This document shows, piece by piece, positions 1-64,000 of a DNA stretch of 64,000 nt. The translations under genes and the position numbers were made by a program. Each line of letters opens with the position of its first letter. Positions within the stretch are counted from its first letter, which is position 1. Under the pieces are notes generated by a model that was given only the letters and a program-made list of their open reading frames with translations, did no database searches and was not told the DNA's origin. The DNA is taken from contig CM007990.1 of the NCBI GenBank assembly GCA_002189035.1, positions 248,001-312,000 of the forward strand, written 5' to 3'. This DNA is from Utricularia gibba (taxonomy: Eukaryota > Plantae > Magnoliophyta).

Positions 1-182
1 TGGTGGAGGCGCAGGAAACCCTAGTGAATGAAAGAGGTTTATTACTGGAGGGTCATTCAGTCGTTGACAGTAGACACATCGGGTAACCATGCTCTTTGGA
101 GAAGGTGTTGGACTCTCGGTGATTAAATGGCGAAATCCTCAATGATTATTGTTGGAGAAACCTTGTGTGGTTATAAGAGAAT
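1..182. repeat. Dispersed repeat, diverged copy of 9103-9283 (possible TE remnant)
   Basis: tggtggaggcgcaggaaaccctagtgaatgaaagaggttt...ccttgtgtggttataagagaatc aligns by eye with 9103-9283 despite many substitutions; no intact ORF, TE class not determinable. Confidence 0.7.
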
Positions 183-652
183 CATGTTGAAGTTGAAAGT
201 TATTGTAGCTCCCTAACTTGAAACTAAGATTTGAGTTTGTAGTTCCTAACTAGGAACCTAAAAGTTTGGATCTTGAGCTTGAGACACAAGAGCAGTCTTT
301 GTATTCAAAAAAACTGCTTTACAAAGCTGTAACCACCAAGAATATATAGATAGATTTGAGTTGCAACTGTTGTAAAAGTTGATGTTGTATTATCAGATTT
401 GCAATGGGCATCAATTAAGGTTGGGCTTGTGCTTGGGTGGGCTTTTCAACATGGTTTTATGGGAGCCTTGTGCACCTTGTAGGTCCAGTTGGGTTCTTTC
501 CCAAGTTTCAGGGTCTTCCAAATCCACTTCAGCAAATATGCACGGTTTGGTCAAATGTTCAATGATTTTCTTATCATCTTTTAAAATAAGTATTCGATGG
601 ATCGAGCGATCATACATGAAACTCAAATATATAATAAACATGTATCATGTTA

Positions 653-1140
653 GAAAAAATTAGATTTAACCAATTAATTATAACCTACAATTTTTTATAT
701 ATTTTACATATCACTTTCAAATCCTGATGTATTATTATTTGTTCTAATAAATACTCGCCTTCAAATCGAACTTATTTGTGATCTGGTTAAGATTTATTTT
801 TTTGATGATTATAGATAATGTTTAGGTTATAAGTTGGATTTAATTGTTTGTCACCTAAACATAATGCATCTCTTTATTTTTTTTATTTTTAACCAAAGCT
901 TGGACCAATACGAAACCCGTCTTGATCACCCAAGTCATGACATAAGGCAAACGTTTTGGTATCATGTTAAAATTAAGGATCTAATGGATTGTATGAGTAT
1001 ACGTGAAGTTATTGTATACGATAAAACATGAATTATATTTGAAAAAATTAGATACAACCAATTAATTATAATTCTTAATTTTTTATATAAATGATTGTGT
1101 CACTTTCAAATTAATATGTGCTATTATTTATTCTAATCAA
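653..1140. repeat. Imperfect ~95 bp AT-rich direct repeat pair (653-750 and 1041-1140)
   Basis: gaaaaaattagat..aaccaattaattataa...tcactttcaaat...tattattt.ttctaat occurs at both positions; the second copy ends where similarity to the 9286 duplicate begins. Confidence 0.7.
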
Positions 1141-1393
1141 TTCAACCGTGGCATGCGGAGATGTATGAAGGAAATATAATTTTTCCGATCGATAGGAGTT
1201 ACAGAATGTGTGGATTATCTTCGTTGGGAGACAATTATCAGCTCAACTAACTCCTAATCCATGGCCCTACTCCTTAACTCCAATTATGCATGCAAACAAA
1301 TAGAGATCACTCACTCAATAGTTTTTTCCTTCTACAAATACCAAGCCTTAGTGGAGCTGCACTCCCACAAAATATTCTACAGAAGGAAGAAGA

Positions 1394-1751
1394 ATGGCTT
1401 CCTTCCCCAGGGTTGCTCTCCTCGCGCTCTTCGCCCTCCTCCTAGCCTCTTCCCTCGCTGCTGCCAGGGATCTCCCGGAGAATCCCAACGCCGTCGACGC
1501 ATGTAAGTCACCCTTCCGCTTTTATCGTGAAACTCTAAAAACTTTGCTCATGCCTCCTCCTTGTCTGCATGCTTTCAGCCAAACCCAGTGAAGCAGGAAA
1601 GGTTGATGACGCCAAGTGGTACGGCTACCATTGGGATATCCTCGTTACGGGTACGGCTACCATTGGATATCCCCATTACGGGTACGGCTACTATTCGGGA
1701 TATCCCCATTACGGGGGCGGCTGGTACGGCGGACACCCTGGCTGGCATTGA
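1394..1751 (+). CDS. Secreted glycine/tyrosine-rich protein GRP-1 (exons 1394-1502, 1579-1751)
   Basis: Signal peptide MASFPRVALLALFALLLASSLAAARD, phase-1 GT..AG intron, exon 2 SKPSEAGKVDDAKW then YGY/GYPHY repeats ending GGWYGGHPGWH*. Architecture matches the plant GRP family (PF07172-like). Confidence 0.88.
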
Positions 1752-2199
1752 GGACCCCCCGGACTCCGACTCCCCCGACGGAAGGATATCTCCTGTCACC
1801 GCGCATCATCCCCATGTATCCGGAGTGCAATAAAGATGCTTGCGTCAATCTGGTGTTGTGTGTGTCCCTGTGTAATCTCCCTGGTCTGCTTTCATATGAA
1901 AAAAATGGTTTGTGTCGTGTTTCAATGCTTCCTCAACCAAACACGGCATGCATAGGATTGCAACTTAGGCCCCAATAATGCAGAATCTTGACACACACGT
2001 GAAAAAGATAGTTAACCTCTCCTTGTTCAGAAAACAAGGGTTCTACCTTCTAAAATACCTCATCAAAGCAATCGCTCAGCCCACCTCAATCACATAAACC
2101 ACCCCAGATTCTTTTGATTTTAGGAAGAAGCATAGAACCCTTCTCTAACACAGAGGTTTATGTTTTGTGTGGACGATCCTATTGTCCATTTGTATTTCA

Positions 2200-2424
2200 G
2201 TTTGGACAGCTTTTGGAAAGCTGGAACCCACGATTTCTCTCGACGTTGAAAGACCTCAGGAGCTCGATGGCAAGGTGAAGGAGCTTGAAGGCATTTGCAA
2301 TCCCATCATCGCCAAGGTGTACCGCGGTGGTGGCGGTGGAGAAGTTCCCAGAATGGATGAAGACGGCCCCGCACCTCGCAGCTCCACCGGTGGTTCTGGC
2401 CCCAAGATTGAAGAAGTTGACTAA
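2200..2424 (+). pseudogene. HSP70 C-terminal gene fragment, copy A
   Basis: [21 protein letters not shown]...[10 protein letters not shown] is the cytosolic HSP70 C-terminus with the EEVD motif; no ATPase or substrate-binding exons nearby. Confidence 0.9.
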
Positions 2425-2887
2425 ACTTCGTGACACTGCTTATGTGTGTAGCAGCCTGTAAATTACGCACGGCTGTGGCTAGTCAACAAGGGCAGCCCGA
2501 CATTGATGGACGTGTAGGTAGATTTAAGTATGGTTGATAAGATGTAATGGACCTGTAGGTATAAAACCTTTATTATTACCAAGTATAATAAATCCGCTTG
2601 CGCCAATGTAAGCATCGTTTACGTACGTCTCGTCAACTTGTACTCGTCACGTGCTTGGCGCAAATAATTTAAGTTTTTATTCTAATGTTTTCGAATAAAT
2701 TTAAAGTTCGTTACATCTTCTTATGTTATTTTACCAGGAAACATCTACCGAATCCCCAATGCTCATTCCCATGCAATGTCTCAGTGATTCTCCACATACA
2801 CACAAATCACATGTAACACACGATTGATTTTCACCTTCATTAACAAACGCATTCATTCACATGGTCCCTCAAAGTATGTGTCATCCG

Positions 2888-3138
2888 TGTTGGATGATGA
2901 AAATCAAGATGGATGCTAATCATTATGGAAGAAGATTGCTGCGGTTATCAAGACAAGACGTTGTGTTTGGATAGAATTAATATCTTTAACTGCTACGGTT
3001 AAGAAACTATCTGTTTTCAATGTCTGTGTTCCTAGTACTACTATAAATATGTTGTGTAGTTTATGTAAGAAAGATGTGACCCTTTTATGAATGAAAGCAG
3101 AATAAGTTCTGTTCTTATTGTTCTCTTGATTTACAACA
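2888..3138 (+). mobile_element. Candidate copia-type solo LTR (251 bp)
   Basis: Starts TGTTG (2888), ends CAACA (3138); internal ctataaata at 3041 and aataag at 3101; flanking 5-mers atccg/ttcag match 3 of 5 (degenerate TSD); no PBS or coding region. Confidence 0.55.
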
Positions 3139-3586
3139 TTCAGGTGACTCACCCAAGCTATCTTTGGATTCAGGCAGTCAATAAAGGTACTCGAGAGGCA
3201 TCCATGATGCCCACCCAACATAACTGGGGTCTTCATATCCCAGAAGCCTGCCTCAGATCTGATAGAATTTGGAATTTTTATTGATATCCATGCGGATGCC
3301 TCAGATCTGGTGTTTGTTGTTCGCGATGTCTGAACTTGTTATGGTGTCAAAGCATGTGTTTTGTGGATGGAAGGGAGTCGTTGCAAATAGGTTTCTGGGG
3401 TGGACTTGGAGAAGAAGACTTAAGACTCGTTCCGAGGACGAGTAGACAGACATATCTTGAACAAACAACCACCCGACGGCCCTACTCTTCAGCTCCACAT
3501 TAACTCACCCGCCAGCTTCTCCTTCTATAAAATGCACCGCACTCAGCAGGCGATTCTCACACAAGACAACACACAAGAGAAGGAAG

Positions 3587-3983
3587 ATGGCTTCCAGGTC
3601 CATTCTCTTCACCACCTTGGTCTTAGCTGCTGCTGTCCTGCTCGCCTCTTCCCTCGCCGCCGCCAGGGAAACCCCGCAGTCTCTCGACACCACCGAGCAA
3701 CGTCAGTTTTCTTTTCTCCTTCTTCTTCTTATTGCACGAACTAGAAAACCCTAGATATTATGTCCATGTTTGTGTGCCTTGTTCAGCAAAGCAGTTCCAG
3801 CAAGGAACGGTCAACGATGGCAAGTGGTTCTTTCACCCGTGGTGGCATCATCCATGGAATCCTTGGTTCCACGGAGGATACGGCGGTGGGGGGTATGACG
3901 GAGGGTACGGCGGCGGTGGTTACGGCGGCGGTGGTTACGGCGGCGGCGGCGGTTACGGAGGTGGCCCCGGAGGAGGATACTGA
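3587..3983 (+). CDS. Secreted glycine-rich protein GRP-2 with Trp/His/Pro-rich segment (exons 3587-3701, 3787-3983)
   Basis: MASRSILFTTLVLAAAVLLASSLAAARE, phase-1 intron, PKQFQQGTVNDGKWFFHPWWHHPWNPWFH then (GGY)n to stop; frame intact. Confidence 0.92.
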
Positions 3984-4716
3984 AACCACCAAAAGCCATG
4001 CATCTACTTCTACACCTGGGAACTACTACAGTAATCCGCACATAAACCTGTGTTATATAATAAATGCGTTTGCGCCTGTGTAAAACTTTGTGTCCGTACC
4101 TGTCTTCTCCATGTAATATATATTACAATATGTGTTTCAGAACCCATACCACCAAATATCGGCCCGGATCCCTAACCGTTTAGATTTCAACCCGAAATTA
4201 AAACAATAAACAAGAGAATAACCTTTGTTATATATTTCGTATAAGATATTAATCTATTCCAAATATAATACCTAAATTTTTTTACCATATCTCAACACAC
4301 TCTCATGGTGTAGAGTGGTGTCATTTGACCCTATTCAAAAAAAAATCTTGTTTCATGTAACTAGTAAAACGTAATATTAACATTATAAATTTAGATTATT
4401 CTTAATTTAATATCACTAAAAAAATAAACATATTAATACAAAAATGTCAAGGACACATCACAATCTGCCTACCAATGATTTGTTCCTCAACTTTGATGCG
4501 GTTCGGGCCTCCGGGTTGATGGGTAGCATGTATTCTTTAGTTATATAATATGTGAGCCACGGTATTTAAAAAATCATGATTAAATTATGATGCGCCATGA
4601 ACTATTCATCGTAAAGCTAGGTTAAATTCGACATAATCACGATTGAATTTTTTTGGAATACAGGCTCTTTGTGTATATATATATATATTGATCATTTAAA
4701 ATAATGGGTAGTCCCA

Positions 4717-5230
4717 AGTACCAAGTCAAATTTACGTCCCCGGATAGACACATTCCAAACCCTAACAAAAAAGAAAATCAAGTTGGGTAATCCCCAGGTA
4801 CCAAGTCAAACTCAGCAGCTCTGTGATCTGTGTTTTGTTGTGAGGTTGAGCGTCGGTTTTGTGATGGGGAGGTTCATTTATCTGCTAACTGTTGAATCAT
4901 TGACACGGGAAGACTTGGAGAGGGAGGCTGGGTCAAGCCAATCGAAGCATGACAGGGACCGCCCACCATGCGATCGATCATACAGCTTCCAGTTGGCTCA
5001 GATCGCTGTAATGCAAATCTGGTGCCACGCTCCGATTCCCATCTGATCTCCCCAGTTTCTCCAAAATGCACGCACAGTATATGCTGATGATATGAGGTAG
5101 CCTCAAGGCCTCTCGAGTCAGTATCCGCAGCCTCCATGATGAGGGAATGCTCGGCATTTTGACCTCAGGGAGGAATGATCAGGAACAAGTCAAACCTTCA
5201 AAAAAGAAATGCAACTTACTTGTGTTTGTG

Positions 5231-5267
<37 letters not shown>

Positions 5268-5278
5268 CCATAAGTCAA
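4717..5278. promoter_or_regulatory. W-box (TTGACY) cluster upstream of GRP-3
   Basis: agtcaa at 4724, 4804, 5188, 5273; ggtcaa at 4931; ttgacc at 5159; several share the longer context (t)accaagtcaa or gaacaagtcaaa. Confidence 0.5.
5233..5262. repeat. (GA)n microsatellite
   Basis: Uninterrupted gagagaga run of about 14-15 units. Confidence 0.95.
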
Positions 5279-5704
5279 AATGATGTAGACTTGGAAGATA
5301 ATGAGAACCATGCGATGGAACTTAGCAATGATCTTCTTCTAAGAGTCGTTTGCTCTGATCATGATTCAGGCGTGTAGTTTAAGAACTACTCTCCGCATCA
5401 GGACTTTGTCAATACCAGCAGTAAATATCATCCCACATCGTATTCGTAAAGATAAATAGTTGGCTTGGTTCAAAGAAAACTTTTTACAGATATGAATTTA
5501 GTATGATGTAATAACAGGGTTTCCATTTCCAATGTGTTAAGCAGCTATTTGACAACTCAAAAGTTTGATAATAAATGCAATAAACAACCAGTCGGCAGTC
5601 GAGGGGGCCTACGCATCAAGTCTTAGCTGTGGAGGCGTGTCGAGCTTCATCTCCTTCTATAAATAGTGGCGCATTCTGCAAGTCATCCTCACACAGCAAG
5701 AAAA

Positions 5705-6173
5705 ATGGGTTCCATTCCAAGGCGCTTCTTGTTCACCACCTTTGCCCTGGCCGCTTTCCTCCTCGCCTTTTCGCATGCCAACGCCAGGGATCTTCCGCAG
5801 CAGACTCTCGACCCGGCAGTGGAATGTAAGTCACACCCTTTTCTCTCTCTCTCTAACCCTATAGAGTTTGCTCATACTTGCGTGTGTCTGTTGTTCAGCT
5901 AAGCATTCTAAGGAAGGAACGGTCAGTGATGCTAAGTGGTACGGCTATCCTTCGTATGGTGGAGGATACGGCGGCGGCGGAGGGTACGGCGGTGGATATG
6001 GAGGAGGGTACGGCGGCGGATATGGAGGAGGCTACGGAAGTGGAGGAGGATACGGTGGAGGAGGAGGATACGGCGGAGGAGGAGGATACGGCGGAGGAGG
6101 AGGCTACGGCGGAGGAGGAGGATATGGCGGAGGAGGAGGATACGGCGGTGGATACGGCGGTGGAGGATACTGA
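5705..6173 (+). CDS. Secreted glycine-rich protein GRP-3 (exons 5705-5825, 5899-6173)
   Basis: MGSIPRRFLFTTFALAAFLLAFSHANARD, phase-1 intron, SKHSKEGTVSDAKWYGYPSY then long (GGGGGY)/(GGGY) repeats; TATA ctataaata near 5658. Confidence 0.93.
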
Positions 6174-8210
6174 AACTAAGAGTGGCCCTCCCTCCTAACC
6201 AAAAGAGTCACCCTCGTCATGCGTGTGCTATATAATACAATAAGGATGATTCCACCAATGTATAACTCTGAGTCACTCCTCGTTTCATGCAATGCCATCC
6301 ATAATTCATTCACCTTCAACACTGAACACAGTTATCAAAGCACAACCACGAGCACAGAGGAAACCCATTTCCACTGTAAAACATGCTAATTCATTGGAAA
6401 TAAAGTAAATTACAATGATCAAATATATAAAATATTATAAATAACTAGTAACTGATTAAATAAAATATTTTCTAATTTCTAATATGATACATAAATCTTA
6501 TAGATTTGCAATTTATGCATATTCGTCAGAGATTTATCTATCGTATTCTTAATTTCAATAAAATTAACCTAATTTCATGCCTCGTCTTTGAACCGGAAAT
6601 TGATACCTAGCCACACGGTAAACTATCTGGCTCTCCATGGAGGCGATGTATATGTTATGGGAGTACTTACTCAAAGTTATGCATATTCTTCTAAAATAAA
6701 CAATTATGAATCATGAGAATCAATCAATTAAGTTTAACAGTTTATTATGTTTCTCGAAAAATACTTTTCGAAAATATTTCTCATAAAACATAAATTGGAT
6801 CTCTATAACTTCTTAAACATGACAAACACTTCTAAGTTTTTATTCTTTTTTAAATCAAAACTCACTTGATAACAAAACTACTGCATTTTTCAAAAAAAAA
6901 AAACATATAAATTTCACCAATTTTAGTGATTTCTATTAAAAAATAATAATAAAATTATGGAACCCGTTATTACAGATGAATGGTTCCGACCCACGGATTA
7001 GTGTGAACGTTTGACAACTTAACCTAAACGGCAAAGATTGGGAACAAGTCAAAGCTCTAAAATGACAATAATGATGAAGATGGGGCCAAAGTATTAATTA
7101 AAACAGATTGATCTGATTGCCTGCATAATCTAACCCATTTTTTTATATATAGTTATGTATTTAAATTATTTTTTTAAATTTTTTTTAAAATATTCTTTAA
7201 ACGAATCGAATCATTTTTTGCATTAATAATGAATTTGAATTGAAATCATTTTTCGCAGTCATCATGAATTCGAATTAAATCAGATTTAACTTCAGGTTGA
7301 ATGTCACCATCCATCATGAAGATATACATGAACATAAGTCAACATGACGTTGACCCTATTTCTACAAAATAATGTTTTTATTAAAGAAATAAAAATGAAG
7401 AGTGGGGCAGCACCTCTACTTATCCGGTGCTAAACCAAGTCAATTACGAAGAGTTCTTCATTGACACAATCATCCCTAATATTTAAATATAAAGATTTGT
7501 TTTTAAAAATATTAAGTCAGTTGTCTTTATACAGTTTACTCATTCGGAGAGGAGCTTGAGTTAAAATCGAATAATGAATTTTGAAATTTGAGGAAATCGA
7601 ATCGAATAGAATTTGGACGGGGAAATTCATCAAAGTTTGTATATGTTAAAAGGGTGATAAGCGAACCAAATCCAATAGTGATTTTTTAAAAAATATGGTA
7701 AAATCAAAACCAAAATATCGAAACCAAAAATTCGATCCGATTCCATAATCTCGCCATGTTAGGTACCAAGTCACGCTTAGCGACTAGGTCTAATTGAAAA
7801 AAAAAAACAAAGCTCCATTTTTATATGGCAAGTATTTGGACAAGGGGAAAAAAATGAATATGATGCGAAGATACGTACACATGCATCGTCCCCATGATAG
7901 AGTGATGTGGCGTGTTGGTTGAAAGAGATTTCTGATTTATATTTTTAGTTGAATAAATCAACATAAAATTTATACATAACCCTAGAAAATCCGATTTTTT
8001 AATCGAAATAAGAAAGACCTTTTCAACAAAGAAGGTGTCAAAGTGAGTGAATCATTTTGGTTGTTTATGTGATTATCACTTCTGCGAGCAACTAATCCAT
8101 GGGCTACTCTTCTTAGCGCCTGCTGAATGATGACTCTGCTAATGTTTTCTATAAATACCAACGCATTTTGGAGGGAACACTCACACAAAGCCATCATAGG
8201 ATCAAGAACA

Positions 8211-8656
8211 ATGGCTTCCTTTCCGAGGTTGGCTCTTTTCGCCGGCTTGCTCGTGTTTGCGCTCCTCCTCGTCTCTTCCCACGCTGCGGGGAGAGATCTA
8301 GCAGAGAAACCCGACTTCGTTGGCTCAAGTAAGCTCACTTGTTCTTGTTTTTGTGTGTGTGTGTAGTGGACTCACAATAAAACCCTAGATAAAGACTTCG
8401 TTCGTGCATGAATGCATCCTTGTTGTCTGGTTTCAGCCAAGCCTACTGAAGCAGGAGGGGTCGGCGAGGCTCAGTGGGAGGATATGGTGGCTGGGGAGGA
8501 GGAGGCTGGGGCGGAGGTGGCTGGGGACCCGGTGGAGGATATGGCGGCTGGGGACACCGCTGGGGACCCGGTGGAGGATATGGTGGCTGGGGACACGGCT
8601 GGGGAGGTGGCGGTTATGGTGGCTGGGGACACCGCCGATGGGGTGGTTGGAATTGA
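8211..8656 (+). CDS. Secreted Gly/Trp-rich protein GRP-4 (exons 8211-8328, 8437-8656; one missing G near 8477)
   Basis: MASFPRLALFAGLLVFALLLVSSHAAGRD, phase-1 intron, TKPTEAGGVGEAQW; restoring one G in cagtgggagga gives (GGYGGWGH/GGWGPGG)n ending WGGWN*. Confidence 0.85.
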
Positions 8657-9534
8657 GGACACCGTGCCTGGGAACTGAAGAAACTCTGCTTAAACCGCCC
8701 GTCATCTCTTAGGAATCCTAGAAAAATAATGATGATTGGCGAAAAACTTATCTGGTATGCGTGTGTGTGTGTCAATGTAAACCTTTCTAGTTCTATGTGA
8801 TACTACTCTCCGTGAGTTTGCCTTTATGTGAAAAGTGGCTTCCCAATAGACGAAAAGCTCGATGAGAATCACAATACACCTGTTGCTTACACCCATTCAC
8901 ACACAAATCGTTGAAGATAATAAAAAAGGCTGATAATCCCTGCAAGTCAAGTTGACATCGACCTTGAGAGACGAATCTGGAACATGATTACTAGCAAAAC
9001 GTTTACAGCGAAAGGCACGTATTTGCGCATATTTCACCAATTCGATCCGATCGCGATCTGATCATCATGGTTTCTTTCAAAACCCTAAAGCGAACAAGGC
9101 TTGGTGGAGGAGCAGGAAACCCTAATGACTGAAAGAGGTTTATTACTGGAGGATCATTCAGTTGATGACAGTGGACACATCGGGTGGTAAAGCTGTTTGG
9201 ACCGGGGGCTGGACTCCCGGTGACTAATGGTGGAATCCTCGATGATTATTGGTGCAGAAACCTTGTGTGGTTGTAAGAGAATCCGACCATGGCATAGGGA
9301 GATGTATGAAGGAAATATAATTTTTCCGATCGATAGGAGTTGACAGAATGAGTGGATTATCTTAATTGAGCGACAAGCATCAGCTCAACTAACACCTAAT
9401 CCATGGCCCTACTCCTTAACTCCAATTATGCATGCAAACAAATAGAGATCACTCACTCAATAGTTTTTTCCTTCTATAAATACCACCCTTTGTGGAGCGG
9501 CACTCGCACAGAATCTTCTACACAAGCAAGAAGA

Positions 9535-9878
9535 ATGGCTTCCTTCCCCAGGGTTGCTCTCCTCGCCCTCTTCGCTCTCCTCCTGGTCTCTTCCCTCGCT
9601 GCTGCCAGGGATCTCCCGGAGAATCCCAACGCCGTCGACGCATGTAAGTCACCCTTCCGCTTTTATCGTGACACACTAAAGCCCTAAAAACTTTGCTCAT
9701 GCCTCCTCCTTATCTGCATACTTTCAGCCAAACCCAGCGAAGCAGGAGAGGTTGATGACGCCAAGTGGTTCGGCTTTCCCGGTTACGGGTACGGCTACGG
9801 TTGGGGATATCCCCGCTGGGGCGGCTGGTACGGCGGATACCCACGTTGGGTGGATACAGATGGGGTGGCTGGCATTGA
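9535..9878 (+). CDS. Secreted Gly/Tyr/Trp-rich protein GRP-5 (exons 9535-9643, 9728-9878; one missing G near 9849)
   Basis: Paralog of GRP-1: same signal peptide and intron, KPSEAGEVDDAKWFGFPGYGYGYGWGYPRWGGWYGGYPRW(G)GYRWGGWH* after restoring one G. Confidence 0.87.
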
Positions 9879-10327
9879 GGACCCCCCGGACTCCGACTCC
9901 CCCGACGGAAGGATATCTCCTGTCACCGCGCATCATCCCCATGTATCCGGAGTGCAATAAAGATGCTTGCGTCAATCTGGTGTTGTGTGTGTCCCTGTGT
10001 AATCTCCCTGGTCTGCTTTCATATGAAAAAAATGGTTTGTGTCGTGTTTCAATGCTTCCTCAACCAAACACGGCATGCATAGGATTGCAACTTAGGCCCC
10101 AATAATGCAGAATCTTGACACACACGTGAAAAAGATAGTTAACCTCTCCTTGTTCAGAAAACAAGGGTTCTACCTTCTAAAATACCTCATCAAAGCAATC
10201 GCTCAGCCCACCTCAATCACATAAACCACCCCAGATTCTTTTGATTTTAGGAAGAAGCATAGAACCCTTCTCTAACACAGAGGTTTATGTTTTGTGTGGA
10301 CGATCCTATTGTCCATTTGTATTTCAG

Positions 10328-10540
10328 TTTGGACAGCTTTTGAAAAGCTGGAACCCACGATCCTCTCGACGTTGAAAGAGCTCAGGAGTTCGATGACAAG
10401 GTGAAGGAGCTTGAAAGCATTTGCAATCCCATCATCGCCAAGGTGTACCGCGGTGGAGAAGTTCCCAGAATGGATGAACACGGCCCCGCACCTCGCAGCT
10501 CCACCCGTGGTTCTGGCCCCAAGATTGAAGAAGTTGACTA
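10328..10540 (+). pseudogene. HSP70 C-terminal gene fragment, copy B
   Basis: [24 protein letters not shown]...[10 protein letters not shown]; a 1-nt difference upstream and a 9-nt deletion relative to copy A. Confidence 0.9.
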
Positions 10541-11820
10541 AACTTCGTGACACTGCTTATGTGTGTAGCAGCCTGTAAATTACGCACGTGAACCGCTGTT
10601 GGTAGCAGCCTGTAAATTACGCACGGCTGTGGCTAGTCAACAGGGCAGCCCGACATTGATGGACGTGTAGGTAGATTTAAGTATGGTTGATAAGATGTAA
10701 TGGACCAATCCTGTCAACCCTAATTAAAATACAAAAAGATTTGGGGTTGCAGCCAAATTTGTCAAACCTAATGTATGTGTTTTATAAAAGATAATGGTTG
10801 ATAATTACAAATAAAATATTTTATTTAGAAGGTACTATAAATTGGAATTTTAATTATCATAAAAATTAGATTTAGTAATTTCATATCTCATCTTTTTAAT
10901 GAAATCATGAAATTCTTTCCTATTTAAATAATTTATATTCAAATATACATTATATTTTTCATTCGAAATAAAAAGACACCACATGTTATTTATTTAAATA
11001 TATATTTTGTATTTTCTCTAGAATACCCGTATCCATGACCCTACTTCTTGAACTTCAATTACGTACACAAATGCACCAGAGCCGTGTTTGATTTTGGTTC
11101 TTATTTATTATTTGCGATTGATTTTTATCGAAATTCCTTATATTTTGAAATTCGTTAATTTATATCATTTATAATTGTGTAATACAAATTGATAATTTTC
11201 GTCCGTTCTCATAAGAATTATCGCGGCGGCGCCCGTTGAAGCTGCCTCAGAATTGCTTTCTCCCGCCGGTGCCAAATGGCGCTTCAGGTTAATCCTTACA
11301 CGCTCCATTCTCTCGAGGCCATGCTTCGGCCTTGTCTTGTGTTGGGAATCCGATAGCCCTTCGATTCGCAACCAGATAAACCATGAGACGACGCACAGCA
11401 AGAAACAACCAGACACAGTAACGATCAGCATGTGAACAATTCGAAGCCGTTCTCCGGAAATACTCACGATTCTCACAGACTGATCGTTACTCGGCAGTTC
11501 GAAACCGAATCGGCGATCGAGAGAGAGGAGCGAACGAAATGCCCATCGCAATTTTCACGATCTCAAGAAACCCAGCGGCCAGTTCGTGCATTCCACTGTA
11601 AAGTGTCCGTTATTTTATTTTCAAAAATCAGTTTGGGCCATAAACAGCTTGTATCCGGGCCTATTAGTCTCCCGTAGCTCAATGTTCAGGGATCCGTTTT
11701 AATATGGCCCAGGCCCAACGCCTTCTTGTGCACATTCAATTGCTTTTTCAGGATTTGAATTCTTTAGAATCCCAGAATACATTTTCTGGGTATCAGGATT
11801 TTGTTCCTGTGGGTATCGCA

Positions 11821-12498
11821 ATGGAAATTGGGTTGGCTGGCCTCCAAGAAATATGCTTCATTTTGGTTCGTTGGGTTATCGCCATCAGGGAATCAGGAGG
11901 AGCCACTTTCCTGGATAGGTTTGAAAAGGAAAGTTGTTGGATTGAATGAAGAAGCATTTGGATATTGTCGTAGAACTCTGTTTAGACTTTCTCTTGCTTT
12001 ATTTTTTGTGGAATTGCGTCCCGTTAACGGAGTATCGGATTCGATGCATAAAGCAAGAGGTGTATGGGAGAGTTCCCCAGATGTAGTCAAGAGCTTCCCT
12101 TGGAACAATGCCTTGGACAAGCTCATCCATGGATCATTGACCTTGGTTTAACAGTGTTCTTATACTTTACCTAGTCCTGTTTTCGCTGTCTCCTCAGTGG
12201 AATGTCTTATTGTGCTCAGGGGGGAAAGGTGTTTCTCGTCCCATTTCTGTTCTTGCTTGGCCTTGCTGCTGCTGATATTCTTCAAGAGATGCTTATTTGG
12301 GATCCAACTTCATATCTCGAGGTGCATTCAGCTTCCCCATTTATCATCAACAACACATTTAGCAGCCTGTTGGTCGTAGTGAAGAATGAACAAGCATCAC
12401 ATGGTCAAGGGAGCGCTCTGCAGAATCATGTTCTCTATGTTTTTGTGGCTCAAAGTACCTCGGCATCATCCAGCACAAGCTGTGATCAAGAATTCTAA
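11821..12498 (+). pseudogene. Degraded homolog of a conserved plastid membrane protein (EMB1273-like)
   Basis: Fragments VWESSPDVVKSFPWNNALDKLI, MSYCAQGGKVFLVPFLFLLGLAAADILQE and HMVKGALCRIMFSMFLW lie in different frames with several indels; the intervening VPWHL..PGPYYPYWGR segment recalled for this family is not visible. Family name is from memory. Confidence 0.55.
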
Positions 12499-12849
12499 AC
12501 CAGGTGAAGCCACACTCTGTGACTTGAGGAGGCCTTTTTTTTGTTGCAAAATGGACATGTATATCAGTAGATATGCAATGAAGTTGCTTTTCAAAAGCAG
12601 TGTGAATATTATATTATAAAGCGCATATTATTTTGTAGAGGGCGGTGGCTTGCTACGCGCCAATGTCAAAACTCGGCTGTGTTGCGTGAGATTCTTTTAG
12701 CTTTCCAGTTGTTTCCTGCATCTCCATTCTTCAACCATCCCATCCGTCATCTCTTTTCCATCTATTCCTGCATCAGGGGCTGTTCATCATTTGTTGTATG
12801 TTCACACCAGAGCAGCTTACATAGGAATATACACCGGGTTCAAGAAAAC

Positions 12850-14031
12850 ATGGGATCTCCTGTCTCGCCGGAGCTCAACTTGGGCTCCGATCGGCCGCTT
12901 GAGAAATGGGTTCTCGGCGCCGACACCCGGAAATCTTCGAATCTTCAAGATTACGTTGCTCGGCTTCAGGATGAGATGAAAAAGATTGAAGCTTTCGAGC
13001 GGGAGCTACCTCTTTGCATGCTCCTTGTGAAGGATGGTGAGCCCAAAAGAGAATTCTTTTTCTTCTCTATTCGTTGATTTTCTGGGATTTGCGAGTGGAC
13101 ACAGAGAGTATGATTTGTAACTTGAGGGGTTTGTATTTGCAGAGATTGCGAGACTGAGCAAGGAGGCGGAGAAATCTAATTGTAACCACCCAGCACTCGA
13201 GTTCTTACCACTGAAAACGGGTCAATTTGAGAAGACTGTCGAGGTTACAGAAAAGGAAAACAGGGACAAATTAAACTGGATGAGTTCTGTGCAGCTGTGG
13301 AACTGTGGGGATCATCAGATTCATGACTCTACCAGCAACAAGGTAATCAAAAGGCAGTTAACTTTTCTGGGGCATTTTCTCTGATTAACCAGTCCTTCTC
13401 TGTTCTTGAGTCGCAGAAAGGGGTTGATGATTCCGATGTTCTCCAAGGGAACTCCAAGAATAGTGAAACACCCTTGCTTTCTCTTTGCATTTCTGGTTCC
13501 AGCCCCAGGTCCAGTTCAGCAACATCTTCTGCAACTGATGCTAAGCTCAACCCACGAATTTCAAGGAAAGTAAGGAGGTGCTGGTCGACTGAGCTGCACC
13601 GCCGATTTATCCACGCCCTGCAGCAGCTCGGCGGAGCTCAAGGTCTCATCACAAGCTTCCTACTTGTTAAAGAATTCCCAGTTTTGCATATGTCAAATCC
13701 ATGTTCATGGTCATCCCCTTGCAGCTGCTACTCCTAAGCAGATCAGGGAGCTGATGCAAGTAGACGGCCTCACCAACGATGAGGTCAAGAGCCATCTTCA
13801 GGTTCGTCTAGCCCTGTTTCCTCCCCCCGATTCATCGCATCTCTTCTCATCAAACTGCATTGATCACCGCAGAAGTACCGGGTTCATGTCCGAAGAGGTT
13901 CTGCGTCCAAGGACCCATACTACGACTCCACAAAGAGGACCAAGACACAGTCCCTTCTTCCCTTGGTTCCCGAATCATCCACCCCAGAAGACAAAGAAGA
14001 AGATGACACTTCCGAAATCCACAACCAGTAA
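12850..14031 (+). CDS. GARP/G2-like MYB transcription factor, HRS1/HHO/NIGT1 family (5 exons)
   Basis: N-terminal [32 protein letters not shown], and DNA-binding domain [52 protein letters not shown]; canonical GT-AG introns. Confidence 0.93.
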
Positions 14032-15334
14032 CCCTTTCATAACACCCCACAAACAGCAATATTCGATAGACTTTTTGCACCCGTCAGGCAACAAACCACT
14101 CTAACCTAAGCCATTCCCCTTGTTTCATGGCTTTCATCCCATCGATTTCTGCTACATTTTTCAGGTTCAGTAACTCCCTCGGAAACCATTATACTGCTTA
14201 TGTGTATTCCTTAGGATTCTAAATGAAAACGCATTCGCGCGTCATGATTCGATGATAAACTGTGAACATGTTGAGACATGTTGGTAGGTGGATAAGTCTG
14301 TTGACAATGAATGCTGGAAAAGATATCTCTGGTTTCCCATTTCCTCCCATGGATAAGATAAAGATGGAGAGTCTGCAGATATTTAATATATATTAATTAT
14401 AAATTTGTCCATTTTCATCGCATTTTATTTATAAAGTATTATAATTAAGATTTTTTGAATCATATTCTCTATCCAACAAATTCTAATTATATAAAATTCA
14501 TATGATTCCGTCATTCCGTGCACTGAGAAAATTCTAATCAAACAAAACCTCTTGGGATCCGTGAGAATCTCAAAATATTATTTTATTAATTTTTTTCATT
14601 AAACCCATTTTAAAAATATTATAATTGGAACCCTAAAATAGTATTCAAAACTGAAAAAGATACGATAAATAGAATAAATGATAAAAAAATGGATTCGGTG
14701 GCTATAGCATGAGGATGCTAGCCCACAATTCTAGTGTGCATTATAGTATTTTATGTTGAATTAATGCGAAAAAACATTATATTATATGATCAAACGTGGT
14801 TTGAAGAAGAATGGGTCAACCCGAGAATCAAAATCCAATCCGCCTCCTCATTGTAGGGTCAAATCAAGACCCGATTTTGATATTCGCCATATTGAGGGTT
14901 AGATTGAAGGAATACAAATAGAATTTTTATTCTAATTTTTTAATTTATTTTATAAAATTATACTTGACTTTTTTGTATTGGATTTGGGCCGTAGGAGATT
15001 GTTGGAGAAAGGAATGGGCTTCTGGGCCTGCTGTGATTTGAAATCTTTGGGGTAAATTTGCAATAATGGAGGAATGCAGGGACGCAACAGATGGAATAAC
15101 TAAAAGTAGGGAGGCGCACGTTAGTCGTGCCTGCGTAATTTTGACGCTGGGATCGGAGCAGGGGTACAGCGACGGCTCTGATACGTCGGAATTCGTACGC
15201 ATACAGAAGCCTGGCTGGTGTAGTCTGACTCTGAAATCTCTCCCTCTAGAGCCTTCTTCTCCTCCTACATTACTCAAATTGGTTTGCCGAGGCCCGCGAC
15301 GGTTATTGGTGAGTGGTGGTGACGGAAGACGATC

Positions 15335-17509
15335 ATGAGGCCTCGCTGCTTTCTCGACATCCGTATCGGAGATGAACTAGAGGGAAGAATTGTCGTTGAA
15401 CTGTACAATGATGTGGTCCCCAAAACCGTGGAGAATTTCAGGGCACTTTGTACTGGAGAAAAAGGGATTGGCCCAAATACTGGCGTGCCGCTGCATTTCA
15501 AGGTTCTCCCTTTTGTGCCAAGTTTCTGCTCCTTACTATGATCTTTTGCAGGGAACCGGGGAGTTCAGTTTTTTAGAGGACAACCTTTTTTTGCCCAATT
15601 TGCTGTTTCTTCGTCTTTTGGTCCTTGGAAGAATGAATACTGCATTTATTTTTGTCCTAACTAGAGTTACTAAAATGCACGAAGAAGGAATGTCTTGTAG
15701 TTGAGTTCGGGATTGCCCCATTGCTACTTTGTGTTGATTGATGCTCATGTGAGAAAAAAAAAGGAAGAGTTCCTTTTACCTTCCACCTTGAGTTTACTGT
15801 TGATTGATGAAATAATGGCTGAATGTTTGAGCGGTTTGTTGTCTCAGGGATCCTGTTTTCATCGGGTGATTAAAGGTTTTATGGTACAAGGTGGGGATAT
15901 TTCTGCTGGTGATGGGACTGGTGGGGAATCCATTTACGGGCTTAAATTCGAAGATGAGAACTTTGAGTTGAAACATGAAAGGAAGGGCATGTTGTCCATG
16001 GCTAATGCTGGTCCCAATACCAATGGTTCCCAATTTTTCATCACAACTACTCGGACAGCTCATCTGGATGGGAAGCATGTTGTGTTTGGAAAGGTCATCA
16101 AAGGCATGGGTGTTGTTCGATCCATCGAGCATGTCTCCACCAGAGAAAGTGACCGCCCTGCAGCTGATATTGTTATTTATGACTGTGGCGAGATTCTGGA
16201 GGGAGTGGATGATGGTACAGTAAACTTTTTCAAGGATGGTGATCTATATGCTGACTGGCCTGCTGATCTAGAGGAAAATCCCAGCGACCTAGCTTGGTGG
16301 ATCGAAGCTGTGGAGTCAATAAAGGGATATGGAAATGCGTACTTCAAGGTATTTCTTGGCTGAAAAAAAACTGGATAACCAGATAATCACGTACCTTTAC
16401 TTTTCTTTATTCTTTTGTTGAGTTACTGTCTTAAGTATGCGCTATCTATAGAAACAAGATTATAAGATGGCTCTTCGAAAATACCGAAAGGCTCTTTGCT
16501 ATTTGGATGTGTGTTGGGAGAAGGAAGGGATTGATGAAGGTAGTCATGGTGTTCTCTCTCACTTCCCATACCTGTTTAGAAAAGTGTCTAATGTTCTTCT
16601 CATTTCTATCACCTTGTCTTTGCAGATAAGAGTGCATATTTGAGAAAGATGAAATCGCAGATATTTACAAACAGCTCTGTAAGTTTTCAATTCCATGCAT
16701 TTGGGAAAGTACTGCATTTTCCTCTCCATAATCATCACATTTGTCGTTTTATTCTTTGTAATATGTGATGCTACAAAGGCATGCCTTCAAGTGACCGATT
16801 TTTTTGATATTTATCCTTGTTTAGGCTTGCAAATTGAAATTAGGAGACTTGAAAGGAGCCATTATGGACACAGAGGTTGCCATTCGAGATGGTGAAAACA
16901 ATGCAAAGGCATTATATCGACAGGGCCAGGTTGTTGTTCTTTCTTTACTTCTCTTCGCCTGGACTCTCATGAAAATTGCCTTTATATTACATACTTTATA
17001 CCAATTCTGTCAACTTGACTCCCCGTACATTCCAGTGCTGGACCTAGTGGTAGGACACTAACTTTTTCTGAACTGATTATGTGCCAACTCTGAAATGATC
17101 AGGCATATTTAGCTCTCAATGACATAGATGGTGCAGTGGAGAGTTTCAGGAAGGCATTGGTATTTGAACCTAATGATGGTTAGCAATGACTTATGCTTCT
17201 TTTTTGTCTTCCACTGTACTCTACTGTTTCATTTTAGAAATGATCAGGCATATTTAGCTCTCAATGATATTGCAGCTTACTTGAAGCACTCTACTGTTTA
17301 CCGACCCCTCTGACCTCAACCTGACCTACTGATCTCTGTTTCTGCAGGCGCTATTCAGAAGGAGCTTGCTGCTGCTAAGAAGAAGGTATATATGCCAAGT
17401 ATGACTAAATGCACCCCACCCTTGAATGTATTTTGATGGCTTTCATTATCAGATTGCGGATAGACGCAAGCAGGAGAAAAAAGCATTCTCCAAGATGTTC
17501 CAGTCCTAA
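15335..17509 (+). CDS. CYP40: Peptidyl-prolyl isomerase cyclophilin 40 (cyclophilin + TPR domains)
   Basis: [56 protein letters not shown] exons ([19 protein letters not shown]) and end [11 protein letters not shown]. Confidence 0.96.
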
Positions 17510-18119
17510 CATCAACAGTGGCGTAAGATCATTCTCCTTGACATGTCATTCAACTTTGGCCATCAAGATACGTCCATGCTCAGTTCCTCAATGGATATTC
17601 ATATGTTCCCTGTGGTGATTCAGGTCAAATGGTTCATGCTCCCGTTGGCTGTTTTGCAAGGGGTGCTTCGACATTTCTTTCCATGCTACCCATCTTGCGC
17701 CACAAGGAATGAACCGTTGCTTCTGTATGCCCTTTTACCATAGTTGATATCTCTATTTCATTTGACAGACACTGATCCTCCTATCATCACATTCTCTGCC
17801 TGGTATTAATGATTCTTGAGATGAGGTGAGACTCTTTTTGTACCGGAATGCCGAACATTCTGTAACCAGTTTGTGGAGACTACTAGATCCTGCTTCGTCT
17901 ATTCTACCAGTTTGCAGAAGCTCTACTGCTCTAAATGTCTATGCAAGTTCTGTCAGGGGAGAGGTGGGGTGGGATGTGTAATTATGATAAAGTATCGGGG
18001 CCTTAATGTAGTTTTCAAAACTAGGGGTACTACAAATTGAAAAAACAACATCCATCCGGTCAGGGTTTTGGATGAAGCGCGAAGCTTCTGTGGCGATGGT
18101 GGCGGAGTGCCCATCGTAA

Positions 18120-18188
18120 ATGATGGGCCACAGAAGAGCACTTGTACGCGCCTTGCATAATCTTAATCTGCAGCCGAGGTCTGTGGAA

Positions 18189-18224
<36 letters not shown>

Positions 18225-20446
18225 ATCTTTCCTTCGCCGCCGGACACTGTTCTTGTTGACAGAGTCATATCGATACTCAGAAATGGGCGGTCCTCGCAGC
18301 TTGAGCCCTTGAGGGCTCAATTTTCTCACGAGTCCGCCTCTTATTTGCTCCTCCGTTCTCAAAATAGCCAAGAACTGATATTGAAATTCTTCAATTGGGC
18401 TCGTGAATTGCCATTCTTCCGTGATCAGCTTCAATGCTGCTGTTTGTGTATTCACATCCTTACGCGGCACAAGCTTTACAAAGTCGCTCAGTCGTTTGCA
18501 GAAGAAGTCGCTCTGCGCTTTCCTGAGGATGAAAATGGGGATTTGGTGTTTTCATGCCTCAAGGATACATACCAATCATGCAATTCCAGTTCGGGGGTGT
18601 TTGATTTGGTGGTGAAAGCGTATTCGAATTTGAGATTGATTGACAGGGCAATGAATATGATCAGCATAGCCATATATCATGGTTTCATGCCAAGTGCATT
18701 GTCCTATAACGCAGTTATCGAGGCGATCGTCAGAAATGCGTCTCCTGGGAACTGTGAATCGGCTAGAGATGTGTATCATGATATGATGGAAAAGGGAGTT
18801 ACCCCTAATGTGTTTACCTACAATGTGCTCATCAGAGGGCTGTGTGCAAACAAAGAAATGGATGAGGGATTGTCTTTCTTTGCAAAAATGGAGAAAAATG
18901 GATGTCTGCCTAATGTTGTTACCTATAACACAGTGATTAATGCTTATTGCCAGTCGAGGAAGATCGATGAGGCTTACGAACTGATGAGACAGATGTGGGA
19001 AAAAGGTTTGAAGCCGAATTTGATCACCTACAATGTGATGATAAACGCACTGTGCAGAGAGGGAAGAATCAAGGAGACAGATGAGGTTTTGGTTGAGATG
19101 AAGGGTGTAGGCTTGGTTCCTGATGAAGTCACATATAATACCCTTGTTAATGGGTACTGTAAGGAGGGCAATTTTCATCAGGCCCTTGCTTTACATGCAG
19201 AGATGTTAAGGAATGGATTATCACCAAGTGTGGTGACTTACACCACTCTGATTAGCAGTTTGTGTAAAGCAGGGAATTTGCACCGTGCCATGGGTTTCTT
19301 TGACCAGATGCAGGTTAGAGGATTGAAACCGAATGAGAGGACGTATACAACTTTGATTGATGGATTTTGTCAACAGGGGTTCATGGATGAAGCCTACAAG
19401 CTTATTGAAGAAATGAGTTCTAGGGGCTTTTCACCATCCATTGTGACATACAATGCATTGATTAATGGACAATGTCAGTCTGGAAGGGTTTATGATGCCT
19501 TAGATTTGATCCAAGGTATGGCAGAGAAAGGGCTGTGTCCTGATGTCATAAGTTATAGTACCATCATCAAGGGTTTCTGTAGGAATCTTGATTTAGATAA
19601 AGCATTTCAAGTGAAGGACGACATGTCCCAGAAAGGAATTCTTCCAGATGCCATTACATATTCGTCGTTGATTGAAGGACTTTGCGGGCTGAGGAGATTG
19701 GACGAAGCAGTTGAGTTATTCAAGGAGATGAGTAGATCAGGTTTGCTGCCTGATAAGTGTACATACACTACGCTGATCAACGCACATTGTGCTGAAAATG
19801 GCATCCGGCATGCGATTGCTCTACTCAACGAAATGATCACCAAAGGTTTGTTTCCAGATATTGTGACATACAATGTGCTGATACACGGGATAAACAAGCA
19901 GTCTCGCAGCAAGGAAGCCAACCGATTACTCTTCAAACTGCTACATGATCTGCCTGGTCCTGATAATGTCACCCACGATTTTCTCATAGAAAGCTGTAGA
20001 AAATGTGGATTCCAGGGAGCAGCAGCCCTCATTAAGGGATTCTGCATGAACGGACTGATGAATGAAGCAGAGCAAGTTTTCCAGGCAATGCTGGAGAGCA
20101 ACCACAAGCCCAGTGAAGTAGTTTATAACATTCTGATGCAGGGCCATTGCAAAGATGGAAACCTGCAAAAGGCCAGGGATCTTTACATGGGAATGCTGGA
20201 GAATGGATGTGTGGTTCATGCTGCAGCGATTATTGCTTTTATCAAAGAACTGCATAAAGCAGGCATGACGGAAGAGATCGGCCAAGTTCTAATGGAAACA
20301 TTAAGAAACTGCAAAATCATCGATGCTGACCCTGCAAAAATCCTTATTGATGTCAATTACAAGGAGGGAATGTAGATGCGGTGCTTGACATCATCACAGA
20401 CATGGCCAAAGAAGGGCTTCTTCCCCATGAAACAAGGCTCACCTAG
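18120..20446 (+). CDS. P-class pentatricopeptide repeat protein, At5g39710/EMB2745-like (single exon; 1-nt shortfall near 20368)
   Basis: 751-aa ORF with tandem PPR motifs (PNVFTYNVLIRG, PNVVTYNTVINAYC, PDEVTYNTLVNGYCKEGNFHQAL); adding one base restores NVDAVLDIITDMAKEGLLP.. to the stop at 20446. Confidence 0.93.
18189..18223 (+). repeat. (CCG)n trinucleotide tract encoding poly-Pro in the PPR N-terminus
   Basis: gccgccgccg... about 11 units, translated ESPPPPPPPPPPPIF. Confidence 0.95.
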
Positions 20447-20799
20447 AGGGAGAAAAACACACGGGCGCGTCAGGTGCTTCACAACTTTAATTCGAATGTG
20501 TATTATTTTTTTTAATTTTTTTAAGTATTATTATGATCATTGAAATTTCTCTAATATATTTTTATTAAACGTATTCATATTTGTAGTAGGTAAGCATTAA
20601 AATGAAGGATGTCTATATTTTCATGATGAAGACGTTGTTGTGGTTGGTTTATTTGTTTTTTTTTCAAAAAAATTATATTTAATTTGTCTTTTGACTTATA
20701 TTAGTGTCTGATTTTTCTAAAAAGGTGTAGTCCGCACACCCCATGTGCTACAAAAGGAAAAGGTGAAGCCTCTGCGAGATTGGTGTCCGCAGTTCCGCC

Positions 20800-21780
20800 A
20801 TGATTACTTGCAAGGTAGCCTTCATCATTGTGTTGTTGATTCAGGTATCAAGAGCGGAGAGCTCGGGGAATGGCGTTCTCTACGATCTGTATCCGTTCGT
20901 GAGAGTGTACAGAAACGGCACCGTCGAGAGATTCTTCGGCACGGAATCTGTGGCGGCAGGGGTGGATCCGGCCACAGGAGTTCGCTCCAAGGATGTGAAA
21001 TTTTCGCAGAATCCCAATCTTTCGGCCAGGATTTACCTGCCGGAGAAGGTGAGGGTTTCAAAGAAGCTTCCTCTTCTCGTCTACATCCACGGTGGGGCAT
21101 TCTTCACCGGATCCGCCTCCGACCTAAACCACCACCGCTACCTCAACTCCCTCGTTGACTACGCCGGAGTGCTCGCCGTCTCCGTGAACTACCGTCTTGC
21201 CCCGGAGTACCCACTCCCCGCCGGGTTTCAAGACTCCTGGCTCGCGCTAAAATGGGTCATCTCCCACTTCCGAAGAGGCACCGGAAAAGATCCATGGCTG
21301 CGTTACTACGCCGACCCCCAGCGGATCTTCCTCGGCGGCGATAGCGCCGGCGCCACTCTCGCACATAACATGGCGATTCGAATCGGGGTTGAGAACCCGA
21401 ACCCGGGTGTGAAGTTCAGGGGAATGTTTCTCAACTGCCCGTTCTTCGCCGGGCAGAACACGGCGGCCGAGGTAGGCGCAGTTTGGGGCCACGCATACCC
21501 GAACAGCAAGAACGGATTGAATAACCCGTTGATAAACCCCGGTATGGACCCAAATCTGAAACTCGTCGGAGTACCGAGCGTGGTGGTTTTCGTCGCCGGG
21601 GATGACCCGCTGAAAGGTACTGGCTTGGAGTACGGGAGGAGTCTGGTGGCGAGTGGATGGAAAGGGCAAGTCCTGGACGTGGATTACCCAGGGGAACCTC
21701 ATGCCTTCAATTTGAATCAGCCGAACTCCGAAGACGCCTTCAATATGCGCAACATCACGGCTGGGTTTCTCAACTCCTGA
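20800..21780 (+). CDS. Carboxylesterase (CXE, alpha/beta-hydrolase 3 family) with N-terminal signal peptide
   Basis: Intronless 326 aa; HGGAF oxyanion motif, GDSAG nucleophile, AGDDPL Asp, EPHAF His; N-terminus MITCKVAFIIVLLIQVSRA is hydrophobic and signal-like. Confidence 0.93.
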   Translation: MITCKVAFIIVLLIQVSRAESSGNGVLYDLYPFVRVYRNGTVERFFGTESVAAGVDPATGVRSKDVKFSQNPNLSARIYLPEKVRVSKKLPLLVYIHGGAFFTGSASDLNHHRYLNSLVDYAGVLAVSVNYRLAPEYPLPAGFQDSWLALKWVISHFRRGTGKDPWLRYYADPQRIFLGGDSAGATLAHNMAIRIGVENPNPGVKFRGMFLNCPFFAGQNTAAEVGAVWGHAYPNSKNGLNNPLINPGMDPNLKLVGVPSVVVFVAGDDPLKGTGLEYGRSLVASGWKGQVLDVDYPGEPHAFNLNQPNSEDAFNMRNITAGFLNS

Positions 21781-22031
21781 GCAGTTCGTGTGCCCGGACG
21801 CAGCAACTCGAGTAATAATTCTATAAGCAAATCATCACTGTCATGTGTAATGTTGTCTTGCCACCAAGTGGGCATCCACAAGTTCTAATTCATCTTGGTT
21901 ACCTCGAACTGGGGAGACCATCGTGGATTTTCGTACATATTTGGCTCTATATTCTCAACTTCCTTCTTCGTAAGGTGTCTGGTGGTTCATTCAAGTAACT
22001 GACTTTATTTTGTGCACACTGGGCTTCGCCT

Positions 22032-23188
22032 TTAGTCATCGTCTTCAGAATCTGGTGATGATCTGCAATTTTTAAAATGTGCTTATTGAATCGAGAAAAA
22101 TGAGCAAGTCCCTGTGTTCGCCTGATCGTACATCTTCGCCAACCTTATACCTTCCGAGATTCTTCAACTGTCGTCTTGTCATCGAGTATATGAGAACTCA
22201 CCAATAGATATGGAAACCAAGAAGCATAAACAGCATCGTGTTGAAGAGATAGTACAATGTAGAAGAGTATGCTTCCTTCAATCCCTGGAATAGAGTTAGC
22301 AACGAAATCAGAACCAGGGTAACTAACATTAGGAAACTGGCGTTGATAATCTGATAACCCACAAAAGGAAGACTACAAGCCTCAGTACGAACCATGACAA
22401 GGCACAGAAACCTAAGTATACACTCGCTCCGATCACATTTCCCAAGTACTTGAAGATTTTTGCAGCCTCTAGAAATACATCACTAGCATCACGCAGGGCA
22501 AGGATGGCAATTTTTACACGAAAGAAGCTGGAAAAGGGCATTGTCAAATTCGTTTCACCCCTAAGAAGTCATGCGTTTCGGGGAGCAGAATCATATAACT
22601 TGTCATATATGATGATGAGATCAGGATAAGAGTGATCACGCAGCAAAATGTTTCCTGCCCGTTTCAGCAGCAAGGCTATTCATATAGAAGCCACACTGAC
22701 ACATGTAGATGAGCCTCATCGGTGTTCTGACTGCCAGCCAAAGAAACCATGTTCACAGGCGTAAATCGACAGAGCATGCGTCCTGTAACATATGAAGATT
22801 CAAGACAGACATGTACAGCAATACTTGGTGGGGCCAGTACTCGATGATTCCCTGGTAAGAGAGCCTCCACAGAGACTATGTAAACTTGCTAATTTTCCCA
22901 TGTGTTTCTCTACTAAATTTCGCTTCCCGTTTATTCTTCATAAGTAACCAAATCGCAAGCCTCTGTAAAGAGATCGAATCAACATTTAGAATACAAGCTA
23001 CATTCGAAAACACAGAAAAGTGAAGTAATAGCCAGATTTCCAGAATTCAGAATCCTCGAAAAATGCTTACTCGGAGTAACAACCTGTCGTCGAGAAACCT
23101 CCCGGCAACAAACGCGAAAGCAAAATAGAAAGCAGATAACGACATGCAAACCCCTTGGCGCTGAATTTCGAGCGCCTATTGAATCCAT
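22032..23188 (-). pseudogene. Ceramide synthase LAG1/LOH2-like pseudogene
   Basis: MDSIG..FAFV..RFL, KFT*SLWRLSY (E to stop), IYMCQCGFY, ETGRKHF--VITLIL (MxHH motif deleted), ALRDASDVFLEAAKIFKY (H to R), FHIYW*VLIYSM (W to stop), final DSEDDD*. Confidence 0.88.
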
Positions 23189-23743
23189 TGCCGAGATTCC
23201 AAAACGCCGTGAAATCGATTAACAACACACTACGTAACCTGCAGAAGAACGACGGCCTCCCACCGACAAATATGAATCTCGCATAGGAGAAACCGGCCGG
23301 TAAACGACGTGCGCAACGTAGAGCGCACTGCCGAATCTGGAGGTGGGAAGATCGAGGGGGAATAACCATTTTATATCCAATAGTCACGGATCGGCATTCG
23401 GCTCCCTTAACCAGAAGCGGATACATATTAAATCAAATTTTAATAGAATTCTCGAAAATCTCCCCCAAAAAACCCTTCGTTCTCTGTCTCCCTGTCTGCG
23501 ACACGATAGCATTCCCAATATGGCAAAAGTTCTAAAGCAAATGTTTGCCCGCCGCCGGCGGTGTTCAGTCACGGCAAATGTTACGACAAGGGTGTCCCTG
23601 TAAAGCACAGGGAGTGCGCGCTAAGAAAAGAAAAGCAAAACCAGAAGAACTGAGTCGAAACCTGTTTCCAGACGCCCCAGGGAGGGCATTTATGGCTCGA
23701 AATGGAAACATTAGCAGAGGATGCCAACGGAGGTATAACGGGT

Positions 23744-26602
23744 TCAATCATTCAAGGACAAGGCAGCCAGATGGTCAGCGGGGTTACCCTGCTGTTCAGA
23801 GACGTTCCTGAGAACATCCATGGCTTCGGTAACTTTGGCTTTGAGGGCCTCAGGTGACTCGAGCAGGTGAAGGACCTCCGTCTGGTCCATTTCCAGAAGC
23901 ATGCCCGTCACCTTTGCCGCCATCTCAGGCTCCAACTGTTCTACGAGGGGGTATAGATTTTCACCCAACATCTGGATACACAGACAAAGACATCAGCTTG
24001 GTTCAATAATGGAATCTGAACTCGAGGTGCGAGTAATCTGCTCACCAGCCTCTGTTCAGTGGGAGAAGCATTCGCCAGAGCTGATGCCAGTGCACTGATG
24101 GGAACTGGCTGAGGGATTCCGACCTCACGCATTGGCAATCCACCCATGTCATAGGGAAGGGATATCATCCCTCCCGCCATATTACCTTGCATGGATGCAT
24201 CAGGCAGACCACGTCCAGATGGGTAGCGGAAACCTCGTCCTCTTGGTATCATCTGTGTACAGGATATGATAAAAGGTGAAGATTGAAACAGATCACAGGG
24301 GAAAGTTGGCGGGTAACATTCCAAAAGTAAATCTTGTGGCGAACCTGCTGCGGTGGCTGCTGCATCATAGGCAAAGCCTGCAGCCCCTGATGCATTGGAC
24401 CAGCATTTGTCCTCCTTCCACCACGGGGACCTTGTTGCCCTTGTTGGACCATAGGCATAAACATGTTTGGCATGAGAGGACCAGCATGCCTCATGCCAGG
24501 AACCAGTTGCTGCTGATATCCAAATCCAGCCTGCAGTTAAACACAAATTAGTCAAAACTCAAGAGATGTTATATAAAGTGAAAACCAGAAGCAGTTCAGA
24601 ACACATGGTAGAACAGGATGGGGAAATACTTGGGAGGGAAGAATATTTGGAGGAGGCTGCCCGTAGAAGATCTGTTGTCCCAAACCAGGAGTAGCAGAAT
24701 ACATTGGCATACGTGGAGCTATATTAGGCACCACAGAAATTGGTCTCATTTGAGAAAACTGGGCCTGAAATAGGAGTAGAGATCCTTAGTTTGCGTTCAA
24801 CAGATCAAATTGGGAAAAAAAATACATAGTGAACAAAATAATAAATATGGTAAAGAGTCTAGCTGCAACTTCAACTGTACCTGTAGCCTCGCTTTTCTAT
24901 CCTCCTTCCTCTGAGCAAGTGCAACATAAAGAGGTTTGCAGATGATCATCTTCCCATTCATATCAAATAGCTGCAGATTTAATCAGTAAACCAACTAAAT
25001 CATCTGCTAATTAAACCTTAGTAAAAAAAAATATAAAAGAGATGACGAAACAAAGCCACTCACTGCTCTAGAAGCCTCTTCAGGTGAAGAGAAAGCAACG
25101 AAACCTGATCCCTTGCTAATCCCTTTTAGATCGCGCATCACCTTTAAAGAGTGTAACATTAGTACATCCTGAAAAGAAACTGTTGCAACTTCTAAGTATA
25201 TAACAGTACCAACCTTACATGATGTTATAGATCCAAATGGAGAAAACAAATCTTGAAGCTTTTCATCATCAATACTTTCATCCAGATTTTTGACATAAAG
25301 GTTTGACGCCTGAGATTTTTCAGCTGCTTCTTTCAAACTCCGTTCAAAGCGGTTTTTCAATTCCTGCTCCCTCTCAGTTTTTTTCTGCGCTCTCCCCACA
25401 TACCATTCCTTGTCGTCAGATTTTTTTCCATTAAGGGAGTCCACAGCTCTTGAAGCATCATCTGGATCCTCAAAGTTGATGAATCCAAAACACCTTGAAG
25501 TTCCATCCTCATTTTTCATCACAACTGCGCTTGTGATTGGACCAAATTCTCCAAATATCTTCCGAAGCTCATCTTCAGTGGTTGACTCAGACAAGTTCTT
25601 GACAAATGCATTAGTGAATTTGGTCTTGTCTACTGACATGTCTCTCTCTTGCTTTCGAAGGAAAGGCCCAACAAAAACCTGCTTTCCATTCAATAGCATC
25701 CCATTAAGCTTATCAATAGCTTTCTGTGCAGCTTCCTCAGCCATATACTGCACAAACCCATATCCCAAAGACTGACCAGCAGAATCTGTGGCCACTTTGC
25801 ATGAAAGTATGGTACCGAACGAGGAAAATGTTTCGTGCAAAGCTTTGTGGTCAATTTCCTTGTCCAGATTCTTCCAAAACAACATAGAAACTTAACCAAT
25901 TAGAAGAGATTACTTCAGATCATTAGAAAACTAATTGATTGTAAAGATAAACTCATGGAGCAAACTTAAGCTAAAAGTATAAGCCGCATGCAATTGAAAA
26001 TGATGAACAGAAATACCTTGATAAAAATGTTGCCAGCACCACTTCTGCGACCACTTGGGTCTCTATGTGAATACATTACCCTAATAGGTTTCCCATTGAG
26101 GGGAGTGAAGTTCAGTTCCGCCAAAGATCTCTCAGCTACATGGGCAGAGGAATAATTAACAGAGTGAGGAGGATCTCTGTGCAGTGTAGTATTTCATTAA
26201 AATTCGACGCATGAATAAAAATGATCAGGGTTAATCATACACTATTTTAAAGTTTTAACTTGAAGTAATATTTGCAGAAATTAAAAGACAAGCAGAAATC
26301 TTTAATGTAAACTTGAGTGCCAAAGAACACGAATATATAACGGAATGAAACTAGAATATCAAACCATCTTGAATGTTCTTAAAGTTGACATAGCCATAGC
26401 CGAGCGACCGCTGGGTGGTCGTATCTCTACAAATCCTAACCGAAACCACTTCACCAATTTGATTGAAGAGATCGAAGAGCTGGGGATCCGTGACATTGGG
26501 ATCAAGATCGCCAACGTACAGCGAGATGCCCAACGGCACGCCGCTACCGGGCCCGGCGTTCGGCACCTGGAACTGAGGCTGCATCTGAACCTGCGCTGCC
26601 AT
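23744..26602 (-). CDS. PABP: Cytoplasmic poly(A)-binding protein, class II (PAB2/4/8-like): 4 RRMs + MLLE
   Basis: SLYVGDLDPNV, NLDKEIDHKALHETFSSFG, FVKNLSES, SNLYVKNLD, KPLYVALAQRKEDRKARLQ, and MLLE LGENLYPLVEQLEPEMAAKVTGMLLEMDQTEVLHLLESP. Confidence 0.97.
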
Positions 26603-26679
26603 CTCAATAAAAATCAGATAAGATACAAGAGAACACTAAAACGCGATGCACAAAATTCCCCCTTTCCAGGAGTTCACTA

Positions 26680-26845
26680 CTTTTTTTGGGTTTTTTGCTA
26701 ATAGTCTCCCTCCCCTCTTTTTATTAGCAGAATCAAAGCACAAATATCAATAAAATTTCTTGACTGAAACAACAACGGGACGCATAAAACGATTTCGGTT
26801 TTTTTTCTCGGATTCCCACAATTTTTTTTCTTTTTCGGGTTTTCG
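26680..26845 (-). promoter_or_regulatory. A-rich tract in the probable PABP 5' UTR (candidate autoregulatory element)
   Basis: Minus strand reads cgaaaacccgaaaaagaaaaaaaattg..gagaaaaaaaaccg..agcaaaaaacccaaaaaaaag just upstream of the PABP ATG at 26602. Confidence 0.5.
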
Positions 26846-27191
26846 ATGAAGAGAGGAGAGGAAAGGTTTCACAAGTCGGACATCCGACGCCGGGGTGGTG
26901 AAATCATCGCCAGAGGGCGGCGGCGGCGACAGGTGGCAGAGGAAAAGGGAGAAAAGGGATTGCAGATAAACTGCGCACCTAAGAAGTCTCTCGGATTCCA
27001 GACGGGGTTAATCAAGAAACACAATTCGAAAAGAAAATGACATTATTACCCCTACTTTCCCCGCCGGCGCCTACAGGACTTCTTTGACCTTTATGGTAAT
27101 TTGACAATTTTCCGATGAAAATCTGTGCTGCAGCGTAGGAACTCCGAAGGCTAAATTCCAGTAATTTGTTAAATAACCTGCAAAAGTAGAA

Positions 27192-28506
27192 ATGCAGTGT
27201 TTACTTTCTCCGGTTGCTCGCAGCGCCGCCGCATTACCCTCTCCGCCCTCTGGAGCGGTGGTGTTTGAATCCGCTCCACCTAGCCTTCAAGCTCGTCCGT
27301 TTCCGCGCTGGGATAATGCTCGGGACTCCCATTCGTCTCTATCTTCGTTTAAATTGGTCAAGAGTTACGCTATTCTCAGTAATCGTAGCAGAAAAGCCGC
27401 TCCTGCTAACGCAGCCACTTCTGAGAATTCCGCCGGTGATGAGTTCGAGAAGGCGAAACTCGCGCAGGTACGCCTTTTGATTTTCGCCATTGCTCTTCGT
27501 CAATGGCGTTTGTAGTTAGGGCAAGGAATGCGAATATTCGAAGTCTGTACATCGCCAATTTCGATCGTTTGCTGCATCTCATCGAATTTGTTAGGAGTCA
27601 TCGCTAATTTCATTGCTTAGGGTTTCGTTCTTAGCCATCTGGCGATTTCTTTGGAAAAGCTGTCAATGCCTTTGCAGGTTTCTAAGAGACTACAGTCTCT
27701 TTCGAGGCATTTCAAGCGATTAGGAAGCTTTGGGTTCTGGTCGCAACTTGTGTGCACAATTTCTGCTGCTATCATTCTGTCTTTCTCCACTCTCGTCGCT
27801 GGACAGAGTACCGCAGTAGCCACCTTTTACGCCACTGCTGCCGGAATCGCAGCTGCATTTGTGTCTGTTTTCTGGTCATTTGGCTACGTCCGGTTATCTG
27901 ATAAACTTAAGAAGACAGCAAGTGACCCTTCTAAGGTAATTCGTGGCATATCTGCTCACTAGCCACTGCAGCGTTGACCATCTAATGCCTACCAATAGAC
28001 CAGAATACTTCACCATTCCTCACTATGCATATCAAGGAAAGACTTTTAAATCTCTGCTCATGATGCCAGGCGCCTCTTCGGTCAGATGTCGTGAGAAGCA
28101 TCAAGAACGGCATTATTGTCAATGTCTTGGGGCTGGGGGCTTCTGTACTTGGTATGCAGGCAACAGTAGGTGCATTGGTGGGGAAAGCACTCACAACTTC
28201 AACAAATCCCTTCCAGGGAGTTGGGCCTGGTGCTACCCCAGTCCTCGCACTTGATGTCTTCTTGGTTCAGGTATCCATCTCTCTACTTTTGCAGCTTACA
28301 AGTAGTGTTTTAGAAACCCAAACACACAGCGGCCGCTCAAGTCTTTATACCTTCATTCTGTTGATATATTTTTTGTGTGCAATGTTTGACAGGCATCTGC
28401 AAACGCAATACTCTCCCATTTTCTGGGAATATCTTGCAACTTGGAATTGCTGCGCTCCGTTACAATGCCCGAAAGTGTTCCTGTTCCGGCTCTGAAGACA
28501 GCCTGA
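27192..28506 (+). CDS. DUF3611 family chloroplast membrane protein (4 exons)
   Basis: Transit-peptide-like N-terminus; VSKRLQSLSRHFKRLGSFGFWSQLV, FWSFGYVRLSDKL, IVNVLGLGASVLGMQATVGALVGKALT, LDVFLVQ-ASANAILSHFLG. Confidence 0.88.
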
Positions 28507-28906
28507 GTTGCATTGACATTGTAATCTGCAGAGTGTTCTGGATATGAGCGAATGAATTTTTGCATGAATCTTCGTTATATGCTATAGCATTGACGCAAAC
28601 TTCAAGAAATTAACATGTTGCAGAAATTAACTGCGCAGTAAGGTTGCAGTGACTCCCATGCCAAAAACTGATACTTTTACTGTGAGAACTTACGAGCAGC
28701 CAATGGGTAGAGATGACAGCAAGTATAGCTGATCTTTTTCTCCTTGTTTGAAAGGAATGGAATCTTCCATAGGATTGCATCACCGATCTTCCTGAACTGT
28801 AACTGGCAAATCCAACCAATATAGCTGCAAGATGCATGTTCTCAGATTAAAGAAATGATGCACCAAACATAAACCCCCTGCACGCGGTGATCTCCAAGAA
28901 GCTATC

Positions 28907-29093
28907 TATTGAGAAGTGAAGCAAAATTTGGCCCAGAAAAATGAGACCACTACGAGCAGCAACAGCACGTTAGATACGAAGGCCAGCCAATTGTATCCAG
29001 CACATTCGAACAGGAACTAAGACCCCGTGTTCCACACCAGAAAATGAGCGCTATCCCTCCAGTTTTTCCGCAACATCAAGTCATCAATAGTTG
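28907..29093 (-). pseudogene. Reticulon-like (RTNLB11-type) pseudo-exon
   Basis: ..[33 protein letters not shown](fs)ASLLNR matches the reticulon domain; internal TAG, acceptor reads tgcaa and donor reads at instead of gt. Confidence 0.75.
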
Positions 29094-29530
29094 CAGCACA
29101 AGATCTAAACTATCGCGCTAGAATTTAAGCATTTAAAACACGTACTTTTTGCATGAGCTATCGAGTTCTGCATCTTAAACGGAACCGCAATCGCCTACAC
29201 CGCCGCAGAGATTTTCGCGTGCCCAGAATCATACATTGATTTGGCTTTTCCGCAATCGAAATCGAGCTCGATGAAAGCGGCGGACGTCCGAAATGGAGGA
29301 GATTCACCAGAATTCAAAATAGTGAGCAACTATTGAACGGTTTTCCCGGTATGCTACGAATAGATACTTTCGAATACTGGGCTTGTCATGAAAAAAATGA
29401 ACTAGGCTGGCCCAATAACTGCTTGGTCCACGCGGAACCTCTGGACACCGCAGCAGGCAATTATTCCCTAAAACCCCAATCCTCGTCAAAACCTCCGGAA
29501 GGTTCGAAGGATTGCGGCTTTCAGATTCCG

Positions 29531-30112
29531 ATGGCTTCGCGAGCTTCCTTTTCCAGATCTCTCATGTTTTCCGCAAGGTCTTCCGCCTTCCGCTCATCTA
29601 CTCCGGCTTCCGCTTCCAGCAGAATCCGGCAATCCCCGATTACGGCTCCCCGCCGGCTTTCTTTCTCCAATCCTAGGTTTTTAATTTCGACCACGCAGAT
29701 GTTCAATTTTTCCTGATTTTCTTTCCTTTGTTCTTATTTCCATTGCAAATAATGTAGCATGACCATTTCTCGCCATGAGTTTGTATGTTGAAGCGATCAT
29801 TTATCCTGACGAATGTGTTTATGGTATCGTGATTGTGACGATGCAGTTTTTGTGATTGCAGGACTCTGGGGGAGCTCGCATGTTCCCAGTCACTGATGCC
29901 ATTTCCCTGGGGAGGCACACTGCTCACTTCTCACTTATCTTCCAATATAAGAGCGTGTCGTGAGCTTTCCCATGGTAAACTCGTCAGTGTGCTGATGCAG
30001 GAATGCTAGTACTTTCTATATGAGTTCATTGTGTGGTTAACCGTAAACCTGAAATGCTCTAATGAATATGAACTGTTGGGATTTCTAGGGTGGAAGGGAA
30101 AAGATGGGTAAA
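29531..30112 (+). CDS. Small mitochondrial protein, NOXY2/NFD6-like (exons 29531-29676, 29862-29974, 30090-30112)
   Basis: Ser/Arg-rich presequence MASRASFSRSLMFSARSS..RRLSFSNPR, then TLGELACSQSLMP..LTSHLSSNIRACRELSHG, then WKGKDG*. Confidence 0.82.
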
Positions 30113-30274
30113 TTCACTGGAGCTCCCATCAAGCAAATGCAGGACCATGATTACCACCGCTACGCAGGTGTCTCCTCCCCCTCTAATTTCTAGTGTGAGA
30201 GGTTGAGGAGATAGAATGGATTAGGATGATATACTACCCCACACCCTAGAAATTCGATGTCTGTTTCATTTTCT

Positions 30275-30333
30275 CTTGTCTGCTATTCATTCACAGCAAA
30301 AGGTGCCTTCTTGTCTGCTATTCATTCACAGCA
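30275..30333. repeat. 24-bp direct repeat
   Basis: cttgtctgctattcattcacagca at 30275-30298 and 30310-30333. Confidence 0.9.
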
Positions 30334-30905
30334 CGAGTACTTGTGTATTTATACTTTGAGGAACCACACCATCCGGGTGGGTTCTGTTGTTGCCATTTCC
30401 CCAGACGTGGCTGTCTGATTCTTCTTTATTCCTTCAGAATCAACTGTTTCTATCTGAATAAGTACTACAGCTTTTCCGATGTCCCTTCTACCCCTTCCAT
30501 CCTACGTGTACCTCCGCACAAGTATCCCGGAAAATTGCTGAGGGACGAGAAGATGCCAGACCGAGCTTCTAGGGAGGGTACTCGGTTATATTGAAATTAA
30601 ACGAGACTTTAAAAAGAAAAAAGATGATGGAAAAATTAGAAGCCGTGTTTAAATAGGATTAGAATTCGTTTAATCATTTTATTTTTTAAATATAATTAAA
30701 AAATTATTGGATTCGATTTAAATTATTATAAAAATAATTTAACTGATATTACTTTTTTGTTCTTCCAACCTAATTAAGCATGTTGTTTTTCATTTTTAGA
30801 AAATTCGAGATAAAATTTTGGTGATTGGGGGAGGCCACGCCGCAACGGTTCGTTTCAAGACAATTCGTGATTCACCTCGGTAGGGACGAGGAGTCGCTCC
30901 GGCCG

Positions 30906-32356
30906 ATGGAGAACAAAGCCCAGCCTCCAGGTGTGTATTCAATCATCAAAAGTTTCGTAGATATTTTTGAATACCGAAATCGGTGGTCTTCTGTGGCGTT
31001 TGATGCAACTTTGGACTCGGGAAACCCTTTTGATTGAGAAAGGTGTTGATTTTTCCAAAACCTCAACAATTTTCGTCATTTTTTTACATGGGATGCTTAA
31101 AACTTCGATCTACAGCTGGTAGTCCGCCAAAACCTTGGGAAGTAGCTGGGCCTTCGTCATCAGGACCAGCACCGTTTAAGCCGCCATCTGCGGGAAATAC
31201 CAGTGACGTGGTTGAAGCCTCTGGTACAGCTCAGCCAGGAGAGATTATTTCAACAACTGATCGGAGTGTCGTTGCTAATAGGAATTCACTAGGGAGGCCT
31301 GTTCCCACTCGGCCATGGGAACAACAAACGTATGGAAACGGCTTCGGAGGTATCAATAGTTGAGGCTCTAGCGCCTGCTCGTTTTAAGAAAAAACTGAAT
31401 GTGGCTACTGAATGAAATATACTGGTGTAACTTGGTAGAAAGAAACAGAGTTCTTTAGTATGGTGTAAGGTCAAAGGCATATGGAGATGAGTTGGATTGC
31501 TTTGGTAATCAATATTTGGTGTCCTATTCTTATTCCTCAGAGTTGATGTTATGCCTTTTTTCTTCTTCCTCAGGTTATGGATCTGGAATGAACTATGGTT
31601 CTGGATATGGAGGTGGAATGTATGGGTCTTATGGTGGATATGGTGGGAATTATGGTGGTGGATTATATGGGAACAACATGTATAGAGGAGGTTATGGCGG
31701 AATGTACGGAGGAGGTAGCATCTATGGAGGAGGGATGTATAGTGGTGGTTTTGGTGGTCCGATGGGTAGCTATGGAATGGGTGCACCTGGTCCATATGGT
31801 GATGAGGATCCAAATAATCCTTCTGGACCTGCTTCTCCACCAGGTTTTTGGGTATCGCTTATGAGAGTGGTAAGCCATGAGCTTCCCTGTAAAATTTCAT
31901 TAGAGCATTTGGTATATGTCACTGGTATTCCTAATGCTCCCATGTAACAATTCTAGATGCATGGTGTGGTGACTTTCTTCGGCCGAGTAGCGTTCTTGAT
32001 CGACCAGAATACTCAGGCATTTCATATGTTCATGACTGCTCTTCTTCAGGTACTACTAACCCCTGCTTCGTCAACCATCATGCACAGCATTTTCTCTCTA
32101 GACATAACCTGAAAGCTTGGCCTCTCCCTCTATGCTTATGTTGCAGCTGTTTGATAGATCCGGCCTCTTATATGGAGAGCTTGCAAGATTTGTTTTCAGA
32201 TTGTTAGGAATCAAAACAAAGCCCAAGAAAATGAACCCGCCAGGTGCAGGAGGAAGTCCTGCACCTTCTAACCCGCCGGTCGGTCGAGCCATAACCGACG
32301 GATCGAAGGCCGCCCCAGCCGGACCCTGGGGCGGCGTCTGGGGTGACCCAAGATGA
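30906..32356 (+). CDS. PEX13: Peroxisomal membrane protein 13 (5 exons)
   Basis: PPKPWE, GRPVPTRPWEQ, Gly/Tyr/Met-rich linker, PPGFWVSLMRV-MHGVVTFFGRVAFLIDQNTQAFHMFMTALLQ-LFDRSGLLYGELARFVFRLLG. Confidence 0.95.
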
Positions 32357-33400
32357 TCCCTACAGCAGAAACTCTTGCCATCTTGCTGCTTCCTTCTCAA
32401 TGCCTTGTGTCTGATGGCATTTTTAGCCTTCCTGTGGAGTTCAATGCTGGATGTTTGTATGGTGTAATATGCAGGAGTTCTAAAACAAAAGATTTAATAA
32501 TTATAATGAATATAATAATTGCTTACAAAAAAAAAAAGCAATGAATATAATAAAAATATTAAATAATAAAATAATAAGGATTCTGTTTTCCTCCCATTCT
32601 TTCTTTTTTGGGTAATTATTTGTGTAAATTAATCTTTCAATGAATTTTTTTTATTTTTAAATTAATTTAAAAAATGGGGAGCGCGAAGTATGATTGTCCA
32701 ATGCTACACAAATCAAGCTGGTTTAGTTAAACCAGGAGTTTGATATCGGGCAGGGGCGCATACCTGATTCCAATCGACCGGGATGGCGGGCGGACGCCGG
32801 AGACCTCGTTGTAGGGCTGAAATTCCAACTTGAATACGCGTTTTTCTCAACTGCCAAACGAGCTGACGCCTTTAGTTGAATTCCGACCCAGAGACTTTTC
32901 AACAATGGAGCCGGCCCCTCGCCCTGAGTTTGCGATCAAATGATTCGGAAACTTTTTCTTTTGCTTGCACCTCGGTCGTGTGCGGGACCTGTTTTTGCTT
33001 CTAGATGCTCTTTTTTAAATATATTCGATACCGGCCATGTAGGCAAGGAGCATTAACGTCACAGATATTTGGTTGCAGAAGGGACGTGTTTTAGTGATTC
33101 TAATGTTGACAGTGGGTGTTTCTGTGTGAATGAAGACCCCTTCAAGGCATAAAGCTTGTGGCTTCTAGATTTCATAGGAACAAAAAGACCGCTACTTTGA
33201 CTTGGAGTTATTACGTAGCAGTGCCCATGAGAGGCTTAAAACCTGCAATAAAGAGCCCCATATGATCGCTTTGTTCTGTCTTGAGGAAGAATACGTGATC
33301 CCTGCTTTGTCTTTTACTGTGCTGCTGATCTTTATAAAAAGGAAAGGAGCTGTCTTTGTTACTGGGTTGTGTGTTTGAACGGCAAGGAGCAGAAGAAGAA

Positions 33401-35964
33401 ATGGTTAGCGCCGGAGGTAGTGCAGAAGGAACGAATTTGGAGTATACTCCAACGTGGGTTGTTGCTTCTGTCTGCACCATCATCGTTGGTCTCTCTCTCG
33501 CCGTAGAACGTGCGCTTCATTATACCGGAAAGGTTAATAGTCAATCCCAAACATGTTTGTTTCTCTGGAATCTGGCGCATGCTTCTGTACCTGAAAGTTT
33601 CTCAAATCTTCTATTCTTGAGAAGAATAGCAACAAGCTACTCCTAAAGCAGCTGATTTTCATTTCTGGGATATGTGCAGTATCTGAAGAAGAAGAACCAA
33701 AAACCTCTGTTTGATGCGCTACTGAAAGTCAAAGAAGGTAGGCATTCCTTTGAATGCCTGGCTCTTTCTTTGAGAAATAGCTTCTCTTCTTCTCGGGAGA
33801 CTGATCTTGACTTCTTATGAATACAGAGCTGATGCTGTTGGGGTTCATTTCTCTGATGCTAACTGTATTTCAAGGCCGTATAGTCAGAATTTGTATGGAT
33901 CGAGGTCCTATGGACCATCTTCTACCATGTGCATTGCCAAGAAACTCATCATCTACTTCAGGATCCAATGGTAATCATCGCCGCTTGCTCGCCCAAGCCG
34001 AAGGAGCTGCTGGTTACTGTGCTTCACGGGTGATCCATTTAAACACTGAACTTGTAGATGCTTTTCTTACAAATGTGCATACCTTGATTTTCTGATCGTA
34101 GTTGTTCTCTTGATTGTATTCAGAACCAGATTCCATTGTTGTCACTCGAAGCAATTCATGAACTACACATCTTCATATTCGTTCTTGCAATTGTCCATGT
34201 GGCCTTTTCTGCTCTGACTGTCATGCTTGGTAGCGCAAAGGTATCCATCTACCCATCTTCGGAGATTCTTTTCATATTCTAACGCTTTCATGTTACACAA
34301 AGATACGGCAATGGAAGAAATGGGAAGATGCTATAGCGAAAGCCAATCATGATGACTCTGTACAAGGTAATGTGTATATAAAGACTGCTCTTTTATAAGT
34401 TGGGGTAGTATTTTTTTTTGTGTTTGTGCTTATGGGAGTGCTAAATTTCTGTTGTTAAAATCACACTACTCGTACTACGTCTTTGAGCGTCGATCCAGAA
34501 CGTTTTCTTCATATGTGTTGATCATGAATCCCATCCTATGCAGCTGCTGAACCCAAGGTCATGTATACTCATCAGCATGAGTTCATCAGGAATCGACTTC
34601 AGGGCTTTGGCCATGTATCTCCCCTTAGAGTTTGGGGGTAAGACTAAGCTTTATCAGTAGTGAACCTTTCATAGCAGAAACTCTAAACTCCATTCTCCTG
34701 TATCTCTTCTCTCAGCGCTCATTTCTTAAGCAATTCTATGGATCCGTCACGAAAACAGATTACTCTGCTCTCCGGCTGGGGTTTATTATGGTATTTTCAA
34801 AGACCCTCTTGATCAGACTCCTCACTATATGATCTGTTTGCTGCTAACATGAAGTTCCTCCCTTAAGGCACATTGCCCCGGAAACCCAAAATTCAACTTC
34901 TATGAGTACATGGTTAAAGCTCTTGAGGATGACTTCAAGACGGTTGTGGGCACAAGGTATACTGCAAATTACAGAGATTTTAAAAGAGAAAAAAATAGTT
35001 CAGTAGCGAATTCGCCTCACTACTTACTGTTTCTTGCACTGCAGTTGGTATCTGTGGATCTTTGTTGTCACCTTCTTGCTGCTGAACGTCAGTGGCTGGC
35101 ATACATACTTCTGGATAGCATTCGTCCCTCTTATCGTGAGCATCGAGTTGATTCGTTTTCTGTAAAAGTCGACGTTTTTCCTGACTCCTCCTCGTTCACA
35201 GCTTCTGCTCATTGTTGGCACAAAGCTGGAACATGTGATCACTCAGTTGGCTCAGGAGGTTGCTGAGAAGCACGTAGCCATCGAAGGCGACATAGTCGTG
35301 CAGCCTTCAGATGATCATTTCTGGTTCCGGCGACCCCGTATCGTGCTCGTGCTGATCCACTTCATCCTCTTCCAGAACTCCTTCGAGATTGCCTTCTTCT
35401 TTTGGGTCTGGGTGAGTTTCTTCTCCGCGAACCAGCTGCACTGTCTTCTCTACTAGTTACCTGCTTCAACTCTCGTGTGTTGCTGCCAGGTTCAATACGG
35501 ATTCGACTCCTGCATCATGGGACACATCGCCCTCATCGCTCCTAGGCTCGTATTAAGGTACTTTACAGGCCTTCACCATTGGATCCGATCGGAGCATCTG
35601 CTTCCGTCTAACCAGTTCTCCGTTCTTCTTCAGTGTTTTCATCCAGTTGCTGTGCAGTTACAGCACGCTGCCACTCTACGCTTTGGTCACACAGGTAAGC
35701 GTTTCTTCTGGCGCGCTGTTTCATGGCGGCAGCGAGTGACTGATTCTGCTTTTGTCTGTGACTGTGAAGATGGGAAGCAATTACAAGAAGGTGGTGTTTG
35801 ATGAGCGTGTGCAAGTTGGTCTCGCTGGGTGGGCTGAGATGGCGAAGAAGAACAAAGGGCTGCCCCTGTCCGCCGCCGCTAGCCCCTTGGTCGGAGGTGA
35901 TGGGGTTCGGACGGCCGGAGGTTTGGAGGTGACGGCGCCACCACTGTCTAATGGCCGACATTAA
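33401..35964 (+). CDS. MLO: MLO seven-transmembrane protein (MLO1-like)
   Basis: LEYTPTWVVASVCTIIVGLSLAVERALH, ELMLLGFISLML, EAIHELHIFIF, HCPGNPKFNFYEYMVKALEDDFK, DDHFWFRRP, FQNSFEIAFFFW, TLPLYALVTQ-MGSNYKKVVF. Confidence 0.96.
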
Positions 35965-36295
35965 CCTTAACTGTCCATTGAGCTATGCCGTGGTATCGGA
36001 CACCGCCGGCGAGTCCGACGGAGTCATAGCTATTGATGACACGTCTTACACAAAAAAAAATCAGATTATTATTTTTTTGTAATTTCTATACCTAAGAATT
36101 ATATAATATGTAGAAAACCAAAGGCCTCTTTATGTGGGCCGGCGGGTTCGGGTCGGGGCACTCCATAACTCTGTTGAGAGGGTCAGGGTCTGGGGTTTAA
36201 GAAGGAAATCAGGGGAGAAACCTTGGAGCCGTTGCGGAGGAGACTGATATTGCTCTTCTTCTTTTGCGTTGTGTCTGTTTTCCGAAGGAGGAGCA

Positions 36296-38715
36296 ATGTC
36301 GAATCTTAGTGCTCCGCCACCTGCTACGGCTCCGACGCCGCCGCCGCTGCCGGCCGATCCGCCGAAAGTAGACTTTTTGAACCTACCGTGCCCCATACCG
36401 TACGAAGAGATTCACAGAGAAGCACTCAGTTAGTGATTCCAATTCATTTCATTTTTTTTTTGTTTCTCTGGTTGATGGGTGGTCGGTAAATTTGAAGTAA
36501 ATTATGTTTCATGAAGTTTCAGTCTTGTCTATGAAGTTTGATGGCTGTATCTTTAAGGGCATTTCCAAAACATAATCAATCAGTGTATGCGAATGAGTAT
36601 GCACAAAAATTTTGTTTACTATAATGTCAGCATCACTGAAGATTAAGCTAGCTATAGTGATGAACTGTCCACAAGCATTCTGGGCATGCTTCCTATGTTG
36701 TTCAGAATCTTCATATAAGGCAGCATTCCTGAGTTCTTTTAGACATGTTGCTTTCTTTTATGTTTCCGTCAAACTTATAAAGAATTTGTTGTTGGCAGTG
36801 TCCTTAAAGCCTGAAGTGTTTGAGGGTCTACGGTTTGATTTCGCCAAAGGATTGAATCAGAACTTTTCTCTCAGCCACAGGTGGCCGGGTCTAATTTTGT
36901 GATGCCAATTTTTATTTTAATATTCCTCTCAACCTACTATAGTTTTAACACAAAAATGCGTCCAGTGTTATGATGGGACTTACGGAAATACCTTCTCAAT
37001 CATCCGAGATTGTCAAAATTCCAACGGCTAATTATGAGTTTGGTGCCAATTTTCTAGACCCAAAGGTTGCTACAGTTTAAGATCCATATTTGTTTTGTAC
37101 AAGATTCTTGGGTTGGCCTTGAGAGGATTGTTTTTACTTTGTCAGCTTATGCTTATCGGAAGAGTTTTGACAGACGGGAGATTAAATGCAAGACTGAAGT
37201 GTGATTTGACTGAAAAGCTTACCGTTAAGGCAAATGCTCAAGTAAGCATACGACTTTTGTTTGCACAGTAGGTTCATTAGCATCTTTCTGGGCGTTCCCT
37301 TTTTAGACTTTTTCAACTGATGCGTCACTCTGAAATACCAATCTCTTATTGTTGTAGCTTACAAGCGAGCCGCATATGTCACATGGACTATTCAATTTCT
37401 ATTATAAGGTAATTATTCTGTCCTTCATTTCCTTTTGTCACTTTACCCATCAAGTATGCATCCAGCTATAGTTATGATTCATTCTTGAGCTTTTTTTTTG
37501 TTTTTTTGGCAATGATGGCATTTGAACTTTGAACATATGCAATGCAGGGTACGGATTACAGGACTCAATTTCAACTGGGAAATGGTGCTTTGGTGGGTGC
37601 GAGCTATATCCAGGTACATTAAATGATGTTTTATGTGAATTCCATTTATTTTCAAAAGTTAGAGTGGGTTTGCTACCCAAAAGGCTTGCATCCATTAACT
37701 GATTCGAAGTCAAGCAAAGGACACTATCTATAGGTTGTAAGCCCATGGTCGAAGTTTACTATTTTCATGCGATTCTCGGAGCATAACCGCCATCACTTTT
37801 CTCTTTAATGTTCACTCATCCTAGTAACGGTTATCTGACCGTCTCCCCATTTTTGTATTTGTAGAGTGTAACTCCTCACTTATCCTTGGGTGGCGAAGTT
37901 TTCTGGGCTGGTCAGCATCGAAAATCTGGCATCGGCTATGCTGCTAGATATAACACAGACAAGATGGTGTGCTCCAGTTTGCCCATAACTAATTTACTTA
38001 AGTTAAGGCATGAGTGCATGTTTGATGCCTGCTGAATTGAGTAATGCCAATCAAGAAGATCTGTCGAAAGAATTATAAAATATGTAGCTATTCTCTTATT
38101 TCTCATATAGGTTGCAACAGGACAAGTTGCAAGCACAGGGATGGTTGCTCTAAGCTATCTTCAGAAAGTATCGGAAAAGGTAAACTACTTTCTAGTTAAT
38201 GGTACATGCTTAACTATGTGGAATGGTTTTTTTTCTCTCATTTTCTCCAGTCATTCTTTTTTTGTTCAGGTTTTTCTAGCTTCTGATTTCATGTACAACT
38301 ACATGTCAAGGGATGTCACAAGCAGTGTGGGGTATGATTATACCCTTAGACAGGTGATATTTACGATCATATTGACAAACATTGTCCTGTTTGTAGATTG
38401 ATACCCATGCATGTTATTCATTGTTCATCACCTTCATTTTTTTTCGTAAAAACTGACCCATAATGCTTCATCTCTGACAGTGCCGTCTGAGAGGCAAGAT
38501 TGATTCCAATGGAGTTGTTGCCGCTTTGTTGGAAGAGCGGTTGACCATGGGTCTCACCTTGCTCCTTTCTGCTGAGGTCAGGAGTCTCTTCATTGAACTG
38601 TTATTCTTTTCGTCGATCGCAGTCGTTTAATCCATCCTCCATCATGCCATTCATGCAGATTGATCATCCGAAAAAAGACTACAAGTTTGGTTTCGGGCTG
38701 ACCGTGGGAGAGTAG
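36296..38715 (+). CDS. TOM40: Mitochondrial outer membrane import pore TOM40
   Basis: [89 protein letters not shown]. Confidence 0.96.
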
Positions 38716-39810
38716 ATTCCAAATCGGTCCAAGCTTCTTCTATGGTGTTGGTTATTTCCACTCCAGTAGATTAGCAGCAACAACACGCAAGTCGTTCACT
38801 TTTTTCAGATACATGGGAGGCGGCAACTTCTGCTCCGGCGAGACTGTTAGAATCTAAGTGCATGTAGTTAGTTTTTTGCAGATGGGATGATGAGTTTGAA
38901 GCCTCCCAGACTGTAGATACATTTTCCCGGATTCAATAACATTACCGTCTTTAGCTTTTTGATTCATTCAAGTTCTGGGTTATTTTCAATGGAAATAGTT
39001 ACACTAATCCCTTGCCCAGGGAATGCGATGTTTTCCTGCAGAAGCTGCCCCAGAATCTGGATATCACCCAAAGGTGAAACATTTAAACATTCTCTCATCT
39101 GGCCAGCAACTTGTTTGTAAACAACTTCCCGCACAGAGTAGGAGTGGAGCTCCGAACGAGGGGTGAGATGAAGATGGAAAGTTTTTTTTTTCTTTTTTTT
39201 TTTTGGTGTAGATGTTGATAAGGACGATACAGCTTTAAAGCTTCCCACAATTTGTTATTCCATTCTTGTTTTCAGGATAACGTGGGCGCACGGCGCACCC
39301 TGTAGGTCCGCCAACTTGGCTTCGCCGATGGCTAATGCATTATTTGTCTGTGTGTGGGGGCCTGGAGCTATTTGGTCGGATTCGATTTCACGATCCCCGG
39401 AGTTCAAGAATCTTTGCACTCCTCTCAAGTGAAGAAGCGTTACTCTTCCGAGAACTCCGAGTTTCTCTGCACAGGTAAACAAACGTAACCAACTGCTTTG
39501 AGTTCTTATGATTTTTGAACAGAGTTTGTTGGGTCGATCGTGTCATGGACGATCACATAAGTACCGTGCCTTCATCTGGTTTTTTGAACGAACTAAGTTG
39601 GGAATTTCTGATGTGCTTCAATCTGGTTACAGAAAGCTTGCTTTTTTGTCAGTGATCTTGAAGTGGTTACCACGTATTACAGGGATTGGTGGGATTCTTG
39701 AATTTTTCAGTCTTATGATACTTGATTGATTTCAAGTTTAAAGTATCCTCTTTGAGTGAGATCCAATGTTTCCTGGGGTATGCGAGTCGTTGTTTTTGCT
39801 GTTCTGCAGG

Positions 39811-40736
39811 ATGCAAGGAGGAATCAAGGCGATCTTCTCGCATGGATCTGCGCTGAAGAATACCCTTCTGCTCCATGTTCGTGTAGCTGCTACTCCAGCC
39901 ATGAGGATTCCCACATCAGCTCGTCATCAATCAACCTCCCCTGCGCGCATGGAGGAGCATGGATTCGAAAGTACCACCATTTCAGATGTTCTCTCTGGTA
40001 AAGGAAAGGCTGCTGATGGCTCCTGGCTCTGGTGCACCACAGAAGAGACCGTTTACGATGCCGTGAAATCGGTGTGGCAGAAACTAAACATCTTCATGTT
40101 TGCATCTACGTTTCATGAGCCTAGTTTGAACCAGATTCCTTCTGTGTCAGATGACTCAGCACAATGTCGGAGCTCTGGTGGTGGTTAACCCAGGGAAGGA
40201 GAACGCCATTGCTGGAATCATCACTGAAAGAGGTTAGCATGATATTCAGAGCTTCTTCCATGGTAGCTTTGTGCATTCCTTTCTGATCACAGAACCAGCA
40301 AAACTTCACCCTCCATACAGATTATCTGCGGAAGATCATCGTCCAAGGGCGGTCATCGAAGTCGACTAAGGTCGGGGATATCATGACTGAGGAGGTATGA
40401 GACAACACAAGAACTCCCTACTCCTGCTCCTTCACTTCTTCTCAACCATGAAAAACATGCTGCAGAACAAGCTCATCACCGTCACACCAGACACCAAGGT
40501 TCTGAAGGCAATGCAACTGATGACAGGTATTGGTAATCTGCTCTCAGATGAAATAGTCCAGCACCAGTGCTTCTAATTGTTCCATCCTGGTAGATAACCG
40601 GATTAGGCACATACCAGTGATCAAAGAGGGAGGAATGGTAGGGATGGTGTCGATCGGCGACATCGTTCGTGCAGTCGTGGATGAGCACCGTGCCGAGTTG
40701 AGCCGCCTGAATGCTTTCATCCAGGGCGGATACTGA
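39811..40736 (+). CDS. CBSX3: CBS-domain protein CBSX3, mitochondrial
   Basis: ARMEEHGFESTTISDVL, GSWLWCTT, MTQHNVGALVVV, DYLRKIIVQGRSSKSTKVGDIMTEE, NRIRHIPV, RLNAFIQGGY*. Confidence 0.95.
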
Positions 40737-41037
40737 AACACCATGAGAATGATGAAACCAGAGAACTCTTAAGTTGTGGTTTTCAAGTGCCTGCTTGCAC
40801 CAGGCTCCTGGGGTTTGAAGACTAGAAGAATAAGGTGCACTGATGAAGCCACTTGCAGAAACTCTTGATACATGGGATGGGAATGGGGTGAATATGTGTT
40901 CCCTTTTCAGTATTTGAGACTCCATGGATATTGGAACCTATTTTAAAACACTGATCCATCCCGAATCTATCCTTGGAAGAATTCAAATGCTTAGACTTGA
41001 GTTTTTTGGAGGGCAATTAGCGAATTTAAAGTCTAAC

Positions 41038-41176
41038 GAAACGGCGTCGTATGCACGCGGGTTTTCTTTTTTTATTCACAGGTGATGGAAATTAAACCCT
41101 AATTTATGGAAACGGCGTCGTATGCACGCGGATTTTCTTTTTCAATTGATAGGCGATGGAAATTAATCCCTATTTA
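41038..41176. repeat. ~70-bp tandem duplication in the MCU promoter, each copy with a CGCG box
   Basis: gaaacggcgtcgtatgcacgcgg.ttttcttt...gatggaaattaa.ccta.ttta at 41038-41106 and 41109-41176. Confidence 0.88.
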
Positions 41177-41358
41177 ACGCGGTTGTTCTCCTACTACCCC
41201 TAAATTCACGTCGGCCTGGATATCCGCGGGGGGCCGGCTACCCCTAAATTCACCTCTGGGGGGATTCTGGAGTACGTCAATGGCGGATGACGTTCTGATT
41301 CTAGGTACTTGCTGCTGGGGAGGTTGTTGAAGGTGGGTAACGAAACCTATCGCGAAGA

Positions 41359-42629
41359 ATGTGGCGGAGCAGGAATTTTTTGTGTAGTTTAGTCAGACAG
41401 GGGGGGCGCCTTAAGTTAGCAGAGGCTAGGTCTCATTTTGAAGCCGGCGGCCTTTTGCGATCACCCAGGGGTAGCGTAGGAAGGGAAGCGCTATCTTTTC
41501 GTCGGTTGTGCACCTCTCCCTTGAGGGGTGCCGGCGGAGAGCCGAGGAACGGTGACGACAATGCGTTGACGTTCGCGGAAGCTAGGAGGCTCATTAGGCT
41601 CGTGAACGTGGAGGCGCTGAAAGAGAAGCTGGGGGTGGAGGACAAGGAAGTCATTTCGTACGACGACCTATTGAACGCCTGCGAGAGGATGGGTATCGCT
41701 AAGTCGCCGGAGGAGGCGGCTACTTTTGCTAGAATTCTCGATGAAGCGGGCGTTTTGCTTATCTTCCGCAACAAAGTTTATCTCCACCCAGACAAGGTAT
41801 TCAGTTCAAATTCTGGATTTCATCCTACAGTTTCCTGATCTTACGGAAATAAGAAATTCACATGCTTTTGCTAGTATATGAGATACCCATTTGTTTTTTT
41901 ACAGTTATCCAGTTTTCTGCTTATATCTGCACCTAGAATCTATACCTGTTGTTTTATTCCATGACTGTAGTAGCTTTAGTTTGCTCTGGAAGATAGAAAA
42001 GAGGGCAAAGAAAATTTCGAACGAATGACACTCCTTTGCATCCTGTGTTATTTCTTTTTTGTGGTACAGTAGCCATGGAAGTGTGGGGTTGGGTGGCCTT
42101 GATTCCAGGAACTTGATCATATATATATTTATTTGATCTTCAGGTAGTGGAACTGGTTAGAAAAGCAGTGCCCCTTGCTCTACTACCAGAAGACGATCCA
42201 AGCAAGGATGAGTTAAGAGATCTGGAGAAGAAGAAGGAAGAAATCGATAGGATGGCACACATACAGGTTCGACGAATTCTCTGGTCTGGCCTGGGATTCT
42301 CTCTGATTCAGATTGGCCTTTTCTTCCGACTTACATTCTGGGAATTCTCATGGGACGTGATGGAGCCGATTGCATTTTTCGCTACCACAACCGGACTAAT
42401 AGTAGGATATGCTTACTTCTTGGTGACTTCTAGAGATCCAAGCTATCAAGACATTCTTAAAAGGCTGTTCCTCGCGAGACAGAGGAAGCTTATTAAGAAG
42501 CATAACTTTGATGTCCATCGATACTTGGAGCTGCAGAAGAAATGCAAGCTGCCTCTTGGTTCGAATGCATCGATCAAGAAGCAGACTGGGGTTGAACTCC
42601 ACCCCGAGGAGCTTCTGCATCGTGACTGA
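41359..42629 (+). CDS. MCU: Mitochondrial calcium uniporter protein (exons 41359-41796, 42144-42629)
   Basis: [35 protein letters not shown], and pore region [21 protein letters not shown] (W-D-x-x-E-P). Confidence 0.96.
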
Positions 42630-43119
42630 TTTTTCAAAATGGTCATGCTCACTAATCATGCTGCTGCTGCTACAGAAACTGTGGCAACGACCCAAAACTC
42701 CTGTATTTTTTGTTAACCGGAGTTCGTTTACTTTATGCAAGACTCCATGGTGATGCTTCTGGATTCGTTTCTGAGCTTTATTTCATCCTACTCTACATGA
42801 TCCAGTGCCCAAAACAGCATGGCTCGTGATTAGCGGTTGGTTGCAATCCATCCAGCATTTGCATTTAGTAAGTTGGCTGCTACCGGTGAGGAGTGGCGCG
42901 GAGAAAATGTCCGCCTGCCGCAAAACTGGTTGGAGATGCGTACGTTAGCGGGCGACAGCCGCATCCTCCCTGTTCGGGCGTCTTGCTGCCACGTTGCTCG
43001 GAGTTGATTGAAGTGATGGGAATTGCGTTCCCAAATTGCATTCCCCCTCCTCCATCCGCGGAAGATAACGCCTACCTGCCGCCGTTAAGGGAAAGTAGTT
43101 GGGTCATGCGACTCAGAGG

Positions 43120-43199
43120 CACGTGTACCTACCGGAGACCGTGTGTAATCTCAGAAATCAACCTCCGTTAACTCTGACGCCGTGAGCTTCACTATAAAT
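43120..43199 (+). promoter_or_regulatory. C4H proximal promoter: G-box, AC-I element and TATA
   Basis: CACGTG 43120-43125 followed after one base by ACCTACC 43127-43133; ctataaat 43192-43199; a further cctacc near 43071. Confidence 0.65.
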
Positions 43200-43269
43200 C
43201 TTCCAACCCCGAAGTTACTTGGTTCAACGACAACTTGTGACTGCCGCGATTCCTTCTCGCTGCCCAGTG

Positions 43270-44943
43270 ATGGACGTGTTTCTCATCGAGAAGGCTCTCC
43301 TCGGAGTGCTTGCCGCCGTCTTGGTGGCTTCATTGGTGTCCAAGTTCCGTGGGAAGCGATTCAGGCTTCCTCCGGGGCCAATCGCGGTGCCCATTTTCGG
43401 AAACTGGCTTCAGGTCGGGGACGATTTGAATCATCGGAATCTCTCCGATTACGCGAAGAAGTTTGGAGAAATATTCCTCCTCCGCATGGGACAGCGAAAT
43501 GTCGCCGTCGTTTCCTCGCCGGAGCTCGCAAAAGAGGTGCTCCACACGCAGGGCGTTGAATTCGGGTCACGGACTCGAAATGTGGTGTTCGACATCTTCA
43601 CCGGAAAAGGACAGGACATGGTGTTCACCGTCTACGGCGAGCATTGGCGGAAGATGCGGCGGATCATGACGGTGCCCTTCTTCACGAACAAGGTTGTGCA
43701 GCAGTACCGCGAGGGATGGGAGGCGGAGGCCGCCGCCGTGGTGGAGGACGTGAGGAGAAATCCCGAGGCGGCGACGAAGGGGATCGTGCTCCGGCGCCGT
43801 CTCCAGCTGATGATGTACAACAATATGTACAGAATCATGTTCAATCGAAGATTCGAGAGCGAAGAGGATCCCCTGTTCGTGAAGCTCAGGGCCCTGAATG
43901 GAGAGCGGAGTCGATTGGCCCAGAGCTTTCAGTACAACTACGGTGACTTCATTCCCATCTTGAGACCTTTCCTTCGTGGGTATCTCAACATTTGCAGGGA
44001 CGTGAAGGAGAAGAGACTCCGGCTGTTCAAGGATTACTTCATCGACGAACGAAAGTACGGCTCGACGGCACCCTACTGTTAAAAAAAAAAGAAAAGAAAG
44101 CTTTTTTGAGTCTAACTGCGAGCTGCCCACAGGAAGCAGGCGGAGAACGACGGCGTGAAATGCGCCATTGATCACATTATTGAGTCCAAGGAGAAGGGAG
44201 AGATCAACGAGGACAACGTCCTCTACATTGTCGAGAACATCAACGTTGCTGGTACTACTGTCGCATACTCCTCTGTGATGCATTTTGATGTGATGATAAA
44301 TGCTGATTCTTCTGTGAGGATTTTGAGCAGCAATCGAAACGACTCTGTGGTCGATTGAATGGGGAATTGCAGAGCTGGTGAACCACCCGGAGGTTCAGAA
44401 GAAGCTGCGCGACGAGATAGACACGGTCCTCGACGCGGAGTCCAGGTATCGGAGGCGGACACTTCGAGGCTTCCGTATCTTCAAGCTGTGATCAAGGAGA
44501 CTCTCCGGCTGAGAATGGCGATTCCCCTGCTAGTCCCTCACATGAACCTCCACGACGCCGAGCTGGGCGGCTACGACATCCCGGCGGAGAGCAAGGTACT
44601 AGTGAACGCGTGGTGGCTGGCCAACAACCCTGCCCAGTGGAGGAAGCCGGAGGAGTTCCGGCCGGAGCGGTTTCTCCAGGAGGAAGCTAACGTGGAGCCC
44701 AACGGCAACGATTTCAGGTTCCTCCCCTTCGGCGTTGGGCGCCGGAGCTGCCCCGGAATCATACTCGCGCTGCCGATCCTAGGGATCACCCTGGGGCGCC
44801 TGGTTCAGAACTTCGAACTTCTGCCGCCGCCGGGGGAAACCAAGATCGACACCACCGAGAAAGGGGGACAGTTCAGTCTCCACATCCTCAACCACTCCAC
44901 CGTCGTGCTGAAGCCCGTTGGAGAGGGCGCTTTGGTAATTTAA
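43270..44943 (+). CDS. C4H: Cinnamate 4-hydroxylase CYP73A (exons 43270-44054, 44133-44251, 44331-44943; 1-nt shortfall near 44431)
   Basis: [81 protein letters not shown], heme motif [10 protein letters not shown]. Confidence 0.97.
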
Positions 44944-46519
44944 TTACGAAAGTACTATGTATCTAATTACAAATTACTATTTAATATTTATTTAATTAAA
45001 AATTACCCAATTTTATTTATTTATTTATTTATTTAATATAATTCTGATATTCAAATACTGGCTACTATGAAGTACAACTTAAGGTGCAGCAGGTGATCCG
45101 GTCCAAGGTCCCTCTGTCTCTTCCAACGGCCAAATTGTAATAATTGTCCCCTCCATTTAAACCGGAACGATTAGCGCATGAACCGGTCATTAGAAGCAAA
45201 CCTCCCAAAATTCCCTATTTCTTAATTAGTAATAAAAATATTATTATATTCAAATATACGATATTTTTCTACTACAATAAATGAAAAAAAATAATGGAAC
45301 AACCTTGGTTTTTAGAGTAGTGCTTCAAAACTCTAGCAATTTTATTATCGTACACGGTAATATTTCAAAAAAAATTAAAAAAAAATCTATAAATATTTAT
45401 TATTCTTAAAATCTTGGTTTTTAATTATTACAAAAATTTCTCAAAAAATGTTTTTAAAGAGCATATATTAAATAGAACACTAATATGACAACTTCATCAA
45501 CGAATGTATTAGAAACTATATCATTCTCAATCAAATTTTTTTGATTGAATGTGGAAGAGAGAGAGTGGTCAGATTTTTAAATATGACGTCATGTACACGA
45601 GTGAAATAAATAATTGGAATAATTGGAGGTGTTTTTTACCCTAGTTAATCACACAAATGTAGTTGAGAGATAAGAGGGTTTATCTACATAAATCTGCATT
45701 AATTGTGCATGATTAACTACCCAAATTTCCTGATTAGGTATGCAGCTGCCATGCAATTCAAAGATTCCCAATTAAATGCTGGGAGTTTGAATCTTGTTAC
45801 TTGTTTAGATACACCAATTCGATTTTGGTAATTTATAATATTGATGGAGATGTTTTAAATTCTCTTTTTATTTATGGATTTTATAAATTTGCTTATTTTT
45901 TTAATTAATAATATTGGTAAATGAGATTATTGTTTATTTATGAATATAATAAATATGATTTGCGTGTTGAAACGAGAGGAAATGGAGGGAGATCCAATGA
46001 GGGGGTTTGCCGAAATTCGTAGAATTTTTGGGGGGAAGAAAACGACGTCGTCTTGACTTTGGAATGCAATAAATCTCGGTCCTGTGGCGTATCGTCGTCG
46101 TGTCGCGTCTCTGGGAGCGGCACTGCTGATATTTTGGTTCTTTCTTGTCTCTCTCTTTCGGTGCTTGGGTTTGGGTTACGGAAATGGATAAGGGAAGATT
46201 TTGCGCCAGAGTGTGTACATAAAAGTTGGTTTTTTTATGTAAAGCTGCATGTGTAAGGGAGGAAGATGATTGTGATGGATTTGTTTGTTTGTTTGTAGGC
46301 CAACTTTCTGCGAATAAATGAAACGATAAGCGGCGTGAGGGAGGAGGAAGAAGGCGAAGAGTCAAAACTGGGTTTCAGTTCTTATCGATAAAAAAGAAAG
46401 GAAAAAACGGAAACTGGGTCCTTGGCACGTCTGAGCTGTTTTTACTGTCGTGATACGGTGGGCAATCGCCAGTGTTGAAGAAGGTAATGAATCGGTTTTG
46501 ATTAATCGGGATAGAAGAG

Positions 46520-49500
46520 ATGGTTGCGCTTGAAGCGGGTTCGTGCCTGGAACTTTCGCCGTTGCTTGTCGCGGAGGAGTGTTTATTAGCTGCGGAGGAA
46601 TCGGCGGAGCAAGTTCTCAACTGTGTTCAGCCCACTCTTGACTCGGAGGAGAGGAGGAGGGATGTGGTTGATTATATTCAGCATCTACTCAAAAGTCGTC
46701 TTCATTGTGAGGTCCTTTTTCTTCCTACCGTTGTTCTCATTGCGACGTCCTCTAGATTTGTAGGATCTGGGTAGAAATGTTCATGCAAGGTGCCCTTTTC
46801 AAGAATCCAGCCTTTTGCTCTCGTTTTTATTTCTTCTTATTCCCCATACTTCCGTTGGTAGAGAGATCTTAACTGATCAACCGTTTGATGAAACATGTAC
46901 TGGGTTTCGAAAGTTCAGCCGAAGAATAAAGCTTTTATTGATTCTTTAATGGCGGTTCAGTGTCTGAGCTTGAAACCCTGTCATCTGTCCCAGGTTGTGT
47001 CATATGGATCAGTGCCACTCAAAACATATCTACCCGAAGGAGATATTGATTTGACTGTGCTTAAGGGGCCTAATGCAGAGGAAACCTTGATCAATGACGT
47101 TCTTGCAGTGATACAGGAAGAAGAGAGGAACCAAAATTCTGAGTATGAAGTGCGGGAGACGCAGTTTATCGATGCTGAGAAGGTCTCTATCTCCTGATTC
47201 TTCACAAAATTCATATATAAGCTCTGAGTTCTATTTCTCATGTGATAAAGATAGATGCTTTCGTGGTTCCTGTGGCATGGTCTAATGGTGTTCAACTTAT
47301 ATCTGTCCTTCTCTGGATGACAGGTTAAATTAGTGAAATGCCTTTGTCGGAACATCACCATAGACATATCATGTAATCAATTAGGTGGCATTTCCACCCT
47401 CTGCTTCCTTGAGAAGGTTGGCAAATTTCATACCTGTCTGATGTGCTGGTTGATCACATTCGTTAGTGTAGCTTGTCTGGTGTGAGAGCATGAAACCTAA
47501 ACTTGACTTCTATCTTCTTGCTGGTTCAGGTCGACCAGTTCATTGGGAGGGGTCATCTCTTCAAGCGCAGCATCATCCTTGTCAAGTCTTGGTGCTATTA
47601 TGAAAGCCGTATACTTGGTGCACATCATGGCTTGATGTCTACCTATGCCTTGGAAATACTCGTCTTGTACATCTTCCACTTCTTCCATTCTTCGCTCGAC
47701 GGCCCCTTATCGGTAAATGGTTGCTAGTTATCCATGTTTGAGTTATGATATGATGAACTTATTGTATTCCACTATTATCATTTCATTCCTGCAGGTGCTC
47801 CATAGGTTCTTGAATTACTACAGCCAGTTTGATTGGGAGAATTATTGTGTAAGTTTGAAAGGGCCTGTTCGTAGATCGTCTTTGCCTGAAATAGTCGGTA
47901 AGTAATGCTCTGAAGTACACACATTGCTAATATACTGAGCCTCATTTCTGAGGAATCCTACCCCTTTCTACAGTCAGCATGGCTATAAAACCACCGGGTA
48001 GTCCATTGCTTAGTGAAGAGTTTCTGGAGAGCTGCATAGAAATGTTTTCCACCTATTGTAAGGAACAGGGTAACTCAAAACCATTGCAGATCAAGCACCT
48101 CAATATAATTGATCCGCTGCTGGAAAATAATAATTTGGGCCGCAGTGTAAACAGAGGTGAGAGATAGATTCATGGATTTCCAGCTGAGCTTCCTTGTATA
48201 TGTTCCCTGATGCAACCATGTTTTACTCCGATACGAAAATCGAAACATGTTCCTTTTGGACTATCAGTTTTGCTGACTCTGTTGTGCAGATGTTGTATGG
48301 CTTGCTCTGGAACTTATTTTCTCCAAGAATCATGAACGCATACTAACAGAACACTTCTTTGTACTAGGAAACTATTTTCGTATAAGAAGTGCACTGGAAT
48401 ATGGGTCTCATAAGCTTGAGCAGATCCTCTCCCGTTCCAAGGAAGAAGTTGTTGATGAGGTTCTGGGGTATTTTGCAAACACCGTTGGTCGGAATGGACA
48501 CCGGAATAGAAGCATCATCCAAATTCTAGCCCTTGATATTGATGATGAAGAAGAGTCTTTCACTGCAGGAGTTCCATCCCCTGCAGCATTATCCCACAAG
48601 GATGGCATGCTTCTAAATTCATACGGATTCGGTCCAGATAACGACAGTGTCTACTGGGAACCAGTTTCCAGTTCAAGTGTCACGGATGATTTAAGCAGCA
48701 GCTGCACAACGGGAGAAGGCCTCACAGAGCTAACATCTGGTTCTTGCTCCGGAGCCGAGGGGGCTGGCACCATATCCACCCTTGAGACATCTTTCTCAAG
48801 CTTGTGGTGTGGAGCTCTTGATGATGTATCCAGCAGTGACTGTAGTTTATACCCTTCTGAAGATCAGTTCTGTGTTGAGAATGGAAGCTTGGGCATCCCT
48901 GAAGGTGATCCTTTTTTGGGAAAAAGAAGTGCCAGTGTCGACCCCCATGACGACTGCTATGACGGTGCCTACACCAATGGTAGAGAACTGGGCACCATCA
49001 GCATAGATGAGGAATCTGAAGTTCTGGATGCTCTGGCTGATCTCACTGGAGATTATGATAATCATGTTCGGAGTCTCCTGCGTGGGCAGCTGTGCCATCG
49101 GTTTCCATCGGCCTCAAGCTTTCCCGGCATCCCTCTATCGGCATCATCCTCCTCCTCCTCCTCCAGGAGTCAAATGGATATCAATCCTCAGACAACATCC
49201 TCGAATACAATGACAGGTAGGGACGATTCTGTGCACGTTCCTCCTGATCGTGCTGCGGGTGATTCCCCATTTTCTGGTAGTTTTCTCCGGTATCAGTGGA
49301 ACCAGAAAGCACAGGGGATTGGGACATATTTCCCGAACACGGTGATCATTTCGTTGCCCCTCTTGCTGCCCTTGGCTGCTGTTCTTGAGTCCGTAATCAT
49401 TGGCTCGGTGTTCTGCAGAATGCTGTCAACTCAGGGCGGCCCTCACTTGGGATGATCATGAACAAGCTTCATGCTTCCCAGGAGTCCCTCCCACCCAAAG

Positions 49501-49747
49501 GTCATCGTCAAAAAACCACATCCCATGGGCGAAGTCGAAAATCGAACTTCAGAGGAAACAAAGAGCGATCACCCCCAGTGAAAGAGAGGTACGAAACAGA
49601 AGCAATTCAGATGGAATTTACAGTTTCCGAACAATGGCTTCGCCTGTTCTGTTTCTCATCTTTGAAAGGCGCAGGGCAATCCACCGGTTCAACGAAAGGG
49701 AGTTCCCTCCCCTGCCTTGTACACGAAACAAGTCTGTAACGGCATAA
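46520..49747 (+). CDS. Non-canonical nucleotidyltransferase (PAP/OAS1-type domain) with long low-complexity C-terminus
   Basis: YGSVPLKTYLPEGDIDLT catalytic motif, VKLVKCL, GHLFKRSIILVKSWCYYESRILGAHHGLMSTYALE, KHLNIIDPLLENNNLGRSV, DLTGDYDNH, GIGTYFPN, end EFPPL. Confidence 0.88.
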
Positions 49748-50134
49748 ATTTTTACCGAGGTGAGTTAGCTCTGCGACGACGAAAATGAGAAACGGCACGG
49801 CACAGTAGCAGTTGTTTTTTTTGCTTTCCTTCGATGTTTGTGCTTGCAACTTGAAATGCAACCCTTCGACGGAAAAATACAAGCGTTTCTCCTCCTTGTT
49901 TTGCGCGAGCTGACACCGGAAAACCGTTCATTTCAGAGCTTGCATCCATTTGCAATGGCGCCGGAGATTTCTCCGGCGGAATTAGTTACGCGTATTTCAC
50001 AGAGAGTAAATAGTGATTTTACAGAAAGCCCTTTAGTTAATGACAACTAGGCCCATAACATAAGCGGTGAAACCCATAAAAAGCCCATCTCCATAATCTC
50101 TCTCCTCGAGCACTGAATCATTTTCTGCGACTCC

Positions 50135-50734
50135 ATGGAGCGAGGGCATCAGGCGGAGGTGGAAATCTTGAGGCTTCGCTGGTTCAGATGATGAGTGAAC
50201 GTAGTCTTGCAGTTATGAAGTTGCGGGAGCAAACCGGTGAGTTCACGTAGCTTGTTTCTGCGATCGTTGATCGGTGTGTTCTTGGTGTCATCGGCGACTC
50301 TCGTTCGTTTGTTTCTTGGACGATTTCGAATTCTTCGGTTTGTGTTGTTTTCAGAAAAAGCTAAGAAAGAGGCGATCGGATCGGCGACACGCGTTTCGAA
50401 TTCGATTGTGAATGCCGTCAATGGTGGAGTTCAAGAGGTTTTCTTGAACGAAAAGCGAATTGAAATGGAGATTCGAACATTGGCGTCCACGATTTTGAAG
50501 TTCTCGAAGCAGACCGATCAATGGCTCGCTGCCTCTCATGCCATCAACGACGCTGTCAAGGTTAGGAGACAAGATTGGTTTTTGAAACCTTCGCTATCAG
50601 AGAATTTCATGAATATCGAATATCTCTCAAATGGTTGTTGACAGGAAATCGGAGACTTCGACAACTGGATGAAGACTATGGAGCTTGACTGTAAAAGCAT
50701 CACCACTGCAATCCGTAACATCCATCAAGTTTGA
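50135..50734 (+). CDS. BLOS1: BLOC-1 subunit 1 (GCN5L1 family; 3 exons; 1-nt shortfall near 50164)
   Basis: LEASLVQM..KLREQT-EKAKKEAI..VNGGVQEVFLNEKRIEMEIR..KQTDQWLAASHAINDAVK-EIGDFDNWMKTMELDCKSI. Confidence 0.92.
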
Positions 50735-51084
50735 CCGGATAGACAAAGCACTAATTTTGGATTGGGAGTTTTAGTTTCCTCATGAATCCAAGCTTGCCCT
50801 TCTTCTTGCCTTGTCATACCTTTAGAACGAAGAGAAGTCTAATGCTGTTATTTGTGCACGATAATGTGGGGAAGTGATGCTGAGAAAAAGGAGTTTTCTT
50901 AGGTTTTCATGTGCAAAAGAGGTGACCTTTTTGGGGCTTTTGACTCCATCTTTGGCCCAATGGCTTGTGCACAAGCAGCCCAGCAAAGAGAATGATGGAA
51001 CCAGCCACCATGAAACACTTGCAAAAGCCGTGTTTCAGAGCGTTTTGTAACCTGAAGTCTTCAGCCTCGGAGTTTGAACTAGAC

Positions 51085-53094
51085 ATGGCCATTTCTTCTC
51101 TGAGAATTCCAATTTCCCACTGGTGGAATGACCCATTGACCTCAAGCTTTCGCCTTTGCAACTCTTCCCGTCGTAGAGTAACTATTATCCGATGCGCAAC
51201 GTTTTGTTCGTCTTCTGCCTGCGTCACTACCGAGTTGCTTGCCCCTCCTGAGGCAGAACAGAAATGGATATCCATAAGAAAGAAGAAAGTCGTGATGCGT
51301 GTGGGTTACCTAGGTTCGGATTACAGAGGTCTGTTCATTTCTTTTTGGTGCTTTCGCTCTGGGATCAAAGAGTTACTTTCGCTGATACCCTTGTTCTGGT
51401 ACTTGAGCAGGTTTGCAGATTCAGAGGGATGAACACGCACTATCAAGTGAGAGTTTTGATGCTACTTTCTGTTGCAAATTTCCATGTTCATTGCAGGTTG
51501 ACTGAGCACGAAAATTTGGTTTTTGTAGCGATTGAAGGTGAATTAGAGAAGGCAATTTTTAAAGCTGGTGGGATAAGAGAAAGCAATTTTGGGGATTTGA
51601 ATAAAGTTGGGTGGGCTAGAAGCAGCAGGACTGATAAGGGAGTAAGTTCTCTAGTGTGATAAGATATAATGATTTGTCGTTATTTCTTATTCCACAATCA
51701 TCTTTATGCTAATCATATATTCAGGTTCATTCATTAGCTACAATGATATCCATGAAGATGGAGATCCCAGAATTTGCCTGGAATAATGATCCCAATGGCT
51801 TCGCTCTTGCTAGTCATGTTAATACCTTTCTTCCCCAAAACATCAGAGTTTTCAGCATCTTACCTTCACAGAGGTACAGATCTTTGAAAAGTTTATGTTG
51901 GATTGTTGATTTGTTGAAGTGCTTATACGTGTGTGCATATACCTCTTCTGCAAATCGATGCAAGTGAATGAAGAATGGGATTAAAACATCCATCCCTTAC
52001 CACAATGTATGTTCTTATGTCGAGTGGTGCCTTTCATGCAGGAGTTTCGATCCCCGAAAAGAATGTACCATTCGTAAATATTCATATCTTCTTCCAGCTG
52101 ACATTATTGGAATAAAAGATGATTTTGCAGTTGGTGAAGTTCAACGTCATTTATCAGCTTTCAATGATATATTAAGTAGTTTTGAGGTGAGCTCAATGCT
52201 GGACATGAATATATGTCGGATTCCAAGATCATTCTCATTGGGGTGCTTTTTTTTCCTGGTTGTTTCAGGGTGAACATCCATTTCACAATTATACTGTTCG
52301 ATCCAAATACAGAAAGCCTTCTCCTCATCGGGGCTCTGCTGGAAGGTCTGTATCAGGCAGGATTTTATCTTCCAATCCAAAAAGTGACTCCGACTCAGAA
52401 GAGGGTGATATTCAAGATAGCTCGAATGAACAGAGGCTTGGACTTCCTCCACGAGCTCGTTGGTTATTCGAACCTGATGAGAGTGACAGGATCGGGGCAT
52501 CGCATTTCCGGAAGATATTTCAGTGTCAGTGTGGAAGTTTGATGCATCTGTCCGGCTTGAACTACGTAGAGATATCCATTTGTGGAGAGTCATTCATGCT
52601 GCATCAGGTAAGTCTGCGTCTGATTTTCCACCCATTTGATGATCAACTTCCTCAACTTGCTCTCTTTCATCCCATCACAGATACGAAAAATGGTCGGAAC
52701 CGCCATCGCCGTGAAGCGAGGTTTACTTCCACACGATATCTTGCAGCTATCTCTGTTGAAATTCTCGCGCATCGTGCTACCTCTTGCTCCATCTGAGGTT
52801 CTTTTTCTTCGTGGAAACAATTTCGCCGTCCGGAAGCGCCCGGGAGACCTAAGGCCGGAAATGGTGGCACTGGTTGAATCACAAGAGATCCTCAAACTGG
52901 TCGACGATTTTTACCAGTCTGTGATGCTGCCTGAGTTGGGTAAGTTCCTTGACCCCCTCAAGCTCCCTTGGAACGAGTGGGTGCAAATACTTGATGAAAA
53001 CACTTCGATTCCTGAACATCAACTGGACCAAGTAAGAACTGCTTGGAGATCCTGGAAAGATGATTTTGGGAATCGAAAACAGAGAGACCTGTAA
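51085..53094 (+). CDS. tRNA pseudouridine synthase, TruA family (organellar-type N-terminus)
   Basis: [28 protein letters not shown] (catalytic Asp), [42 protein letters not shown]; start assigned to MAISSLRIP. Confidence 0.92.
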
Positions 53095-53270
53095 GAGATC
53101 AATAGATACTTCTCATTGCGGTATGGCGACTGATATATTACTTTTTTAACTGTGTTGACTCTGTCATATCTGAATTCATTGACGATGACGGCTTTTCAGG
53201 ATCCAAACTGCACGTTCCTTCAAAAGGGCTAATCGAACGATTAACAACACCTTGTTTGCCGCGTAGATTA

Positions 53271-54063
53271 ATGGGGAGAGCTCCTCCGCGATCCCCTCCG
53301 AGGAACTGCCGTCCGCCGCCACGCCTTATCTGGCGATCCCTTTTGACCTATTTGTAACCAAGAAATACAAGCGCCTGACGTTCCGAGGGGGCCTGAGGTT
53401 CACCGATTCAGATGGGAATTTGGTTTACCATGTTCAGAAATTAGATGGGAATTCACCAAATCCCAAAAAGAAGCTGCTTTTGGATTCACAAGGAAACACG
53501 CTTGTTTCCCTTCGCCAGTTGAATGTGAGTGAGATCGTTGGTTCTTACCGCTTTCGCTTTGCTTTTGCTTTTGTTATCTGAGACGATTCTGCTGCATTCA
53601 TGCGTTGACGTTATTTCCTCTTTCGCCTTAGAAAGGATCATGGGGCGGATTCAGGGGAAATGATCTGGAGGATTTGATGTTCACAGTGGAGAAAACCATC
53701 GACATGTTGAACCACAAGGAACTCAAAATCACGGTCGCTACCGGAAAAGATGATCATGACTCGAACACCGTGCTAGAGATGAGAGGCTCTCCTTTAAAGA
53801 GGTGCTGTACACTGTACAAAGGCGACTCCATTGTAGCTGAGGTACTTATCACTCTTCTTCAAAGCACGAAAATAATAGACCTTCTGATTCTCTTGGTTGT
53901 TTAATGTGCTCTGCAGACTAGTCTCATGTATAACCTGGGTTTCAAGAAGATGTTCGTTCCCAGAAGCCGGTTTCGCGTCACCATTTTTCCTGGTTTCAGT
54001 GACACAACCTTGGTTGCATCTCTTATCGTTTTGTATTTTGATGGAAGAAGATTGTTGATATGA
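53271..54063 (+). CDS. LURP-one-related (Tubby C-terminal-like) protein, 3 exons; 1-nt shortfall just after the ATG
   Basis: IPFDLFVTKK..LRFTDSDGNLVY..KKLLLDSQGNTLVSL, RGSPLKRCCTLYKGDSIVAE, TSLMYNLG..RFRVTIFPG..LVASLIVLYF. Confidence 0.87.
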
Positions 54064-54166
54064 ATCATGCATTGTTGTCATTGGTGGGATATACACTAAA
54101 ATGTTTGATCTTTTGGAATTCTGGAACCGTAAATTGATTGTTTGTTGTAGATTTCACAATCATTCA

Positions 54167-55694
54167 CTAAATGAAGAGAAAAATACAGAAGCTTATGAAC
54201 AGCTGAGAAACCGTCCATGGCAGAAAGTGAGGAGAATTGGAAGCCTTGATCCCGACAACGAACCTGCAACGGTCTACGGAGGGATCAACGGTGGTAAGCT
54301 GTCCCAGTCCAGAAAACTCGCAGCTTCCCACAGCCTGATCATGTTGCTGGTAGTAACTGTTGAAGGCATAGGAAACATTCCCGGCCAACTGAGATTGAAG
54401 CACGAGCTCCCCGGCGCCAGTGCGAGCAATCTGCTGCAGCACAAACGCCCATAGCGATGGAGCTTGCGTTGGACAGGTCTAGATTTCCGTTCGCCACGCA
54501 CCATCTGGCCTGAAGGTACTGCAAATCTCTCATGTTGGCTAGCTTCCGTGGCCCCTGCCCGAGATTGAGCTCGTACTTGGCCTGTCCGTCGAAGGTGAAG
54601 ATGCCCCAGTGCCTTTCGAAATCCCCATCGCCGGTGCTTCTCTTGTCTTCGTCGAAGAGGCTGGAGATGTAAATCTCCGATGGCTTTGACGCTGCTGATG
54701 AAATGGCGTCGAGGTGATTGATCAGTGCGCCGTTGAACTCTTGGGCTAGATCAGGAGTCGCGTTGAGAGCTCCGTCGCTCGGCCAGCCGGTTTCACCGAT
54801 AATGATTCCCATTTTGGGGAATCCGGCGGCGGAGAGGGCTGAGACGACGGCGTCGAATCTCAAGTCGAAGAGATTGGTGTAGTTCTTGTGAGTGTCGTTG
54901 ACAGGATGCGCTGTTTCTCTGAATAGCGCGAAGTCGAGGGTGAAATTAGTGTAGCTTGTGAAGGGAGAGACGGTGACGAAGAAGGGGGATTGGTGGCCGT
55001 TCAGGAACTTGAGGAGCTGAATCATGGTGGCGTTTATATCTCGCCGGAATCTGGCTTTTGAAGGGAGCCCGGATTCTGAAACCAAAGCATCCGAACTGCA
55101 GGGGAAGACAACTTTCACATTGTCTGCCAAATTGGCTTTCAACAGAGCTTTCTGGATATTCTCCGCCGCCCCGAGGACGAGGGGGTGAAATTCCGCGCGG
55201 TGGTTCCCGTGGAAGAGATCATCTCCGACGGCGATATAACTGCAGTTCAGTTAAAAAAACTCAAACCCGTAATGTGAATCGAAACTCTGAAGAAACAAAT
55301 AAATGAGAGCCAGAGGCGAACTCGAAGAGAAGCCTAGAAGAAGAGGCGGCGCCGGAGGAGATGAACTGAGTGACATTGTCGTGTACCCAATCCACGGCGG
55401 CTTTGAAGGAGGAATTGAGCGCGGGGAGCATGGAATTCGGAATGCCCAGAGTGACGGTGACACCGGAGCCATTGAGTGACCGGAGGATTTCCCGGTCTGC
55501 GTCAAGGAGCCTGACTTTGGGGATTCGATTGGATTTCAGCAACTGAGCCACCTTCTGCGGCGGAAGAGGATGCGTCGCCTCCGTGCCCCAGATCACGCCA
55601 ACCCCTCCGCCTCCACGGCGGCGAGCACAAGCACATTGACCGCCAGTAGGAGGAATCGGAACACCGCCGCGTGAATCCGCTTCGCGCACTCCAT
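54167..55694 (-). CDS. Glucan endo-1,3-beta-glucosidase, GH17 + X8 domain, probably GPI-anchored
   Basis: Signal peptide, GVGVIWGTEATHPLPP, YIAVGDD, IIIGETGWPSDG, YISSLFDED, FERHWGIFTFDGQAKY, X8 RWCVA..NVSYAFNSYYQ..CEFSGLG, hydrophobic tail; two single-G shortfalls near 54380 and 54420. Confidence 0.93.
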
Positions 55695-56510
55695 TTCACA
55701 GCCCGCCGCACCGCAGGCCCGTGGGCTGAAGAATGCCATAAATGCCTCCATACTCCTCCCTCGCCATAAATTATATATTTAATTAAAAGAAAATGATTTA
55801 GAAATTAATTTCTCAAAATTCACTCAATATTATTAAACACCAACCAAATGCAATCTAATTTTAAAAAACCTAATCTAATTACTAATATATTTATTAAAAT
55901 AATTCTAATAAAACGTAAACTATATATTTAAACATCATTTAAAGATAATTTAAAATAAAAATCATTAGTATTTGATAATAAAAATATTTCTAAAATATTA
56001 TAAAAACAAAAATTATTCCAAGCATAAAGGTGCAAAATGTTTAACCAAGCCCCTATATCAAATTGAATTTCTACTTGCTGCTCATCAACTTCTAATACAT
56101 TTCTGAAACATTGATCGAATCGTGATAACTATCGAAGGTTTTCGATTGTAAAGATGAGATATGTATATCTTAGAGGTTGTATTTTGGGAGAAGATTGAAA
56201 TAGCAAGGTGTATAATGTTGAAATAATTGAAATTCTTGGTTCCTAAGTCTTAGAGTAGGTGTGGGAGCATATTATAGCAATTAATAATAAGAAATAATTG
56301 GAAATTGGAAATTGGGAGGAGGCGGAGCGGGCAAGGGTTAAAAAGAGTTGCTTTGGGGAAAGCGAAGAGGCCCCCGCGAAACCGAAGAGCCTTACCGCTT
56401 TTCCTGCTTCGTCCTCCATTGTCGTCCTTCTGGGAATCTATGCACAGAATTCATTGATTCTGTGACTAAAAGGACTGATTTTGGGGGAGGGGTTTCCTTT
56501 TACAGGACCC

Positions 56511-57224
56511 ATGTGGCTGCGGCGATCGAATACCACCGTGCGCGTTCACAGCGCCTCGTCTCCGAAATTCGCTTGCTCTACCTTCAAGGATGTCCATGCC
56601 CTCCTCGCGGAAGAAGGGGCTGAGGGTTCGGGGGATGGTCTGGATTCGCCGTCGATTTGTCACCGCAGCCGGGCCGCGAAGACGCTGGCCCGTACCCTAT
56701 CGTCGTCCTCAACACCGGCACCGCATCTCAGAAACGAGGCCCAGATTTGGATGCCGGGGGCGGAGAAAACGGTGGTGGTCTACTTCACGAGCCTCCGCGT
56801 GGTGCGTCGCACATTTGACGATTGCGCGGCTGTCAGATCGATCCTGCGCGCTTTCCGTGTCCCAATCGACGAACGAGACGTGTCGATGGACTCGGGGTTC
56901 ATGGTCGAGCTCCAGAGGATTCTCGGGCTTTCCCAAAAATCGTCCTTGACTCTACCAAGAGTCTTCATCTGCGGTCGCTACATCGGCGGCGCCGACGAAA
57001 TCCGCCGCCTCCACGAGAGCGGCGAGCTGAAGAAGCACGTGGAGGGGCTACCGTCTGTGACCCCAGGCACGTGCGAGGTCTGCAATGGCTACGCATTCAT
57101 CCTTTGCCGAGATTGCAACGGGAGTCGCAAGTGCTACAGCCACAAATCCGGCTTCCGGAGCTGCACCTCCTGCAACGAAAACGGTCTCCTCAGGTGCCCA
57201 TCTTGCTTCCCCTCACACTTCTGA
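56511..57224 (+). CDS. Glutaredoxin-like protein with C-terminal CxxC repeats (At5g39865-like)
   Basis: VVVYFTSLRVVRRTFDDCAAVRSIL, DERDVSMD, LPRVFICGRYIGGADEI, CEVCNGYAFILCRDCNGSRK..CTSCNENGLLRCPSC. Confidence 0.93.
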   Translation: MWLRRSNTTVRVHSASSPKFACSTFKDVHALLAEEGAEGSGDGLDSPSICHRSRAAKTLARTLSSSSTPAPHLRNEAQIWMPGAEKTVVVYFTSLRVVRRTFDDCAAVRSILRAFRVPIDERDVSMDSGFMVELQRILGLSQKSSLTLPRVFICGRYIGGADEIRRLHESGELKKHVEGLPSVTPGTCEVCNGYAFILCRDCNGSRKCYSHKSGFRSCTSCNENGLLRCPSCFPSHF

Positions 57225-59216
57225 ACTCCTCCATTAACTTAGATTTCATGGGCCCTAATCACTTTTAGCTTATCCGTGATGATGTAACTTTATCTAATCA
57301 AACTCCTGTACAACTCTTCGACTACTACTTGCAATTGTAAAAGTAGTGGAGAAGAATCAAACTACATAAAGTGGATCTCAATGTTTGTTGGTGGTGATTC
57401 CATTATTGAGGTTCTGTTTGTTACTGTGATCCGAATGTCCTCTGCTACTGTTACTCCATCCCCACCTCCCTTATGCTTCCTTTACTGTCTTCAGAAGCGT
57501 TGCTGCCCATTTGGGGCACTGGTTGTATTATTGGTTGGCCTCTGGTTCTCTTCATGTTAGACTTCTGTACTGTTTTCATACAGAGACGTGCTTGATTATA
57601 AGCTGCCTTCAGTTATCTTGAGAATCGATCTTGTTATTGCTTTATTAGAACGTAGAAGGTTATCTATGCTTAAGAGGTGGGAAAGACAGAAGCTTTACGA
57701 GGTATGGAAGCAGCCCAAAGATTCCACAGCATATGCCCGGTCTTGGCTTCGCGAAGATTCTGTAGGAAACTCGTCTGCACTGACCCTGCAGTCGTAGAAA
57801 GCCCAACTACGAAAGGTTTCCGGCCCGTAGGTTAACAAGTCGGCCCAAAAAGATGTTATTGTAGAAATGGCTTGTTTTCCGTCAAGAAGGCATTTCTGGT
57901 CGGCGATTGGATCCGGTGGCTCACCTGAAGGAGATAGACGATGCATTGTCGTCGACATCGAAGCAGGTGTTCTGTGGGGTTTGGGGTTATCGCCTCTGTA
58001 TTCGTAGGGGGGGGTTTGGCCTGGGGTTCAAGATTCCTTGTATGTTGTGTATCTGTGTTGATGCTTCATCGGGCAGCGGGGAACAGATCCATCGGCTCCG
58101 CCCGATTCCAGAAGATGACTGCAGAGAAAAATGCGTGCCCTTGAGATTTCATCGACAAGGAATTGAGAAGAAGCACTCCTGCGGCGTCTGAGAACCCCTC
58201 AGAAGCGTAGCTTCTTTACAAGTTCATTCCTTAAAAGCTGATATGAGGCCTCGTTTCCGAGAGACCTTAAGATGCTGCGATTCTTCCACGTTTGGGGTCA
58301 AACAATGACTCATTCACTGCACCTGTACTGTGCTGTACCTGGCATGGCAGCTCAGACGCCAACATCATCTGTTTAGATGACGTTCGGATAAGAATCCCCT
58401 CCTCCCATCCTCACACCAATAAACTTGCGAATGTCAGGCAGCCAGTGCCATGTCCCCCTGACTCGGATCCTCATCATCCTCTTCACCTCGTCCGTACACC
58501 CAACTCCTCAGTTCCTCTTCTATCCTCACTTGTCTCTGTCTGGGGCTGCCTCGAATTCATTGCATTTCGCCACACACAGAGACAGACACGAACAAGGGAG
58601 TGGGACTGAATCCATCCTACGTGAAGGTGGTTGAAGCAGGATTGTCCACTCTCCTAGTGTAGCCCCCATGAAAAGGGACTACACGCCAAGCAACACGACA
58701 AAGCAAGCAGCGCACACCCCCATCTCACCCCAATTCCCATTATTTTTAATAAACTACAATTACTGCATCAAGTAGACAGACCAAACAAGGAACACAAGAC
58801 AACTCAGCCACACCCCCCCACGTGTTCCCAAATCATTGGCGCTGCTCTGCTCCTCCTCCACAAGTACGGATATTTGTAATATAAAAATCCCAATATTTGT
58901 AATAAATCACCTTCCGATCACGTGCCCGGTTCATCACTGATATTCACACCCAACTGGATGGATTGCCCCACACCTCCTCGGTCCCCAATTAGTGATGCAA
59001 CATTTTGAAATATGCGGATAATATCCACCGTATGTAATATAATATGCTTTTTTTATTTTTTAACAATAAAAAAGACATAAATACTTAATTATGAGTATAA
59101 AATTTAAATAATATCTATTTTATAATTGAAGGCCTATGCCCGGGATGCTATCGAGTATGTTTAATCTCCACCGTTAAAGACAAGTCTACCGTTTCAAGAT
59201 TTAGACCGAAATGTTA

Positions 59217-59427
59217 GGATGTGTTTGGGTATCACTTCAAAAAATAATTTCAAAAAATTGATTTTAGAATCACTTCATTTTTTTCGGAGCAGAGGTATAC
59301 CAACTTTTAAAAAAATCAAAACAATTCATTATTTCAACTTCATGTGAAACAGAAATAACACGTGTTTTGTCTGAAAATCAATTCTATAAATGCTTCTATT
59401 GAAGCATAAGCTGTACCAAACAAACTC
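59217..59427. mobile_element. Tourist-like (PIF/Harbinger) MITE, 211 bp
   Basis: TTA on both sides (59214-59216, 59428-59430); left end ggatgtgtttgg versus reverse complement of right end gagtttgtttgg (9/12); AT-rich interior. Confidence 0.65.
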
Positions 59428-60671
59428 TTAGAGTTCCTTTGCGGGATTAGGATTCTATTGTAAACTTAAGGTGTAGTTATCATACTTCAAACCGATTCCA
59501 AAAAATCTCTATAGTGTGATCAAATCCAATTTGGCTAAAGAAAGACAATGTTGAGTTCATGGTACTAACTCAACCATGGTTAGAGGAGTAACTACCGTGG
59601 TCGGGATGGATAAGGGAGCCACGTCAGTGTGAATACAATTCCAGCCAAATTTCGTGGAAATTTTATCCACATTTGAGTTTGAATTTTGGCTCCACGCGGC
59701 GACCTCCAGCCGCACTCCTTTTCCCCTCAATAAACCCGACCAAATCACATCACGTCTCCTTTCCAACACTTTCATTCGGATTTTTCATTTATTAAAATAA
59801 TGGATTCAATAATAGTGTAAATAAATAAATAGGAATACTCAAAAATCGGACAATGGAGTAAACGAAGCAGAATTAGTTTTTTCTTTGAATAATATAATAA
59901 AAATTATTTCTTAATATTAATTTATGTTAATAATATTTATTTTTTTTTTTTTAAAAAAAGCAAAAACCGGCAAATAACTATGGCCGTTAATATCCACATC
60001 ACGCGTGAAAAGTTTCTAAATTTGGCGGGATTCGACAGACTATTACGACAAAATACGATTTAGTATATGATTACTACACTAATAATTGGGACTGTTCTAA
60101 TTTTAAGTTATGATTAGATGTAGAATAGAATCAGTTTTAAAACTATATGAATATAATGAATTTTAAATTATAAAACCTGTTTTGTGAAATAACATAAAAT
60201 TATGTTATAAAATTTAATAGAATAAAATATGTATTGTAAAGTTTCATATATTAAATTATTGTATTTGGGTATAAATATATTTTAAAAATAAAAAACTAAA
60301 CATTATAATTTTCTAATTAATCTATGAAATATATATTCAAGAAACAGAATCTAAAATTCTGATTCTATTAAAGAACAATTAAAAATTAAAATATTAAAAA
60401 ATTAAATAGAATCAATCATAAAATTAATAGCAAACAATAACCACATTATTTAGTGTAATTTAATTTTTAATTTCAGGCGACATCTCTATTGTGGTTACGG
60501 TGCTTCTCTCTCTCTCTCTGTATTCTGTTTATTTCTTCTATAAATAAGATGGTAGACGGTGAAGGTGCACAGCGAGAACAAGCGTCACCCTTGGGGGAAA
60601 TACTTCCGCTAAATTCTCTAGCATTCTCCTTCGTTTTGGGTTTTTTTTTTCAGTGGTGACGCTTCGCCGCG

Positions 60672-63600
60672 ATGTGTGGAATCCTTGCTGTTTTGGGTTG
60701 TTCTGATGACTCTCGGGCTAAGAGGGTGCGCGTACTCGAGCTCTCACGCAGGCAAATGTTCTTCCTTTTCTTCTTGATCCATGTTTGTGGTTTGATTTTT
60801 TCCACCTTTCATCTTTGAGACGTCTAAACTTGGGGTTCCCGTTGCGTGTACTCTGTTTTAGTGGTGTTTTTTTGGCAATGGGAAGTAGCCAATGCTCTCC
60901 TGGTATTGTTAGTATCAGCAATTTTGCATGGTGGGTAGGGGAGCTTTTGGGTTTGTTTAAAGACTTAAATTTCTAACTGCTTTTTTTTTTTTGTTTGAAC
61001 AGATTGAAGCATCGCGGGCCTGATTGGAGTGGGATTTACCAATTTGGAGATTCCTATTTGGCTCATCAGAGACTGGCAATTGTTGATCCAGCTTCTGGGG
61101 ACCAGCCTCTCTTTAATGAAGACAAATCTGTCGTTGTAACGGTAGGTCCCAGTTCGATTTGGAAGTGACCACAGTTGTGGAAATGATCGCTAGTTCTTTT
61201 CTTATTTCTGAGAATAGCCATGATGATGAAAGAGATGATGCATTGAGAGCCTTTTTTTGTAGCCTTCATTCTCTGAATGGTTCTAGTAATTTCTTCTTCT
61301 TTCTAAAATTTAACTGCTGTTGTGTTCAGGTAAATGGAGAAATCTACAACCATGAGGAACTTCGTCGGCAGTTGTCTCCCAACCACAAGTTCCGTACTGG
61401 AAGTGATTGTGATGTCATTGCTCATCTTGTAAGCTCCCTTGCTGTAATATCAGGAGACCATCACTGTTGTCTAACTTGTTCTGCTTTTGTGATCCAAAGT
61501 ATGAAGAACATGGAGAGGACTTTGTGGATATGCTGGATGGGATGTTCTCCTTCGTTCTACTGGATACTCATGAAAACAGCTTCATGATAGCCCGAGATGC
61601 AATGGGAATCACTTCGCTTTACATCGGTTGGGGACTTGATGGTAATGAATTCGATCATTTAACCAAAACAAAGACAGGATAAGCTATTTCAAGTTGAGAT
61701 ATCGCGTCCAAGCTTCAATCTTTTGTGTTTTTTCTTCTATAGGTTCTGTTTGGATTGCATCCGAGCTAAAGGGATTGAATGATGAGTGCGAGCATTTTCA
61801 AGCATTTCCCCAGGGATGCTGTACTCCAGTAAAACCAGAGAATTCAAAAGGTGGTACAATCCTCCTGGTTCTTGGAGAAGACACCATCAACTCCTTACGA
61901 TCCTCTAGTTCTGCGGCGCGCTTTTGAGGATGTGAGAATCCATTGATTTTGTGTCCGAATATGACATAGCCCTGAAAACCATTCTTACAAAACATGTTTG
62001 TATCTTGTAGGCTGTTATTAAGAGGCTGATGACCGATGTGCCATTCGGGGTTCTTTTATCCGGTGGCCTAGATTCATCGCTAGTTGCATCCGTTACTGCT
62101 CGTCACCTCGAGGGAACAAAAGCAGCTGAACAATGGGGCAAACAGCTCCATACCTTCTGCGTTGGCCTTGAGGTCTGTGCTCTTATATAAGGTTGTAAGT
62201 GGCTGCTTCTTCTAGCAGTTGATGCTAAACGCCTGATTGCAGGGATCTCCTGACCTGGAAGCTGCAAGAGAAGTTGCTAACTATCTGGGAACTCTGCACC
62301 ATGAATTCCATTTCACTGTTCAGGTGAACTACTTATATATCTACTGAATCCAGCATGTTGTCATCTTGCTTGTTTCTTTGAGTAAGCTCAAGGTCATGTC
62401 TCAGGATGGGATTGATGCCATAGAGGATGTCATCTACCACATCGAGACGTATGATGTGACGACGATAAGAGCGAGCACTCCCATGTTCCTGATGTCGCGC
62501 AAGATCAAGTCTTTAGGGGTGAAGATGGTTTTGTCAGGGAAGGTTCTGATGAGGTCTTCGGAGGCTATCTGTACTTCCACAAGGCACCCAACAAGGACGA
62601 GTTCCACCGCGAAACTTGCCACAAGGTACTGATAACAGGCGTTCTTAGGTCCTCCTGATCGCCTGTGTTTCCTTCTGGATATGATTCATGATCTGTCCGC
62701 AGATAAAGGCACTTCATCAATACGACTGTCTTCGAGCAAACAAGGCGACTTCAGCCTGGGGATTAGAAGCCCGAGTCCCCTTTCTGGATAAGGAGTTCGT
62801 GAGTGTTGCCATGAGCATTGACCCCGAATGGAAGATGGTAAAACACATGCTCCTGTTACACCAAGCAAGACGCCATTTTTGCAAAAAGGTTGCATCTTTG
62901 ATCTCCTCCCTTTTCTGTAATAGATAAAGAAGGATGAGGGCCGAATCGAGAAGTGGATTCTACGGAGGGCGTTCGACGATGAGGAACGCCCATACCTTCC
63001 AAAGGTTCCCCCGGCTGCATATACATCCTGCTATTCTGTCATCTTCGCCACAATCTGACTGTGTTTTCTGCAACTGCAGCATATTCTGTACCGGCAAAAG
63101 GAGCAGTTCAGCGATGGTGTGGGCTATAGCTGGATTGATGGCCTTAAGGCTCATGCTCAGCGACATGTAAGCGTTCTGTCTCCTCGCGTTCCCCTGCTTC
63201 TTCTGTGAATACTCCTCTGTAAACCTTCTGATCCATACAGGTTACTGACAAGATGATGCTCAACGCTGCAAACATCTATCCCCACAACACCCCCATGACC
63301 AAGGAAGCATACTACTATCGGATGATATTCGAGAGATTCTTCCCTCAGGTAACTTAGAAGCCCAAATCCACAAGAGGAATGAATGGAATCACATGTTTTG
63401 GGGACATTTCTTTCCCCGCCAAACGGTGGATGACACCACTCTGATGATGATTTTCCGGTGCAGAACTCCGCCCGGCTCACGGTTCCCGGAGGTGCGAGCG
63501 TAGCGTGCAGCACACCAACCGCAGTGGCGTGGGACGAATCTTGGTCCAAGAACCTGGATCCATCAGGGCGAGCCGCCATCGGAGTGCACAACTCCGGGTA

Positions 63601-63700
63601 CGAAAAGCATTCGACTGCGGCTGCGGATGTGCCGGCGGTGATCATAGAGAATGTCCCTCTTGGGAATGGCCCAAGTCCCCCGCTCGCCATCAGAGGCTAG
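60672..63700 (+). CDS. ASN1: Glutamine-hydrolysing asparagine synthetase (ASN1-like), multi-exon; 1-nt shortfalls near 61810, 61867 and 62538
   Basis: [10 protein letters not shown] (catalytic Cys2), [84 protein letters not shown]. Confidence 0.97.
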
Positions 63701-64000
63701 CTGCTGCAGCACGGCGTAGAGCTACCAAATCAACCTCCATAGATTTGTATGAATAAAGTGCTCGTCTTCAGTTTGTTTTCTTGGTGTAATATAAATCAAA
63801 TGTTTTAATGCAAAAGAAATTTAAATAACGTGATCAGCAGTTGACGGCGATTTCTCGCCGGATCTCCTCCGCCTGACTCACGGTGCTCTCTCGCGTGGAG
63901 AGTTCTCGGTGTTCACCAGTTTGTTTCCTCTGTTTCGCTTGCGCTTGCGCTGGCGACCTACGACCAGATACTTCTCTGTTGGGATCAGGATACTTGTTTC

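Follow-up and report, generated by a model that had tools for sequence, protein, structure and literature searches.

A transcribed tandem cluster of genes for small, putatively secreted glycine- and aromatic-rich proteins in Utricularia gibba

The window analysed here, a stretch of 64 kb from the Utricularia gibba genome, contains a small GRP-type gene cluster that is real and, in the case of four of its five genes (g2 to g5), strongly transcribed. As judged from the sequences, the five genes are probably part of a larger tandem cluster for small secreted Gly/aromatic-rich proteins of the signal-peptide GRP classes I/V, which would reside in the wall or apoplast. This type of cluster is already known in plants, and the Trp-rich tails are a curiosity.

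All five genes lie on the + strand with two exons each (Table 1), as an earlier reading made from the sequence only had claimed, and the shared phase-1 intron that it described was recovered in all five, exon 1 being 109–121 nt long and always 3n+1. The intron is found exactly 41 nt before the end of a conserved Trp codon in every gene, and exon 2 starts with 13 conserved codons, the last of which encodes this invariant Trp. When all six frames of the 64 kb window were searched with the junction expression G-x-V-x-x-[AG]-[KQ]-W, exactly five matches were obtained (chance expectation, roughly estimated, about 0.1 per window), and every match was downstream of a signal-peptide exon (5/5). Chance recurrence of the motif could be ruled out, as the five matches are all in homologous gene contexts. 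The leaders end in AAARD, AAARE, ANARD, AAGRD and AAARD (g1 to g5, respectively), in agreement with the A-R/G-R-D/E ending reported earlier. Each gene is preceded by a TATA or TATA-like box, and the five boxes could be aligned. Rfam gave no match in positions 1–12000 of the window.

With regard to expression, the RNA contigs show that g2 to g5 are transcribed strongly and that the depth is confined to the genes. Contigs splice from 5825 to 5899 (g3), from 8328 to 8437 (g4) and from 9643 to 9728 (g5), all with GT..AG borders. Judging from the 5' loose ends of its RNA contigs, the g5 transcript begins near 9507. The transcripts of g2 to g5 are polyadenylated, with poly(A) loose ends positioned for g2 and g3 (Table 1).

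Table 1. Features of the five-gene array and its surroundings (positions in the window).
Feature	Positions	Strand	Remarks
g1 TATA-like box, TACAAATA	1333..1340	+	61 nt 5' of ATG; aligned with the boxes of the four other genes
g1 exon 1, coding (signal peptide and start of N-terminal region)	1394..1502	+	109 nt, ends in phase 1
g1 intron	1503..1578	+	76 nt, GT..AG; predicted by homology with g5
g1 exon 2, coding (GKVDDAKW, then Tyr/His/Pro/Gly tail)	1579..1751	+	~32-nt repeats
g1 out-of-register patch (WDILVTGTATI)	1633..1666	+	11 residues, between shortened G-runs GGG 1633–1635 and GG 1665–1666
g2 TATA box	3526..3533	+	
g2 exon 1, coding	3587..3701	+	115 nt
g2 intron	3702..3786	+	85 nt, GT..AG; predicted from gene model
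g2 exon 2, coding (GTVNDGKW, Trp/His/Pro/Phe-rich 16-mer, then (GGY)-type repeats)	3787..3983	+	
g2 3' UTR	3984..4156	+	AATAAA at 4059; poly(A) loose ends ~4156
g3 TATA box	5658..5665	+	
g3 exon 1, coding	5705..5825	+	121 nt
g3 intron	5826..5898	+	73 nt; joint in X6 RNA contig
g3 exon 2, coding (GTVSDAKW, then (GGGY/GGGGGY)n tail)	5899..6173	+	tail 73% Gly
g3 3' UTR	6174..6312	+	poly(A) loose end at 6312
g4 TATA box	8150..8157	+	
g4 exon 1, coding	8211..8328	+	118 nt
g4 intron	8329..8436	+	108 nt; joint in X6 and X10 RNA contigs
g4 exon 2, coding as assembled (acidic tail)	8437..8678	+	stop at 8678
g5 TATA box	9475..9482	+	
g5 exon 1, coding	9535..9643	+	109 nt
g5 intron	9644..9727	+	84 nt; joint in X6 and X10 RNA contigs
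g5 exon 2, coding, read-supported	9728..9878	+	extra G in run 9848–9850; stop at 9878
Duplicated block, g1 and HSP70 C-terminal fragment	1139..2553	+	partner 9280–10706, 92–99% identity
Duplicated block, g5 and HSP70 C-terminal fragment	9280..10706	+	partner 1139–2553

A signal peptide of the kind found in class I GRPs was recognised heuristically in g1 to g5, with an Arg-bearing basic n-region, a 10-residue core of mean hydropathy 2.7–3.3 and, directly ahead of R-D/E, sites that follow the -3/-1 rule. Cleavage of the signal peptide would occur behind the triplet of small residues (AAA, ANA or AAG) that precedes R-D/E, and the secreted product would retain a mildly acidic N-terminal segment of about 25 residues and a disordered Gly/Tyr/Trp/His tail. 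Some 15 of the 55 columns of the N-terminal module do not vary; its dN/dS ranges from 0.22 to 0.88 and dS between the older paralogues from 0.5 to 1.45, whereas flanks and introns lie close to the shuffle baseline. The sequence-only reading had called this part a fixed secretion cassette; a leader and a short N-terminal region are indeed common to all five genes, but their conservation is only moderate. Leader and junction may be under moderate purifying selection, serving ER entry and sorting.

Each gene carries a different low-complexity aromatic/Gly tail, as had been noticed earlier, whereas the notion that these tails are swappable did not hold. Conserved sequence gives way to variable sequence within exon 2, 41 nt downstream of the intron, which rules out exon shuffling as the source of the tails. 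Since each tail is its own tandem repeat, the tails diverged where they stand, as their repeats expanded and contracted, and not by module exchange. The repeat periods are 31, 15/18, 18/24 and 39/15 nt, with units spanning 12–39 nt, and they are multiples of three except in g1 (~31–32 nt). The tails would drift fast through slippage and unequal exchange of such 12–39-nt units. The array illustrates well how a conserved leader can go together with tails that turn over through their repeats.

The Gly content of the tails decreases from 73% in g3 to 60% in g4 (read-supported frame, see below), 52% in g2, 38% in g5 and 27% in g1, and aromatic residues make up 23–46% of the tails, with 18% Trp in that of g4. 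According to the definitions of the GRP classes (Table 1 in PMC5852109), the high-Gly (GGX)n pattern of class I is seen in g2, g3 and read-supported g4 and not in g1 and g5, whose repeats of Gly-aromatic dipeptides with Pro are closer to the mixed GGX/GXGX of class V. None of the spliced products of g1 to g5 contains Cys, so the Cys-rich C-terminal domain of class II is lacking. In the soybean PF07172 family (PMC13685382), 10 of 11 genes have two exons and five, GmGRP1-5 on Gm02, are clustered on one strand. The array shares with PF07172 and class I/V GRPs a signal peptide followed by Gly-rich repeats, mostly two exons, tandem copies on the same strand and a tail that differs between paralogues; it is unlike PF07172 GRPs in the Gly-aromatic-Pro repeats of g1 and g5, the Trp/His/Pro/Phe block of g2 and the Trp content of g4. 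Legume GRPs may carry V-N-D-A-K-Y before their Gly repeats. For classical Tyr-rich wall GRPs oxidative cross-linking through Tyr has been proposed, and by analogy the tails of the array would be cross-linked in this way in the wall or apoplast, where they would also self-associate through their aromatic residues. Should the tails do no more than form matrix in the wall or apoplast, the array is one more lineage-specific GRP cluster.

Several observations speak against the assignment to wall or apoplast GRPs: the tails of g1 and g5 have only 27–38% Gly, with Gly-aromatic dipeptides instead of GGX, and no exon piece reaches the PF07172 cut-off, nor was any homologue retrieved. A purely structural role would also leave unaccounted for why the Trp behind the conserved spacer is invariant. 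Searched as exon pieces, g2 gave 17.0 bits for exon 1 (profile 1–29) and 12.8 bits for exon 2 (profile 48–86), and exon 1 of g4 and g5 gave 12.2 and 12.0 bits, respectively, all below the gathering cut-off of 30 bits; the exon pieces of g1 and g3 gave no match to PF07172. What the exon 1 pieces match in PF07172 is its signal-peptide part, and they also match the leaders of Sar8.2 and of another secreted peptide family; it should be underlined that the PF07172 model itself is largely signal peptide and composition (PMC2912341). Word-indexed protein searches with g2 exon 2, g3 exon 2 and the g1 leader region found no homologue, and an exhaustive HMMER profile search, in which four exon 2 translations were compared with 1.84 billion representatives, gave 0 hits. 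We take the HMMER result as blindness to short low-complexity queries and not as evidence of novelty, because even ordinary GGY-type GRPs were not recovered. Look-alikes in the ESM Atlas were compositional neighbours only (scores < 0.8); the nearest named cluster to the g3 tail was PF07172 (score 0.68, a lead only). In the literature, the junction motif strings had no relevant match, nothing relevant was found on Trp-rich plant GRPs, and no described wall-GRP counterpart of the Trp/His/Pro/Phe block of g2 was found.

It is conceivable, though in our judgement unlikely, that the genes instead encode precursors of defence peptides, comparable to those of shepherins or of the nematode NLP/caenacin peptides, in which the mildly acidic 25-residue spacer is clipped at the K/Q-W junction; the neutral-to-cationic Gly/Tyr/Trp/His peptides thus released would be directed at microbes, with the array as a library undergoing diversification. 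The net charge of the spacer (-1 to -4) and that of the read-supported g4 and g5 tails (+3, with His) are consistent with such precursors, whereas the g3 tail is an uncharged (GGGY)n that resembles ordinary wall GRPs. Also in favour, the junction keeps its G, V and W unchanged even between paralogues with dS values reaching 1.45. On the other hand, there is no conserved basic or dibasic site at the candidate junction, as g4 has Gln at P1 where the four other genes have Lys; cleavage here would be a putative step, and function, in our view, does not depend on a specific cut before the Trp. Plant antimicrobial-type genes typically have a conserved leader, a fast-evolving mature part and a phase-1 intron just before it (PMC12461094), but in the array repeat slippage accounts for the tail differences without diversifying selection. 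The NCR/defensin-like genes of legumes described in the same study share with the array two exons, a phase-1 intron after the signal-peptide exon and near the mature part, a leader more conserved than the mature part, and tandem expansion; their mature peptides are Cys-rich and folded, whereas the array tails are Cys-free and of low complexity. The shepherin analogy drawn in the sequence-only reading extends to the general architecture only. Shepherins I and II are proven antimicrobial peptides released from shep-GRP of Capsella bursa-pastoris, a secreted GRP-type precursor of 120 residues (PMC4695807). Its make-up of signal peptide, N-terminal part and a sequence rich in Gly and His/Tyr resembles that of the array products. 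In shep-GRP two peptides are accompanied by a linker dipeptide and a C-terminal propeptide, whereas by sequence each array gene has one uninterrupted tail running to the stop codon, with neither internal linker nor C-terminal propeptide, and Tyr and Trp dominate where His does in shepherins.

The nematode NLP/caenacin peptides, typified by YGGWG/YGGYG (PMC6780910), are likewise secreted, rich in Gly and aromatic residues and encoded by large gene families, and YGGWG occurs four times in the g4 tail. These are animal genes, the array lies in a plant genome and no sequence homology was found; the likeness is one of composition, without demonstrated or expected common ancestry. That the array is a plant counterpart of NLP/caenacin, giving diversifying Trp/Tyr/His-rich Cys-free peptides that would be released before the invariant Trp from an acidic propiece for defence or surface conditioning, is an analogy that we consider rather improbable. 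Should the tails indeed be set free as peptides, plant defence peptides that are rich in Trp and lack Cys would represent a new chemical class. The structural reading also has a more specialised form, in which the proteins make up a secreted adhesive or coacervate matrix and the aromatic Gly tails phase-separate or glue surfaces like mussel byssal or keratin-associated Gly/Tyr proteins; it appears quite improbable to us. The abundance of aromatic residues agrees with it, and the nearest compositional neighbours are keratin-associated Gly/Tyr and cuticle proteins (all scores < 0.7, leads only); YGGWG/YGGYG strings are reportedly present in a study of mussel adhesion proteins. All of this is purely compositional, which counts against a matrix of this kind.

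Finally, the assembly contains frame-breaking G-run shortfalls in three of the five genes (g1, g4 and g5), g2 and g3 being intact. The (GGYGGWGH)n tail that the sequence-only reading had assigned to g4 is present in the +1 frame, whereas the leader frame as assembled continues into an acidic EDMVAGEEE... tract. One added G in the run 8476–8478 (behind 8475) gives the (GGYGGWGH)n tail with a stop at 8656; this G is present in one DNA contig (X1) and absent from the X10 RNA contigs (depth 80.7). Likewise, the end of g5 at 9878 does not follow from the assembled frame, which continues to 9960, but is restored by an extra G behind 9847. This G was found at full depth in all three runs covering the site (X3, DNA; X6 and X10, RNA), one of the RNA runs being otherwise without differences from the assembled sequence over the stretch compared. 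In g1, shortfalls of 1 nt and 2 nt in two G-runs of the ~32-nt repeat produce the out-of-register patch; of five 31-mers sampled from it, three occur in 2013 DNA runs, whereas the listed RNA runs contain none. If these breaks were real, the array would be decaying, with several copies being pseudogenes that are still transcribed out of inertia, and the agreement of the X10 RNA contigs with the assembly at 8475 as well as the DNA runs containing the g1 patch point in this direction. We regard such decay as highly improbable: the g5 break is contradicted by every covering run, including the RNA run just mentioned, the g4 break is contradicted by one DNA contig, g2 and g3 are intact, and the repeat periods remain multiples of three in g2 to g4. 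These results show that in the assembly at least one G-run at the junction of a Trp and a Gly codon (TGG-GGN) is called too short. As a consequence, gene prediction on this genome would mis-frame genes of this kind, which may be why the database searches found no predicted proteins for g1 to g5.

On the forward strand of window positions 1-11000 we modelled five genes (g1 to g5), each with two exons, whose products all begin with M-A/G-S followed by a hydrophobic leader encoded by exon 1. The introns (73-108 nt) have GT..AG borders, and since exon 1 is always 3n+1 nt long, all five are in phase 1; in exon 2 the first two bases complete a codon, and 13 codons then lead to the Trp that ends the junction motif G-x-V-x-x-[AG]-[KQ]-W. 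A regular-expression search in six frames of the 64-kb window returned this motif five times, never outside g1-g5. Each gene also has a TATA-type box 47-61 nt 5' of its ATG. The co-oriented array of five two-exon genes with a phase-1 intron, as proposed in the sequence-only reading, is thus borne out, and the cluster is real, expressed and was correctly delimited.

Coordinates of the five genes and of neighbouring features (window positions); tails of g4 and g5 as supported by reads, that of g1 as assembled
Feature	Position	Exon 1 (nt)	Junction	Tail repeat period (nt)	Tail composition	Tail net charge	Shared promoter element	Splice joint in RNA contigs	Suspect G-runs
g1	1394-1751	109	GKVDDAKW	31	27% Gly, 23% Tyr, five His	-1	1270-1300		1633-1635, 1665-1666
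g2	3587-3983	115	GTVNDGKW	15/18	52% Gly, N-terminal Trp/His/Pro/Phe block	-1	3470-3500		
g3	5705-6173	121	GTVSDAKW	18/24/12	73% Gly, 22% Tyr	0		5825>5899	
g4	8211-	118	GGVGEAQW	39/15	60% Gly, 18% Trp	+3	8095-8125	8328>8437	8476-8478
g5	9535-	109	GEVDDAKW		38% Gly, 19% Tyr, 19% Trp	+3	9405-9435	9643>9728	9848-9850
Duplicated block with g1; with g5	1139-2553; 9280-10706								
Window start; matching segment	1-183; 9102-9283								
AT-rich stretch	184-1138								
HSP70 fragments	2167-2424; 10294-10541								
(GA)17 microsatellite	5230-5264								
Octamer AAACCCTA	16, 3746, 4757, 8380, 9080, 9117, 27618, 41094								

Expression was judged from contigs of two DNA runs (X1, X3) and two RNA runs (X6, X10) placed on window 3900-9899, where RNA depth was limited to the genes and fell to zero in the intergenic stretches. 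Depth reached 1660/3227 at the 3' end of g2, 2867 in g4 and 2039 in g5, and the splice joints of g3-g5 were all GT..AG; the introns of g1 and g2, which lie outside this region, were predicted by homology. Poly(A) loose ends occurred behind ~4156 (g2) and 6312 (g3), and, judging from adapter-like 5' loose ends, transcription of g5 begins near 9507, ~25-30 nt downstream of the TATA box. Transcripts from the array are therefore seen for g2-g5.

Among the older paralogues the gene parts differ in how well they are conserved. Against a shuffle baseline of ~58%, identity was 64-71% in exon 1 and 63-80% in the first 41 nt of exon 2, and near the baseline in the upstream 200 nt, the intron and the downstream 200 nt; the tails, i.e. 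the repetitive part after the Trp, could not be aligned. About 15 of the 55 columns of the leader-plus-junction module are invariant, and its dS (0.5-1.45) and dN/dS (0.22-0.88) indicate old duplications under moderate, not strict, purifying selection. Since the variable part starts inside exon 2 and every tail is a separate, gene-specific tandem repeat, the tails cannot be called swappable: module swapping as their source is ruled out by this boundary, and their diversity arose in place, through slippage or through unequal exchange.

As assembled, three of the genes contain frame breaks at G-runs. In g5 the assembled frame departs from the aromatic reading behind ...YPRW and continues to 9960, so that the end at 9878 proposed earlier lies in a different frame; it is restored by one more G after position 9847, which contigs of X3, X6 and X10 carry at full depth. 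As the X6 contigs are otherwise identical to the stretch, the break is most plausibly a G-run that was undercalled, and the true g5 product is 86 residues long. In g4 the leader frame as assembled gives an acidic tract (net charge -19) ending at 8678, and the proposed (GGYGGWGH)n tail, in the +1 frame, is joined to the leader by an extra G behind 8475 in one X1 DNA contig (424 nt, otherwise identical to the window). This G is absent from the X10 RNA contigs (depth 80.7), and no X6 contig reaches the site. The assembly may be wrong here, the site may be polymorphic, or the reads may come from a paralogue in an upstream part of the array. Should the three-G state be real in some plants, as the X10 contigs suggest, the strongly expressed mRNA of g4 would specify a secreted acidic tail of 67 residues in place of the Trp/Gly tail. 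In g1, one repeat unit lacks 1 nt and another 2 nt, so that a patch of 11 residues is read out of register before the frame is restored. Three of five sampled 31-mers from this patch were found in four 2013 DNA runs, so one or both of the indels are probably real; none of the five was found in the listed RNA runs, which thus gave no sign of expression of g1 as assembled. All four suspected shortfalls of one or two bases fall in TGG-GGN (Trp-Gly) G-runs, the one in g5 being contradicted by three runs; Trp-Gly-rich genes will be mis-framed systematically in the assembly.

g1 and g5 form a recent pair (dS 0.11) within a duplicated block; the junction region and the 3' UTR hardly differ between them, and the ~120-nt tail has been rearranged by gain and loss of units. 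The g1 copy of the block is interrupted, relative to the g5 copy, by an AT-rich stretch of ~955 nt with two similar sub-segments ('...aaaaaattagat.caaccaattaattataa...'), which may be a small inserted element. Within the block, ~400 nt downstream of both genes, lie C-terminal fragments of cytosolic HSP70 ending ...PKIEEVD. The first aligns with residues 595-651 of HSP70 chains (E 6.8e-10), and both seem to be gene relics duplicated together with the GRP gene. In X1/X3 DNA contigs, g3 GGY repeats run into sequence of the g2 type (window 6146-6166, 3900-3941), and one DNA contig has a g2-like Trp/His block that departs from the window sequence, which points to further paralogues, probably in an upstream part of the array. 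The repeat at the window start and the g2-like variant contigs are consistent with an array continuing upstream.

The cluster belongs to a known kind of plant gene cluster and is unusual only in its Trp-rich tails. GRPs of class I carry (GGX)n after a signal peptide, and those of class V mixed GGX/GXGX repeats (PMC5852109); g2, g3 and g4 with its read-supported tail match the former, and g1 and g5 are nearer the latter. The soybean PF07172 family presents the same genomic picture, with two exons and one intron in 10 of 11 genes and five tandem duplicates on one strand within 53 kb (PMC13685382). Legume NCR/defensin-like genes likewise encode the signal peptide in one exon, with a phase-1 intron a few codons ahead of the mature part, and their leader is under tighter constraint than the mature part (PMC12461094).

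Sequence and profile searches of protein databases with leader and exon 2 pieces retrieved no homologue. Not even ordinary GGY proteins came back from the exhaustive profile search, which is probably insensitive to short low-complexity queries of this kind, and the lack of hits is uninformative on novelty. Against Pfam GRP PF07172 (cut-off 30 bits), for which exon pieces were scored separately, all scores were below the cut-off: 17.0 bits for g2 exon 1 (profile 1-29), 12.8 bits for g2 exon 2 (profile 48-86) and ~12 bits each for exon 1 of g4 and g5. The model, a signal peptide plus Gly-rich region, is prone to compositional matches (PMC2912341). As leads only, the nearest named Atlas cluster of the g3 tail was plant PF07172 (score 0.68), and the other tails neighboured keratin-associated Gly/Tyr proteins and bacteriocins (~0.66-0.75).

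On balance we favour the view that g1-g5 encode predicted secreted wall/apoplast GRPs, the leader being conserved because it would be needed for ER entry and the tails turning over through what would be repeat instability. The leaders combine an n-region containing Arg with a 10-residue core whose mean hydropathy is 2.7-3.3, and small residues at -3/-1 make signal-peptide cleavage likely just before R-D/E by this heuristic. The 25-26 residues that follow carry a net charge of -1 to -4. In favour of precursors of processed defence peptides are the acidity of this spacer, the positive charge and His residues of the g4 and g5 tails, and the fact that G, V and W of the junction never vary; against them, the residue before the Trp varies between Lys and Gln and the g3 tail is uncharged and ordinary. 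We regard such precursors as rather unlikely. The cleavage at the junction Trp suggested in the sequence-only reading is unsupported so far. The 120-residue precursor from which shepherins are cut contains, besides its signal peptide and the two peptides, a linker dipeptide and a C-terminal peptide (PMC4695807); g1-g5 have neither of the last two. All tails lack Cys. An adhesive or coacervate role is a minor and improbable rival, and decay of the array a still more improbable one. In g4, YGGWG occurs four times, a compositional convergence with nematode NLP/caenacin peptides, which are secreted, rich in Gly and aromatic residues, and characterised by YGGWG/YGGYG (PMC6780910).

A (GA)17 microsatellite, at which the reads are cut, lies between g2 and g3. 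A short promoter element (…GGCCCTACTC… or …GGGCTACTC…) is common to g1, g2, g4 and g5, ~40-60 nt upstream of their TATA boxes, and g3 has a weaker version. The telo-box-like octamer AAACCCTA occurs eight times in the window against 1.85 expected, with six copies in the first 9.2 kb and two within the introns of g2 and g4; the introns of g3 and g5 hold one-off variants at the aligned place, and the octamer may be a shared cis-element.
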